Source: Escherichia coli (GTDB lineage: Bacteria; Pseudomonadota; Gammaproteobacteria; Enterobacterales; Enterobacteriaceae). From it: a DNA stretch of 64,000 nucleotides. Position numbers and translations under genes: made by a program. This document shows positions 1-64,000 of the stretch, piece after piece (position 1 is the first letter of the stretch; each line of letters starts with the position of its first letter). A model generated the notes under the pieces. The model saw only the letters and a list, made by a program, of their open reading frames with translations. It had not been told where the DNA came from and made no database searches. The DNA is taken from the NCBI RefSeq assembly GCF_016026235.1, contig NZ_CP065613.1; one strand, written 5' to 3'.

Positions 1-176
1 CCATGGGTAAATCATTTTGAACGGCTATGGCAGGCGCTTCATGAAACGATAACGCGCAATCATCAGTGCCGGAGATGTGGCAGTTGCTGAAAAAAGTCCA
101 ACACTTTATGGAAACTGCCAGTCCGTTCCCCGGCGGGAGACATGGTCTGGCAAAAGTGTAGCGGTATTAGGCGCAG

Positions 177-865
177 CTATTTAGCGACATATTCCTTTGT
201 TTTATCGTCAGTTCGTAAACGTCCGATAGCGATGATGTGAAGTGCACTATTTGCAGCACGCTCCCCACCCCGATTAAGTCGGTAACGGTTCATTTTTTTA
301 GAAGATACGGTAACCGAGTTGACACCACACAGCACCGCAAAACCTGATTCTATTCTTAGCCGTTGGGGATTATCTCCGGCAGTGATGAGCAACTGCGAAG
401 CGCTTTCGTATCCAACAGCATTACGTTTAATCAGTTCAGGTGCCAGTTCATCGACAATTGCCGCAATCATGACATCAAGGTCGGCGATTTCATCATGTAA
501 CTCGAAATAGCGTCAGGCAAGTGATTTCAATGCAATGCGATAAACGTTGGTAACATTACGATATTCACTGGCACTAGGCTTCCAGGATCCCGGAGTCCTG
601 ATAAGTTGCATACGTGTCATATTTCTGAGTGGTTCGCGTAATTCATCCGGTGCAGAGATAATATAGGAATGGATAATCTGGAGAGCGACTCTGCAGGCTG
701 ATATTGCGGTTTTGCGGCAAGTTTTTGGCATCCGCTTCTACGCCAAATACCTGAAGTAGGAATGGATGCGTTAGCAGCATACATCCGGATCTGCGCGGGG
801 AATAGCCGGAAACGGCTATCCCTACCACAATAGCTAACTTTGTAATAGTGCCCTTTTAGGCTCAT
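177..865 (-). pseudogene. IS110-family transposase remnant (C-terminal portion only, frameshifted)
   Basis: ORF 177..470 (97 aa) carries the IS110-family C-terminal signature VGYESASQLLITAGDNPQRLRIESGFAVLCGV..SSGK..RYRLNRGGERAANSALH; the upstream frames (513..731, 617..865) are broken, and the N-terminal DEDD domain is missing because the LacI-type gene starts at 862. Confidence 0.45.
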
Positions 866-1893
866 GTACTCTGACGTAATTCTATCTGGTAGTTGAATTG
901 CACGATACGCGACTCTTCTGATTCATCATGATTATTATTCAATAGCCCAATCAGTAACTTACCCGTCTCTATCCCCATTTTTTTGTAGTCAATACGGATG
1001 GATGTCAAGGTTGGGTGTGTTTGATCGCAATTGTCTGAACCATCAAGACAAGCTACAGCGATATTTTCAGGAATTTTTAACAAACGCCGCTGGCACTCAA
1101 ACATGATACCCAGCGCAATCTCTTCGTGGCTGCAAATCACAGCATCCAGCTCTGGTTGTCGCAGTAATATCTCGTTTAATGCGTAACGCCCCAATTGCAG
1201 ACTTGCGGCATCCGGCATGGTGATAACAAGATCAGAGTTCTGGTAATGGCTCAACATTGCTTTATGCCAGCCGTTCAGTTGCTGACGTTGCAGGCGGTTG
1301 TCCATATGCGCACCGATAAATCCGATATTCTTATAACCCTGTTCCAGCAGATGTTCGGTCAGTTTATGTGATGCTTCAAAAAATGCTGTTTCGATGGTAA
1401 TTTGAGCCGGACTGAAAGGGGAACCGACAACGTTAATGGTAGGTATATTTGTTTTCTCGAGTATCTGGTGAGTTTTATCAGCCAACTGAGAACCAAAAAT
1501 AACTAACGCCGCCGGGTTGCCTTGAAGAAGCGTCATCAGAATTTCAGCTTCTTTGAGCTGATTATACTCATGACACCCAAGCAGTAGCTGGAATTCATTT
1601 TTATTAAGCACCTGCTGCAACGACTGCATAAAGCGGGAGCTGGCTTTATCTGTCAGGGAAGGAACCAGTACGGCGACTGTATCACTGTGACCAGATGCAA
1701 GGGCGCCAGCAGTTCTGTTGGGAATATAACCCAACTCTTCTACGGCCTGTTCTATCTTTTCCCTCAGCTTGTCAGATACCTGTTCCGGTGTTCTCAGCGC
1801 ACGGGAAACGGTCATGGTTCCGACACCTGCAAAGTTAGCGACCTCCTGCAGCGTCACCCGTCCGGTACCACGGCGCTTACGTGTTTTTTCCAT
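862..1893 (-). CDS. LacI-family transcriptional regulator (343 aa)
   Basis: N-terminal HTH (RVTLQEVANFAGVGTMTVSRAL) followed by a periplasmic-binding-protein-like sugar-binding fold; ATG at 1891-1893; divergent from the PTS genes. Confidence 0.8.
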   Translation of the reverse strand: MEKTRKRRGTGRVTLQEVANFAGVGTMTVSRALRTPEQVSDKLREKIEQAVEELGYIPNRTAGALASGHSDTVAVLVPSLTDKASSRFMQSLQQVLNKNEFQLLLGCHEYNQLKEAEILMTLLQGNPAALVIFGSQLADKTHQILEKTNIPTINVVGSPFSPAQITIETAFFEASHKLTEHLLEQGYKNIGFIGAHMDNRLQRQQLNGWHKAMLSHYQNSDLVITMPDAASLQLGRYALNEILLRQPELDAVICSHEEIALGIMFECQRRLLKIPENIAVACLDGSDNCDQTHPTLTSIRIDYKKMGIETGKLLIGLLNNNHDESEESRIVQFNYQIELRQST

Positions 1894-2038
1894 TTCGACT
1901 CCATGGATAATTACAACCAGCTGTTTTCATTACTGTTATTTCACCATTACTCTTTCCAGTTTTTGCCCACGGTAGCAAATATCCTGTTGCATTGTATATG
2001 CAGGAACCGAATATAGCCAAAGCATGGCGGCAGAGAAA

Positions 2039-2086
2039 TGATAGCGCTATCACAAAGATTGGTAGCGTTATCAGATAGCGCTATCA
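2039..2086. promoter_or_regulatory. Three LacI-type operator-like palindromes with central CG
   Basis: TGATAGCGCTATCA (2039-2052, perfect 14-bp palindrome), TGGTAGCGTTATCA (2059-2072) and AGATAGCGCTATCA (2073-2086), in the divergent regulator/PTS intergenic region. Confidence 0.5.
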
Positions 2087-2163
2087 AATGCGACAATCAT
2101 CACATTAATTAATGCGTAAAATATCTACTCTCCTGTTAATTATCATCGGGAGTTATCAGTAGC

Positions 2164-2607
2164 ATGTTAAAAAATCTATTAAATACAGAGGTCGTTCAGG
2201 TCGTGGAACAGGCCAAAGACTGGCGGGAAGCCGTGGCGATTTCATGCCGGCCGTTGATTGAAAACGGTTCTATCGAACCGCGTTATGTTGATGCGATCTA
2301 TCGCTCGCACGACACTATCGGTCCGTACTATGTGGTTGGCCCTGGTATTGCGATGCCTCATGCGCGCCCGGAAGAGGGAGCTAACAAGCTGTCATTAGCA
2401 CTGACCCTGATCCCTTCAGGTGTGAATTTTGATGCCGATGAAAACGATCCAGTGAAATTACTGATTGTGCTGGCTGCAACCGACAGTACCAGCCACATTG
2501 AAGCGATTTCTCAACTCGCCAAGTTATTCGATAACGAAAAAGACATACAGGCCATTTTGATGGCCAAAACGACGCAGGACATTTTGTCTGTTATTGCGCG
2601 CTATTAA
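2164..2607 (+). CDS. PTS enzyme IIA component, ascorbate (UlaC/SgcA-like) family
   Basis: 147 aa with PTS_EIIA_2-type motifs (GPYYVVGPGIAMPHARPEEG); GGGAG Shine-Dalgarno upstream of the ATG. Confidence 0.8.
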   Translation: MLKNLLNTEVVQVVEQAKDWREAVAISCRPLIENGSIEPRYVDAIYRSHDTIGPYYVVGPGIAMPHARPEEGANKLSLALTLIPSGVNFDADENDPVKLLIVLAATDSTSHIEAISQLAKLFDNEKDIQAILMAKTTQDILSVIARY

Positions 2608-2622
2608 TCCAGAGGAACATTT

Positions 2623-2910
2623 ATGAAAATTACAGTGGTTTGCGGTAACGGCTTAGGCACCAGCCTGATGATGGAAATGAGCATTAAAAGCATTTTGAAG
2701 GATTTGTCCGTCAGCGCTGATGTTGATCACGTCGACCTGGGCTCCGCGAAAGGGACGCCGAGTGATATCTATGTCGGCACCAAAGACATTGCCGAGCAGT
2801 TAGTCGCGCAGTCTGTCGCAGGCAAAATCGTCGCACTGGAAAATATGATTGATAAGAAAGCCATGAGAGAACGTTTATCCGTGGTATTAAACGAATTAGG
2901 CGCACTGTAA
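2623..2910 (+). CDS. PTS enzyme IIB component (UlaB-like)
   Basis: 95 aa; N-terminal KITVVCGNGLGTS cysteine phosphorylation-site motif typical of small IIB proteins. Confidence 0.8.
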   Translation: MKITVVCGNGLGTSLMMEMSIKSILKDLSVSADVDHVDLGSAKGTPSDIYVGTKDIAEQLVAQSVAGKIVALENMIDKKAMRERLSVVLNELGAL

Positions 2911-2922
2911 GCTGGGGGCGAT

Positions 2923-4179
2923 ATGGATTTCTTTCGTTTTTTGATGAGCGATGTACTTTCCGAACCCGCAGTGCTGGTCGGTTTAATCGCCCTGATTGGC
3001 CTGATTGCACAGAAAAAACCGGTAACCGAATGCATTAAAGGTACCGTCAAGACCATTATGGGGTTTGTGATTTTAGGCGCAGGGGCGGGTTTAGTTGTGT
3101 CGTCACTGGGTGACTTCGCAAACATTTTCCAGCATGCCTTTGGTATTCAGGGTGTAGTGCCGAACAATGAAGCCATTGTTTCCGTAGCGCAGAAAAGCTT
3201 CGGGAAAGAAATGGCGATGATTATGTTCTTTGCGATGGTTATCAACATTATGATTGCCCGTTTCACACCGTGGAAATTTATCTTCCTGACCGGTCATCAC
3301 ACGTTGTTTATGTCGATGATGGTAGCGGTAATTCTGGCAACAGCAGGCATGACCGGCATTACGCTTATAGCCGTTGGCTCTTTGGTTGTTGGCGTGGCAA
3401 TGGTCTTTTTCCCGGCTATTGCGCATCCGTACATGAAGAAAGTGACCGGTTCTGATGACGTTGCCATCGGCCACTTCTCAACATTATCTTATGTATTGGC
3501 CGGTTTCATCGGCAGCAAGTTTGGTAATAAAGAGCACTCGACTGAAGACATGAATGTGCCGAAAAGTCTGCTGTTCTTGCGCGACACGCCGGTTGCTATC
3601 TCTTTTACCATGAGCATAATTTTCCTGGTGACGTGCCTGTTTGCGGGTGCAGATGCGGTGAAAGAGCTTAGCGGTGGTAAAAACTGGTTCATGTTCTCTA
3701 TCATGCAATCCATTACCTTCGCAGCTGGCGTGTACATCATTCTGCAGGGTGTGCGCATGGTGATTGCGGAGATTGTCCCGGCATTCAAAGGTATTTCAGA
3801 CAAGCTGGTTCCGAATGCCAGACCTGCTCTCGATTGCCCGGTCGTCTTCCCTTACGCACCTAACGCTGTACTGGTTGGTTTCCTGAGTAGCTTTGCTGCA
3901 GGTTTAATCGGTATGTTCACGTTGTATCTGCTGAACATGATCGTGATTATTCCTGGTGTGGTGCCGCACTTCTTCGTAGGTGCAGCTGCAGGGGTATTCG
4001 GTAATGCAACGGGTGGACGTCGTGGTGCGATTTTGGGTGCCTTCGCTCAAGGCTTGCTTATTACCTTCCTGCCAGTATTCTTATTGCCGGTGCTGGGTGA
4101 TATTGGTTTTGCTAACACCACCTTCAGTGATGCTGACTTTGGCGCACTGGGTATTTTGTTAGGGATTATCGTTCGCTAA
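2923..4179 (+). CDS. PTS enzyme IIC permease, ascorbate (UlaA/SgaT) family
   Basis: 418 aa polytopic membrane protein with UlaA-like segments (IKGTVKTIMGF, VAEIVPAFKGISDKLVPNA). Confidence 0.85.
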   Translation: MDFFRFLMSDVLSEPAVLVGLIALIGLIAQKKPVTECIKGTVKTIMGFVILGAGAGLVVSSLGDFANIFQHAFGIQGVVPNNEAIVSVAQKSFGKEMAMIMFFAMVINIMIARFTPWKFIFLTGHHTLFMSMMVAVILATAGMTGITLIAVGSLVVGVAMVFFPAIAHPYMKKVTGSDDVAIGHFSTLSYVLAGFIGSKFGNKEHSTEDMNVPKSLLFLRDTPVAISFTMSIIFLVTCLFAGADAVKELSGGKNWFMFSIMQSITFAAGVYIILQGVRMVIAEIVPAFKGISDKLVPNARPALDCPVVFPYAPNAVLVGFLSSFAAGLIGMFTLYLLNMIVIIPGVVPHFFVGAAAGVFGNATGGRRGAILGAFAQGLLITFLPVFLLPVLGDIGFANTTFSDADFGALGILLGIIVR

Positions 4180-4192
4180 TATTTTGATGACA

Positions 4193-4245
4193 TTAATATC
4201 CTCCAGGATTTCAGGAACGTGGAGGATATTAATTCCTCTTATTTT
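4193..4245 (+). terminator. Intrinsic terminator after the PTS operon
   Basis: Perfect 13-bp inverted repeat TTAATATCCTCCA...TGGAGGATATTAA (4193-4232) followed by a T-rich tract. Confidence 0.6.
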
Positions 4246-4418
4246 CTCCATTTTTCTTTCTTCCAGTCAGGACTGCATCCGATTAATCGTAAGGCAGTAT
4301 GACTTTCTGTGAGACAGATGCTGGCCAACGTGGGATATTTAACGCGGGTTAACATCGTTGTCAGAGCCGCATGGGTGAGCTGTTGCTACACCCCGGTATT
4401 TCCACCACGGAGGCCAGC

Positions 4419-5546
4419 ATGAACAACAATAACACATTGTACGTCGGGTTAGATGTTCACAAAGAATCGATTACTGTCGCTTATGCTATCAATTCAGAAC
4501 CTGTTGAACTGATGGGTAAAATTGGCACATCACCTACTGATATTCAGAATCTTTGTAAACGTCTCAGGTCAAAGTCATCGCAGGTCAGTATCGTTTATGA
4601 AGCGGGGCCCTGTGGTTATGGACTTTATCGTCGGCTGGTGAAATCCGGTTTTGACTGCATGGTCTGCGCCCCCTCACTTATCCCGAAAAAACCGGGGGAG
4701 CGGGTTAAAACCGATCGCCGTGATGCCATCAGACTTGTGCGTTCACTGCGTGCAGGAGATCTTTCTGCTGTCTACGTACCCGGCATTGAAGATGAGGCAT
4801 TCCGGGATTTGGCCCGGGCATGGGCATCTGCCCGCGATGATTTACGGCATGCAAGGCAACGTCTGAAATCGTTTCTTCTGGTTCATGGGGTCCATTATGT
4901 CGGGCGAGCAGATTGGGGCCCTGCACACCGACGCTGGCTCAGCAAATACTCATTCGAAAGTCCCTGGCGACAATTAGCTTTTGACGAACACCGTCGTACA
5001 ATAGAAGACCGGCAGGCACAATGTGAACGGCTGGAATCCGCCCTGAAGGAGGCCGTTACCGAATGGAGGCTGTATCCGGTAGTAGAGGCGCTGCAAGCCA
5101 TGCGAGGGATTCAGTTTATTACTGCGGTTGGATTAATTTCTGAACTGGGTGATCTGACCCGTTTTGAACATCCACGACAACTGATGTCATGGTTTGGTAT
5201 CACGCCATCAGAATATTCATCGGGTGGAAGCAGACATCAGGGCAGCATTACCAAAGCCGGAAACAGCTATGCCAGAAAGCTATTGGTCGAGGCAGCGTGG
5301 AGTTACCGTCATCCGGCACGCATCAGTCCGGCAATACAAAAAAGGCAGGAAAATTTACCCCGCCCCGTCATTGACAGAGCATGGGATGCTCAACTCAGGC
5401 TTTGTAAGAGGTATCGAAAACTTCAGGCCAAAGGAAAGAATGTCAATATTACAATTGTTGCTGTTGCACGTGAGCTGGCGGGTTTTATCTGGGATATGGG
5501 CCGAATAGCAATATCTGTCGCACAACAACCACAATGTCACAAATAA
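4419..5546 (+). CDS. IS110-family transposase/recombinase (375 aa from the SD-preceded ATG; the ORF track starts at 4371)
   Basis: N-terminal LYVGLDVHKESI RuvC-like DEDD domain and C-terminal Transposase_20-type region (GITPSEYSSGGSRHQGSITKAGNSYARKLL); GGAGG 7 nt upstream of the ATG at 4419. Confidence 0.8.
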   Translation: MNNNNTLYVGLDVHKESITVAYAINSEPVELMGKIGTSPTDIQNLCKRLRSKSSQVSIVYEAGPCGYGLYRRLVKSGFDCMVCAPSLIPKKPGERVKTDRRDAIRLVRSLRAGDLSAVYVPGIEDEAFRDLARAWASARDDLRHARQRLKSFLLVHGVHYVGRADWGPAHRRWLSKYSFESPWRQLAFDEHRRTIEDRQAQCERLESALKEAVTEWRLYPVVEALQAMRGIQFITAVGLISELGDLTRFEHPRQLMSWFGITPSEYSSGGSRHQGSITKAGNSYARKLLVEAAWSYRHPARISPAIQKRQENLPRPVIDRAWDAQLRLCKRYRKLQAKGKNVNITIVAVARELAGFIWDMGRIAISVAQQPQCHK

Positions 5547-5565
5547 AAAATGAGAATAACCAGTT

Positions 5566-5748
5566 CCCTGAAGGCGACGTAGCCCGGTACAAGAGTAACC
5601 CACGTTAGCGCTTGGCGACGGCGGAACAAAGCTGATTCGCGACGTAAGAAAGTGGCAGGCTCATATGACGGACCTCTGTAATGCGGTATCCAACCCGCGA
5701 ATATCAGCGTGATTCACCGTCGGATTTACTGCTACGTCGCCCTCAGGG
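5566..5748 (+). other. Long-range inverted repeat enclosing 147 bp downstream of the IS110-family recombinase (candidate structured RNA)
   Basis: CCCTGAAGGCGACGTAGC (5566-5583) is complementary at 17 of 18 positions to GCTACGTCGCCCTCAGGG (5731-5748). Confidence 0.4.
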
Positions 5749-6134
5749 AATTAAACCTAAAAAGAAAATCGTCAAAATTAGAGATTCCGGTTTGACACGG
5801 AAAGTCATATCAGCGCTGACGGGTGACCCTAAGCCCTGATAATCATAGCTTAAGGTGAGGATTTATGAGGGATTAATTAGGAAAAGTAATAATTAATTTG
5901 TTGTCAGTCGGCGATGTTTGTTAGGCCAATATTTCAAAAATAATCCAGCTTGTCGTCAATAATTGCGATAAAGAGATAAATTAAAGTTAAATAATTAAAT
6001 CATTAAAAAATTACGCCATTAAAATGCGAGGCGTCTTCCGGATTAGAATCGATAAAACAGAATGGGTTAAAGAGAGCGATATAATAGCGGCGGGTGCTTG
6101 AGGCTGTCTGTCTCAGGCATTAGCTGAACGGCAG

Positions 6135-6195
6135 ATAGAGAAAAGCCCCGAGTGATATTTTACCATCAACCCGAGGCCCCCTATATGCTGAACAC
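6135..6195 (-). ncRNA. sokC: sokC antisense RNA of the hokC/mokC locus (position inferred)
   Basis: In hok/sok loci the Sok RNA is antisense to the mok start region; TTGACC (reverse complement of 6223-6228) is a candidate -35. Coordinates are approximate. Confidence 0.3.
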
Positions 6196-6394
6196 ATGTA
6201 GAGTGCCTCTTACTGACCGTAAGGTCAAGGAGAAGAGAGCAATGAAGCAGCATAAGGCGATGATTGTCGCCCTGATCGTCATCTGTATCACCGCCGTAGT
6301 GGCGGCGCTGGTAACGAGAAAAGACCTCTGTGAGGTTCACATCCGAACTGGCCAGACGGAGGTTGCTGTTTTCACGGCTTACGAATCCGAGTAA
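6185..6394 (+). CDS. mokC: MokC, overlapping regulatory reading frame of hokC
   Basis: 69-codon frame MLNTCRVPLTDRKVKEKRA... that contains hokC in the same frame. Confidence 0.65.
   Translation: MLNTCRVPLTDRKVKEKRAMKQHKAMIVALIVICITAVVAALVTRKDLCEVHIRTGQTEVAVFTAYESE
6242..6394 (+). CDS. hokC: HokC (Gef) small membrane toxin
   Basis: 50 aa MKQHKAMIVALIVICITAVVAALVTRKDLCEVHIRTGQTEVAVFTAYESE, matching the Hok family. Confidence 0.85.
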   Translation: MKQHKAMIVALIVICITAVVAALVTRKDLCEVHIRTGQTEVAVFTAYESE

Positions 6395-6417
6395 GAGCAA
6401 CGGCGGGGAGTGATCCC

Positions 6418-7711
6418 CTGAGGGATCCCCAGAAAATTTAGTAAACCATTATCATATTGGTATACCGTTGCTGTAGAACTTTCAGCCCTGCGTCAAGTGA
6501 CAGTGTGTTTAGTATGAGTGGAGAATGTCGAATCACATTCTCCGCCAGTTTTAATAACGAGATGACTCGCCTGTGCTTCACTGTATTTGCCTGATATTTA
6601 TGATGTATCCCTTTGTTTTCCAGGCTGAAACCGCTTAACCACATAATGATACTGGCTAATGTTGCGATCAGACTCAATACCGTGACCCGCCCGGATGAAT
6701 GACTGGCACCAAACCGTAGTCCAAATCCCCAGCGAGGATTTTTTTCATCCCTGAAATTTTGCTCAATTTGCATTCTACGGCTGTATAATTTCATTACCTG
6801 TTTTGGCGAGAACTCAGTACTGTTTGTGAAAATAAACCATGGTGATTTCCCGGCAGTACGAGCTTTAGCCGTCACCGATGGTCTGGTTGCTCTTTCCTTC
6901 GAGCGTTTAAATCTACGACCTTTAGGCTTACTTTTATAAAGATAAAAATGCCCTTCATGTTGTGCATTTTTATCTCGACCCAGCAGGCCTTCACCTAAAT
7001 AAATTGCTGTCGTTGATGCTTTTGTGCCTGAGTCCGACACCTTTTCCCAGCCATTACCAACATTGTAATAATGATTGCCCAGTACCCGGCAAATATAGGT
7101 CCAGCCACGGGAGCGGAGCTGTTGGAACCATCGCCCCTGAAAACCGGCATCTGTAATAACAATGACATCAGTCCCGGGGGAAAAGCACTCAGCAAGCGAT
7201 TCCAGAAAACGCTCATGTACATCTGCATTCGCTGTCTGTGATGATGGAACGACACAACTCATCAACGGTAAAGAACGCCCGTCACATGCCAGGCTTGCCC
7301 GCAAAAGCTGAAAACGAGAGGCATGATAAGCACTCCAGTCAATGAGTATCACAACACGAGACATTCCCCGCGTAATCTTTTGGGTAATTCGCTGAAAAAT
7401 GGTGGAAACCTCATTTTGCAAATGTCGATTCCCCAACAGTCGATCCACCCGCTTTATTTTGTTTTTAACTGATGCCGTACCGGTTAAATGACGCCCGATA
7501 CTGGTAAGTGTGAGGGAAGCGCCATTTATTACAGCATTAGTTGCGTCAATCAGTGATTTTTGACGGTAAAGATGCAAAGGGGCCAGTATATTGTTAAGGA
7601 AATTTTGGCATAATGAACGTGCAGGCATAGTGGTGATCTCCTTGAAATTGTTAGCACAATCAATTAGATCACATCTCACTATGCCTGTCTTGTTTTCTGG
7701 GGATTCCTCAG
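6418..7711 (-). mobile_element. IS10-like (IS4-family) insertion sequence, intact copy, about 1.29 kb
   Basis: Terminal inverted repeats CTGAGGGATCCCCAGAAAA (left) and CTGAGGAATCCCCAGAAAA (right, reverse complement), resembling IS10 ends; flanked by direct repeat GAGTGATCC(C) at 6408-6417 and 7712-7721. Confidence 0.8.
6438..7628 (-). CDS. IS4-family (IS10-group) transposase, 396 aa
   Basis: Shares IS10 transposase motifs (KIKRVDRLLGNRHL, DWSA, DAGF, YSRRMQIEQNFRDEK, QANTVKHRRV); true start is MPARSL at 7628, the ORF-track start at 7727 lies outside the element. Confidence 0.85.
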   Translation of the reverse strand: MPARSLCQNFLNNILAPLHLYRQKSLIDATNAVINGASLTLTSIGRHLTGTASVKNKIKRVDRLLGNRHLQNEVSTIFQRITQKITRGMSRVVILIDWSAYHASRFQLLRASLACDGRSLPLMSCVVPSSQTANADVHERFLESLAECFSPGTDVIVITDAGFQGRWFQQLRSRGWTYICRVLGNHYYNVGNGWEKVSDSGTKASTTAIYLGEGLLGRDKNAQHEGHFYLYKSKPKGRRFKRSKERATRPSVTAKARTAGKSPWFIFTNSTEFSPKQVMKLYSRRMQIEQNFRDEKNPRWGFGLRFGASHSSGRVTVLSLIATLASIIMWLSGFSLENKGIHHKYQANTVKHRRVISLLKLAENVIRHSPLILNTLSLDAGLKVLQQRYTNMIMVY

Positions 7712-7760
7712 GAGTGATCCCCGCCACTTTACAGGTGCTCGCATATCTTCAACGCACCCT

Positions 7761-7794
7761 ATTTTTACCCAGGCCTGCCCACGGGCAGGCTTTT
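7761..7794. terminator. Bidirectional hairpin terminator between dnaJ and the hokC side
   Basis: GCCTGCCCacgGGCAGGC hairpin with TTTT on the plus strand and an A/T run on the minus strand. Confidence 0.4.
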
Positions 7795-7801
7795 GGGGAG
7801 G

Positions 7802-8932
7802 TTAGCGGGTCAGGTCGTCAAAAAACTTCTTCACACCATCAAAGAAGCTCTTTGAGCGCGGGCTGTTGTGCTCGCCGGTTGGGCCACCGAAGCTTTCTTG
7901 CAGCTCTTGCAGCAGCTGTTTCTGCTTCTCGTTCAGGCCTACCGGTGTTTCGACGACAACGCGGCACAGCAAATCACCCTGTGCGCCACCGCGGACAGAC
8001 TTGACGCCTTTACCGCGCATACGGAATAGCTTACCGGTCTGGGTTTCGCCAGGCACTTTCAGTTTGACGCGACCATCAAGGGTCGGTACTTCGATTTCGC
8101 CACCCAGCGCCGCCATAGCGAAGTTGATCGGGACTTCGCAATACAGGTTGTTGCCTTCACGCTCGAAAATCGGGTGCTGTTTAACCTGAACCTGAACGTA
8201 CAGATCGCCTGCCGGTGCGCCATGCTCGCCCGCTTCACCTTCGCCCGCAAGACGGATGCGGTCTCCAGTGTCCACCCCTGCCGGGATTTTAACGGACAGC
8301 GTTTTGCTGCGCTCAACACGACCATGACCATGACATTTGTTGCACGGATCTTTGATCAGCGTACCGCGGCCCTGACAGTGTGGACAGGTCTGCTGCACGG
8401 CAAAGAAACCCTGGCGCATCTGCACCTGACCAGAACCATGACAGGTCGGACAGGTCTGCGGCTGTGTACCTGGTTTTGCACCGCTACCGTGGCAAACGTC
8501 ACACTCTTCCAGAGTCGGAATGCGGATCTCTTTGGTCACGCCACGTACAGCTTCTTCGAGGGTGAGCTCCATGTTATAGCGTAAATCAGCACCGCGCGCC
8601 GCACGTTGACGACCACGTCCGCCGCCAAAAATATCGCCGAAAACGTCACCAAAAATATCGCTGAAGTCTGCGCCGCCGCCAAAACCGCCGCCGCCCATGC
8701 CACCTTGCTCAAACGCAGCATGACCATACTGATCGTATGCCGCACGTTTTTGCGAGTCGGTCAGAACTTCATAAGCTTCCTTGATCTCTTTAAATTTCGC
8801 CTCGGCCTCTTTGTCACCCTGGTTACGGTCTGGGTGGTATTTCATGGCCAGGCGTTTGTAGGCCTTTTTGATTTCACGCTCTTCCGCTGTTTTGGAAACG
8901 CCTAAAATCTCGTAATAATCTTGCTTAGCCAT
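7802..8932 (-). CDS. dnaJ: Chaperone DnaJ (Hsp40)
   Basis: [13 protein letters not shown]-domain, Gly/Phe-rich region and CxxCxGxG zinc-finger repeats; 376 aa. Confidence 0.95.
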
Positions 8933-9020
8933 CTTTTTTAAATTGCCCCTAGATGAATGCACGGGCGGAGAGGAAATTCCCCTTCGCCCGTGTCAGTATA
9001 ATTACCCGTTTATAGGGCGA

Positions 9021-10937
9021 TTATTTTTTGTCTTTGACTTCTTCAAATTCAGCGTCGACAACATCGTCATCTTTCGCGTTGTTTGCAGAAGCATCAGCAC
9101 CGGCAGTCTGCTGCTGGGCATGTTGCTGCTGGGCGATTTCCATCAGTTTCTGGGAAACCTGTGCCAGTTCCTGCATTTTCGCTTCGATAGCGGCTTTGTC
9201 TTCACCTTTCAGAGCAGTTTCCAGTGCAGTCAGCGCAGACTCGATAGCAGTTTTGTCGTCAGCCGGCAGTTTGTCGCCTGCTTCTTCAACCTGCTTACGG
9301 GTGCTGTGCAGCAGATGGTCGCCCTGGTTGCGAGTCTGTACCAGCTCTTCAAACTTACGGTCAGCTTCGGCGTTAGCTTCTGCGTCGCGTACCATTTTCT
9401 GGATTTCATCTTCGTTCAGACCAGAAGAAGCCTTGATGGTGATCTTCTGCTCTTTACCGCTGTTTTTATCTTTCGCGGAAACGTGCAGGATACCGTCAGC
9501 ATCGATATCGAAGGTAACTTCGATCTGCGGCATGCCGCGCGGTGCCGGGTTGATACCATCCAGGTTGAACTGACCCAGAGATTTGTTATCAGCCGCACGT
9601 TTACGTTCACCCTGCAGCACGTGGATGGTTACCGCAGACTGGTTGTCTTCAGCGGTAGAGAACACCTGGCTGTGCTTGGTCGGGATAGTGGTGTTTTTCG
9701 CGATCAGCGTCGTCATCACACCGCCCATGGTTTCGATACCCAGAGACAGCGGGGTAACGTCCAGCAGCAGTACGTCTTTTACGTCACCAGTCAGAACACC
9801 ACCCTGAACAGCAGCACCGATTGCTACAGCTTCGTCCGGGTTAACATCTTTACGCGGCTCTTTACCAAAGAACTCAGCAACTTTCTTCTGAACCATTGGC
9901 ATACGAGTCTGACCACCAACGAGGATAACGTCGTCGATATCAGATACGGACAGGCCAGCGTCCTGCAGTGCAACTTTCAGCGGCTCAATGGAACGGTTTA
10001 CCAGATCTTCAACCAGGCTTTCCAGTTTCGCACGAGTCACTTTGATGTTCATGTGTTTCGGACCGGTCGCGTCTGCAGTGATGTACGGCAGGTTAACGTC
10101 GGTCTGCTGAGCGGAAGACAGTTCGATTTTCGCTTTTTCTGCCGCTTCTTTCAGGCGCTGCATTGCCAGCGGATCGTTGCGCAGGTCAATGCCCTGATCT
10201 TTCTTGAATTCTTCAACCAGATAGTTGATCAGACGGCTGTCGAAGTCTTCACCACCCAGGTGGGTATCACCGTTGGTTGCCAGAACTTCGAAGGTTTTTT
10301 CGCCGTCAACTTCGTCGATTTCGATAATAGAAATATCGAAAGTACCACCACCCAGGTCATAAACCGCGATAGTACGGTTGCCAGTACCTTTGTCCAGACC
10401 GTAAGCCAGCGCAGCTGCGGTCGGTTCGTTGATGATACGTTTTACTTCGAGACCAGCGATACGGCCTGCGTCTTTGGTTGCCTGACGCTGAGCATCGTTA
10501 AAGTATGCCGGTACGGTGATAACAGCTTCAGTTACCGGTTCACCCAGGTAATCTTCAGCGGTTTTCTTCATTTTTTTCAGCACTTCAGCAGAGATCTGCG
10601 GCGGTGCCATTTTCTGGCCTTTAACTTCGACCCATGCGTCGCCGTTATCAGCAGCAATAATTTTGAACGGCATGATGGAAACATCACGCTGTACTTCTTC
10701 GTCCTGGAAGCGGCGGCCAATCAGGCGTTTAATCGCAAACAGGGTGTTTTGCGGGTTCGTCACTGCCTGACGTTTAGCCGGCTGACCAACCAGAGTTTCA
10801 CCATCCTGGGTATAGGCAATAATAGAAGGCGTGGTGCGATCGCCTTCGGCGTTCTCCAGCACGCGAGGAGTGGTGCCATCCATAATCGCTACACAAGAGT
10901 TGGTAGTACCCAGGTCGATACCAATTATTTTACCCAT
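9021..10937 (-). CDS. dnaK: Chaperone DnaK (Hsp70)
   Basis: [21 protein letters not shown]... 638 aa, immediately upstream of dnaJ. Confidence 0.97.
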
Positions 10938-10985
10938 CTAAACGTCTCCACTATATATTCGGTCATCATGTGGTTGTGAGTCTGT

Positions 10986-11089
10986 AATAGGGGCGAAACG
11001 TCTGGTTTCAACTGCCCAATTTCATTTTTTTGCAGACTCACTCACTGCGGTTGACTACTAAATGGGGTCGTAACCCACGTCATCAAGGG
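10986..11089 (-). promoter_or_regulatory. dnaK heat-shock (sigma-32) promoters P1 and P2
   Basis: On the minus strand: CCCTTGATG ... CCCCATTTA (P1, 11059-11089) and TTGAAA ... CCCCTATTA (P2, 10986-11011), matching the sigma-32 consensus. Confidence 0.6.
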
Positions 11090-11313
11090 GGAGATGCAAA
11101 AATTTTTTGTGCTTTTGCTCAGAAATTTCGCGATATGGCAGGACAAGACGTAAAATTGACAGCAATTTTATTCATATAAAGAATGAATCGCAGCCAAGGT
11201 ATTCATCAAAAAATTGTAATAAAAAGAAAAGATTACGTGCCTGAATCTTCTCTTTATCAGCAGTAAACTAGTGGGTATTCATCCCCCTACCTCTTCCCAC
11301 TAAGAGAATCCTT

Positions 11314-11718
11314 ATGAAATCCGTTTTTACGATTTCCGCCAGCCTGGCGATTAGCCTGATGCTGTGCTGCACGGCGCAGGCAAACGACCATAAACTCCTC
11401 GGCGTCATTGCAATGCCGCGTAACGAAACCAACGATCTGGCGCTGAAACTTCCTGTTTGTCGCATTGTGAAACGCATACAACTCTCTGCCGACCATGGCG
11501 ATTTACAGTTAAGCGGTGCATCGGTTTATTTCAAAGCCGCCCGTAGCGCCAGTCAGAGCCTGAATATTCCTTCAGAAATAAAAGAAGGGCAAACCACTGA
11601 CTGGATCAACATTAACAGTGATAACGACAATAAACGCTGCGTCTCAAAAATCACCTTTTCCGGTCATACGGTGAACTCATCGGATATGGCCACGCTGAAA
11701 ATTATCGGCGACGACTAA
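11314..11718 (+). CDS. yaaI: DUF2541 secreted protein YaaI
   Basis: 134 aa with signal peptide; K-12 gene order dnaK-yaaI. Confidence 0.9.
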
Positions 11719-11743
11719 CGCCAGAATATAGAAGCCACAAAAA

Positions 11744-12457
11744 ATGAATGTTAATTACCTGAATGATTCAGATCTGGATTTTCTCCAGCATTGTAGTGAG
11801 GAACAGTTAGCAAATTTCGCCCAGCTGCTCACCCATAATGAAAAAGGCAAAACTAGCCTCTCCAGCGTACTGATGCGCAACGAACTGTTTAAATCGATGG
11901 AAGGACATCCCGAGCAACATCGCCGCAACTGGCAGCTGATTGCTGGAGAATTACAGCATTTTGGTGGCGATAGTATCGCCAACAAACTGCGCGGACACGG
12001 TAAATTGTATCGGGCCATTTTGCTCGATGTTTCAAAACGATTGAAGCTGAAAGCCGACAAAGAGATGTCTACGTTTGAAATTGAGCAACAGTTACTGGAA
12101 CAATTTCTGCGTAATACCTGGAAGAAAATGGACGAGGAACATAAGCAGGAGTTTCTGCACGCGGTCGATGCCAGGGTGAATGAGCTGGAAGAGCTGCTGC
12201 CGCTGCTGATGAAAGACAAATTATTGGCAAAAGGCGTGTCGCATTTGCTTTCCAGCCAATTGACCCGCATTTTACGCACCCACGCAGCAATGAGCGTGCT
12301 TGGGCATGGTTTGCTGCGCGGCGCGGGTCTGGGAGGCCCTGTGGGCGCAGCATTAAATGGGGTTAAAGCGGTCAGCGGCAGCGCCTATCGCGTGACGATT
12401 CCAGCCGTACTGCAAATCGCCTGCCTGCGCCGGATGGTTAGCGCCACTCAGGTCTGA
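11744..12457 (+). CDS. yaaW: Uncharacterized protein YaaW
   Basis: 237 aa, K-12 synteny. Confidence 0.9.
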   Translation: MNVNYLNDSDLDFLQHCSEEQLANFAQLLTHNEKGKTSLSSVLMRNELFKSMEGHPEQHRRNWQLIAGELQHFGGDSIANKLRGHGKLYRAILLDVSKRLKLKADKEMSTFEIEQQLLEQFLRNTWKKMDEEHKQEFLHAVDARVNELEELLPLLMKDKLLAKGVSHLLSSQLTRILRTHAAMSVLGHGLLRGAGLGGPVGAALNGVKAVSGSAYRVTIPAVLQIACLRRMVSATQV

Positions 12458-12605
12458 TACCGGAAACCGGGGAAAATTTTCATTTTCCCCTCAAAAGATC
12501 GTAGACACTGCCCCACTGGCTGATTATTATGCCGCGCCCTGAAAACACTACAGTTATTCAGGGAAATTATTTCACCATTCATTCGATGATGATTTTTGAG
12601 GAATT

Positions 12606-13172
12606 ATGGGCAACACTAAGTTGGCTAATCCGGCACCGCTGGGCCTGATGGGCTTCGGCATGACCACCATTCTGCTTAACCTGCACAACGTGGGTTATTT
12701 CGCTCTGGACGGTATTATTCTTGCCATGGGCATTTTCTACGGCGGCATCGCGCAAATTTTTGCCGGTCTGCTGGAGTACAAAAAAGGCAACACTTTCGGT
12801 TTAACCGCATTCACCTCTTACGGTTCTTTCTGGCTGACGCTGGTTGCGATTCTGCTGATGCCGAAACTGGGTCTGACCGATGCGCCAAATGCACAGTTCC
12901 TTGGTGTCTACCTGGGTCTGTGGGGCGTATTTACGCTGTTTATGTTCTTCGGCACTCTGAAAGGCGCACGCGTCCTGCAATTCGTTTTCTTTAGCCTGAC
13001 CGTGCTGTTTGCCCTGCTGGCGATCGGTAACATTGCCGGTAATGCCGCGATCATCCACTTTGCCGGCTGGATTGGTCTGATCTGCGGTGCCAGCGCAATC
13101 TATCTGGCGATGGGTGAAGTGCTGAACGAGCAGTTTGGTCGCACCGTTCTGCCGATTGGTGAATCCCACTAA
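12606..13172 (+). CDS. satP: Succinate-acetate/proton symporter SatP (YaaH)
   Basis: 188 aa GPR1/FUN34/YaaH-family membrane protein. Confidence 0.9.
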   Translation: MGNTKLANPAPLGLMGFGMTTILLNLHNVGYFALDGIILAMGIFYGGIAQIFAGLLEYKKGNTFGLTAFTSYGSFWLTLVAILLMPKLGLTDAPNAQFLGVYLGLWGVFTLFMFFGTLKGARVLQFVFFSLTVLFALLAIGNIAGNAAIIHFAGWIGLICGASAIYLAMGEVLNEQFGRTVLPIGESH

Positions 13173-13177
13173 TTGTT

Positions 13178-13212
13178 TTGAGATCCCCCCGCTCGGGGGG
13201 ATTTTTTTATTC
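13178..13212. terminator. Bidirectional terminator between satP and mog
   Basis: ATCCCCCCGCTCGGGGGGAT hairpin flanked by A/T runs. Confidence 0.6.
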
Positions 13213-13794
13213 GCTAACGTCGCGTCTTGCACTCTTCGGTCTGAATGCAGCAACCACTTCTGGTGCCGTTTCAACGTATGGCCCTTCCAGCAACTGAATG
13301 CAGTACGGTACGCTGGCAAAAATACCGTGTACCACAACGTTACCCTCAGCGTCCTTCACACCTTCCAGCGTCTCTTTAATAGACTTCGGCTGACCGGGTA
13401 AGTTAAGGATCAGCGCCTGTTTGCGAATCACACCCACCTGACGCGAAAGGATCGCAGTTGGTACAAAATGCAGGCTGATCTGACGCATCTGTTCACCAAA
13501 GCCAGGCATCTCGCGGTCCGCTACTGCCAGCGTCGCATCGGGCGTTACGTCACGACGCGCCGGGCCAGTTCCGCCCGTGGTGAGCACCAGATGGCAACTC
13601 ATTTCATCCACCAGCTCACACAACGTTTGTTCGATGATCGCCTGCTCATCGGGGATTAAGCGGGTTTCCAGTTCAAACGGCGTGGTTAGCGCCGATGTCA
13701 GCCATTCTTCCAGCGCAGGGATGCCTTTATCCTGATAAACGCCGCTGGATGCGCGATCAGAGATGGAAACTAAGCCAATACGTAAAGTATTCAT
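13207..13794 (-). CDS. mog: Molybdopterin adenylyltransferase Mog
   Basis: MNTLRIGLVSISDRASSGVY..., 195 aa. Confidence 0.9.
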   Translation of the reverse strand: MNTLRIGLVSISDRASSGVYQDKGIPALEEWLTSALTTPFELETRLIPDEQAIIEQTLCELVDEMSCHLVLTTGGTGPARRDVTPDATLAVADREMPGFGEQMRQISLHFVPTAILSRQVGVIRKQALILNLPGQPKSIKETLEGVKDAEGNVVVHGIFASVPYCIQLLEGPYVETAPEVVAAFRPKSARRDVSE

Positions 13795-13908
13795 CAAGAT
13801 TTTTCCGTTTAAACAGTCTCGTTAAACAGAATGATACACTGCGAAGGGAGTGACAGACAGGCTTCAGAAGAGGTAGCGTGACCGACTTCCCGGTCACGCT
13901 AAGAATGA

Positions 13909-14862
13909 TTACAGCAGATCGCCGATCATTTTTTCCAGTTTTTCCTGGTCAATAGCAAACTTACGGATACCTTCCGCCAGTTTATCTACTGCCATTGGAT
14001 CCTGGTTGTGCTGCCACAGGAACTCGGACTCAGTGATACGCGCCGGACGCGCTTTCACTTCGCCGGTGTAAGACAGTTTACGTTCGATAGCCCCTTCGCT
14101 CTCCGCCAGCTCTTTCAGCAGTGCCGGTGCGATGGTCAGACGGTCGCAGCCTGCCAGTTCCAGAATTTCGCCGATGTTACGGAAGCTTGCGCCCATAACC
14201 ACGGTTTCATAACCGTGCTCTTTGTAGTACTGGTAGATTTCAGATACAGAAACCACGCCCGGATCTTCTGCCGGAGCGTACTCTTTCTTATCGGTATTCG
14301 CTTTGTACCAGTCAAGAATACGGCCAACAAACGGCGAGATCAGGAACACGCCCGCTTCCGCACAAGCACGAGCCTGAGCGAAGGAGAACAGCAGGGTCAG
14401 GTTACAGTTGATGCCTTCTTTTTCCAGCTGTTCTGCAGCACGGATACCCTGCCAGGTAGAAGCCAGTTTGATCAGAATACGATCGTTGCTAATACCTGCA
14501 TCGTTGTAAAGTTTGATCAGGCGTTTTGCTTTCGCAATTGACGCTTCGGTGTCATAGGAAAGACGCGCATCAACTTCAGTTGAGATACGGCCCGGAACCA
14601 GTTTCAGGATTTCCAGACCAATATTTACTGCCAGTTTGTCGGTCGCGTCCACGATCTGCTGCGCGCGATCGTTGCTCTGCTGTTTCGCCCAGGCGACAGC
14701 ATCATCAATCAACTTACGATATTCCGGAATCTGCGCTGCGTTAAGAATGAGAGAAGGGTTGGTTGTGGCATCCTGCGGTTGATACAGCTTCATTGCCGCG
14801 ATGTCCCCAGTGTCGGCCACTACGGTGGTGTACTGACGAAGGGAGGTCAATTTGTCCGTCAT
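13909..14862 (-). CDS. talB: Transaldolase B
   Basis: [21 protein letters not shown]..., 317 aa; the ORF-track start at 14925 is an upstream extension. Confidence 0.95.
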
Positions 14863-15140
14863 GATAGTATTTCTCTTTAAACAGCTTGTTAGGGGGATGT
14901 AACCGGTCTGCCCTGATGATATCACGACGCAACGTCAGCGCAACCGCCGACAAGACGGTTATCGCCAGGCGAGACTGTTTCGGATTTCTGACACTGCGTT
15001 GATATCGCCCGCCATTTTTATACAAAACCTCATGTATGCTACGCAGAAGTTATCAAGTACCTCGTAGCGTATATACTTCTTAAACAATTGGTAACGTTTA
15101 CACAGGAAAGTCATCGCGACCGGCAATAAGAGGGATATGC

Positions 15141-16571
15141 ATGCCAGATTTTTTCTCCTTTATTAACAGCGTCCTTTGGGGATCGGTAATGATTTACCTG
15201 CTCTTCGGCGCAGGTTGTTGGTTCACTTTTCGCACCGGATTTGTGCAGTTTCGCTACATCCGCCAGTTTGGCAAAAGTCTTAAAAATAGCATTCATCCAC
15301 AGCCAGGCGGTTTAACCTCATTTCAGTCATTGTGTACCAGTCTTGCGGCGCGCGTGGGTAGCGGCAACCTGGCCGGCGTTGCGCTGGCAATTACCGCCGG
15401 TGGACCTGGAGCCGTCTTTTGGATGTGGGTTGCCGCGTTTATCGGCATGGCGACCTCGTTTGCCGAATGTTCTCTGGCACAACTTTATAAAGAACGTGAC
15501 GTCAATGGACAGTTTCGTGGCGGACCGGCATGGTATATGGCGCGCGGGCTGGGGATGCGTTGGATGGGCGTTCTGTTCGCCGTCTTTTTGCTCATCGCCT
15601 ATGGCATAATTTTCAGCGGAGTTCAGGCGAACGCCGTTGCCCGCGCCCTAAGTTTTTCTTTTGATTTTCCTCCGCTGGTGACAGGCATTATTCTCGCTGT
15701 CTTTGCTCTGCTGGCAATCACTCGCGGTCTTCATGGCGTCGCCCGGCTCATGCAGGGGTTTGTCCCGTTGATGGCGATAATCTGGGTGCTGACCAGCATG
15801 GTGATTTGCGTAATAAATATCGGGCAACTTCCCCACGTCATTTGGTCTATTTTTGAGAGTGCTTTTGGCTGGCAGGAAGCGGCAGGCGGCGCGGCGGGAT
15901 ATACCTTAAGCCAGGCGATTACTAACGGTTTTCAGCGCAGTATGTTTTCCAATGAGGCGGGAATGGGTTCGACGCCAAACGCGGCAGCGGCAGCGGCGTC
16001 CTGGCCTCCGCATCCGGCAGCGCAAGGGATTGTCCAGATGATTGGCATTTTTATCGACACCCTGGTCATCTGTACGGCAAGCGCCATGCTGATATTACTG
16101 GCGGGTAACGACACAACCTACATGCCGCTGGAAGGTATTCAGCTTATCCAGAAGGCGATGCGGGTGCTAATGGGTTCCTGGGGTGCTGAGTTTGTTACCC
16201 TCGTGGTTATTCTGTTTGCCTTCAGCTCCATCGTTGCCAACTACATTTATGCCGAAAACAATCTCTTCTTTTTACGCCTGAACAACCCTAAAGCGATCTG
16301 GTGTTTGCGGATCTGCACCTTCGCAACGGTCATCGGCGGCACCTTGCTAAGCCTTCCGCTGATGTGGCAATTGGCAGATATCATAATGGCCTGCATGGCT
16401 ATTACCAATTTGACCGCCATTTTACTGCTCTCGCCTGTGGTTCATACCATTGCCAGTGATTATCTACGCCAGCGTAAACTCGGCGTGCGCCCGGTGTTTG
16501 ATCCGTTGCGTTATCCGGATATCGGTCGCCAGCTTTCTCCGGACGCGTGGGATGATGTTTCGCAGGAGTAA
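15141..16571 (+). CDS. yaaJ: Alanine/glycine:cation symporter family transporter YaaJ
   Basis: 476 aa polytopic membrane protein, K-12 synteny. Confidence 0.9.
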   Translation: MPDFFSFINSVLWGSVMIYLLFGAGCWFTFRTGFVQFRYIRQFGKSLKNSIHPQPGGLTSFQSLCTSLAARVGSGNLAGVALAITAGGPGAVFWMWVAAFIGMATSFAECSLAQLYKERDVNGQFRGGPAWYMARGLGMRWMGVLFAVFLLIAYGIIFSGVQANAVARALSFSFDFPPLVTGIILAVFALLAITRGLHGVARLMQGFVPLMAIIWVLTSMVICVINIGQLPHVIWSIFESAFGWQEAAGGAAGYTLSQAITNGFQRSMFSNEAGMGSTPNAAAAAASWPPHPAAQGIVQMIGIFIDTLVICTASAMLILLAGNDTTYMPLEGIQLIQKAMRVLMGSWGAEFVTLVVILFAFSSIVANYIYAENNLFFLRLNNPKAIWCLRICTFATVIGGTLLSLPLMWQLADIIMACMAITNLTAILLLSPVVHTIASDYLRQRKLGVRPVFDPLRYPDIGRQLSPDAWDDVSQE

Positions 16572-16640
16572 TCACAACTATCGATCAACTCATTCTCTTT
16601 TTTTGCTAAAGTCGGCATAAATTTCCTGCAAGGACTGGAT

Positions 16641-17417
16641 ATGCTGATTCTTATTTCACCTGCGAAAACGCTTGATTACCAAAGCCCGTTGACCACCACG
16701 CGCTATACGCTGCCGGAGCTGTTAGACAATTCCCAGCAGTTGATCCATGAAGCGCGGAAACTGACGCCTCCGCAGATTAGCACGCTGATGCGCATCAGCG
16801 ACAAACTGGCGGGTATCAACGCCGCTCGCTTTCATGACTGGCAGCCAGATTTCACGCCGGAGAATGCCCGCCAGGCGATTCTGGCGTTTAAAGGTGATGT
16901 CTACACCGGCTTGCAGGCCGAAACCTTCAGCGAAGACGATTTCGATTTTGCCCAACAGCATTTGCGAATGCTTTCCGGCTTGTATGGCGTACTGCGCCCG
17001 CTCGATTTAATGCAGCCTTATCGTCTGGAAATGGGGATCCGTCTTGAGAATGCCCGAGGGAAAGATCTGTATCAATTCTGGGGAGATATCATCACCAACA
17101 AGCTGAACGAGGCGCTCGCAGCACAAGGCGATAATGTGGTGATTAATCTGGCGTCAGATGAGTATTTTAAATCGGTGAAGCCGAAGAAATTGAATGCCGA
17201 GATTATCAAGCCGGTGTTCCTCGATGAGAAGAACGGCAAATTTAAGATAATCAGCTTCTACGCTAAGAAAGCACGCGGTCTGATGAGTCGTTTTATTATT
17301 GAAAATCGGCTGACCAAACCAGAGCAACTGACAGGTTTTAATAGCGAAGGTTACTTCTTTGATGAAGCTTCCTCCAGCAATGGCGAACTGGTGTTTAAAC
17401 GCTACGAGCAGCGTTAA
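16641..17417 (+). CDS. yaaA: Peroxide stress resistance protein YaaA
   Basis: 258 aa, K-12 synteny. Confidence 0.9.
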
Positions 17418-17429
17418 GTTTGCAGTCAA

Positions 17430-17560
17430 TGCCGGATGCGGCGTGAACGCCTTATCCGGCCTACAAAAGCATGCAGATTCAATATATTGCAGAATTCACG
17501 TAGGCCTGATAAGACGCGCCAGCGTCGCATCAGGCGCTGAATGCCGGATTGTTACCCGGC
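17430..17560. repeat. REP/BIME palindromic element cluster
   Basis: GCCGGATGCGGCGTGAACGCCTTATCCGGCCTACA-type REP units in both orientations. Confidence 0.7.
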
Positions 17561-17569
17561 ATTTGTCAT

Positions 17570-17866
17570 TTAGCGGTGATGTTTGCCTGGACCATGACCG
17601 CCGTGATGATCATGAGGAGCTTTCTTATGGTGGCGCGGCGGTGGCGGCGGTCCGTGTGGGTGCCAGCGATTGCCTCGCCATTCATAATGTTGTTTCCACC
17701 AGCCGTGGTCGCGCCAGTGACCGCCATCCCAGTAATAGCCACGATTATCACGATCGCCTATCTGTAATTTTACTGACGGGACTAACGTAATTTCCGCAGC
17801 CTGTGCTGCCATGGGAGCGACCAGAACCAGGGAAAGTGCGAGTACGATAGATTGCATCTTTTTCAC
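17570..17866 (-). CDS. yaaX: DUF2502 secreted protein YaaX
   Basis: 98 aa with signal peptide and His/Trp/Gly/Pro-rich C-terminus. Confidence 0.8.
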
Positions 17867-18030
17867 AGGTTACTCCTTTTATCATTGCCCGTTATGGGTC
17901 GATATCTGGAGATTACGCGATGAGAACGACGGTTGTTATTCTCCGCAATCCTAATCTCTAAGTTACCGCATTTATTGAGAATTTCTCCTTTTTCCCTGCC
18001 GTTTTTCTCCATAATTTCTTCATAAAAAAG

Positions 18031-18070
18031 CCGGGCTGCATAAAAGCAAACCCGGCCTGATTGAGATAAT
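18031..18070 (-). terminator. thr operon terminator
   Basis: On the minus strand GCCGGGTTTGCTTTTATGCAGCCCGGC followed by TTTTTTAT, just downstream of thrC. Confidence 0.6.
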
Positions 18071-18079
18071 GAATAGATT

Positions 18080-19366
18080 TTACTGATGATTCATCATCAA
18101 TTTACGCAACGCAGCAAAATCGGCGGGCAGATTATGTGAAAGCAAGGGTAAATCAGCACGTTCTGCCAGCTCTTTTGGCAGATCCAACGTTTCACCGAGA
18201 ATCGCTTCCACGCTCTCTTTAAATTTCGCCGGATGCGCGGTGCCGAGGAACAAGCCATATTCGCCTGGATTCAACTGGTCACGCAGCGCACGATACGCTA
18301 CGGCAGCGTGCGGCTCCGAGGTGTAGCCCAGTTCTTTTAACTCACGCATTGTCTGTTGCGTGGTTTCATCATCCACGGCTGCATAACCCAGCTCTTTCAG
18401 TTGCCAGATTTTGCGGCGGAACAACTCTTCCACACGCGGCCAGTTGTTCGGCTGACTCACGTCCATCGCGTTGGATAACGTCGCCTGAGTCGCTTTGGGT
18501 GACCACTGACCGTCGTGCAGGAAACGTGGCACGGTATCGTTCACGTTGGTCGCAGCAATAAAACGTTTCACCGGCAGACCGAGTGACTTCGCCAGCAGAC
18601 CCGCCGTCAAATCGCCGAAGTTTCCGCTTGGCACCGAGACAACCAGCTGGTTGCGCGCTTCCTGCGGCAGCTGCGCAACTGCTTCAAAGTAGTAGCAAAT
18701 CTGCGCCAGCAAACGGCTGATGTTAATCGAGTTAGCCGAGTTTAACCCCAGCGCCACTTTCAGTTCTTCATCATCAAACGCCTGCTTCACCAGCGCCTGA
18801 CAGGCATCGAAATCGCCGTCGATGGCAACAGTTTCGATATTGCCGCCCAACGTACAGAACAGTTTTTCTTGCAGTGGACTGATTTTGCCTCGTGGATAGA
18901 GGATAACCACTTTCACATTCGGCAAACCGTAGAAAGCATGAGCCACTGCCGCTCCGGTATCACCGGAGGTCGCGGTCAGAATGGTCACTGGCTTATCGCC
19001 CGCAATATGGGTCAGCATTTGTGCCATAAAGCGACCGCCGAAATCTTTAAATGCCAGCGTTGGCCCGTGGAACAATTCCAGACAACCGACATCGCTTTCA
19101 ACATTGGCGACCGGAGCCGGGAAGGCAAACGCCGCGCGCACGCGCTCTTCCAGGATTTCCTGCGGGATTTCATCACCAATAAACGCCGAGAGGATCTTCG
19201 CACTGCGGGTGACAAAATCCAGCTTCAGCATCTCATCAATTTCAGTCAGGCTGAATTCCGGCAGGTCATGCGGAAAAAACAGCCCCTGATTTTTGCCCAA
19301 CCCCTGGGTTACGGCTTGCGCAAAGCTGACCTGCTCGTTGTGATCTTTCAGATTGTAGAGTTTCAT
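18080..19366 (-). CDS. thrC: Threonine synthase
   Basis: MKLYNLKDHNEQVSFAQAV..., 428 aa. Confidence 0.97.
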   Translation of the reverse strand: MKLYNLKDHNEQVSFAQAVTQGLGKNQGLFFPHDLPEFSLTEIDEMLKLDFVTRSAKILSAFIGDEIPQEILEERVRAAFAFPAPVANVESDVGCLELFHGPTLAFKDFGGRFMAQMLTHIAGDKPVTILTATSGDTGAAVAHAFYGLPNVKVVILYPRGKISPLQEKLFCTLGGNIETVAIDGDFDACQALVKQAFDDEELKVALGLNSANSINISRLLAQICYYFEAVAQLPQEARNQLVVSVPSGNFGDLTAGLLAKSLGLPVKRFIAATNVNDTVPRFLHDGQWSPKATQATLSNAMDVSQPNNWPRVEELFRRKIWQLKELGYAAVDDETTQQTMRELKELGYTSEPHAAVAYRALRDQLNPGEYGLFLGTAHPAKFKESVEAILGETLDLPKELAERADLPLLSHNLPADFAALRKLMMNHQ

Positions 19367-20299
19367 TTAGTTTTCCAGTACTCGTGCGCCCGCCGTATCC
19401 AGCCGGCAAATATGAACAAAACCTTCCTGATTTTGCAGGTAGTTCTTACCCAACCAGTCGGCAACGCGCTGGGCGGTATCCGGCTTGTCACATAGAGCGA
19501 ACAAGGTCGGGCCGGAGCCGGAGATACCGCTCGCTACCGCGCCGATTTCCGCGACCGCCTGCCGCGCCTGCCGGAAGCCAGGCAGTAACCGTTCACGGTA
19601 GGGTTCAGCGATAACATCTTTCATCAGCTTCGCGGCAAGCTCAGGCTGACGGGAATAGCAGGCGTGAATGAAGCCAGCCAGATGTCGCCCGTGCGCAATG
19701 CAATCCTGGCGGCGATACTGCGCCGGTAAAATAGCCCGGGCTTCTGCCGTCGAGACTTTAATTCCCGGATACGCCAGCACCCACAGCCACTCATCAAACC
19801 CTGGCACTTGCTGGCTGATGATGTCGTTTTCTTCGATCATCAACTGCATACCACCAAGAAAACACGGTGCCACGTTGTCGTAATGAATGCTGCCGGAGAT
19901 ACGTCCTTCCAGCTCGCCCATCAAAGCCAGCAAACGGGTGTCATTAAGTGGCTTGCCGCAGTGTTCATTCATCGCCATCAGCGCCGCGACCACCGAACAG
20001 GCGCTGGAGCCTAAGCCCGAGCCGATCGGCATATTCTTTTCCAGAGTCATCGCCACTGGAATTTGCTTGCCCAGCTCCAGGCAAAAACGCTCCCAGCACT
20101 GATAAACGATATTTTCCCGTGGTTCTGACGGCAGCTTATCGGCAAAGCGTCCGAGGTTGTTGAGACTGAATGTCTCTGCCGCCTCAACCGTGACTACATC
20201 TCCGAGCAATGCACCATCAACGGGTGTCACCGCCGCCCCGAGCACATCAAACCCGACGCTCATATTGGCACTGGAAGCCGGGGCATAAACTTTAACCAT
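19367..20299 (-). CDS. thrB: Homoserine kinase
   Basis: [21 protein letters not shown]..., 310 aa. Confidence 0.97.
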
Positions 20300-20300
20300 G

Positions 20301-22763
20301 TCAGACTCCTAACTTCCATGAGAGGGTACGTAGCAGATCGGCAAAGACACCAGCAGCGGTAACGTCATTGCCCGCACCATATCCGCGCAGCACCAACGGC
20401 AGCGGCTGATAATAGTGGCTATAAAAGGCCAGGGCGTTTTCGCCATTTTTCACTTTGAACAGCGGATCATTCCCATCCACTTCGGCAATCTTCACGCGGC
20501 AGACACCATCTTCATCAATATTGCCAACATAGCGCAAAACTTTTCCTTCATCACGGGCCTTCGCCACGCGCGCGGCAAAGAGATCGTCGAGCTGTGACAG
20601 ATTCGCCATAAAAGCGGCAACATCACCCTCGGCGTTAAACTCTGCGGGCAGCACAGGTTCAATTTCAATATCCGCCAGCTCCAGTTCACGTCCCGTTTCA
20701 CGAGCGAGAATCAATAGTTTACGCGCCACATCCATACCAGAAAGATCATCTCGCGGGTCCGGTTCGGTATAACCCATTTCCCGCGCCAGCGTGGTCGCCT
20801 CGGAGAAACTCATGCCTTCGTCTAACTTGCCGAAGATATAAGAAAGCGAACCTGAAAGAATGCCGGAGAACTTCACCAATTCATCACCTGCATTGAGCAG
20901 ATTTTGCAGGTTCTCAATAACCGGTAATCCAGCCCCAACGTTGGTGTCATAGAGGAATTTACGCCGCGATTTTTCCGCCGCATAACGCAACTGATGATAG
21001 TAATCCATCGACGAGGTGTTGGCCTTTTTGTTCGGCGTGACAACGTGGAAACCTTCGCGCAGGAAGTCGGCATATTGATCCGCCACTGCCTGGCTGGAGG
21101 TGCAGTCAACAATGACCGGGTTCAGCAGATGATATTCTTTCACGAGGCGAATTAAGCGCCCGAGATTAAACGGCTCTTTGGCTTGTGCAAGTTCTTCCTG
21201 CCAGTTTTCCAGATTAAGGCCATGCACACTAGTGAGCAGAGCCTTCGAGTTGGCAACGCCGCAGACACGTAAGTCGATATGTTTATTCTTCAGCCAGCTT
21301 TGCTGACGCTTCAGTTGCTCCAGCAGCGCACCGCCAACGCCACCGACGCCAATCACAAACACTTCGATAACCTGATCGGTATTGAACAGCATCTGATGAG
21401 TAACGCGCACGCCAGTGGTCGCATCATCGTTATTTACCACGACAGAGATTGAGCGTTCAGAAGATCCCTGAGCAATGGCGACAATGTTGATATTGGCGCG
21501 GGCCAGCGCGGCAAAGAATTTCGCCGAGATCCCACGCAAGGTGCGCATACCATCACCTACCACCGAGATAATGGCCAGCCGTTCCGTCACCGCCAGCGGC
21601 TCCAGTAAGCCTTCTTTCAGTTCCAGGTAGAACTCTTCCTGCATTGCCCGTTCAGCCCGCACACAGTCGCTTTGCGGAACGCAGAAACTGATACTGTATT
21701 CGGAAGATGATTGCGTAATCAGCACCACGGAAATACGGGCGCGTGACATCGCGGCAAAGACGCGCGCCGCCATGCCGACCATTCCTTTCATCCCCGGGCC
21801 GGAAACGCTGAACATTGCCATGTTATTCAGATTGGAAATGCCCTTGACCGGTAATTCGCCTTCATCACGACTGGCACCAATGAGCGTACCTGGTGCTTGA
21901 GGATTTCCGGTATTTTTAATCAGGCAAGGGATCTGGAACTGGGCGATGGGGGTAATGGTGCGGGGGTGAAGAACTTTAGCGCCGAAGTAGGAAAGCTCCA
22001 TCGCTTCCTGGTAGGACATCGACTTCAACAACCTCGCATCGGGCACCTGACGCGGGTCGCAGGTATAGACCCCGTCAACGTCCGTCCAAATCTCGCAACA
22101 ATCGGCGCGTAAACAGGCAGCCAGCACCGCCGCGGAGTAGTCGGAACCGTTGCGTCCAAGTACCACCAGTTCGCCTTTTTCATTACCGGCGGTGAAGCCT
22201 GCCATCAGCACCATGTGATCAGCCGGAATACGACTTGCCGCAATACGGCGGGTGGACTCAGCAATATCGACGGTAGATTCGAGGTAATGCCCCACTGCCA
22301 GTAGTTTTTCGACCGGATCGATAACGGTAACGTTGTGACCACGCGCTTCTAACACGCCGGCCATAATGGCGATCGACATTTTCTCGCCACGGCAAATCAG
22401 CGCAGCGTTAATGCTATCCGGGCACTGCCCTAACAAACTAATGCCATGCAGGACATGTTTTATTTGGGCAAATTCCTGGTCGACGAAAGTTTTCAATTGC
22501 GCCAGCGGGAATCCCGGCTGGGCGGCGGCGAGTCCCGTCAAAAGTTCGGCAAAAATACGTTCGGCATCGCTGATATTGGGTAAAGCATCCTGGCCGCTAA
22601 TGGTTTTTTCAATCATCGCCACCAGGTGGTTGGTGATTTTGGCGGGGGCAGAGAGGACGGTGGCCACCTGCCCCTGCCTGGCATTGCTTTCCAGAATATC
22701 GGCAACCCGCAGAAAACGTTCTGCATTTGCCACTGATGTACCGCCGAACTTCAACACTCGCAT
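20301..22763 (-). CDS. thrA: Bifunctional aspartokinase I / homoserine dehydrogenase I
   Basis: [20 protein letters not shown]..., 820 aa; the ORF-track start at 22805 is an upstream extension. Confidence 0.97.
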
Positions 22764-22787
22764 GGTTGTTACCTCGTTACCTTTGGT

Positions 22788-22830
22788 CGAAAAAAAAGCC
22801 CGCACTGTCAGGTGCGGGCTTTTTTCTGTG
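22788..22830 (-). terminator. thr attenuator (leader terminator)
   Basis: GCCCGCACCTGACAGTGCGGGC hairpin followed by a T run on the minus strand, between thrL and thrA. Confidence 0.7.
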
Positions 22831-22843
22831 TTTCCTGTACGCG

Positions 22844-22912
<69 letters not shown>

Positions 22913-23122
22913 TGTTGTGTACTCTGTAATTTTTATCTGTCTGTGCGCTATGCCTATATTGGTTAAAGTATTTAGTGACCTAAGTCAATAAAATTTTAAT
23001 TTACTCACGGCAGGTAACCAGTTCAGAAGCTGCTATCAGACACTCTTTTTTTAATCCACACAGAGACATATTGCCCGTTGCAGTCAGAATGAAAAGCTGA
23101 AAAATACTTACTAAGGCGTTTT

Positions 23123-23809
23123 TTATTTGGTGATATTTTTTTCAATATCATGCAGCAAACGGTGCAACATTGCCGTGTCTCGTTGCTCTAAAAGCCCCAG
23201 GCGTTGCTGTAACCAGTCGACCAGTTTTATGTCATCTGCCACTGCCAGAGTCGTCAGCAATGCCATGACTCGTTCGCGTAAAGCTTGCAGTTGATGTTGG
23301 TCTGCCGTTGTGTCACTTTTCGCCGGTTGTTGTATTAATGTTGCTAATTGATAGCAATAGACCATCACCGCCTGCCCCAGATTGAGCGAAGGATAATCCG
23401 CCACCATCGGCACACCAGTAAGAACGTCAGCCAACGCTAACTCTTCGTTAGTCAGCCCGGAATCTTCGCGACCAAACACCAGCGCGGCATGGCTCATCCA
23501 TGAAGATTTTTCCTCTAACAGCGGCACCAGTTCTACTGGCGTGGCGTAGTAATGATATTTCGCCCGACTGCGCGCAGTGGTGGCGACAGTGAAATCGACA
23601 TCGTGTAACGATTCAGCCAGTGTTGGGAAAACTTTAATATTATCAATAACATCACCAGATCCATGTGCGACCCAGCGGGTGGCTGGCTCCAGGTGTGCCT
23701 GACTATCGACAATCCGCAGTTCGCTAAAACCCATCGTTTTCATTGCCCGCGCCGCTGCCCCAATATTTTCTGCTCTGGCGGGTGCGACCAGGATAATCGT
23801 TATACGCAT
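23123..23809 (-). CDS. lasT: SpoU-family tRNA/rRNA methyltransferase LasT (YjtD)
   Basis: MRITIILVAPARAENIGAAARAMKTMGF..., 228 aa; last gene of the K-12 map, so K-12 coordinate 1 corresponds to about window position 23098. Confidence 0.9.
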   Translation of the reverse strand: MRITIILVAPARAENIGAAARAMKTMGFSELRIVDSQAHLEPATRWVAHGSGDVIDNIKVFPTLAESLHDVDFTVATTARSRAKYHYYATPVELVPLLEEKSSWMSHAALVFGREDSGLTNEELALADVLTGVPMVADYPSLNLGQAVMVYCYQLATLIQQPAKSDTTADQHQLQALRERVMALLTTLAVADDIKLVDWLQQRLGLLEQRDTAMLHRLLHDIEKNITK

Positions 23810-24208
23810 ATTGCCACTCTTCTTGACCAAATAACCGCGAACAGGGTGATCACTGTCAACTTATTACGCGGTGCGAATTTACAAATTCTTAACGTAAGTC
23901 GCAGAAAAAGCCCTTTACTTAGCTTAAAAAAGGCTAAACTATTTCCTGACTGTACTAACGGTTTAATTGTTAAAAAATGCTACATATCCTTCTGTTTACT
24001 TAGGATAATTTTATAAAAAATAAATCTCGACAATTGGATTCACCACGTTTATTAGTTGTATGATGCAACTAGTTGGATTATTAAAATAATGTGACGAAAG
24101 CTAGCATTTAGATACGATGATTTCATCAAACTGTTAACGTGCTACAATTGAACTTGATATATGTCAACGAAGCGTAGTTTTATTGGGTGTCCGGCCCCTC
24201 TTAGCCTG

Positions 24209-24349
24209 TTATGTTGCTGTTAAAATGGTTAGGATGACAGCCGTTTTTGACACTGTCGGGTCCTGAGGGAAAGTACCCACGACCAAGCTAATGATGTTGT
24301 TGACGTTGATGGAAAGTGCATCAAGAACGCAATTACGTACTTTAGTCAT
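24209..24349 (-). CDS. yjjY: Small uncharacterized protein YjjY (46 aa)
   Basis: Reverse complement reads ATG ACT AAA GTA CGT AAT TGC ... TAA, the K-12 yjjY frame; not in the ORF track because it is under 60 aa. Confidence 0.65.
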   Translation of the reverse strand: MTKVRNCVLDALSINVNNIISLVVGTFPQDPTVSKTAVILTILTAT

Positions 24350-24444
24350 GTTACGCCGATCATGTTAATTTGCAGCATGCATCAGGCAGGTCAGGGACTT
24401 TTGTACTTCCTGTTTCGATTTAGTTGGCAATTTAGGTAGCAAAC

Positions 24445-25161
24445 ATGCAGACCCCGCACATTCTTATCGTTGAAGACGAGTTGGTAACACGCAACACGTT
24501 GAAAAGTATTTTCGAAGCGGAAGGCTATGATGTTTTCGAAGCGACAGATGGCGCGGAAATGCATCAGATCCTCTCTGAATATGACATCAACCTGGTGATC
24601 ATGGATATCAATCTGCCGGGTAAGAACGGTCTTCTGTTAGCGCGTGAACTGCGCGAGCAGGCGAATGTTGCGTTGATGTTCCTGACTGGCCGTGACAACG
24701 AAGTCGATAAAATTCTCGGCCTCGAAATCGGTGCAGATGACTACATCACCAAACCGTTCAACCCGCGTGAACTGACGATTCGTGCACGCAACCTGCTGTC
24801 CCGTACCATGAATCTGGGTACTGTCAGCGAAGAACGTCGTAGCGTTGAAAGCTACAAGTTCAATGGTTGGGAACTGGACATCAACAGCCGTTCGTTGATC
24901 GGCCCTGATGGCGAGCAGTACAAGCTGCCGCGCAGCGAGTTCCGCGCCATGCTTCACTTCTGTGAAAACCCAGGCAAAATTCAGTCCCGTGCTGAACTGC
25001 TGAAGAAAATGACCGGCCGTGAGCTGAAACCACACGACCGTACTGTAGACGTGACGATCCGCCGTATTCGTAAACATTTCGAATCTACGCCGGATACGCC
25101 GGAAATCATCGCCACCATCCACGGTGAAGGTTATCGCTTCTGTGGTGATCTGGAAGATTAA
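24445..25161 (+). CDS. arcA: Aerobic respiration control response regulator ArcA
   Basis: [30 protein letters not shown]..., 238 aa OmpR-family regulator. Confidence 0.97.
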
Positions 25162-25175
25162 TCGGCTTTTCCACC

Positions 25176-25215
25176 GTCAAAAAAAACGGCGCTTTTTAGC
25201 GCCGTTTTTATTTTT
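25176..25215. terminator. Bidirectional terminator between arcA and creD
   Basis: AAAACGGCGCTTTTTAGCGCCGTTTTT hairpin with flanking A/T runs. Confidence 0.65.
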
Positions 25216-25220
25216 CAACC

Positions 25221-26573
25221 TTATTTCCAGATACGTAATTCATCGTCCGTTGTAACTTCTTTACTGGCTTTCATTTTCGGCAGTGAAAACGCATACCAGT
25301 CGATATTACGAGTCACAAACATCATGCCGGCCAGCGCCACCACCAGCACACTGGTTCCCAACAACAGCGCGCTATCGACAGAGTTGAGCAGTCCCCACAT
25401 CACTCCATCCAGCAACAACAGCGCGAGGGTAAACAACATGCTATTGCGCCAGCCTTTCAATACCGCCTGCAAATAAATACCGTTCATTAACGCCCCAATC
25501 AGACTGGCGATTATCCATGCCACGGTAAAACCGATATGTTCAGAAAGCGCCAGCAAGAGCAAATAAAACATCACCAATGAAAGCCCCACCAGCAAATATT
25601 GCATTGGGTGTAAACGTTGCGCGGTGAGCGTTTCAAAAACAAAGAACGCCATAAAAGTCAGTGCAATCAGCAGAATGGCGTACTTAGTCGCCCGGTCCGT
25701 TAATTGGTATTGATCGGCTGGCGTCGTCACTGCGACGCTAAACGCGGGGAAGTTTTCCCAGCCGGTATCATTGCCTGAAGCAAAACGCTCACCGAGATTA
25801 TTAGCAAACCAGCTGCTTTGCCATTGCGCCTGAAAACCTGACTCGCTAACTTCCCGTTTGGCTGGCAAAAAATCACCTAAAAAACTGGGATGCGGCCAGT
25901 TGCTGGTTAAGGTCATTTCGCTATTACGCCCGGCAGGCACCACAGAAAGATCGCCGGTACCGCTTAAATTCAGGGCCATATTCAGCTTCAGGTTCTGCTT
26001 CCGCCAGTCCCCTTCGGGTAAAGGGATATGCACGCCCTGCCCGCCTTGCTCTAACCCGGTGCCGGGTTCAATGGTCAGCGCCGTTCCGTTAACTTCAGGC
26101 GCTTTCACCACACCAATACCACGCGCATCCCCGACGCTAATCACAATAAATGGCTTGCCAAAGGTGATATTTGGCGCGTCGAGTTCGCTAAGACGCGAAA
26201 CATCGAAATCGGCTTTTAGCGTTAAATCACTGTGCCAGACCTGACCGGTATAAATCCCTATCTTGCGTTCTTCCACGTTCTGATTGCCATCAACCATCAA
26301 TGACTCAGGTAACCAAAAATGGATAAAACTTCGTTTCCGCTCCACGGTTTTATCCTCTTCCTGTACCGTATAAAGCTCGGTCACAGGAATAGCGATAAGC
26401 GGCCCAACGAGTTTTTGCGGCCCGCTGGTACTTTGGCGAATCGCATCTTCCACATCGCTACGGTAATCGGCACGTTCGACAATCACCTGCCGAATCAGCA
26501 TTATCGGAATCAACAACAGCAATACTGCACCAAACAGGGTGGTCATTTTCCAGAACAGGGGGGATTTCAACAT
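25221..26573 (-). CDS. creD: Inner membrane protein CreD
   Basis: 450 aa, K-12 synteny. Confidence 0.93.
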   Translation of the reverse strand: MLKSPLFWKMTTLFGAVLLLLIPIMLIRQVIVERADYRSDVEDAIRQSTSGPQKLVGPLIAIPVTELYTVQEEDKTVERKRSFIHFWLPESLMVDGNQNVEERKIGIYTGQVWHSDLTLKADFDVSRLSELDAPNITFGKPFIVISVGDARGIGVVKAPEVNGTALTIEPGTGLEQGGQGVHIPLPEGDWRKQNLKLNMALNLSGTGDLSVVPAGRNSEMTLTSNWPHPSFLGDFLPAKREVSESGFQAQWQSSWFANNLGERFASGNDTGWENFPAFSVAVTTPADQYQLTDRATKYAILLIALTFMAFFVFETLTAQRLHPMQYLLVGLSLVMFYLLLLALSEHIGFTVAWIIASLIGALMNGIYLQAVLKGWRNSMLFTLALLLLDGVMWGLLNSVDSALLLGTSVLVVALAGMMFVTRNIDWYAFSLPKMKASKEVTTDDELRIWK

Positions 26574-26630
26574 AGTCTTCTCCTTTGCAATGGCAGCAGG
26601 ATACGAAGGCTATGTGGGAAGAATTTGAAG

Positions 26631-28055
26631 CTATGTGAAGTGACGGTGAAGTCGAAGCGAGGCCAGCACGCCACCTTCCTGCACGTTGCGCAGCGTGACT
26701 TCGCCGTTAAACAAACGGGCGACCTCACTGACGAACGCCAACCCCAGACCGCTGCTTTTTTGCCCATTTGCACGCGGCAAAGAGTAAAAGCGTTCAAAAA
26801 TACGTGACAGCGCGTAGTCAGGAATACCACTACCGGTATCCAGCACCTTAAGCGTGACGTGTTCCTGATCCACTTCGGCGCTTAGCGTTATACGACCGCT
26901 CTCGGGGGTAAAATCGATGGCGTTATCCAGTAAATTCCCCAGCGCCTGATCCAGTAACGCCGGTTCAGCAGCAACATTAACCTCGGTGGGCGTAACATGT
27001 AGAGTGATGTTTTTTTCTGCCAACTGCACGGTGCGCGCTTCGCTGACGCGGCGGAATAATGCCGCCACATCAACAGCAGTCAAAACGACTTCCTGACGAT
27101 TCTCCAGTCTTGCCTGGCGTAGTAACGTTTCCACCAGTGCCTGCATTCGCGCATTTTGCGTCAGAATGTTGTCAGTAAAACGAGCCACTACTTCAGGCGG
27201 CGGACCTTCGCGTAAAATTTCCGCCGCGCCACGAATCGCCGCCAGTGGGCTTTTTAGCTCATGGGTTAACGCATAAACATACTGCTCAATATAGTTTTTC
27301 CCTTCCAGCTTCACGCGCATACTTTCCAGCGCCTGCGCGAGTTTACGCAGCTCGCTACTACCGAGATCGGGAAGAGGAACGGGCTTATTGTCAGTGACGG
27401 AATCAGCATAGCGAGTGAGCCGGGCAATGGAGCGGTTGATCCACCAAACCATGCCTGCGCCAATCACCAGTGCGATCCCCAACAAAATGGCGCTGGCCCA
27501 TAAAATTCGCCGCTCGCTGCGTTTAATGACCGGAGCCATCGCCGCGTTCGGTTTGCCTACGCTCAAAACGCCAATAAGCCGCGAGCCGTCCATAATCGGC
27601 GCGGCAACATACATCACCGAACTTTCGGGATCGGCAGGATTTTGCAACGTGCTACGCGCACCATACTGACCACGCAACGTTAGCCAGACGTCATTCCAGC
27701 GCGAATAATCCTGCCCAACGGCTTTATTTGCCGAATCGAACAATACTTTGCCCTGCGCATCGGTCATATAGACATGATATTCATTGCGCACTTTGTTAAT
27801 GCCACCGATATTGGCGCGAAACGGGCGGTGTTGTAGCTGATTAAACGCCTGCGCCAGTTGCCCATGCGTTGGGTCCCCAGAGAGCAAATCGGGACGCGCC
27901 AGCTCCGCCAGCAACGTTGCGGTATCGATTAACGTCCCCTCCGTTGCTCTTCGCACGCCCGGTTTAACTTCTTTGACAAAAATAGCCAGTACGAACCAGG
28001 CCGCCACCGCCACCAGTAAAAAATAGCCCAGCAGCAACCGCATGCCGATACGCAT
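26631..28055 (-). CDS. creC: Sensor histidine kinase CreC
   Basis: 474 aa with HisKA/HATPase motifs. Confidence 0.93.
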   Translation of the reverse strand: MRIGMRLLLGYFLLVAVAAWFVLAIFVKEVKPGVRRATEGTLIDTATLLAELARPDLLSGDPTHGQLAQAFNQLQHRPFRANIGGINKVRNEYHVYMTDAQGKVLFDSANKAVGQDYSRWNDVWLTLRGQYGARSTLQNPADPESSVMYVAAPIMDGSRLIGVLSVGKPNAAMAPVIKRSERRILWASAILLGIALVIGAGMVWWINRSIARLTRYADSVTDNKPVPLPDLGSSELRKLAQALESMRVKLEGKNYIEQYVYALTHELKSPLAAIRGAAEILREGPPPEVVARFTDNILTQNARMQALVETLLRQARLENRQEVVLTAVDVAALFRRVSEARTVQLAEKNITLHVTPTEVNVAAEPALLDQALGNLLDNAIDFTPESGRITLSAEVDQEHVTLKVLDTGSGIPDYALSRIFERFYSLPRANGQKSSGLGLAFVSEVARLFNGEVTLRNVQEGGVLASLRLHRHFT

Positions 28056-28744
28056 TACAGGCCCCTCAGGCTATATCCCATGCCGCGATGAGTATTAATC
28101 GGAGAAAGATCGGGGTTGATGGCGCGCAGCTTGGCACGCAACGTTTTAATGTGGGTATCGACGGTGCGATCGTAGGTGTCCTGCGCATCTTCCCACACGC
28201 TATCCATTAGTTGCTGGCGGGACCAGACGCGGCCTGGCGACTTGAGTAACGTCTTCAGCAATAAAAACTCATACCGCGTCAGCGTTAATGGCGTGTCAAA
28301 CCAGCTGATCTGCGCCGCGGGTTCATTCAATTCAAAATGACCAATACGGATGACGGGAGACGGCGACGAGAACTTCTTCACCCGACGCAGTAAGGTGCGC
28401 ACCCTGGCGCACACTTCGCGGGGTGAAAACGGTTTAGCCACATAGTCGTCAGCGCCAATTTCCAGCCCAAGCAGGCGATCGACCTCTTCACTTCGGGCCG
28501 TCAGGAACAGTACAGGTAACGCCGGATGGAGCGCCAGTAACTGGCGGCACAATTCAAAGCCGCTGATATCAGGCAAACCAACATCGAGAATCATGACGTC
28601 GGGAACCTGCTGGCGAGCTTTATCCAGCACCGGCAAGCCTCGCTCAAAGACCTCGACGGCAAAACCTTCCTGCTGCAACATGTAGACCAGCGTGTCGGCT
28701 ATCCCTTGCTCATCTTCCACTAACCAGACCGTTTCCCGTTGCAT
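28055..28744 (-). CDS. creB: Response regulator CreB
   Basis: 229 aa OmpR-family regulator; its stop overlaps the creC start. Confidence 0.93.
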   Translation of the reverse strand: MQRETVWLVEDEQGIADTLVYMLQQEGFAVEVFERGLPVLDKARQQVPDVMILDVGLPDISGFELCRQLLALHPALPVLFLTARSEEVDRLLGLEIGADDYVAKPFSPREVCARVRTLLRRVKKFSSPSPVIRIGHFELNEPAAQISWFDTPLTLTRYEFLLLKTLLKSPGRVWSRQQLMDSVWEDAQDTYDRTVDTHIKTLRAKLRAINPDLSPINTHRGMGYSLRGL

Positions 28745-28756
28745 AAATCGCCTCTG

Positions 28757-29230
28757 TTATTGCCGCCACGGCATGACAGGAACCGCGCTAATCGCGTTTT
28801 TCGGCGAACCTTCTACAACTTTGTCGGAGTAAGCCAGATAAGCGAGCGCGTTGCGTTTGGCGTCATAAAAGCGCACGACCTGTAACGACTTAAAGACCAG
28901 GGACGTGCGTTTTTTGAATACTACCTCGCCCTGAGCTTTGCCGTTTTTAATACGATCCGACAGTTCAATCGGCCCGACTTGCTGACAAGAAATAGCCGCA
29001 TCGGAGGTATCTTCCGCCAGACCCAATCCCCCTTTAATACCACCTGTTTTCGCCCGGCTCACATAACAGGTGACATTTTTCACATCGGGATCGTCAAAGG
29101 CTTCCACAACAATTTTGTGATCCGGGCCGATCATTTTAAATACGGTGTCGACCGAACCAATCTCTTCTGCATGAGCCAATGGCCCCAGCATTATCAGGCT
29201 TAAAGACAGGATCAAATGCTTGTATTTCAT
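28757..29230 (-). CDS. creA: Periplasmic protein CreA
   Basis: 157 aa with signal peptide. Confidence 0.93.
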
Positions 29231-29440
29231 ATTGTTACCATTTTTATCTATTACACGAGCAATTAGTTCGTCACGGTAAATAACATATTGATTAAGAACA
29301 AAATCTCAATACTTTTATTTCCGTCAAGCCCTAAAACATACTCTACTAAGAAAAAAACACTGAATGCTAAAACAGCAAAAAATGCTATTATCCAATTACC
29401 TGATGTCAGGTGCTCGTTGTTGAAAGGATGAGGATATTTT

Positions 29441-30310
29441 ATGGATCAGGCCGGCATTATTCGCGACCTTTTAATCTGGCTGGAAGGTCATCTGGATCAG
29501 CCCCTGTCGCTCGACAATGTAGCGGCGAAAGCAGGTTATTCCAAGTGGCACTTACAGAGAATGTTTAAAGATGTCACTGGCCATGCTATTGGCGCGTATA
29601 TTCGTGCTCGTCGTTTGTCGAAATCGGCGGTCGCACTACGCCTGACTGCGCGTCCGATTCTGGACATCGCGCTGCAATACCGCTTCGACTCTCAACAGAC
29701 ATTTACTCGCGCATTCAAGAAGCAGTTTGCCCAGACTCCTGCACTTTACCGCCGTTCTCCTGAATGGAGCGCCTTTGGTATTCGCCCGCCGCTACGTCTG
29801 GGTGAATTCACAATGCCAGAGCACAAATTTGTCACCCTGGAAGATACGCCGCTGATTGGTGTTACCCAGAGCTACTCCTGTTCGCTGGAGCAAATCTCTG
29901 ATTTCCGCCATGAAATGCGTTATCAGTTCTGGCACGATTTTCTCGGCAACGCGCCGACCATTCCGCCAGTGCTCTACGGCCTGAATGAAACGCGTCCGAG
30001 TCAGGATAAAGACGACGAACAAGAGGTATTCTATACCACCGCGTTAGCCCAGGATCAGGCAGATGGCTATGTACTGACGGGGCATCCGGTGATGCTGCAG
30101 GGCGGCGAATATGTGATGTTTACCTATGAAGGTCTGGGAACCGGCGTGCAGGAGTTTATCCTGACGGTATACGGAACGTGCATGCCAATGCTCAACCTGA
30201 CGCGCCGTAAAGGTCAGGATATTGAGCGATACTACCCGGCAGAAGACGCCAAAGCGGGAGATCGCCCAATTAATCTGCGCTGTGAACTGCTGATTCCTAT
30301 CCGCCGTTAA
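29441..30310 (+). CDS. rob: AraC/XylS-family right-origin-binding regulator Rob
   Basis: MDQAGIIRDLLIWLEGHLDQPLSLDNVAAKAGYSKWHLQRMFK..., 289 aa. Confidence 0.95.
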   Translation: MDQAGIIRDLLIWLEGHLDQPLSLDNVAAKAGYSKWHLQRMFKDVTGHAIGAYIRARRLSKSAVALRLTARPILDIALQYRFDSQQTFTRAFKKQFAQTPALYRRSPEWSAFGIRPPLRLGEFTMPEHKFVTLEDTPLIGVTQSYSCSLEQISDFRHEMRYQFWHDFLGNAPTIPPVLYGLNETRPSQDKDDEQEVFYTTALAQDQADGYVLTGHPVMLQGGEYVMFTYEGLGTGVQEFILTVYGTCMPMLNLTRRKGQDIERYYPAEDAKAGDRPINLRCELLIPIRR

Positions 30311-30954
30311 CGCTGCAGCTCATCTAATGCAGGGGCGTCCAGATGCGAGATGTCCCCTGCGGTTTCAACGACCCAGCCAGACGCCAGCCACAGGCTTTCC
30401 TGATAATCCACGCGCGAAATAGAACAGTTACGCAGACGTAAGCGGCGCTCTGCCCATGCTGGTAATCCGAGAATCGTACTCACCAGACATCCCAGTGCAA
30501 TACCATGGCTCACCAGCAGCGGTCGGCTTCCCTGCGGTAAGTCCCGGCAAGATTCCAGTGCCGCATTGACGCGATCGCTGAGCTCCTGCATTGACTCGCC
30601 TTCAGGAATACGCCCGTCAACGGTGCCATTGACCAGCTGCCGACGCCAGTTCTCTTCTTCTTCGGTCAGAGAATCGATATGTCTTTTTTCCAGCACACCC
30701 ATGTTTAATTCACGCAGGCGAGAATCAAAGATGATGTCACAGCCGCAGGCCTGGGCGATGATTTCCGCCGTACGCCGGGTGCGTCCTAAATCGCTACTGA
30801 TAATATGCGTAATGCCAAGCTCTTTGGCACGGGTTGCCACCTGCATCGCCTGTTGCTCACCTTTGGCGGTCAGCGGGCTGTCAGACTGGCCCTGAATACG
30901 TCGCTCGGCGTTCCACTGCGTTTCACCGTGGCGGACTAGGTATACCTGTAACAT
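30307..30954 (-). CDS. gpmB: Probable phosphoglycerate mutase GpmB (YtjC)
   Basis: MLQVYLVRHGETQWNAERRIQGQSDSPLT..., 215 aa histidine phosphatase. Confidence 0.95.
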   Translation of the reverse strand: MLQVYLVRHGETQWNAERRIQGQSDSPLTAKGEQQAMQVATRAKELGITHIISSDLGRTRRTAEIIAQACGCDIIFDSRLRELNMGVLEKRHIDSLTEEEENWRRQLVNGTVDGRIPEGESMQELSDRVNAALESCRDLPQGSRPLLVSHGIALGCLVSTILGLPAWAERRLRLRNCSISRVDYQESLWLASGWVVETAGDISHLDAPALDELQR

Positions 30955-30993
30955 GCTTTTTTTCCGTATACTGCTGTAACGTTAATTTTCTGA

Positions 30994-31527
<534 letters not shown>

Positions 31528-31610
31528 GACGGATAAGGCGTTCACGCCGCATCCGGCATTCGGTGCACGATGCCTGATGCGACGCTGCCGCGTCTTATCA
31601 GGCCTACAAA
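31528..31610. repeat. REP element pair
   Basis: GGATAAGGCGTTCACGCCGCATCCGGCA and the inverted copy TGCCTGATGCGACGCTG...TTATCAGGCCTAC. Confidence 0.7.
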
Positions 31611-31611
31611 A

Positions 31612-31953
<342 letters not shown>

Positions 31954-32027
31954 TTAGCGGGGGAAGCAAAATGCCTCCCCCGGTTGTACTCGCTAAAGAG
32001 TACGATAGCATATCATAAACGTGCGGA

Positions 32028-42934: not shown

Positions 42935-43186
42935 TGGAGCACCTCAAAAACACCATCATACACTAAATCAGTAAGTTGGCAGCATCACCCTCGTTATTAA
43001 AACTGGCGGAGAATGTGATTCGACATTCTCCACTCATACTAAACACACTGTCACTTGACGCAGGGCTGAAAGTTCTACAGCAACGGTATACCAATATGAT
43101 AATGGTTTACTAAATTTTCTGGGGATCCCTCAGGAGCAGTCCCCCACTCCGGCTTAACACGACAATCGCCTTTCAGCGAAACACAA

Positions 43187-43906
43187 TTACTCTTTATCGC
43201 CCAGCAGAACGGATTCCAGTGCGATTTTGATCATGTCGTTGAAGGTGGTCTGACGCTCAGCGGCAGTGGTCTGCTCGTGAGTGCGGATGTGGTCAGACAC
43301 GGTGCAGATGGTCAGGGCTTTCGCGCCAAATTCTGCAGCGACGCCGTAGATACCAGCCGCTTCCATTTCCACGCCGAGGATGCCGTATTTTTCCATCACG
43401 TCGAACATTTCGCCGTCCGGAGAGTAGAACAGGTCAGCGGAGAACAGGTTACCAACGCGAGCATCAATGCCCAGTGCTTTAGCCGCGTCTACCGCGTTAC
43501 GCACCATGTCAAAGTCAGCGATAGCGGCAAAGTCATGATCTTTAAAACGGATGCGGTTAACTTTGGAATCGGTGCAGGCACCCATACCGATAACGACGTC
43601 GCGCAGTTTTACGTGCGGCAGAACTGCGCCACAGGAACCCACGCGGATAATTTTCTTCACGCCGAAATCGGTGATCAGTTCTTTGGTGTAGATGGAGCAG
43701 GACGGGATACCCATACCGTGACCCATTACGGAAATTTTGCGGCCTTTGTAAGTACCGGTGAAGCCCAGCATACCGCGAACGTTGTTCACTTCACGGGCAT
43801 CTTCAAGGAAAGTTTCAGCAATATACTTCGCACGCAGCGGGTCGCCTGGCATCAAAACTACGTCAGCGAAATCGCCCATTTCTGCATTAATGTGTGGGGT
43901 AGCCAT
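43187..43906 (-). CDS. deoD: Purine nucleoside phosphorylase DeoD
   Basis: [33 protein letters not shown]...; 239 aa. Confidence 0.97.
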
Positions 43907-43985
43907 TGTTTTATCCTTATCAACATGTTTTCACCCTCTCCCTGAGGGAGAGGGCCGGGGTGAGGGCATCAAGCCGCACCCATTA

Positions 43986-45230
<1,245 letters not shown>

Positions 45231-45260
45231 TCAAATTTAAATGATCAGATCAGTATACCG

Positions 45261-46583
45261 TTATTCGCTGATACGGCGATAGACAGTTGGTGTGCTTTCC
45301 GGTGCTTTATCGGCAAGTTTAATTGCCGCTTTCACCGCTTTCGCCGCTTCCTGCCAGCTGTTTTCGTCTTTCGCGTGGATAACCGCCAGCGGACGCTGAC
45401 CGTCTACCTGGTCGCCCAAACGCGCCATATCAGTAAAGCCGACGCTGTAATCAATGGTGTCAGATGCCTGACGACGACCGCCGCCCATTGCAACCACTGC
45501 CATCCCCAGCGCGCGGGTATCCATTTCACTGACAAAACCTTCGGTATCAGCATAGACTGCTTTCGTCAGCATCGCTGTCGGCAGATACTTCGCGTAGTTC
45601 TCAACGAAGTCGGTTGGGCCTTTTTGTGCCGCTACCATACGACCAAAGACTTCTGCCGCTTTACCGTTGTCCAGCACTGCTTGCAATTTCGCGCGCGCTT
45701 CGGCGTCATCTTTCGCCAGTTTGCCGGAGATAAGCATCTCCACGCACAGCGCCATCGTGACATCAAACAGACGCGGGTTACGATACTCACCCGTCAGGAA
45801 CTGCACCGCTTCACGAACTTCAACCGCGTTACCTGCACTGGAGGCCAGTACCTGATTCATGTCGGTGAGCAGCGCGGTGGTGCGCACGCCAGCGCCGTTA
45901 GCCACGCCAACAATCGCTTCGGCAAGGGCTTCAGAGAGTTCGTAGGTCGGCATAAACGCGCCGCTACCCACTTTCACGTCCATCACCAGCGCGTCCAGAC
46001 CTTCCGCAAGTTTCTTCGCCAGAATAGAGGCGGTGATCAGCGGGATGGAGTCCACGGTTGCGGTAATATCACGGGTCGCGTAGAAACGTTTATCCGCCGG
46101 AGCCAGTGAGCTGGTCTGACCGATAATCGCCACGCCGACGTCTTTAATAATTTCGCGGAAACGGTTGTCATCCGGGAAAATGTCGAAGCCAGGGATGGAT
46201 TCCAGTTTGTCGAGCGTACCGCCAGTATGACCGAGGCCGCGACCAGAGATCATCGGAATATAGCCGCCGCAGGCTGCGACCATCGGCCCCAACATCAGCG
46301 AAGTCACATCGCCGACGCCACCAGTGGAATGTTTATCAACAATCGGGCCATTCAGATGCAGGCTTTTCCAGTCGAGAACGGTTCCTGAATCTCGCATCGC
46401 CATGGTCAGCGAGACACGCTCAGGCATTGTCATATCGTGGAAGAAAATGGTCATCGCGAGGGCGGCAATCTGCCCTTCGGAGATAGTGTTGTCGCGAATG
46501 CCGTTGATAAAGAAACGAATTTCTTCATCGCTCAGTGCATGACCATCACGTTTTTTACGAATAATTTCTTGTGCGAGAAACAA
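45261..46583 (-). CDS. deoA: Thymidine phosphorylase
   Basis: [44 protein letters not shown]...; 440 aa. Confidence 0.97.
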
Positions 46584-46611
46584 GGTAACCTCCCGAGGAA
46601 AAGAGTATGAG

Positions 46612-46700
46612 GCGGCTTTTGCCGGATGCGTCTACGCCTTATCCGGCCTACGGGTAGATACGTCTCGTAGGCCTGATAAGCGCAGCGCATCAGGCGTAAA
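46612..46700. repeat. REP element pair
   Basis: TGCCGGATGCGTCTACGCCTTATCCGGCCTAC ... GTAGGCCTGATAAGCGCAGCGCATCAGGCG. Confidence 0.7.
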
Positions 46701-46709
46701 GCATCTTAC

Positions 46710-47489
46710 TTAGTAGCTGCTGGCGCTCTTACCGTCACCGTGGCCCAGCGCTTTCAACAGGCTTGCCAGCAGGCTGGAAGCACCAAAGCGGTAGTGACGC
46801 GCATCTGCCCAGTCAGCACCGAACAGTTCATCTGCGATGGCGAGATATTTCTGCGCATCTTCCGCAGTACGCACGCCGCCCGCTGGTTTGAAACCAACGG
46901 TTTTTTCTACGCCCATATCACGGATCACTTCCATCATGATGCGCGCGCTTTCCGGCGTCGCGTTCACAGCCACTTTACCGGTAGAGGTTTTGATGAAGTC
47001 CGCACCCGCTTTGATGGAGATTTCAGACGCTTTACGGATCAGCGCTTCGTCTTTCAGTTCGCCGGTTTCGATGATCACTTTCAGCAGTACGTTAGCCGCA
47101 GCGCAAGCCTCTTTACAGGCTTTCACCAGGTCAAAACCAACCTGCTCGTTACCCGCCATCAGCGCGCGGTACGGGAACACCACGTCAACTTCATCGGCAC
47201 CGTAGGCGATTGCCGCACGGGTTTCTGCCAGCGCAATGTCGATGTCGTCGTTACCGTGTGGGAAGTTAGTTACCGTAGCGATACGGATTTCCGGGGTGCC
47301 CTGCTCTTTCAGAGTTTTGCGAGCAATCGGGATAAAGCGAGGATAGATACAGATAGCGGCGGTATTGCCGACCGGAGTTTTGGCCTGATGACACAGGGCG
47401 ATCACTTTCTCGTCGGTGTCGTCGTCATTCAGGGTGGTCAGGTCCATCAATTTCAGTGCACGCAGGCTGCTTGCTTTCAGATCAGTCAT
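46710..47489 (-). CDS. deoC: Deoxyribose-phosphate aldolase
   Basis: [54 protein letters not shown]...; 259 aa; AGGAG Shine-Dalgarno. Confidence 0.97.
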
Positions 47490-47533
47490 TTCATTCTCCT
47501 GGCTTGTCGCCAATAAAATTCACCTTGCGAGTT

Positions 47534-47549
47534 TGTTAGTATTCTAACA
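47534..47549. promoter_or_regulatory. DeoR operator (deoO2-like) overlapping a TAGAAT -10
   Basis: TGTTAGTATTCTAACA, a 16-bp palindrome about 45 bp upstream of the deoC ATG. Confidence 0.65.
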
Positions 47550-47746
47550 TCTACTCCGCAACACACTTCGATGTACATCACAATTAAGGAAATCTACTTA
47601 CAAGTTTGCATCACTGTAATGCGATCTGGTTCAAATAATTCACTTTCAAATGAATGCGTCAGTGGTGGCAAACGCATCAGGATCAAAGTGAACATCACGA
47701 AACTTCTTACAATGGCGCATCACCTTCGGCATAAAAGGAAAAGAAG

Positions 47747-49297
47747 ATGCCCACTTCTCATGAAAATGCACTGCAACAACGTTGCCAGCAAATTGTCACC
47801 AGCCCGGTACTTAGCCCGGAGCAGAAGCGCCATTTTCTGGCACTGGAAGCAGAAAACAATCTGCCTTATCCGCAGCTTCCTGCCGAAGCCCGCCGCGCGC
47901 TGGATGAGGGGGTAATCTGCGATATGTTTGAAGGTCATGCGCCGTACAAACCGCGCTATGTCTTACCCGATTACGCCCGTTTTCTGGCGCACGGTTCCGA
48001 ATGGCTGGAGCTGGAAGGCGCGAAAGACCTTGATGACGCACTCTCTCTGCTCACCATTCTTTACCACCATGTACCGTCGGTCACATCGATGCCGGTCTAC
48101 CTGGGGCAACTGGATGCGTTGTTGCAACCGTATGTTAGAATTCTAACGCAAGACGAGATCGATATTCGAATAAAACGTTTCTGGCGTTACCTCGACAGAA
48201 CCCTGCCAGATGCCTTTATGCACGCCAATATCGGCCCGTCTGATTCGCCCATTACCCGCGCAATCTTACGTGCAGACGCAGAGTTGAAGCAGGTTTCACC
48301 GAACCTGACCTTTATCTACGATCCTGAAATCACCCCTGATGACCTGCTGCTGGAAGTGGCGAAGAACATCTGTGAATGTAGCAAACCGCACATCGCCAAC
48401 GGTCCGGTGCATGATAAAATTTTCACAAAAGGGGGCTACGGGATTGTGAGCTGTTACAACTCACTGCCGCTGGCGGGTGGTGGCAGCACGCTGGTACGCC
48501 TAAACCTGAAAGCCATTGCCGAGCGCAGTGAATCGCTGGAGGACTTCTTTACGCACACTCTACCGCACTACTGCCAGCAGCAGATCGCCATCATCGATGC
48601 GCGGTGTGAATTCCTCTATCAACAATCACACTTCTTTGAGAATAGCTTCCTGGTGAAAGAAGGGCTGATTAACCCTGAACGTTTTGTGCCAATGTTTGGC
48701 ATGTATGGGCTGGCGGAAGCGGTTAACTTGCTGTGTAAGAAAGAAGGGATTGCCGCGCGCTACGGTAAAGAAGCCGCCGCAAATGAAGTGGGTTATCGCA
48801 TCAGCGCGCAACTGGCGGAGTTTGTCGCCAATACCCCCGTGAAATATGGCTGGCAAAAACGCGCCATGTTACACGCACAGTCGGGGATCAGTTCCGATAT
48901 CGGCACCACGCCGGGCGCGCGTTTGCCGTATGGTGATGAGCCAGATCCGATCACCCATCTGCAAACTGTCGCCCCGCATCATGCTTATTATTATTCCGGC
49001 ATCAGCGACATTCTGACGCTCGACGAAACCATCAAACGTAATCCGCAGGCGCTGGTACAGCTTTGCCTCGGTGCCTTTAAAGCCGGAATGCGTGAATTTA
49101 CTGCCAATGTCAGCGGTAACGATCTGGTTCGCGTTACCGGTTATATGGTGCGTTTGTCGGATTTAGAAAAATATCGCGCCGAAGGTTCACGCACCAACAC
49201 CACCTGGCTGGGCGAAGAAGCCGCACGCAACACTCGTATTCTGGAACGCCAGCCGCGCGTGATAAGCCATGAACAGCAGATGCGCTTTAGTCAGTAA
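47747..49297 (+). CDS. yjjI: DUF3029 glycyl-radical-enzyme-like protein YjjI
   Basis: 516 aa, K-12 synteny; adjacent to the radical-SAM activase gene. Confidence 0.9.
48133..48148. promoter_or_regulatory. DeoR operator (deoO1-like) with TAGAAT -10
   Basis: TGTTAGAATTCTAACG, exactly 599 bp from the 47534 site, which is the classical deoP1-deoP2 operator spacing. Confidence 0.6.
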
Positions 49298-50132
49298 GAT
49301 TATCCCCTTCTCCTGCGTTGACGGGCCAGGCAGTCGTCTGGCTCTGTTTTTGCAGGGCTGCAATCTGCGCTGCAAAAACTGTCACAATCCGTGGACGATG
49401 GGACGTTGCAATGACTGTGGGGAGTGCGTGCCACAGTGTCCGCATCAGGCGTTGCAGATTGTTGACGGCAAAGTGGTGTGGAACGCAGTGGTTTGCGAGC
49501 AGTGTGATACCTGCCTGAAGAGGTGTCCGCAACATGCCACGCCAATGGCGCAATCCATGAGCGTGGACGAAGTGCTTAGCCATGTCCGCAAAGCGGTGCT
49601 GTTTATTGAAGGGATAACGGTAAGCGGCGGCGAAGCCACGACCCAACTGCCGTTTGTAGTGGCGCTGTTTACTGCTATCAAAAACGATCCGCAACTGCGC
49701 CACCTCACCTGCCTGGTGGACAGTAACGGCATGTTGAGCGAAACCGGCTGGGAAAAATTACTCCCGGTGTGTGACGGCGCAATGCTCGATCTCAAAGCGT
49801 GGGGGAGCGAATGTCATCAGCAATTAACCGGACGCGATAATCAGCAGATTAAGCGCAGCATCTGTTTGCTGGCAGAGCGCGGTAAGCTGGCGGAACTGCG
49901 TTTGCTGGTGATCCCTGGCCAGGTGGATTATTTGCAACACATCGAAGAACTGGCGGCGTTTATCAAGGGACTCGGCGATGTTCCGGTACGCCTGAACGCG
50001 TTTCATGCCCACGGCGTGTATGGCGAGGCGCAAAGCTGGGCGAGCGCCACGCCGGAAGACGTTGAGCCGTTGGCTGATGCGTTAAAGGTGCGCGGGGTGA
50101 GCCGGTTGATATTTCCGGCGCTCTATTTGTGA
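49269..50132 (+). CDS. yjjW: Glycyl-radical enzyme activating protein YjjW (radical SAM)
   Basis: Cys-rich motifs ([10 protein letters not shown], CxxCxxC ferredoxin-like); 287 aa. Confidence 0.9.
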
Positions 50133-50242
50133 CATGCCGGATACGGCCTACGGTTCGGCACAAACCTGTAGGCATGATAAGACGCGTTAAGCGTCGCATC
50201 AGGCATTATGCGCCGACTGCCGGATGCTGCCTACGAAGGGTA
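50133..50242. repeat. REP/BIME cluster
   Basis: TGCCGGATACGGCCTACG..., GTAGGCATGATAAGACGCG..., GCCGGATGCTGCCTACG units. Confidence 0.7.
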
Positions 50243-50244
50243 AA

Positions 50245-51027
50245 CTACCCACTAACGCTAAACAACGCATACGTATTATTAAGCAACACTTCGGCAATCT
50301 CATCTTCTGGTTCCGGGCGCAACTCGCAAAGCACGTCAAACACCCGCACAGCCTGTTCCGGTCGGTTAGGCTGCCCCTGAAAGCCGTTGAGCGGCATATC
50401 CGGCGCGTCGGTTTCCAGCAACAACGATGCCAGCGGTAATTTTGCGATGACATCGCGGGTTTTACTGGCGCGTGGATAGGTGATAGTACCGCCTACGCCG
50501 ATTTTGTAGCCCAGCTGTACAAACCGCTCGGCCTGTTGCAGGCTGCCGGAAAAACCGTGAACCACGCCAGTGCACGGTAAATCGTGACGTTTAAGATGCA
50601 TCGCCAGTTTGTCGTGTGTACGCCGGGAATGAAGGATCACCGGCAGATCGTAGCGTTTCGCCAGTTTCAGCTGTTCGTCGAGTAACCACTGCTGCCTCTC
50701 AAATTGCGGATCGTCGCCGAAGAGATCCAGACCGATCTCCCCCACCGCCACCACCTTCGCCGGACGCCTTTCCAGCGCCTGCTGTAGCTGATCAAGAGAC
50801 ACATCGCTATGTTTTTCCAACATCCCCGGATGCAACCCCAATGCGGCATACAGCGGTTGATATTTTTCCGCTAACGCCTGCACGCGGGCAAAATTTTCCG
50901 CCTCTGTCGCCGGAACAATGATCTTGCCTACGCCCGCTTGTGCCGCGCGTTGCAGGCTGGCCTCTTCATCGCCACTAAACGGCGGGAAATCAAAATGGCA
51001 GTGGGTATCGATAAAACGGCAAATCAA
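50245..51027 (-). CDS. yjjV: TatD-family metal-dependent hydrolase YjjV
   Basis: MICRFIDTHCHFDFPPF..., 260 aa. Confidence 0.9.
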   Translation of the reverse strand: MICRFIDTHCHFDFPPFSGDEEASLQRAAQAGVGKIIVPATEAENFARVQALAEKYQPLYAALGLHPGMLEKHSDVSLDQLQQALERRPAKVVAVGEIGLDLFGDDPQFERQQWLLDEQLKLAKRYDLPVILHSRRTHDKLAMHLKRHDLPCTGVVHGFSGSLQQAERFVQLGYKIGVGGTITYPRASKTRDVIAKLPLASLLLETDAPDMPLNGFQGQPNRPEQAVRVFDVLCELRPEPEDEIAEVLLNNTYALFSVSG

Positions 51028-52097
51028 GCCAGATCCTCATTGTTAAATGTCGGGTCGTTCGCCTGCGGAGCATCGCTCACTTCGGCAACCAGCGTATCGT
51101 TGGCGACTGGCGCAGGCGGAATAACGATCGATTCCGGCGTCACCACTGGCACCAGATGGCGGGTAAGCGGCGCTTTTTCAGTTAATAGCTTGCCAACCGT
51201 GGCGAGGAAATAACGACCGCATAAACGCCCAAGTTTATAGTCTTCACGCAGCGCCGGAATCCGACTGCCAAGCGCGATACTATGTAATGGCTTCGGTGGA
51301 TAAATTTCGAATATCCGCAGCTTGCCCGGTGGTTTCTCAATAAATTGCTGAATGTCACGATAGCTGGTTTCATGATGCTGCACCAGATTGACCAGCGGCT
51401 GCAGGCTACTGTCACCCAGCCAGCGTTCCATGCGTTTGAACCACTGCGGCGTGTAGTACATTTGTGACGGCACAGTGCGGATGACGACCAACGTTTTAGC
51501 GCCCTGCCTTGCCGCCTCTTTAACCGGAATCGCATCACTGATCCCGCCATCCAGGTAGTTAATGCCTTCCAGCGACACTCCGCTACGATAAAAGCCAGGT
51601 ATCGCACTGGAGGCGCGAATCACATCCAGCCAGTTTTGTTTGGTTGGTAAAAAGTAATTAGGCGCGTAGTCATCCTGACGACAGGCGCACATATAAAACG
51701 ATTTGCCGCCGTCAAACAACCGCGCGGCGGTATCCATTTGCAACGGCATCTGGCTTGCGGTGGCCTCCACCAGCCAGTCGAGATCGATAAGATTTCCTCC
51801 ACGGACAAAGCGCAATGGATCGAAAAATTCGCGTTTTGTGGTATAGCGCATGATGACTTTGCGCGCGTAACCGGGCTGATTGCAGATAAACGCCGAGAGG
51901 TTCTGCGCCCCGGCAGATGTGCCGAGATAAAGATCGAAAGGATTAAACTGCGCGCGCATAAACTCATCCAGCACGCCAGCCGTGAAAATTCCACGCTGTC
52001 CGCCGCCTTCGCACACCAGAGCTATTCGTCCAGGCTGGAACGGCCTTAGCGACAACGGCGCAATATTACCAAGCGTTACAGGTATTCGCTGCCCCAC
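51024..52097 (-). CDS. yjjU: Patatin-like phospholipase YjjU
   Basis: GGGQRG and GTSAG patatin motifs; probable GTG start giving 357 aa (the ORF track starts at 52133). Confidence 0.85.
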   Translation of the reverse strand: MGQRIPVTLGNIAPLSLRPFQPGRIALVCEGGGQRGIFTAGVLDEFMRAQFNPFDLYLGTSAGAQNLSAFICNQPGYARKVIMRYTTKREFFDPLRFVRGGNLIDLDWLVEATASQMPLQMDTAARLFDGGKSFYMCACRQDDYAPNYFLPTKQNWLDVIRASSAIPGFYRSGVSLEGINYLDGGISDAIPVKEAARQGAKTLVVIRTVPSQMYYTPQWFKRMERWLGDSSLQPLVNLVQHHETSYRDIQQFIEKPPGKLRIFEIYPPKPLHSIALGSRIPALREDYKLGRLCGRYFLATVGKLLTEKAPLTRHLVPVVTPESIVIPPAPVANDTLVAEVSDAPQANDPTFNNEDLA

Positions 52098-52218
52098 CTC
52101 TGCCTTCCTGTTTTTGTTGTGAAAGAATGACAAAGTAACGCAATTTATTATTCGCTAAAACCGCAAAAGCCAGTCCGCTGGACTGGCTTTGGATAAAATT
52201 TTCTTAATGGTCTGAAAT

Positions 52219-52380
52219 CTAGGGTCGTTTTCGGCCCATGAACAAACTCACCAGGAACAGAATAATCCCGACGACAAAGACAATTTTAGCTGCGCCTGCA
52301 GCGGTACCGGCCAGACCACCAAACCCAAGTGCGGCGGCGATTAACGCGATAACCAGAAATATGATGCCCCAACGAAACAT
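52219..52380 (-). CDS. ytjA: Small membrane protein YtjA (DUF1328)
   Basis: [53 protein letters not shown]; 53 aa. Confidence 0.85.
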
Positions 52381-52506
52381 AAGCGTCTCCTTTACCATAG
52401 TTAATGTCACCGCTTGATATGAGCGTGAAAATCACTCAATGCGATATTTTTAGTGTGGTGCACATCGCGCCTCCCGACAAAGTTCGGGAGGTCGAATTAC
52501 GACGAA

Positions 52507-53112
52507 TTACTTAGTTTTCAGATCATTTTTAACGCTTTTCACACCATCTACCGCTTTGGCGATACTTTCAGCACAGTCACTTTGTGCCTGAGAATCTACG
52601 GTACCGGAGAGCTGAACCACACCATCGGTGGTTTCAACTTTCACTTTACGTGAAGGAACGATATCGTCCGCCAGCAGTTTGGCTTTGATTTCACTGGTGG
52701 TGGCGGTGTCACCCGCGTAGCCCTTCACAGAGCCTTCTTTAGCGTCGCGAACGTGCAGTTTGTCGCTGACAGAGGTCACGCCTTCAACGCCTTTCGCCAC
52801 TTTCACTGCCTCTTCGGCCTGGGCCTGGCTTTCAACGAAACCGCTCAGGGTCACGACTTTTTGATCGGTTTTGACAGAGATATCGGTGCTCTTGATGTTG
52901 TCATGATCCACCAGGGCCGCCTTCACTTTCGCGGTGATGGCGCTGTCATCCATGAAATTACCGACTTTATTCATAGAGCTATCGACTTTTTGCCCTGCGC
53001 TTTCATTGGTAGTCTGTGCGTTGTTTTCCGCGTAGGCAGAGCCGGTCGCGACGGCAGAGGTCAACATTACAGCCAGCAGAGTTTTCGAAATCTTCAGTCT
53101 TGTCATAGTCAT
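52507..53112 (-). CDS. osmY: Osmotically inducible periplasmic protein OsmY
   Basis: [28 protein letters not shown] signal peptide and two BON domains; 201 aa. Confidence 0.93.
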
Positions 53113-53504
53113 CGATTTATTCCTGTATGTTTGCTCGTAATTTGAGCCTGGCAACACGAGGTTGCATTGCTGAATAGGGAGAGACTTCACCCTCTACAGA
53201 AGTCAATGGTCGCCATCACAAAAGCGATGGGTGATGAATAACGACCATTACAGCCTCTGAATCAGTTATTAATATCGGTAGAATGACAATCGACGGCTTT
53301 AGATACTGATATCTACGCATTGAACGGTATTTAACGCCATCAGAAATGTCATTACTTTGTTAAATATAGATCACAATTTTGAAACCGCTCGGGATATCCC
53401 CTAAAACATAAGCAAAAGTGAATGTTTTAAGAACATTCCGTAAGCGGCTAATAAGGAAGGGAAATTGACAGGGCGCAGCGGCTACCGCGCCCTGGAGGCT
53501 AGAA

Positions 53505-55094
53505 TTAATGCTCGCGGGTCTGGTGGAACTGAACGTCCGGATAACGTTCCTGCGCCAGGCGCAGATTGACCATGCTGGTAGCGATGTAAGCGAGGTTATC
53601 GCCGCCATCAAGCGCCAGTTGGCTTTCGTTCTTACGCTTGAACTCTTCGAATTTCTTCGCGTCCGCACATTCTACCCAGCGGGCGGTGGCAACGTTGACT
53701 GACTCATACACTGCTTCAACGTTGTATTCGCTCTTCAGGCGCGCTACCACCACATCAAACTGCAGCACACCAACCGCGCCAACGATCAGATCGTTGTTGG
53801 AGATCGGACGGAACACCTGCACCGCCCCCTCTTCGGAAAGCTGTACCAGCCCTTTGAGCAGCTGTTTTTGCTTCAGCGGATCTTTCAGGCGGATACGACG
53901 GAACAGTTCTGGTGCGAAGTTCGGAATACCGGTGAACTTCATCATCTCACCCTGGGTAAAGGTGTCGCCGATCTGAATAGTGCCGTGGTTGTGCAGGCCG
54001 AGGATATCGCCCGGATACGCTTCTTCAACGTGCGAACGGTCGCCCGCCATAAAGGTCAGCGCGTCGGAGATAACCACATCTTTCGCAGTACGCACCTGGC
54101 GCAGCTTCATGCCTTTTTCATATTTACCGGATACTACGCGCATAAACGCCACGCGGTCGCGGTGTTTCGGGTCCATGTTGGCCTGAATTTTAAATACGAA
54201 GCCGGTAAATTTGTCTTCGCTCGCCTCTACGGTACGGGTATCAGTCTGACGCGGCATCGGCGCAGGAGCCCACTCCACCAGGCCATCCAGCATATGATCA
54301 ACGCCGAAGTTACCCAGCGCAGTACCGAAGAATACCGGAGTGATTTCGCCCGCAAGGAACAATTCTTTGTCGAACTCGTTAGACGCGCCTTTCACCAGTT
54401 CCAGTTCGTCACGTAGCTGCTGTGCCAGATCTTCACCAACCGCAGCGTCGAGAGCCGGGTTATTCAGCCCTTTAACAATACGGACTTCCTGAATCGTGTG
54501 GCCTTTACCGCTCTGATAGAGATAGGTTTCGTCTTTATAAAGGTGGTAAACGCCTTTAAACAGCTTGCCGCAGCCAATCGGCCAGGTGATCGGTGCGCAG
54601 CCGATTTTCAGCTCGTTCTCAACTTCATCGAGCAGTTCCATCGGGTCGCGGATATCACGGTCAAGTTTGTTCATAAAGGTGAGGATCGGCGTGTCGCGCA
54701 GACGGGTAACTTCCATCAGCTTACGGGTACGATCTTCAACACCTTTTGCAGCGTCGATAACCATCAGGCAGCAGTCCACCGCCGTCAGGGTACGATAGGT
54801 ATCTTCCGAGAAGTCTTCGTGCCCCGGGGTGTCGAGCAGGTTAACCAGGCAATCGTGATACGGAAACTGCATCACAGACGTAGTAATGGAGATCCCACGC
54901 TGCTTTTCCATCTCCATCCAGTCCGACTTAGCGTGCTGGTTGGAACCACGGCCTTTTACTGTACCGGCGGTCTGAATGGCCTGTCCGAACAGCAGCACCT
55001 TCTCGGTGATGGTAGTCTTACCGGCATCCGGGTGAGAAATAATGGCAAAAGTGCGGCGCTTCGCCACCTCTTGCAAATAAGGAGACAACGTCAT
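53505..55094 (-). CDS. prfC: Peptide chain release factor 3
   Basis: [35 protein letters not shown]... GTPase; 529 aa. Confidence 0.97.
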
Positions 55095-55184
55095 AATTCT
55101 TTCTTCTTGAGTAAGCGGCATCGCGCCGCGCTTGTTGAAAACGAAAAATTGCGGCTATTTTACCCATCAACGGGGGGGAGGCAA

Positions 55185-55862
55185 TCAGTGTTTACACAGG
55201 AGCTGCTCCAGTTCGTGCAACGAAGAAACGGTCCAGGTGGGCGCGATGCCTTCTGGTTGCTCGCGATGGTGCGCATTCAGCCAGCAGGTCGCAAGCCCGG
55301 CGTTGATGCCACCGAGAATATCGGACTCGGCAGTGTCGCCAACCATCAGCACGCGTGAACGGTCAGGATTGCCCGCCTGTTCCAGCGCATAATCGAAAAT
55401 TTTCTTATTCGGTTTGGCAACGCCAACTTCTTCGGAAATCACCAGCAAATCGAAGTAATCACGCAGGCCCGTGCGTTCCAGACGCACTTGCTGCAAGGCG
55501 CTAAAGCCGTTGGTGATGATGCCGATTTTGGCGTTGCCACGAATGGCGTTAAGCAGAGAAACCGCGCCCGGCAGCGGCGTGCAGATTTCCGCCATCGCAT
55601 TAATAAAGGCATCGTTAAGCAAGCCTGCTTCAACTTTCAGCCGTTCGGCCCAGCTCTCAAAACGCCCGTGCTGAAGCTGTAATGAAGTGATCGCGCCGTT
55701 TTGATAATCCACCCACAGTGGCTTGTTAACGGCCTGATAGTCCTGAAAATCTTCAGCGGTAAAGGTGACGCTGTAATCAAGAAACATCCGCTGCAGGCCG
55801 GTGAATGAGTCAAAGGTAAACAGCGTTTCATCGGCATCAAAGAAAATCCAGTCCCACTTCAT
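55185..55862 (-). CDS. yjjG: HAD-family pyrimidine 5'-nucleotidase YjjG
   Basis: [17 protein letters not shown]...; 225 aa. Confidence 0.93.
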
Positions 55863-55876
55863 TATTCCACCTTGTC

Positions 55877-56323
55877 TTACATACTGATTGGCAACGCCAT
55901 GATGATGGCGTCTTCGCGACCGTCCGTGGTGGGGTAGTAATTGCGGCGAATCGTCGCCTCGTTAAAGCCTAAACTTTCGTACAGGGCAATGGCGGCAGCA
56001 TTTGAGGCACGGACTTCCAGCCATAGTGTCGCCACGCCGCGTTTTTCCAGTTCGTCGATCAGATGTTCCAGCAGCGCCCTTCCCAATCCCTGACGCTGAT
56101 AGTCAGGATCGACCGCAATATTGAACAATGTAGCTTCATCCAGCACCACTTGCGTAATCGCAAACGCCGCCATTTTGCCGTTTTGCGTTAACTGAAAGTT
56201 GAGATAACGCTCGCCCTGGTTGCTGGCAAAGGTTTTTTCACTCCACGGAAAGGCGTGGGCGCGTTGTTCAATGTGGTAAGCCGCTGGTAAATCAGTCGTT
56301 TCGAGGGAAGAAATCGTGTTCAT
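55877..56323 (-). CDS. rimI: Ribosomal protein S18 alanine N-acetyltransferase RimI
   Basis: GNAT fold; 148 aa. Confidence 0.95.
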
Positions 56324-56705
56324 ATGTGCAAATTTGTTGCCATAACGCGGCGCGTGCCGTTGGGTTTGCCCGTAATTCGGTGAGCGCCGGTGATGCCACC
56401 TGAGCGCCTTCCAGTGATAGCGGTTCGTCAGTACCCAACCGCCAGCTGTTGCAGCGACTGCCTTGCGGCAGCATCGCGATTTTTTCTGGCGTCAGTTGCA
56501 GCACTTGATCGGGGCTGACGGTTAATGCGCGCAGAACATCGCTCACTAAAGGATCGGTCAGGGCGGGAAGATCGTTTGCCACCATCACCAGACGGACGTG
56601 TGCCGGGATCGCAATGGCAATCTCCCCCTGCAACGCGCCAGGGCGACGCAGCGACCACTGGGTAATGCCCAGTTGCTGTAACTGCCAGTCTCGTCGGGAT
56701 GTCAT
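56292..56705 (-). CDS. holD: DNA polymerase III psi subunit
   Basis: MTSRRDWQLQQLGITQWSLRRPGALQGEIAIAIP...; 137 aa; overlaps the rimI start. Confidence 0.95.
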   Translation of the reverse strand: MTSRRDWQLQQLGITQWSLRRPGALQGEIAIAIPAHVRLVMVANDLPALTDPLVSDVLRALTVSPDQVLQLTPEKIAMLPQGSRCNSWRLGTDEPLSLEGAQVASPALTELRANPTARAALWQQICTYEHDFFPRND

Positions 56706-56807
56706 AGCGAATCGCTCCTGTTGTCAGGGGCGCAAATATAGCAAATTCGTCGATACCGCGCCAACATATGGCTATAATCGCCGCCAGTATCAATTGAGGA
56801 GCATTCC

Positions 56808-57839
56808 ATGTCTGCATTTACCCCGGCAAGTGAAGTCTTGCTGCGTCACAGTGATGATTTCGAACAAAGCCGTATTCTGTTTGCCGGAGACTTACAGGAT
56901 GACCTGCCCGCGCGTTTAGATACCGCGGCCAGCCGTGCTCATACCCAGCAATTCCACCACTGGCAGGTATTAAGCCGCCAGATGGGGGATAACGCCCGTT
57001 TCAGTCTGGTCGCCACGGCGGATGACGTCGCAGATTGCGATACGCTGATTTACTACTGGCCGAAGAACAAACCGGAAGCCCAGTTCCAGTTGATGAATTT
57101 ACTTTCTCTGCTGCCAGTGGGGACAGATATTTTTGTCGTTGGCGAGAACCGCAGCGGCGTGCGCAGCGCCGAGCAGATGCTGGCAGATTATGCGCCGTTG
57201 AATAAAGTCGACAGCGCTCGTCGCTGTGGCCTCTATTTTGGTCGTCTGGAAAAACAGCCGGTATTTGATGCGGATAAATTCTGGGGCGAATACAGCGTCG
57301 ATGGCCTGACGGTCAAAACGCTGCCTGGCGTGTTTAGCCGCGACGGTCTGGATGTCGGTAGCCAGTTGCTGCTCTCGACGTTAACCCCGCACACGAAAGG
57401 TAAAGTGCTGGATGTCGGCTGTGGCGCGGGTGTGCTTTCAGTTGCCTTTGCGCGCCATTCGCCGAAAATTCGTCTCACCTTGTGCGATGTCTCTGCGCCA
57501 GCGGTAGAAGCCAGCCGCGCAACACTTGCGGCCAACGGTGTTGAAGGTGAAGTCTTTGCCAGCAACGTCTTTTCCGAGGTGAAAGGTCGTTTTGATATGA
57601 TCATCTCCAACCCGCCGTTCCACGATGGGATGCAAACCAGCCTGGATGCGGCGCAAACGCTGATTCGCGGCGCGGTGCGTCATCTTAATAGTGGCGGCGA
57701 GCTGCGAATTGTAGCGAACGCCTTCCTGCCTTATCCGGACGTGCTGGATGAGACATTTGGCTTCCATGAAGTGATTGCGCAAACCGGGCGTTTCAAGGTA
57801 TATCACGCCATTATGACCCGCCAGGCGAAAAAAGGTTAA
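56808..57839 (+). CDS. rsmC: 16S rRNA (guanine1207-N2)-methyltransferase RsmC
   Basis: 343 aa with SAM-binding [11 protein letters not shown] and NPPFH motifs. Confidence 0.95.
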
Positions 57840-57849
57840 GTATCCCGCC

Positions 57850-57960
57850 GCAAGCCTTGCCGGATGCGGCGTAAACGCCTTATCCGACCTACAAAACCTG
57901 CATGTTAGCCCTTCGTAGGCCAGATAAGACGCGCCAGCGTCGCATCTGGCATCTGCCCCC
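57850..57960. repeat. REP/BIME cluster
   Basis: TGCCGGATGCGGCGTAAACGCCTTATCCGACCTACA and GTAGGCCAGATAAGACGCGCCAGCGTCGCATC. Confidence 0.7.
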
Positions 57961-58037
57961 GCATGCCTACCAAACCTGCACGCTAGTTTCCTGATGGACA
58001 TTTTTCCAGCAATTACACCTCCGGCGATAATTAACTA

Positions 58038-58065
58038 TTGACGAAAAGCTGAAAACCACTAGAAT
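58038..58065 (+). promoter_or_regulatory. Promoter of the tRNA-Leu operon
   Basis: TTGACG, 16-bp spacer, TAGAAT, about 40 bp upstream of the first tRNA. Confidence 0.6.
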
Positions 58066-58106
58066 GCGCCTCCGTGGTAGCAATTCTTTTTAAGAATTGA
58101 TGGTAT

Positions 58107-58193
58107 GCGAAGGTGGCGGAATTGGTAGACGCGCTAGCTTCAGGTGTTAGTGTCCTTACGGACGTGGGGGTTCAAGTCCCCCCCCTCGCACCA
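58107..58193 (+). tRNA. tRNA-Leu (anticodon CAG)
   Basis: 87-nt GCGAAGGTGGCGGAATTGGTAGACGCGCTAGCTTCAGGTG...TCGCACCA with CAG anticodon loop and encoded CCA. Confidence 0.93.
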
Positions 58194-58227
58194 AACGAGG
58201 CGATATCAAAAAAAGTAAGATGACTGT

Positions 58228-58314
58228 GCGAAGGTGGCGGAATTGGTAGACGCGCTAGCTTCAGGTGTTAGTGTCCTTACGGACGTGGGGGTTCAAGTCC
58301 CCCCCCTCGCACCA
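58228..58314 (+). tRNA. tRNA-Leu (anticodon CAG), second tandem copy
   Basis: Identical 87-nt sequence, 34-bp spacer after the first copy. Confidence 0.93.
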
Positions 58315-58352
58315 ATTATCTTTACTTCCTTTCTTGTTTCTTCCTTGATTTT

Positions 58353-58589
58353 TCATCCCTGATTCAAATTCATTATCATCAGCATGATGGCAGCAATAAG
58401 CGCTAGGCACGATGGTAGCAAAACGTAATGCCGTAACTGTTTGTGATACAGCATCACCGGCGTCAATACTAATCCCATCAGAATGACAATCCGCCACTGA
58501 TCCGGCGATAAATCCGCATACATCAGCCCTGCAATCAGCAATCCCGGCAGCAACACTCCCCAGCCACTGCCCAGCGTACGTTGCAACAT
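58353..58589 (-). CDS. yjjZ: Small membrane protein YjjZ
   Basis: MLQRTLGSGWGVLLPGLLIAGLMYADLSPDQWRIV...; 78 aa; the ORF-track start at 58700 is an upstream extension. Confidence 0.8.
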   Translation of the reverse strand: MLQRTLGSGWGVLLPGLLIAGLMYADLSPDQWRIVILMGLVLTPVMLYHKQLRHYVLLPSCLALIAAIMLMIMNLNQG

Positions 58590-58630
58590 GGTTTCATCTC
58601 TTTCATTGATAATGATAACCAATATCATAT

Positions 58631-58714
58631 GATAATTTTTATCATTTGCAAGCCAGAGAAATCCCTTGCTATCGGGTAAACCTATCGCTAGGATTAGCAA
58701 TCATTATCATTTAG
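58631..58714. promoter_or_regulatory. Fur boxes in the divergent yjjZ/fhuF control region
   Basis: GATAATTTTTATCATT (58631-58646) and GCAATCATTATCATTTAG (58697-58714), resembling the GATAATGATAATCATTATC consensus. Confidence 0.55.
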
Positions 58715-58729
58715 ATTGCTATCCCGATT

Positions 58730-59518
58730 ATGGCCTATCGTTCCGCACCGCTCTATGAAGATGTTATCTGGCGAACGCATCTCCAGCCGCAGGATCCCAC
58801 GCTTGCGCAAGCCGTGCGGGCGACGATCGCAAAACATCGTGAACATTTGCTGGAGTTTATCCGCCTGGATGAACCTGCCCCACTTAACGCCATGACGCTG
58901 GCGCAATGGTCATCACCGAATGTGCTAAGTTCTCTGCTGGCGGTCTATTCCGATCATATCTATCGCAACCAACCGATGATGATCCGCGAGAACAAACCGC
59001 TGATCTCACTGTGGGCACAATGGTATATCGGCCTGATGGTGCCACCATTAATGCTGGCGCTACTGACGCAGGAAAAGGCATTAGATGTGTCGCCGGAACA
59101 TTTCCATGCTGAGTTTCACGAAACCGGCCGTGCCGCCTGTTTCTGGGTCGATGTGTGTGAAGATAAAAACGCAACACCACATTCGCCGCAGCAGCGAATG
59201 GAAAGGTTAATCAGCCAGGCGCTGGTTCCGGTTGTGCAGGCACTAGAAGCGACCGGAGAGATCAACGGCAAACTTATCTGGAGTAATACCGGTTATTTGA
59301 TCAACTGGTATCTTACTGAGATGAAGCAACTGCTCGGCGAGGCGACGGTTGAATCGCTGCGCCATGCCCTCTTTTTTGAGAAAACGCTCACGAACGGTGA
59401 AGATAATCCACTCTGGCGTACCGTGGTACTGCGCGATGGCCTGCTGGTGCGCCGCACTTGCTGCCAGCGTTATCGCTTACCGGATGTGCAGCAATGTGGC
59501 GATTGTACGCTGAAATGA
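58730..59518 (+). CDS. fhuF: Ferric-siderophore reductase FhuF (C-terminal 2Fe-2S cluster)
   Basis: 262 aa ending in the C-C-x10-C-x2-C motif (RRTCCQRYRLPDVQQCGDC). Confidence 0.93.
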   Translation: MAYRSAPLYEDVIWRTHLQPQDPTLAQAVRATIAKHREHLLEFIRLDEPAPLNAMTLAQWSSPNVLSSLLAVYSDHIYRNQPMMIRENKPLISLWAQWYIGLMVPPLMLALLTQEKALDVSPEHFHAEFHETGRAACFWVDVCEDKNATPHSPQQRMERLISQALVPVVQALEATGEINGKLIWSNTGYLINWYLTEMKQLLGEATVESLRHALFFEKTLTNGEDNPLWRTVVLRDGLLVRRTCCQRYRLPDVQQCGDCTLK

Positions 59519-59555
59519 AAGCACTGCCGGGGAAGTAAACCCGGCATCATGCGGA

Positions 59556-60233
59556 TTAATAGGGATGCAACACATTACTTGTTTCGCAATGCCGCATACA
59601 TAACAGAATATCTGCGGCCTCCAACAACCCTGCATCAGAACTGACGCCCAGTTTCGACATCACATTAAATTTATGTGCACGGATCGTTTTGATATTGCGT
59701 TTAAGCTGCTCGGCAATTTGTGTCATTGAGTAGCCACGCGACATAAAGCGCAATATTTCTCTCTCCGTCGGGCTTAACGTCCGGCTTTGGTTAATGTACC
59801 ACTGATTGTTCAGTCGGTCGGTCGCCTGACGTACACCATTTAATGACAAAAAGAGTTCCTGATGAAAAATCTCCAGCGTTGACGCTTTACTTAATACACC
59901 GTCCAGCGGTGATGGCGACAATGAACCAATCAGCCGAGCTTCAATATCATCATCCGCAATAACTAAACGCTGGGTACGCGGAAACTTAATCGCCAGTTCA
60001 GTCAGGCAAGATAATCCCTCTCTGCGCTCACTTCTCATGGCAGAAAAAGAAAAAATGACCGCCGCAAACGAGATCCGCGACATGGCATCCTGAAATGACT
60101 CCTGACTGGTATAGGTATGGAGCTTGTAAGGGTTACCCGCAAACTTTCTGAATAAACTCTCAATACCGATACTGCTCATGACGCATTTTTCTATGAGTGC
60201 GACATTTCTCTTCTTAATTCGGCTGTGTTCCAT
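59556..60233 (-). CDS. bglJ: LuxR-family regulator BglJ
   Basis: 225 aa with C-terminal LuxR HTH ([36 protein letters not shown]). Confidence 0.9.
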
Positions 60234-60916
60234 TCTGCGGCATCTCCATAAACAGAAGGCAAGTTAAGTTCTCTTGCACCCTGCGCGCTATTTATCCATG
60301 CATACATTTCAGCGTTGCTGTGAATTGCCAGTCGACGCATCGCACTGTTTTTTTGGGCGCTGATAGTTTTATTACTTTTCTTAAGCAACGAAGCTATCTG
60401 GTTGATGCCCCATCCTTTACCTAATAGCCGCAGTACCTTGCGCTCTGAAAGAGTGAGAATGACGGAGCGATAGCTAAAATCATGAGTTTCAGTCATTGCC
60501 GGAGAGGTCAGCATGGCGCTGATACGCTCTGCGTGCGTATTGCCGGAACGTACGGTCTTGACCAGATTCTCAATGGGTTCAACATCAGACAATAACGTCG
60601 CCGTAGGGCACATGAGCAATTCTACTGCCTGGGAATACCAGGAGCGTGACACCATGAAAACCCAGTGAATTTCCCGATATTGTGAGATTAAAGAATAATA
60701 ATGTTCACAAACAGAACGTGGATCTTCACTTTCACCGGCTAAATCAGCAATGACTAATCCGGAACGACGTAATTGTAATAAGGTAAGGTCCTCCGCAGAG
60801 GCGCTGGATATTATTTCATATTCAGGGAAGTGAGTCCTCATGACCTCTTTTAACCCTGCTTGCATAACAGGTATTTTACTGATAAAAATTCCATTTTTGC
60901 AGCATCCTGGCAACAT
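60191..60916 (-). CDS. yjjQ: LuxR-family regulator YjjQ
   Basis: 241 aa with C-terminal LuxR HTH ([34 protein letters not shown]); overlaps the bglJ start. Confidence 0.9.
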
Positions 60917-61534
60917 ATTTCCTCCACATCCACTGTCTAAAAATCATGATGGTTTATTCAGGATATTCATTCCTTAAATGTTTCCAGCAAATTAATAGAT
61001 TAAGCGAATAAATTATCCTTAGCATTCACTTTCATATCAGCATACTCCTGCTGCACAACAACTCCACTGCGTGTGTCAGAAGGTTAGCATCAAATGATAA
61101 CCTGGTGAAATAGCCTGGAGACATTTAAAATATCTACATTAAGTTGTTAGGAATACTTAATGAAAAACAGAAATCACATTCATTTAATTTATAATTAAAT
61201 GATATCCCTTCCCGCAGAATGAAAAATCACACAACCAATATTTATTCAATGAAATCTGATGGTTTTAACTTGTTAACATTAAAAAACGTGCCCGGTTATC
61301 TATTATCCTGATTCGTAAAGGCCAAACAATAAATTCATTATAGTGATAATATTCATGTGATAGTTTGTTTGCGGCGAGAGATAATTCGCTTTTTATCACC
61401 GAGCTTGTCCCGATAACCAGGATTAATCAGCGCAATTTTGATCTTAACCTACCGCAAAACAACCGTGCTTCATGATACAAATGGATTCTCATTATCTGAA
61501 CAATACGCAGCACGTCTATGACAAAGGGCGAGTT

Positions 61535-62769
<1,235 letters not shown>

Positions 62770-62876
62770 AATTGCCTCGCTTAAAGCACACGGATGAGAG
62801 ACAGCCTCCTCTCCTCCGTGTGTTACTATAAAAGTTATCTCCCTTCTCGTTCATCGTTCCATATTTGAGAAACAGT

Positions 62877-63416
62877 ATGTCTTCCAGAGTTTTGACCCCG
62901 GACGTCGTTGGTATTGACGCCCTGGTACACGATCACCAAACCGTTCTGGCAAAAGCTGAAGGCGGTGTGGTTGCCGTATTTGCTAACAATGCCCCGGCGT
63001 TTTATGCCGTCACGCCTGCACGCCTGGCTGAACTGCTGGCGCTGGAAGAAAAGCTGGCGCGTCCGGGAAGCGATGTCGCTCTGGACGATCAACTCTATCA
63101 GGAACCGCAAGCCGCTCCCGTTGCTGTACCCATGGGGAAATTCGCCATGTATCCGGACTGGCAACCCGATGCCGATTTTATCCGCCTGGCGGCGCTATGG
63201 GGTGTGGCACTAAGAGAGCCGGTGACCACCGAAGAACTGGCCTCATTCATTGCCTACTGGCAGGCGGAAGGTAAAGTCTTTCACCATGTGCAGTGGCAAC
63301 AAAAACTGGCGCGCAGCCTGCAAATCGGTCGTGCCAGCAACGGCGGACTGCCGAAACGAGATGTGAATACGGTCAGCGAACCTGACAGTCAAATTCCACC
63401 AGGATTCAGAGGGTAA
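62877..63416 (+). CDS. dnaT: Primosomal protein DnaT
   Basis: [34 protein letters not shown]...; 179 aa. Confidence 0.95.
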
Positions 63417-63418
63417 CG

Positions 63419-64000
63419 ATGAAAAACGTTGGCGACCTGATGCAACGCCTGCAAAAAATGATGCCTGCCCATATCAAACCTGCATTCAAAACGGGTGAAG
63501 AACTACTGGCCTGGCAGAAAGAACAAGGAGCGATCCGCTCCGCCGCTCTCGAACGTGAAAATCGGGCGATGAAAATGCAGCGCACCTTTAACCGCTCCGG
63601 TATTCGGCCACTGCATCAGAACTGCTCCTTTGAGAACTATCGCGTTGAGTGTGAAGGGCAGATGAATGCGTTAAGCAAAGCGCGCCAGTACGTCGAAGAG
63701 TTTGACGGCAACATCGCCAGCTTCATCTTTTCTGGTAAGCCAGGAACCGGCAAAAACCATCTGGCGGCGGCAATCTGCAACGAGCTGCTGCTACGCGGTA
63801 AATCCGTATTGATCATCACCGTGGCCGATATTATGTCGGCGATGAAAGATACCTTCAGGAATAGCGGTACCAGTGAAGAACAACTGCTTAACGATCTGAG
63901 CAACGTTGATCTGCTGGTGATCGATGAGATCGGCGTGCAGACCGAATCGAAATACGAAAAAGTGATCATCAACCAGATCGTCGATCGCCGCTCTTCTTCC
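63419..64000 (+). CDS. dnaC: DNA replication helicase loader DnaC (5' part; runs off the window)
   Basis: MKNVGDLMQRLQKMMPAHIKPAFKTGEELLAWQKEQGAIRSAALERENRAMK... with Walker A GKPGTGKNHLAAAI. Confidence 0.95.
   Translation, partial: MKNVGDLMQRLQKMMPAHIKPAFKTGEELLAWQKEQGAIRSAALERENRAMKMQRTFNRSGIRPLHQNCSFENYRVECEGQMNALSKARQYVEEFDGNIASFIFSGKPGTGKNHLAAAICNELLLRGKSVLIITVADIMSAMKDTFRNSGTSEEQLLNDLSNVDLLVIDEIGVQTESKYEKVIINQIVDRRSSS

Follow-up and report, generated by a model that had tools for sequence, protein, structure and literature searches.

By sequence comparison, both IS10-like elements in the 64,000-nucleotide stretch of Escherichia coli DNA analysed here (the window) are copies of ISEc60, a catalogued insertion sequence that belongs to the IS10 lineage within the IS4 family, and the DDE transposase of this element very probably chooses its targets by their sequence, a 12-bp palindrome R-GGG-WWWW-CCC-Y, with a 10-bp stagger. 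ISEc60 lands in terminator and toxin-gene hairpins because it inserts near-exclusively at GC-rich palindromes of this kind (GGG, four bases, CCC). This is a known element with a known kind of behaviour, and the rule extends transposon biology neatly, if modestly; our literature search returned no report of a target rule or a 10-bp duplication for ISEc60, which is mentioned in passing, by occurrence count.

Two ISEc60 copies and their insertion sites at hokC and deoD

Copy 1 is complete (1294 bp, positions 6418–7711, minus strand; IRR 6418–6436, IRL 7693–7711) and is 99.9% identical from end to end to copies carrying the PGAP label “IS4-like element ISEc60 family transposase”. The NCBI name of the exact copy-1 protein, which is present on 202 contigs, is the same, and the designation ISEc60 rests on these PGAP/NCBI labels as a proxy for the ISfinder reference. 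The transposase gene (6438–7628, minus strand) is a single open reading frame of 396 aa (MPARS...MVY), without frameshift. Its product scores 360.5 bits against the NCBIfam model NF033591 (transpos_IS4_2; cut-off 152). A sequence search against the PDB gave no significant match. In an alignment with IS10A and ISSfl1, the DDE residues D97/D160/E289 are invariant; they align with the catalytic residues of IS10, numbered D97/D161/E292. Equally invariant are Y282/R285/E289/K296, corresponding to the IS4-family signature Y-(2)-R-(3)-E-(6)-K of region C1 (PMC2266710). DDE spacing, YREK motif, single reading frame, short inverted repeats, a duplication close to one helical turn in length and the model score are thus all those of the IS4 family.

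The ends of ISEc60 read CTGAGGRATCCCC, and its terminal repeats agree at 18 of 19 positions. A scan with the 19-nt terminal repeat CTGAGGRATCCCCAGAAAA gave exactly four matches in the window, at 6418–6436 (+), 7693–7711 (−), 41893–41911 (+) and 43115–43133 (−), and none in any of 100 shuffles. The latter pair bounds copy 2 (41893–43133, plus strand), for which the sequence-only reading had given the right boundaries. As a correction to that reading, copy 2 is defective and not intact: nucleotides 1–329 (41893–42221) and the last 144 nt (42990–43133) surround a 768-bp IS1 (42222–42989, placed by its breakpoints), which stands in place of 821 bp of the interior and carries the sequence GGTAATGACTCC..., an IS1 end.

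Both copies are flanked by exact direct repeats, GAGTGATCCC at 6408–6417 and 7712–7721 for copy 1 and GAGCAGTCCC at 41883–41892 and 43134–43143 for copy 2; the repeats had been read as 9–10 bp and are 10 bp long. Removal of the element together with one repeat restores, for both copies, a sequence as found in naturally uninterrupted sites. For hokC-dnaJ, other E. coli, e.g., O157:H7 TR01, contain the empty site as one contiguous stretch at 100% identity, and 3815 of the 5425 complete E. coli genomes have it unbroken. The empty deoD site likewise occurs as a contiguous stretch, at 99.6% identity, and is unbroken in 4064 E. coli genomes. The reconstructed sites fold as had been claimed, placing both copies in GC-rich hairpins. 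That the repeats are target duplications and no part of the termini also held, with one repeat copy in the empty sites and flanks that vary by locus.

Copy 1 lies downstream of the hokC toxin gene (6242–6394, plus strand, annotated as mokC/hokC; mokC start at 6152; Rfam sok match at 6092–6244), with 13 nt between the hokC stop codon and the duplication. It splits a 3′ hairpin, GGCGGGGA-GTGA-TCCCCGCC, of which the 5′ arm, the loop and the start of the 3′ arm lie at 6402–6417 (plus strand) and the rest of the 3′ arm, CGCC, at 7722–7725. The empty site folds into an 8-bp stem, GGCGGGGA/UCCCCGCC, with the loop GUGA. Copy 2 splits the deoD intrinsic terminator (41873–43152, minus strand; emptied sequence AAGCCGGAGTGGGGGACTGCTCCGGCTTTTT) about 45 nt past the deoD stop codon, the complement of 43187–43189. 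Here, the fold comprises a 12-pair stem, the loop GGGA and then U5 (−22.8 kcal/mol, z −3.4), and a GC-rich stem-loop followed by a U-tract (here TTTTT) just 3′ of a gene is what defines an intrinsic terminator; a terminator scan of an empty-site genome (L157) likewise classed the site as terminator-like. The description of both hairpins as terminator-like holds in full for deoD. At hokC, we found no T-tract; the bases after the stem read ACTTTACAGG along the hokC strand and GTTGCTCTTA along the opposite one. This is a hokC 3′-region hairpin, terminator-like in shape only and not a classic terminator. In E. coli strain 1190, a copy of IS1397 occupies the same deoD-side intergenic region.

The target motif across insertion sites

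About 60 distinct ISEc60 sites in E. coli/Shigella, Kosakonia and metagenomes, located in part by exact-protein look-ups, together give the strong palindromic target 5′-R|GGG-WWWW-CCC|Y-3′ (logo input: 53 IRR-side and 27 IRL-side unique flanks). Among the 53, G occupies position 1 in 48, G or A position 2 in 49 and G position 3 in 48; positions 4–7 of the duplication are A/T-rich, and C follows at positions 8, 9 and 10 in 45, 42 and 51 flanks, respectively. Position +1 is C in 43/53 and T in 10/53. In unoccupied GGGN4CCC sites used as background, by comparison, G stands at −1 in just 29% and C at +1 in just 33%. The pattern GAG-N3-TCC, which had been noticed as common to the two window sites, was a weak, partial view of the full rule GGG-N4-CCC, and the proposed target logo over other copies did emerge, with R/Y flanks. 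All of these sites were seen as survivors in genomes. Since none represents a primary insertion event, their distribution may bear the mark of selection.

The duplication is 10 bp long in 18 of 19 two-sided copies (17 distinct sites; E. coli/Shigella copies plus L117) and 11 bp in one. Because the first eight sites uniformly showed G at −1 with C at +1, a 12-bp duplication around a shorter element (TGAGG...CCTCA) was considered; it was ruled out by targets with A at −1 (L141, L145, L147, L148, L153) or T at +1 (L147, L153), which keep CTGAGG...CCTCAG; the terminal C and G hence belong to the element. When a matrix trained on 71 flanks, without those of the window and L010, was run over the window, its two sites ranked 1st and 11th of 61,429 positions. 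ISEc60 inserts in either orientation: the uidA-uidR site is occupied in both (L001 vs L152), as is the hokB hairpin (L002 vs L149), which additionally carries the 11-bp duplication variant (L138) and a tandem pair. Flank sequences are unlike at each locus, and the match to the motif is poor at a few sites, e.g., GGGAAACGTC (L139) and GCTTTGACCC (L009).

These observations would be best explained by a symmetric transposase dimer that, carrying both element ends, would capture duplex DNA bearing 5′-R GGG WWWW CCC Y-3′ and join the ends across a 10-bp stagger, whereby GGGNNNNCCC would be duplicated. Homology with IS10/IS50 points to cut-and-paste chemistry, and the protein would contact the GGG and CCC half-sites symmetrically. 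The motif is the top of many GC-rich stem-loops, which is why the element lands in, and splits, structures such as the deoD terminator and, immediately 3′ of hokC and hokB, the hairpins found there; either orientation is used because the motif is palindromic. Moreover, on each side of the inserted element its end bases (5′-C...G-3′) recreate the flanking Y and R, so that an occupied site stays a good target, open to repeat insertion.

Selection, hairpin structure and the role of the motif

An alternative option, which we regard as possible but clearly the less probable one, is that the motif is real while the concentration at terminators and 3′ hairpins mainly reflects survivorship, with genic insertions being purged and others tolerated or even favoured, e.g., by silencing of hok. 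About 10–11 of the 17 distinct E. coli/Shigella sites are intergenic according to the gene tables, in a genome whose intergenic share is around 12%, T-tracts are in excess over comparable unoccupied half-sites, and the hokC hairpin is interrupted in approximately 30% of complete E. coli genomes. In the case of IS186, insertion at this site presumably breaks up the fold-back element of hokC (PMC3562002). [quoted passage not shown]

Improbable in our view is a transposase that reads extruded cruciforms or single-strand hairpins, e.g., at replication forks or transcribed terminators, in which case GGG/CCC would merely reflect stable hairpin tops. Folds of −17 kcal/mol or better occur at 4 of the 17 distinct sites, compared to 4% of unoccupied GGGN4CCC sites and 0.5% of random windows, and folds of −12 kcal/mol or better at 8 of 17, compared to 18% and 3.5%. 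The sister ISSfl1 clade likewise sits on hairpin tops, with other bases. Yet polarity is strict per clade, with G at position 1 in 48/53 flanks of ISEc60 against C in 30/32 of the ISSfl1 clade, which counts against a pure structure reading because a structure reader would accept both. Around half of the sites, several of them intragenic, display the short motif only and fold weakly (L004, L148, L153 and the uid site); the sequence-only matrix, besides, was sufficient to rank the window sites 1st and 11th.

With roughly half of the sites lacking a strong hairpin, the sequence motif is better supported as the determinant than the hairpin as such. Used sites nevertheless fold somewhat more stably than unoccupied ones (p ~0.01, in a comparison where motif scores were unmatched and higher in used sites), and downstream T-tracts (at least 4 T in 7 bases) accompany 31% of used sites vs 10% of comparable unoccupied half-sites (p = 6e-4), an enrichment that goes beyond the motif. 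On account of these two differences, a factor in addition to the 12-bp motif, be it structure, flank bendability or selection, may contribute.

Finally, the reading of the flanking repeats as element termini, or of the element as an IS10 with its usual 9-bp NGCTNAGCN target, draws on the resemblance of the ends to IS10 and on the first and last bases (C/G) coinciding with the bases most often found next to the element, so that at many sites a length of 10, 11 or 12 bp looks possible, but it is refuted to near certainty by flanks that differ from locus to locus, empty sites with a single repeat, boundaries fixed by targets whose −1 base is A or whose +1 base is T, a transposase just 35–36% identical to that of IS10A and a 10-bp duplication without fit to GCTNAGC.

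A possible wider lineage and comparison with known elements

With sequence-led target choice as the preferred reading, the 12-bp rule and its 10-bp duplication make ISEc60 sites predictable, including the terminators and regulatory hairpins at risk. ISEc60 is expanding in Shigella/enteroinvasive E. coli lineages and reaches up to 38 copies per genome (NZ_CP065615). ISEc60 and IS186 at the hokC hairpin, together with repeated ISEc60 insertion at hokB, would offer a simple sequence-based account of insertion sequences found 3′ of hok genes. The hokB hairpin (G4N5C4) is unbroken in 5079 of the 5415 E. coli genomes with a match and has received at least three ISEc60 insertions.

More speculatively, and with rather less than even confidence, an IS10-subgroup lineage comprising ISEc60, ISSfl1, Photorhabdus/Xenorhabdus elements and MITE derivatives could have specialised for the tops of GC-rich stem-loops, switching its half-site rule between GGG..CCC, CSC..GSG and GGC..GCC. 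If this were true, ISEc60 would have arrived at G-run/C-run hairpins by convergence with IS186, to which it is unrelated, and hok-family toxin loci would be recurrent traps for insertion sequences, explaining the elements long noted 3′ of chromosomal hok genes. The nearest named relative of ISEc60 is ISSfl1 (52% transposase identity, same 19-nt terminal repeat, ~1.3 kb), for which none of the papers listed by the literature search has target choice as the subject of its title or abstract. ISSfl1 and relatives in Photorhabdus, Xenorhabdus and Pluralibacter occupy GC-rich palindromes or hairpin tops with 9–10 bp duplications (9 bp in the one ISSfl1 copy read, 10 bp in the Photorhabdus relatives). 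The target of the ISSfl1/Photorhabdus clade mirrors that of ISEc60, being C-S-C-N3-4-G-S-G, e.g., CCTGAAGGG, CCCTGTCGGG or CCCCACGGGG, and one branch uses GGC-N4-GCC. Differing at ~50% of transposase positions, the ISEc60-type and CSC..GSG-type sister clades combine near-identical ends with mirror half-sites and would make a natural swap experiment to map where transposases of the Tn10/Tn5 type recognise their target. In IS10, mutations at Cys134 that alter target specificity reportedly fall in the segment of residues ~125–140.

The type of the subgroup, IS10 (IS10R/IS10A, ISVsa5), also possesses a single ORF of ~400 aa with DDE and YREK residues. The transposase of ISEc60 is 36% identical to that of IS10A/ISVsa5 over 93% of its length (E = 5e-63; 35–36% across comparisons), and 13 of the first 14 bases of the ends, 5′-CTGA...ATCCCC, are equal in IS10A and ISEc60. 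NF033591 is matched by IS10A, ISSfl1 and ISEc60. The IS10-like transposase and termini (36% identity in our comparison) were accordingly well recognised in the sequence-only reading. Unlike IS10, with its reported target consensus NGCTNAGCN, ISEc60 uses R-GGG-W4-CCC-Y and lies, in the window, outside any composite transposon. The IS10 subgroup is listed with 1200–1350 bp, 5′-CT ends and 9-bp direct repeats (PMC2266710, Table 1); ISEc60 fits in size (1294 bp) and ends (CTGAGG...) but misses the 9-bp repeat, with 10 bp in 18/19 copies, so that the “9-bp duplication” descriptor is not universal.

A comparable case in targeting is IS186, which inserts at 5′-GGGG(N6/N7)CCCC-3′ in either orientation, uses few sites repeatedly and is enriched in non-coding DNA (PMC5009759). 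The early suspicion of IS186-like targeting of hairpins with G- and C-runs was thus borne out, both by the ~60-site logo and by the IS186 of K-12, a strain without ISEc60, which occupies the same hokC hairpin offset by 1 bp (duplication GGATCACTCC vs GGGATCACTC for ISEc60). Relative to the G4-N6-C4 pattern named for IS186, the motif is of the same class, but ISEc60 prefers G3-4 N4 C3-4 within its 10-bp duplication and IS186 N6-7. IS186/IS421 belongs to another IS4 sublineage, its InsL matching NF033592, and the ends of K-12 IS186A (CATAAGCGC..., CATAAGCGCTAACTTAAGGGTTG) are unrelated to CTGAGG.... The 10 vs 11 bp at hokB parallel the duplication length of IS186, described as varying at one target in the title of Sengstag et al. 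1986 (cited in PMC3562002).

Further known systems resemble ISEc60 in part. IS231A reportedly prefers GGG(N)5CCC with 10–12 bp duplications and AT-rich flanks, and differs in its Gram-positive host, 5′-CAT ends, distant transposase subgroup and N5 spacer. IS1397 and ISKpn1 of the IS3 family insert in the loops of chromosomal palindromes, targeting REP/BIME units, but with an unrelated transposase family and mechanism and no GGG-N4-CCC target. A search on insertion sequences targeting terminators retrieved nothing relevant. [quoted passage not shown]

ISEc60 and the boundaries of its two copies

The 19-nt terminal repeat CTGAGGRATCCCCAGAAAA has exactly four matches in the window, where none would be expected by chance; they mark the limits of two elements. 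Copy 1 (6418-7711, 1294 bp) is bounded by terminal repeats, carries a minus-strand transposase ORF of 396 aa as its sole ORF and lies between two copies of GAGTGATCCC (6408-6417 and 7712-7721). ISEc60 is an already catalogued element: over its whole length, copy 1 is 99.9% identical to RefSeq copies labelled "IS4-like element ISEc60 family transposase", E. coli FDAARGOS_943 has 38 places matching it, and its exact protein is found under the same name on 202 contigs, including those of S. dysenteriae and enteroinvasive E. coli. Copy 2 (41893-43133), flanked on both sides by GAGCAGTCCC, is defective and cannot encode a transposase. What is left of ISEc60 is nt 1-329 and the last 144 nt; the 768 bp between them (42222-42989), in place of 821 bp of ISEc60 interior, are IS1, which looks as if IS1 had inserted and adjacent DNA had then been deleted.

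The transposase scores 360 bits against NF033591 (cut-off 152), which is also matched by IS10A and ISSfl1, while IS186 InsL matches NF033592. It shares 35-36% identity with IS10A/ISVsa5 and 52% with ISSfl1; D97, D160, E289 and the YREK signature (Y282-R285-E289-K296) are invariant in the alignment, and the ends of the element equal those of IS10A at 13 of the first 14 bases. Its size and 5'-CT ends fit the IS10 subgroup as listed by De Palmenaer et al. (PMC2266710, Table 1), but the 9-bp duplication given there does not. The 10-bp duplication of ISEc60, as a member of this subgroup, is apparently absent from the searchable literature.

The flanking repeats are target duplications and not part of the element termini, as flanks differ at all other loci examined and empty sites exist. 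The sequence-only reading had put their length at 9-10 bp. Since G at -1 and C at +1 are frequent among the targets and identical to the last and first bases of the element, a duplication of 12 bp was formally possible. However, targets with A at -1 (loci L141, L145, L147, L148 and L153) or T at +1 (L147 and L153) still adjoin the ends CTGAGG...CCTCAG, which sets the element at 1294 bp and the duplication at 10 bp. This length was found in 18 of 19 two-sided copies (17 distinct sites; E. coli/Shigella copies and the further locus L117), the sole exception being an 11-bp variant in the hokB hairpin of S. dysenteriae (L138).

Target sites and the target rule

That both copies sit between direct repeats at hairpins was borne out by exact repeats, reconstructed folds and empty sites in other genomes. 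Joining the flanks of copy 1 yields GGCGGGGAGTGATCCCCGCC, predicted to fold into an 8-bp stem with a GUGA loop, which starts a few bases past the hokC stop codon and just downstream of a full-length Rfam match to sok (6092-6244). On the deoD strand, the joined flanks of copy 2 give AAGCCGGAGTGGGGGACTGCTCCGGCTTTTT, a stem of 12 pairs with U5 behind it, lying about 45 nt past the deoD stop codon (predicted -22.8 kcal/mol, z -3.4). The terminator-like character initially assigned to both sites holds for the deoD stem, which a terminator scan scored as terminator-like in a genome having the empty site, but the reconstructed hokC hairpin has no T-tract and is therefore a hairpin of the hokC 3' region, not a classic terminator. 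The empty hokC-dnaJ site is contiguous at 100% identity and uninterrupted in 3815 of 5425 complete E. coli genomes, and the empty deoD site is contiguous at 99.6% identity and uninterrupted in 4064 genomes; the window's own ISEc60-hokC junction occurs in only one complete genome, FDAARGOS_943.

Further mobile elements lie at both places. A 391-aa IS110-family (DEDD) transposase gene (4371-5546) is located directly upstream of sokC/hokC, an arrangement also present in locus L010, so that the hokC locus is bracketed by two different IS elements. In E. coli strain 1190 (L156, 1119-2467), the intergenic region on the deoD side that holds copy 2 in the window is taken by an IS1397-family (IS3) element; IS1397 is specific for palindrome loops.

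Further ISEc60 copies were gathered by exact-protein look-ups, a 19-mer scan of species-representative genomes and a metagenome scan with an ISEc60-clade-specific 31-mer, giving 53 unique IRR-side and 27 unique IRL-side flanks from about 60 distinct sites in E. coli/Shigella, Kosakonia, an Erwinia-like symbiont and metagenomes. Read outward, the logo is identical from either end. Among the 53 IRR-side flanks, G prevails at positions 1 (48), 2 (41, with A in 8) and 3 (48), positions 4-7 are A/T-rich, and C prevails at positions 8 (45), 9 (42, with T in 10) and 10 (51), followed by C (43) or T (10) at +1 and G or C (49) at +2. These counts define the symmetric target 5'-R/GGG-WWWW-CCC/Y-3', with slashes marking the 10-bp stagger. 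At 132 unoccupied GGGN4CCC sites in the DNA analysed, G at -1 and C at +1 reach only 29% and 33%, respectively, so the flank preference is real and no by-product of the core motif. A position matrix from 71 training flanks, with the window and L010 left out, was run over the window after removal of both elements: among 61,429 positions, the copy 1 site ranked first (14.9) and the copy 2 site 11th (9.6), against a background mean of -16.2 (sd 7.2). This target rule is apparently absent from the searchable literature; the result is solid but specialist.

The IRR (6418-6436 and 43115-43133) itself contains a G-run/C-run palindrome, GGGATCCCC, with GGAATCCCC as the IRL counterpart; both resemble the target motif, but with a spacer of 2-3 bp. 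Another copy (L007, 1418-2711, GCA_031665325.1), between ygcF-like and ygcE-like genes and with the duplication GCGAGTTCCC, sits at the start of the repeat GAGTTCCCCGCGCCAGCGGGGATAAACC. This is the repeat of the E. coli type I-E CRISPR system, and ISEc60 has thus inserted into a CRISPR array here.

Sites are re-used, and in either orientation. Between uidA and uidR, two strains (L001, L152) have ISEc60 at an identical 10-base target but facing opposite ways. The hairpin 3' of hokB, GCGCGGGGAAAATCCCCGCGC, found without interruption in 5079 of the 5415 E. coli genomes that match it, has received several insertions, with the same 10 bases used in both orientations (L002, L149). It also harbors a tandem pair of complete elements (L002 1418-4015/L003, GCA_031665585.1) with outer duplications GGGATTTTCC and, between them, a third copy of the 10-mer with one base change, GGGATTTACC. 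Apart from the base change, this is consistent with a second insertion once the target had been regenerated. With C as its first base and G as its last, ISEc60 recreates the Y and R flanks of the motif at either junction, which offers a straightforward explanation for renewed insertion at occupied sites.

Sequence, structure and a possible mechanism

Folding at <= -12 kcal/mol was predicted for 8 of the 17 distinct two-sided sites versus 18% of unoccupied GGGN4CCC sites, and at <= -17 kcal/mol for 4 of 17 versus 4%, the two groups being unmatched in motif score. At least four T in outward positions 14-20 occur in 31% of used flanks versus 10% of similar-score unoccupied half-sites (p = 6e-4). 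Terminators are thus over-represented beyond the prediction of the 12-bp motif. Possible sources of this excess are AT-rich bendable flanks, the purging of insertions in genes, or hairpin structure itself; a transposase reading nothing but structure, however, is at odds with the strict polarity within each clade and with several in-gene sites that have the short motif only and fold weakly.

By homology with IS10 and IS50, we infer that ISEc60 moves by cut-and-paste. A transposase dimer would bind both IS10-like ends and excise the element, and the complex would then capture bent target DNA, each subunit symmetrically contacting one GGG/CCC half-site. Strand transfer 10 bp apart and gap repair would generate the duplication. 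Within this scheme, the sequences demonstrate the boundaries, the 10-bp stagger, the symmetric consensus, independence of orientation, re-use of sites and the catalytic motifs.

Relatives and comparison with IS186

Elements sharing the 19-mer form two transposase clades with a mutual identity of about 50%. The ISSfl1/Photorhabdus/Xenorhabdus clade (loci L155, 319-1619; L011, L019, L058, L029, L030) shows the mirror-image preference CSC-N3-4-GSG, apparently absent from the searchable literature: in 32 outward flanks, C is found at position 1 in 30 and at position 3 in 29, position 2 holds G or C, and positions 7-12 are rich in G. Two-sided duplications are 9 bp for ISSfl1 (CCTGAAGGG) and 10 bp for others (CCCTGTCGGG, CCCCACGGGG, CCCCATAGTA), and a Pluralibacter branch targets GGCTTAGGCC, of the GGC-N4-GCC type. 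Many of these sites are terminator tops as well, e.g., ...GCGGGGTTTTT. The element of E. coli E69 (L030) has a duplication of only 7 bp, CTTATGG, within GCCCCTTATGGGGGC.

Pragia fontium and Serratia contain non-coding, MITE-like derivatives of 204-343 bp with the same IS10-like ends (L048, 2283-2559; L050, 156-496; L051-L053; L064, 280-483) and 9-10 bp duplications of the same class (CGCTTTTGCG, AGCTTCCGCT, CCCTTTGGG); they are probably MITEs that depend on ISSfl1-clade transposases for their mobility. Many are located in the repeated hairpin CGTCATCCCCGCGAAAGCGGGGATGACG. Independent copies in Xenorhabdus griffiniae (L035-L043) have about 30 bp of similar flank, CGCGTAGCGGGGAGATATAAGATGCATCTT, in common, which suggests that members of a dispersed repeat family have been hit repeatedly.

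IS186 and IS231A are already known to target G-run/C-run palindromes. The proposal of an IS10-like element with IS186-like targeting is supported, with refinements, by the NF033591 match, the agreement at 13 of 14 end bases and a shared hokC hairpin. In this hairpin, K-12 carries IS186A (L108, K-12 15387-16731), whose duplication GGATCACTCC covers positions 6-15, compared with 5-14 for ISEc60. The K-12-type IS186 junction occurs in 821 complete genomes. The empty hokC query finds just a partial match in about 1610 of 5425 complete E. coli genomes, broken at the hairpin among the matches listed; subtracting the 821 leaves about 790, which may carry IS186 in the opposite orientation or other elements. 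IS186 at this place probably disrupts the fold-back element of hokC (PMC3562002), and ISEc60, at nearly the same position, should by analogy do likewise.

IS186 targets 5'-GGGG(N6/N7)CCCC-3' in either orientation and uses few sites repeatedly (Lee et al., PMC5009759). ISEc60 shares both habits, but its preferred spacer within the duplication is 4 bp long, and a shift of one base on G4N6C4 hairpins places one of its ends next to GGG or CCC. IS186 is a member of a separate IS4 sublineage with unrelated ends, and its resemblance to ISEc60 is therefore one of function, not of membership.

Follow-up and report, generated by a model that had tools for sequence, protein, structure and literature searches.

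Strong synonymous constraint on yjjI from the upstream half of the deoCABD control region in Escherichia coli

The 64-kb window (i.e., the whole stretch of DNA analyzed here) holds the E. coli deoCABD/yjjI-yjjW region. On the minus strand, deoC (46710-47489; identified by TIGR00126 and the annotation) opens the regulated deoCABD operon and is followed on the same strand by deoA (45261-46583) and then deoB (43986-45209). The plus strand carries yjjI (47747-49297), coding for a 516 amino acid YjjI-family glycyl radical enzyme (TIGR04040, PF11230, and the RefSeq annotation) in which a motif search for RVxG[FWY] placed RVTGY, the C-terminal glycyl radical motif, at residue 462. Directly downstream lies yjjW (49269-50132, plus strand) encoding the adjoining YjjW-family glycyl radical enzyme activase (TIGR04041, 397 bits); the first 29 nt of yjjW overlap the 3' end of yjjI. 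The deoC and yjjI genes are divergent, with the deoC ATG at 47489 and a 257-bp spacer between them. This gene order (minus-strand deoB, deoA, and deoC; plus-strand yjjI and yjjW) was the same in the RefSeq annotation and in strain K-12 MG1655, and the whole deo/yjjI region was 99% identical to K-12. The region 46600-49400 was matched in 5,424 of 5,426 complete E. coli genomes, most of them at 95-99% identity, and the closest genome was that of strain FDAARGOS_943 (99.8%).

Two DeoR operators were identified on the minus strand of the locus. The operator overlapping deoP2, O2 (47534-47549; TGTTAGTATTCTAACA on the plus strand and TGTTAGAATACTAACA on the deo strand), is identical to that of K-12, intergenic, and 45 bp from the deoC ATG. 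The operator overlapping deoP1, O1 (48133-48148; TGTTAGAATTCTAACG on the plus strand and CGTTAGAATTCTAACA on the deo strand), begins 386 nt into the yjjI reading frame, where it occupies codons 129-134 (YVRILT). Each site differs at one position from the canonical O1 palindrome TGTTAGAATTCTAACA, their start-to-start spacing is 599 bp, and they were the only matches to TGTTAGAATTCTAACA with three or fewer mismatches in the 64-kb window (shuffle mean 0.17). The DeoR palindromes quoted in the literature are TGTTAGAA-TACTAACA and TGTTAGAA-TTCTAACA (PMC5326754); O2 in the window equals the first exactly, and O1 equals the second except for one private base. Set against the DeoR operator consensus TGTTAGAA(T/A)(T/A)CTAACA, O2 was identical to the published form, O1 had one mismatch, and the more distal site OE (see below) had four. 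DeoR represses both deoP1 and deoP2, which are separated by 599 bp (PMC3334521), and DeoR binds the single operators O1 and O2, approximately 600 bp apart, at these tandem promoters (PMC8053113), an arrangement with 599-bp separation that is also supported elsewhere (PMC8053113; PMC5326754). Based on the published palindromes and spacings, the site at 47534 was assigned to O2/deoP2 and the site at 48133 to O1/deoP1, and, judged from their sequence, the palindromes are very probably the DeoR operators of E. coli deoCABD. The initial annotation had described two palindromes 599 bp apart in the classical deoP1/deoP2 arrangement, each overlapping a TAGAAT element on the deo strand and the upstream one about 390 bp inside the 516-codon yjjI ORF, and all of these points were borne out. 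A full-text literature search with the operator strings returned no relevant match, and the O1/O2 insert sequences were not found as text in the supplement of the Loopometer paper.

The TAGAAT hexamer is present on the deo (minus) strand in both operators, at 47541-47546 following TGT in O2 and at 48140-48145 following CGT in O1. The former belongs to the extended -10 element of deoP2, TGT TAGAAT (47541-47549, minus strand), in which T-12, A-11, T-7, and the TG at -15/-14 were invariant across genera. The deoP1 -10 element together with its TGn position (48140-48148, minus strand) reads TGT-TAGAAT in K-12 and other species, with TGT changed to CGT in the window. The deoP1 upstream region (48149-48190, minus strand) extends from -16 to about -57 and across yjjI codons 135-148, containing a weak -35 (CGAATA) and the A/T-rich CGTTTTAT. 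The regulatory module of deoP2, also on the minus strand, includes the CRP-1 site TGTGATGTACATCGAA (47567-47582) that has two spacer SNPs compared to K-12, the CytR operator region containing ATGCAAAC (47583-47619), and the CRP-2 site TTTGAACCAGATCGCA (47620-47635) with its center 53 bp from the CRP-1 center. In an alignment of 12 genera, both CRP sites and the CytR region between them formed conserved blocks. CRP-1 corresponds to the CRP ChIP-seq peak motif of the yjjI/deoC spacer in ETEC (PMC4287617) and the CytR/CRP architecture of deoP2 has been described (PMC3454398).

Transcription from deoP2 would start at 47534, the last base of O2, and by analogy transcription from deoP1 would start at 48133, with predicted equivalents in K-12 (NC_000913.3) at ~4617278 and ~4616679, respectively. 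A start at 47534 would put the CRP centers at -40.5 and -93.5, the textbook positions for deoP2; a full-text literature search for the deoP2 CRP positions gave no relevant match. The genome-wide transcription start site supplements of Kim 2012 held no deoC or yjjI entries, and those of Ettwiller 2016 held no coordinates matching the proposed deo starts. A -35 element near TTGACA was found in neither promoter (the CGAATA hexamer being the best candidate for deoP1), and a generic promoter and terminator scan of 47300-48700 therefore called neither deoP1 nor deoP2. This outcome does not count against either promoter, and the lack of a -35 element would be in keeping with promoters of the extended -10 and activator-dependent types, with deoP2 dependent on CRP.

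A third site, OE (48412-48427, no strand assigned), was identified by alignment to K-12 and a 4-mismatch scan as the distal DeoR operator within yjjI codons 222-227. On the deo strand it reads TGTGAAAATTTTATCA, with four mismatches to the O1 palindrome, and its distance is exactly 279 bp to O1 and 878 bp to O2. The former distance is reportedly the value given in papers of 1986-87. The assignment of OE was based on position and conservation, since a 4-mismatch match by itself is expected ~2.4 times per window by chance. OE has been described as “about 300 bp further upstream,” with loops between all sites seen by electron microscopy (PMC8053113), and looping in deo is stated to act over “up to 900 bp naturally” (PMC4217526). 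This third classical operator, 279 bp beyond O1 and likewise inside yjjI, had been overlooked in the initial annotation.

The O1 site of the window is a private one-base variant of the canonical palindrome, a feature that had also escaped the initial annotation. Its first deo-strand position is C compared to T in K-12, FDAARGOS_943, and 74 of 74 other species, such that the deo-strand half reads CGTTAGAAT vs. the canonical TGTTAGAAT. On the plus strand the private base is G48148, a synonymous change from ACA to ACG in yjjI Thr134. It falls on the outermost operator position and on -15 of the proposed deoP1, the T of the extended -10 TGn. The canonical O1 61-mer had exact matches in 2,147 E. 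coli genomes, and neither the 61-mer nor the 30-mer of the window across O1 matched any of the 5,426 complete E. coli genomes. The change may be a real regulatory variant or a sequencing error; it lies at a position of the operator and extended -10 that is otherwise invariant, and could alter deo regulation.

Conservation across species was analyzed in the best 80 yjjI loci from other species, Klebsiella not being among them. Synonymous constraint was evaluated in 68 deoC-adjacent sequences from Enterobacteriaceae, Hafnia, and Edwardsiella by computing synonymous codon entropy in 6-codon windows, of which 511 span yjjI. The deoC gene was divergent from and adjacent to yjjI in Hafnia, Edwardsiella, and every Enterobacteriaceae locus with enough flanking sequence. 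The lowest entropies in the gene coincided with the operators, as OE occupied ranks 1-2 (0.018) and O1 rank 3 (0.105) of the 511 windows compared to a gene mean of 1.10; the only other stretch of comparable conservation was the yjjI/yjjW overlap. K-12 and 50 of the 68 other deoC-adjacent species have O1 as the perfect palindrome TGTTAGAATTCTAACA, and OE was identical in 56 of the 68, while the O2 half TGTTAnAAT on the deo strand was invariant in the 12 genera. Conservation around O1 continued for ~40 nt on the deo-upstream side only and ended on the other side, with the deoP1 upstream region (codons 135-148) having synonymous entropies of 0.33-0.42 relative to the same gene mean. This one-sidedness is as expected of a promoter directed at deoC. 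At OE, conservation was limited to the site itself and displayed no asymmetry. The deo-strand half TGTTAGAAT of O1 was intact in 70 of 74 other species (the exceptions being two Edwardsiella that read TGTTAAAAT and two loci with the last base changed), and most changes were located in the other half of the palindrome.

The codons of O1 are non-preferred ones, with AGA accounting for 4.8% of Arg, CTA for 2.9% of Leu, and ACA for 8.9% of Thr codons; given the peptide VRILT, the string GTT AGA ATT CTA ACA has a probability of 1.5e-5 under local codon usage. Hafnia and Edwardsiella, with a 457-473-bp spacer, maintained O1 with one or two mismatches and in the same codons, so the arrangement is older than the Enterobacteriaceae. 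The OE-O1 distance was 279 bp (93 codons) in every genus, and the O1-O2 distance varied from 567 to 626 bp and was mostly 596-604 bp. Strict helical phasing of O1 and O2 was considered and rejected due to this 567-626 bp range across genera.

The operator constraint was absent where yjjI is not beside deoC. Four Proteus species carry yjjI away from deoC, which was not present within 4 kb, and in these genomes the gene follows ytjB, serB, and radA. The positions of O1 and OE in these species had 6-12 mismatches and encoded the peptides YVG(E/N/S)LT and QDAVFG, with synonymous sites differing among the species, providing a natural control. Residue 131 was Gly in Proteus, Hafnia, and Edwardsiella compared to Arg or Lys where O1 is perfect, and the OE peptide QDAVFG of Proteus contrasted with NDKIFT in species having OE. 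The operators may have reshaped the YjjI sequence itself. The 16-bp operator stretches in yjjI carry two types of information, both under purifying selection. Synonymous variation in yjjI is strongly constrained by the upstream half of the deo control region, which probably also exerts some non-synonymous constraint.

Because yjjI starts 257 bp from deoC and runs the opposite way, deoP1, O1, and OE fall within its reading frame, and the initial annotation had offered two readings: a promoter and operator lying inside coding sequence, or a wrongly called yjjI start. A true gene beginning downstream of 48148, which would leave O1 and deoP1 in non-coding DNA, could draw on the weak conservation of the first 10 codons (amino-acid entropy 1.81) and on a yjjI start that is seemingly displaced by a few codons in some genera. 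It is nevertheless vanishingly improbable, as TIGR04040 (786.6 bits vs. a cutoff of 498.3) already aligns from residue 11, matching YjjI residues 11-504 to profile positions 1-497 of 497, and PF11230 aligns to residues 22-504. In addition, the start codon (ATG, 47747) and its purine-rich Shine-Dalgarno sequence were conserved in the alignment of 12 genera. Codons 11-128 had entropies of 0.31/0.22/1.22 at codon positions 1/2/3 (68 sequences), a pattern indistinguishable from that of codons 148-221 and 229-505, and OE would be intragenic under any plausible start. Of the 130 N-terminal codons singled out for scrutiny in the initial annotation, codons 11-128 thus varied like the rest of the gene. 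Consequently, the embedded alternative stood and the mis-called start did not: deoP1, O1, and OE are embedded in genuine yjjI coding sequence.

Conservation at codons 129-134 and 222-227 could instead serve yjjI itself, for example via an mRNA hairpin formed by the palindrome or a programmed pause in translation at AGA and CTA, both rare codons. The perfect O1 palindrome could fold in mRNA and the site holds two of the rarest E. coli codons, but a role of this kind is very unlikely for several reasons. The sequences are experimentally defined DeoR palindromes (PMC5326754; PMC8053113), and the Proteus genes have neither the palindrome nor the rare codons and vary freely. Furthermore, the conservation is asymmetric toward the -35 side of deoP1, and a near-invariant TGTTAGAAT with changes concentrated in the opposite half fits a promoter and not a hairpin. 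The sites might also be chance matches or non-functional relics, and 4-mismatch matches such as OE do arise at the frequency given above. Against this, matches with one or no mismatch are expected ~0.0007 times per 64 kb and two were observed at the published spacing, and the sites were invariant at synonymous positions in ~70 species, making coincidence or decay scarcely credible. Selection on deo regulation acting through DeoR operators and deoP1 inside yjjI is the reading retained below.

The best-supported mechanism is the classical one, in which deoP1 and deoP2 are tandem sigma-70 promoters directed at deoC on the minus strand and deoP2 is additionally activated by CRP at its two sites and anti-activated by CytR. 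In the literature, DeoR is a multimer of six to eight subunits and binds two or three of O1, O2, and OE together, with OE acting as a weaker third operator beyond O1. Looping out of the DNA between the bound operators then shuts deoP1 and deoP2 jointly, and induction follows when deoxyribose-5-phosphate releases DeoR, in line with the binding and release reported for this regulator (PMC5326754; PMC8053113). From the geometry of the locus, RNA started at deoP1 would run antisense to the 5' region of yjjI as well as to its first 386 nt. A candidate yjjI promoter, with TACAAT at 47708-47713 and GGATCAAA, which is invariant, at -39 to -35, falls inside the loop that DeoR would form between O1 and O2 and is also covered by the transcription unit of deoP1. 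Looping by DeoR, together with antisense RNA from deoP1, might conceivably tie the expression of the orphan YjjI/YjjW pair to deoxynucleoside availability, a coupling that is regarded as speculative and rather unlikely.

Two further candidates for yjjI control were rejected. The plus-strand face of O2, TGTTAGTAT, was considered as a DeoR-controlled yjjI promoter and was unsupported, as many genera read TGTGAGTAT or TGTGACTAT with loss of the -12 T while TGTTAnAAT on the deo strand is invariant. A full FNR site upstream of yjjI was likewise dismissed, since only its promoter-proximal half (ATCAA within GGATCAAA) was conserved and the distal half was not.

The deo regulatory architecture, including the sites inside yjjI, has been known since 1982-1989. 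The operators and looping were reportedly established by Valentin-Hansen (in 1982 and 1986), Dandanell and Hammer (in 1985), Dandanell (in 1987), and Amouyal (in 1989). This work on K-12 deo is summarized in later publications (PMC8053113; PMC3334521; PMC5326754). Operator deletions made in the 1980s reportedly cost the operon its full repression. The K-12 deoCABD control region has the same locus, operators, 599- and 279-bp spacings, and deoP2 CRP/CytR module as the window, which differs from it by the private O1 base (G48148) and the two CRP-1 spacer SNPs. What is new here is only the demonstrated strong synonymous constraint on yjjI from the deo control region. The locus represents a clean and quantifiable bacterial case in which coding and regulatory information overlap, and a lineage without the neighboring operon serves as its natural control. 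Genome annotators and recoders should note that synonymous edits to codons 129-148 and 222-227 of yjjI would fall on deoP1, O1, and OE. Several synonymous changes are available in O1, but few in OE if its peptide is to be retained.

Auxiliary operators within coding sequence that loop with a promoter-proximal operator include lac O2 within lacZ and gal OI within galE. Like both, the deo system carries an auxiliary operator within an ORF. In lac and gal, however, the internal operator lies within the leading gene of the very operon under control, whereas deo places two operators and a complete promoter in a divergent and functionally unrelated gene. Looping in the lac, gal, and deo systems has been discussed together (PMC4217526). 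The locus is also comparable to dual-use coding sequences in which transcription factor sites lie within ORFs, as yjjI likewise has synonymous variation suppressed over the sites and non-preferred codons retained. It differs from other dual-use cases in that its binding sites were experimentally defined decades ago and that Proteus serves as a natural control.

A third DeoR operator (OE) was identified at 48412-48427, within codons 222-227 of the yjjI glycyl radical enzyme gene, where the deo strand reads TGTGAAAATTTTATCA. OE lies on the far side of the deoP1 operator O1 at a distance of exactly 279 bp and displayed the lowest synonymous variability anywhere in yjjI. This operator was missing from the sites listed in the initial annotation. 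The sole further site in the window with four or fewer mismatches to the DeoR palindrome was TGTCAGACTCCTAACT (20299-20314), which is probably meaningless as approximately 2.4 such sites would be expected by chance.

Other conserved stretches were also present in yjjI. Low synonymous variation was identified at 48629-48649 (codons 295-301, HFFENSF; entropy 0.26, rank 6 of 511 six-codon windows), a segment that contained no operator-like sequence and that may reflect mere codon bias since it is made up of two-fold degenerate codons. The longest yjjI run with nucleotides conserved at 95% or above was CAGATGCGCTT (49277-49287), situated inside the 29 nt overlap with the activase gene yjjW (49269-49297) and immediately after the yjjW ATG.

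Differences at the known deo regulatory sites included a base private to the window at 48148 (+ strand G, deo strand C), the outermost position of O1 and position -15 of the inferred deoP1, that turns the Thr134 codon of yjjI from ACA into the synonymous ACG. None of 74 other species and none of 5,426 complete E. coli genomes carried this base, which could be a true regulatory variant or a sequencing error. Two adjacent SNPs compared to K-12 were identified at 47574-47575 in the 6-bp spacer of CRP-1, the proximal CRP site of deoP2, where the spacer region reads GTGTAT in K-12 vs. GTACAT in the window and a third version, GTATAT, occurs in ETEC H10407; the core half-sites were unaltered by these SNPs.

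A second CRP ChIP-seq peak, located within yjjI at a distance of 544 bp from the intergenic one, has been attributed to the motif TGTGACCGACGGTACA (PMC4287617), which is read on the deo strand at 48070-48085 inside yjjI, approximately 55 bp downstream of O1. No synonymous conservation was detected at this CRP-like motif (entropy 1.29-1.49 in the bins for codons 101-120) and therefore, the peak might stem from cross-linking via the DeoR loop and not from a CRP site under selection.

A candidate yjjI promoter was located at 47673-47721, within the O1-O2 loop and antisense to deoP1 transcripts, including a TACAAT (47708-47713) almost invariant across 12 genera and an invariant GGATCAAA (47680-47687) that places ATCAA at approximately -39 to -35. 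This would be the expected place of the proximal half-site for a class II activator of the FNR/CRP family, and an FNR motif and anaerobic nar co-expression have been tied to yjjI (PMC3228777). Conservation of the activator site was confined to this half-site, with the other half not conserved.

Comparison with the Proteus loci L079-L082 (e.g., L080 528-6374) revealed the gene order radA, serB, ytjB, yjjI, and yjjW, with the deo operon absent between ytjB and yjjI. The Proteus yjjI codons matching the O1 and OE positions displayed no constraint, and this gene represents a natural control for operator constraint. In this comparison there is a hint of yjjI having been joined to the deo operon, or parted from it, after the split from Morganellaceae.

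Follow-up and report, generated by a model that had tools for sequence, protein, structure and literature searches.

CUG is the most used codon in Escherichia coli, and tRNA-Leu(CAG) is its most abundant tRNA. The closest described counterpart of the locus considered here is the leuQ-leuP-leuV operon of E. coli K-12 (tRNA-Leu1, anticodon CAG; NC_000913.3 4606079-4606401), which occupies the same position, with rsmC upstream and yjjZ and fhuF downstream. In K-12, the operon is expressed as a single precursor transcript, from which RNase P separates the tRNAs independently of RNase E; termination is inferred to be Rho-dependent, with no Rho-independent terminator structure recognisable downstream, and the 3' trailer is trimmed by PNPase and RNase II (PMC2190699). 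[quoted passage not shown]

A second point of comparison is provided by the assays of 101-bp repeats in tetA (Lovett and Cox laboratories; PMC7145654). As in the array described here, these repeats are direct, shorter than 200 bp, and closely spaced, and deletion removes one period without a scar; the assays use a reporter, whereas the present locus is a natural chromosomal tRNA array. Deletion between close direct repeats of <200 bp in E. coli is mostly RecA-independent, by template switching or slippage; the RecA-independent events are ascribed to switching of templates within post-replication gaps, with slippage as a partial contributor (PMC7145654).

The window (the whole 64-kb stretch of DNA that was analysed) contains exactly two tRNA genes according to ARAGORN, both tRNA-Leu(CAG) on the + strand, and the Rfam model RF00005 matches each at 48.5 bits (gathering score 29). 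Both are 87-nt class II tRNA-Leu genes with the anticodon CAG and the same sequence as K-12 leuQ and leuV. Copy 1 (58107..58193, +), identified by ARAGORN, Rfam, and alignments to K-12, FDAARGOS_943, and the nearest relatives, is a leuQ/leuP hybrid. It is followed by a 34-nt spacer (58194..58227, +) that alignments equate with the K-12 leuP-leuV spacer (AACGAGGCGATATCAAAAAAAGTAAGATGACTGT), and then by copy 2 (58228..58314, +), the leuV equivalent (ARAGORN, Rfam, and the K-12 alignment). Over 89 nt the two copies match at every base (100%), and their starts are 121 nt apart, which leaves the spacer of 34 nt. The preliminary description, of two identical 87-nt copies with a 34-bp spacer behind a promoter, is thus borne out by ARAGORN, Rfam, self-comparison, and the promoter scan. 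It had also stated that K-12 has three copies here and had named a two-copy K-12 locus as grounds for withdrawing the claim; in NC_000913.3 (MG1655), the interval from rsmC to yjjZ is annotated with leuQ, leuP, and leuV, the first spacer being 28 nt and the second 34 nt. The three-gene layout with spacers of ∼28 and ∼31-34 nt is absent from the window, which has two genes and only the 34-nt spacer. A hidden or degenerate third copy was considered and rejected: no third tRNA-Leu gene, partial copy, or remnant of the leuQ-leuP spacer was found anywhere in the 64 kb.

The upstream neighbor of the array is rsmC (16S rRNA m2G1207 methyltransferase; 56808..57839, +), with a 343-aa translation free of internal stops, and every E. 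coli locus fetched, like K-12, has it annotated in this position. REP/BIME-like intergenic repeats (57845..57990) lie in the interval from rsmC to the promoter, and these include GCCGGATGCGGCGTAAACGCCTTATCCGACCTAC and its inverted partner, which we take to be REP elements. The window has 267 nt between rsmC and the first tRNA gene; in the fetched E. coli loci this interval varies from about 190 to 308 nt. The promoter scan identified a sigma-70-like promoter (58038..58065, +) with a −35 hexamer TTGACG, a 16-nt spacer, and a −10 hexamer TAGAAT (10 of 12 consensus matches), and the −10 hexamer is followed by a GC-rich discriminator (GCGCCTCC). From the −35 hexamer to the first tRNA the window and K-12 are base-for-base the same, while two SNPs distinguish them upstream of this hexamer. 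By comparison with the K-12 operon (PMC2190699), this element would be expected to function as the leuQPV promoter.

Downstream of the array, the + strand sequence is also the same as in K-12. A scan of this strand finds no intrinsic terminator, and no hairpin, downstream of the array; instead, a pyrimidine-rich, G-poor stretch (58315..58352, +) is predicted, from the terminator scan and by analogy with K-12, to be a probable region of Rho-dependent termination. The next gene is the convergent yjjZ (DUF1435; 58353..58589, −), recognized from its translation and its annotation in relatives. The array therefore has the location of leuQPV, immediately behind rsmC in the same orientation and convergent with yjjZ. 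It shares with the K-12 operon the promoter, leader, 34-nt leuP-leuV spacer, and downstream region, and differs in having two genes rather than three, without the 28-nt leuQ-leuP spacer and the leuP variant. The locus in the window is a contracted allele of the leuQPV operon, and not a different operon.

Alignment of the window with K-12 is collinear except for one gap of exactly 115 bp. This lost segment consists of the 3' part of leuQ, the 28-nt leuQ-leuP spacer (AAAACCACGTTGATATTGCTCGCACTGG), which is missing from the window while the 34-nt leuP-leuV spacer is kept, and the 5' part of leuP. The genes of the array can be told apart by a single marker base at gene position 48, in the variable arm, where leuP has T whereas leuQ and leuV have C, both in K-12 and in the nearest relatives of the window. 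Copy 1 has C at 58154, i.e., leuQ sequence at least through base 48, and is then followed by the leuP-leuV spacer. In the three closest relatives, what follows position 48 is alike for leuQ and leuP: 39 nt plus AA. The deletion junction therefore falls within a 41-nt shared tract (58155..58195, +), which is the same in leuQ plus two downstream bases as in leuP plus two downstream bases. The deletion starts and ends within direct repeats, and it has removed precisely one period and left no scar.

The preliminary description had proposed the loss of one 121-bp repeat unit by homologous recombination. The alignments uphold the loss of one repeat period, but its size is 115 bp (the 87-nt gene plus the 28-nt leuQ-leuP spacer), 121 bp being the period of the unit that was retained, and the proposed route is one possibility of several. 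The resulting sequence is the same for RecA-dependent exchange and for the RecA-independent routes, so "homologous recombination" is right in kind only.

We therefore read the locus as a leuQPV operon that has recently contracted from three genes to two, with a probability of roughly 0.8. The ancestor would have carried the canonical arrangement of leuQ, 28-nt spacer, leuP, 34-nt spacer, and leuV. Its 87-bp direct repeats, 28 to 34 bp apart, would have become misaligned, either through template switching or slippage during replication or through unequal exchange between sister chromosomes. One 115-bp period would then have been lost, with the junction in 58155-58195, and the leuP variant (T at position 48) would have gone with it. 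Left behind would be an intact operon with the same promoter, two identical tRNA genes, a leuP-leuV-type spacer, and the same downstream region. The molecular route was likely repeat-mediated template switching or unequal exchange.

The age of the loss was approached through the closest relatives. A look-up of the exact RsmC protein gave GCA_031665325.1 and GCA_901482675.2, and the nearest RefSeq E. coli genome is FDAARGOS_943. All three have three copies, with C in leuQ, T in leuP, and C in leuV at position 48, and the spacers of GCA_031665325.1 and GCA_901482675.2 are canonical. GCA_031665325.1 is identical to the window over 4,299 nt upstream of the array and differs at one site (58404) in 2,410 nt downstream; FDAARGOS_943 has 19 mismatches in 37.9 kb (window 4289-42221). 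A second isolate of the same clone with the two-copy allele was not found among the relatives and genomes searched. Given these near-identical three-copy relatives, the two-copy state appears to be private to the window sequence and recent, unless it is an assembly error.

The comparison with FDAARGOS_943 also reveals differences in insertion sequences. The window contains a full ISEc60 (6417-7712), an IS110-family element with its transposase (4371-5546), and an IS1 flanked by ISEc60 fragments (42222-42999). The last of these lies in a region (41892-43144) where, relative to FDAARGOS_943, an IS1 within an ISEc60 copy replaces ∼820 bp of the ISEc60 interior; in FDAARGOS_943 the ISEc60 between lplA and deoD is intact. 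The first 4.3 kb of the window encode a LacI-family regulator and PTS EIIA and EIIC components (GAT family), abutting the IS110-family transposase, whereas the FDAARGOS_943 counterpart of positions 1-5546 is nhaA-nhaR, which indicates an IS-associated rearrangement between the two genomes. Additionally, yjjQ (60191-60916, 241 aa) is intact in the window and is cut by IS1 in FDAARGOS_943 (region 60191-61461).

To place the allele in the population, allele-specific BLAST queries were run against 5,426 complete E. coli genomes. The canonical allele (leuQ-leuP spacer, leuP, and leuP-leuV spacer; three or more copies) is present in 4,963 genomes (91.5%). The two-copy allele of the window (promoter, leu, leuP-leuV spacer, leu) occurs in 21, and the reciprocal two-copy allele, in which the leuQ-leuP spacer is kept, in 14; a single-copy allele occurs in 425. 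These four classes sum to 5,423 of the 5,426 genomes, with two-copy alleles in 35 (0.65%) and the exact allele of the window in 0.39%. Two-copy counts of 18 and 2, obtained by subtraction from junction-only queries, were dropped in favor of the direct counts of 21 and 14, as the 72-78-nt megablast junction queries evidently miss genomes with SNPs in the spacers. In an evenly drawn sample of 59 genomes, a flank-only query gave three copies in 55 and one in 4, in agreement with the allele counts.

Copy number at this array ranges from one to four. At least 10 genomes of the canonical class have four copies through a duplicated 121-bp unit, and this was verified in UTAK-13, where the spacers are 28, 34, and 34 nt. 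The single-copy class is comprised mostly of O157:H7, and also includes the laboratory strain ME8067; the one-copy allele is common mainly through heavy sampling of the O157:H7 clone. The single-copy alleles (e.g., O157:H7 ATCC 35150 and ME8067) and the four-copy allele of UTAK-13 affect the same array as the window, by the same repeat-mediated contraction or expansion.

Several observations on individual records accompany these counts. O157:H7 genomes (e.g., NZ_CP038372.1) have one copy at the locus and three genome-wide matches to the tRNA-Leu query, compared with two such matches in the single-copy ME8067 (NZ_CP028703.1), and O157:H7 may thus carry an extra tRNA-Leu(CAG)-like gene elsewhere. 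Unlike other O157:H7 genomes, with their single copy, NZ_CP033605.1 (TR01, labelled O157:H7) has the leuQ-leuP spacer between two copies, and its RsmC protein allele differs from that of O157:H7 ATCC 35150. Records of "strain 167" from Houston include some with two copies and some with three. Among plasmid-labelled E. coli records, two places have the leuQ-leuP junction and two have the leuP-leuV junction, indicating that a plasmid-classed record contains a copy of the array.

Eleven genomes with the two-copy allele of the window were fetched, and all are annotated with two tRNA-Leu genes. They represent several flank haplotypes and six RsmC protein alleles, and the marker base of copy 1 is C in six and T in five, so crossovers have fallen on either side of this base. 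The several flank haplotypes, together with the crossovers on both sides of the marker base, point to a two-copy deletion that has arisen many times in E. coli. The two-copy alleles in the RefSeq genomes LR-33 (NZ_AP027523.1), O111:H2 12A, and Z1323CEC0010 are the same as that of the window over a 292-nt stretch that starts at the −35 hexamer and ends 15 nt beyond the second tRNA. These genomes differ from the window in flank haplotype (LR-33 is 98.6% identical over 4.8 kb), and therefore represent independent events rather than members of the lineage of the window. The variation is of an ordinary and already known kind, in which repeats bring about the gain or loss of copies in a tandem tRNA array; it is rare and recurrent.

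The only serious rival to a recent contraction, and itself an unlikely one, is an artefact of assembly or polishing, by which a true three-copy array of the strain would have had one 115-bp unit collapsed in the consensus. Assemblers are known to have difficulty with tandem repeats, and three copies are present in each of the three closest relatives found, leaving the two-copy state private to the window sequence. Furthermore, homopolymer-type errors are seen at this locus in public assemblies: leuP of FDAARGOS_943 has a run of nine C residues and is annotated at 88 nt (6617-6704 of the fetched locus), and both tRNA-Leu genes of 2015C-4136CT1 are 86 nt. These two length changes could also be real inactivating indels. 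However, the array is <450 bp and both spacers are unique, so that it is resolved by single reads of modest length. The contig also continues across repeated IS elements, which fits long-read or finished data better than a short-read graph. Twenty-one independent complete genomes have this same allele, cleanly formed and annotated, and the window holds no orphan leuQ-leuP spacer.

A far less probable source of the allele is import by recombination from another E. coli lineage. Two-copy alleles do circulate in the species at about 0.65%, and a substitution that is absent from the closest relatives, a C>T (+ strand) at 58404 that is synonymous at Leu62 of yjjZ, lies only 90 nt downstream of the array. 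Against this, the flanks otherwise match those of the three-copy sister GCA_031665325.1, with the upstream side identical and this site the sole downstream difference. A 69-mer spanning the T at 58404 has an exact match in only 4 of the 5,426 complete genomes, none of which is among the 21 with the two-copy allele. The array and promoter are themselves too conserved to reveal an import tract. Import was therefore rejected on the basis of the matching flanks and the occurrence of this rare T outside the two-copy genomes.

We examined the ancestral state with a scan for the tandem junction in one genome per bacterial species, which yielded 83 loci from the Enterobacteriaceae and related families. 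In 75 of these, rsmC is directly upstream on the same strand, and 65 of the 75 rsmC-linked loci, including those of E. albertii and Salmonella, have three copies with spacers of ∼28 and ∼31-34 nt. This majority among the orthologous loci indicates that three copies are the ancestral state. The converse proposal, that two copies are older and that K-12 and most E. coli gained a third, draws on the bare copy-number difference and nothing more, and we give it next to no credence and reject it, as the same spacer architecture behind rsmC is found in those 65 loci and the sister genomes of the window itself have three copies. Only two tandem copies are present in a Pluralibacter MAG, Izhakiella australiensis, Enterobacter pulveris DSM 19144 (as given in the record title), and Klebsiella pneumoniae ATCC 13883; in these four species representatives the array is well inside the fetched locus, so contraction also occurs, or is fixed, outside E. 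coli.

Returning to the contraction itself, its consequences would follow from what was retained. Because the promoter, leader, retained spacer, and downstream region are the same as in K-12, the operon should work as usual: it would be transcribed and processed as in K-12, with separation by RNase P and a Rho-dependent end, and would yield two tRNAs per transcript rather than three. Each operon transcript would be expected to supply one third less tRNA. At the level of the genome, the strain would have 3 rather than 4 tRNA-Leu(CAG) genes, provided that leuT, which lies outside the window, is intact. In deletion experiments, lost tRNA genes were not compensated by the remaining copies; tRNA gene redundancy was beneficial in rich media and carried a fitness cost in poor media, such that gene loss has a growth cost in rich media, and in poor media may have no effect or a beneficial one (PMC9981150). 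The output of CUG-reading tRNA in the strain is probably somewhat reduced.

As a single case, the contraction has little significance beyond correct annotation of the locus, and the population picture may be more useful. One speculative extension, which we consider doubtful, is that leuQPV acts as a small dosage dial, in which a high mutational rate generates the one to four copies seen and selection for fast growth keeps most lineages at three; contraction in an IS-laden, maybe host-restricted lineage would then reflect relaxed or reversed selection on the supply of tRNA-Leu(CAG), and not a neutral accident. More broadly, the canonical array is maintained in most Enterobacteriaceae and, within E. 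coli, in 91.5% of the complete genomes, despite its mutationally fragile repeats, which is consistent with selection on copy number.
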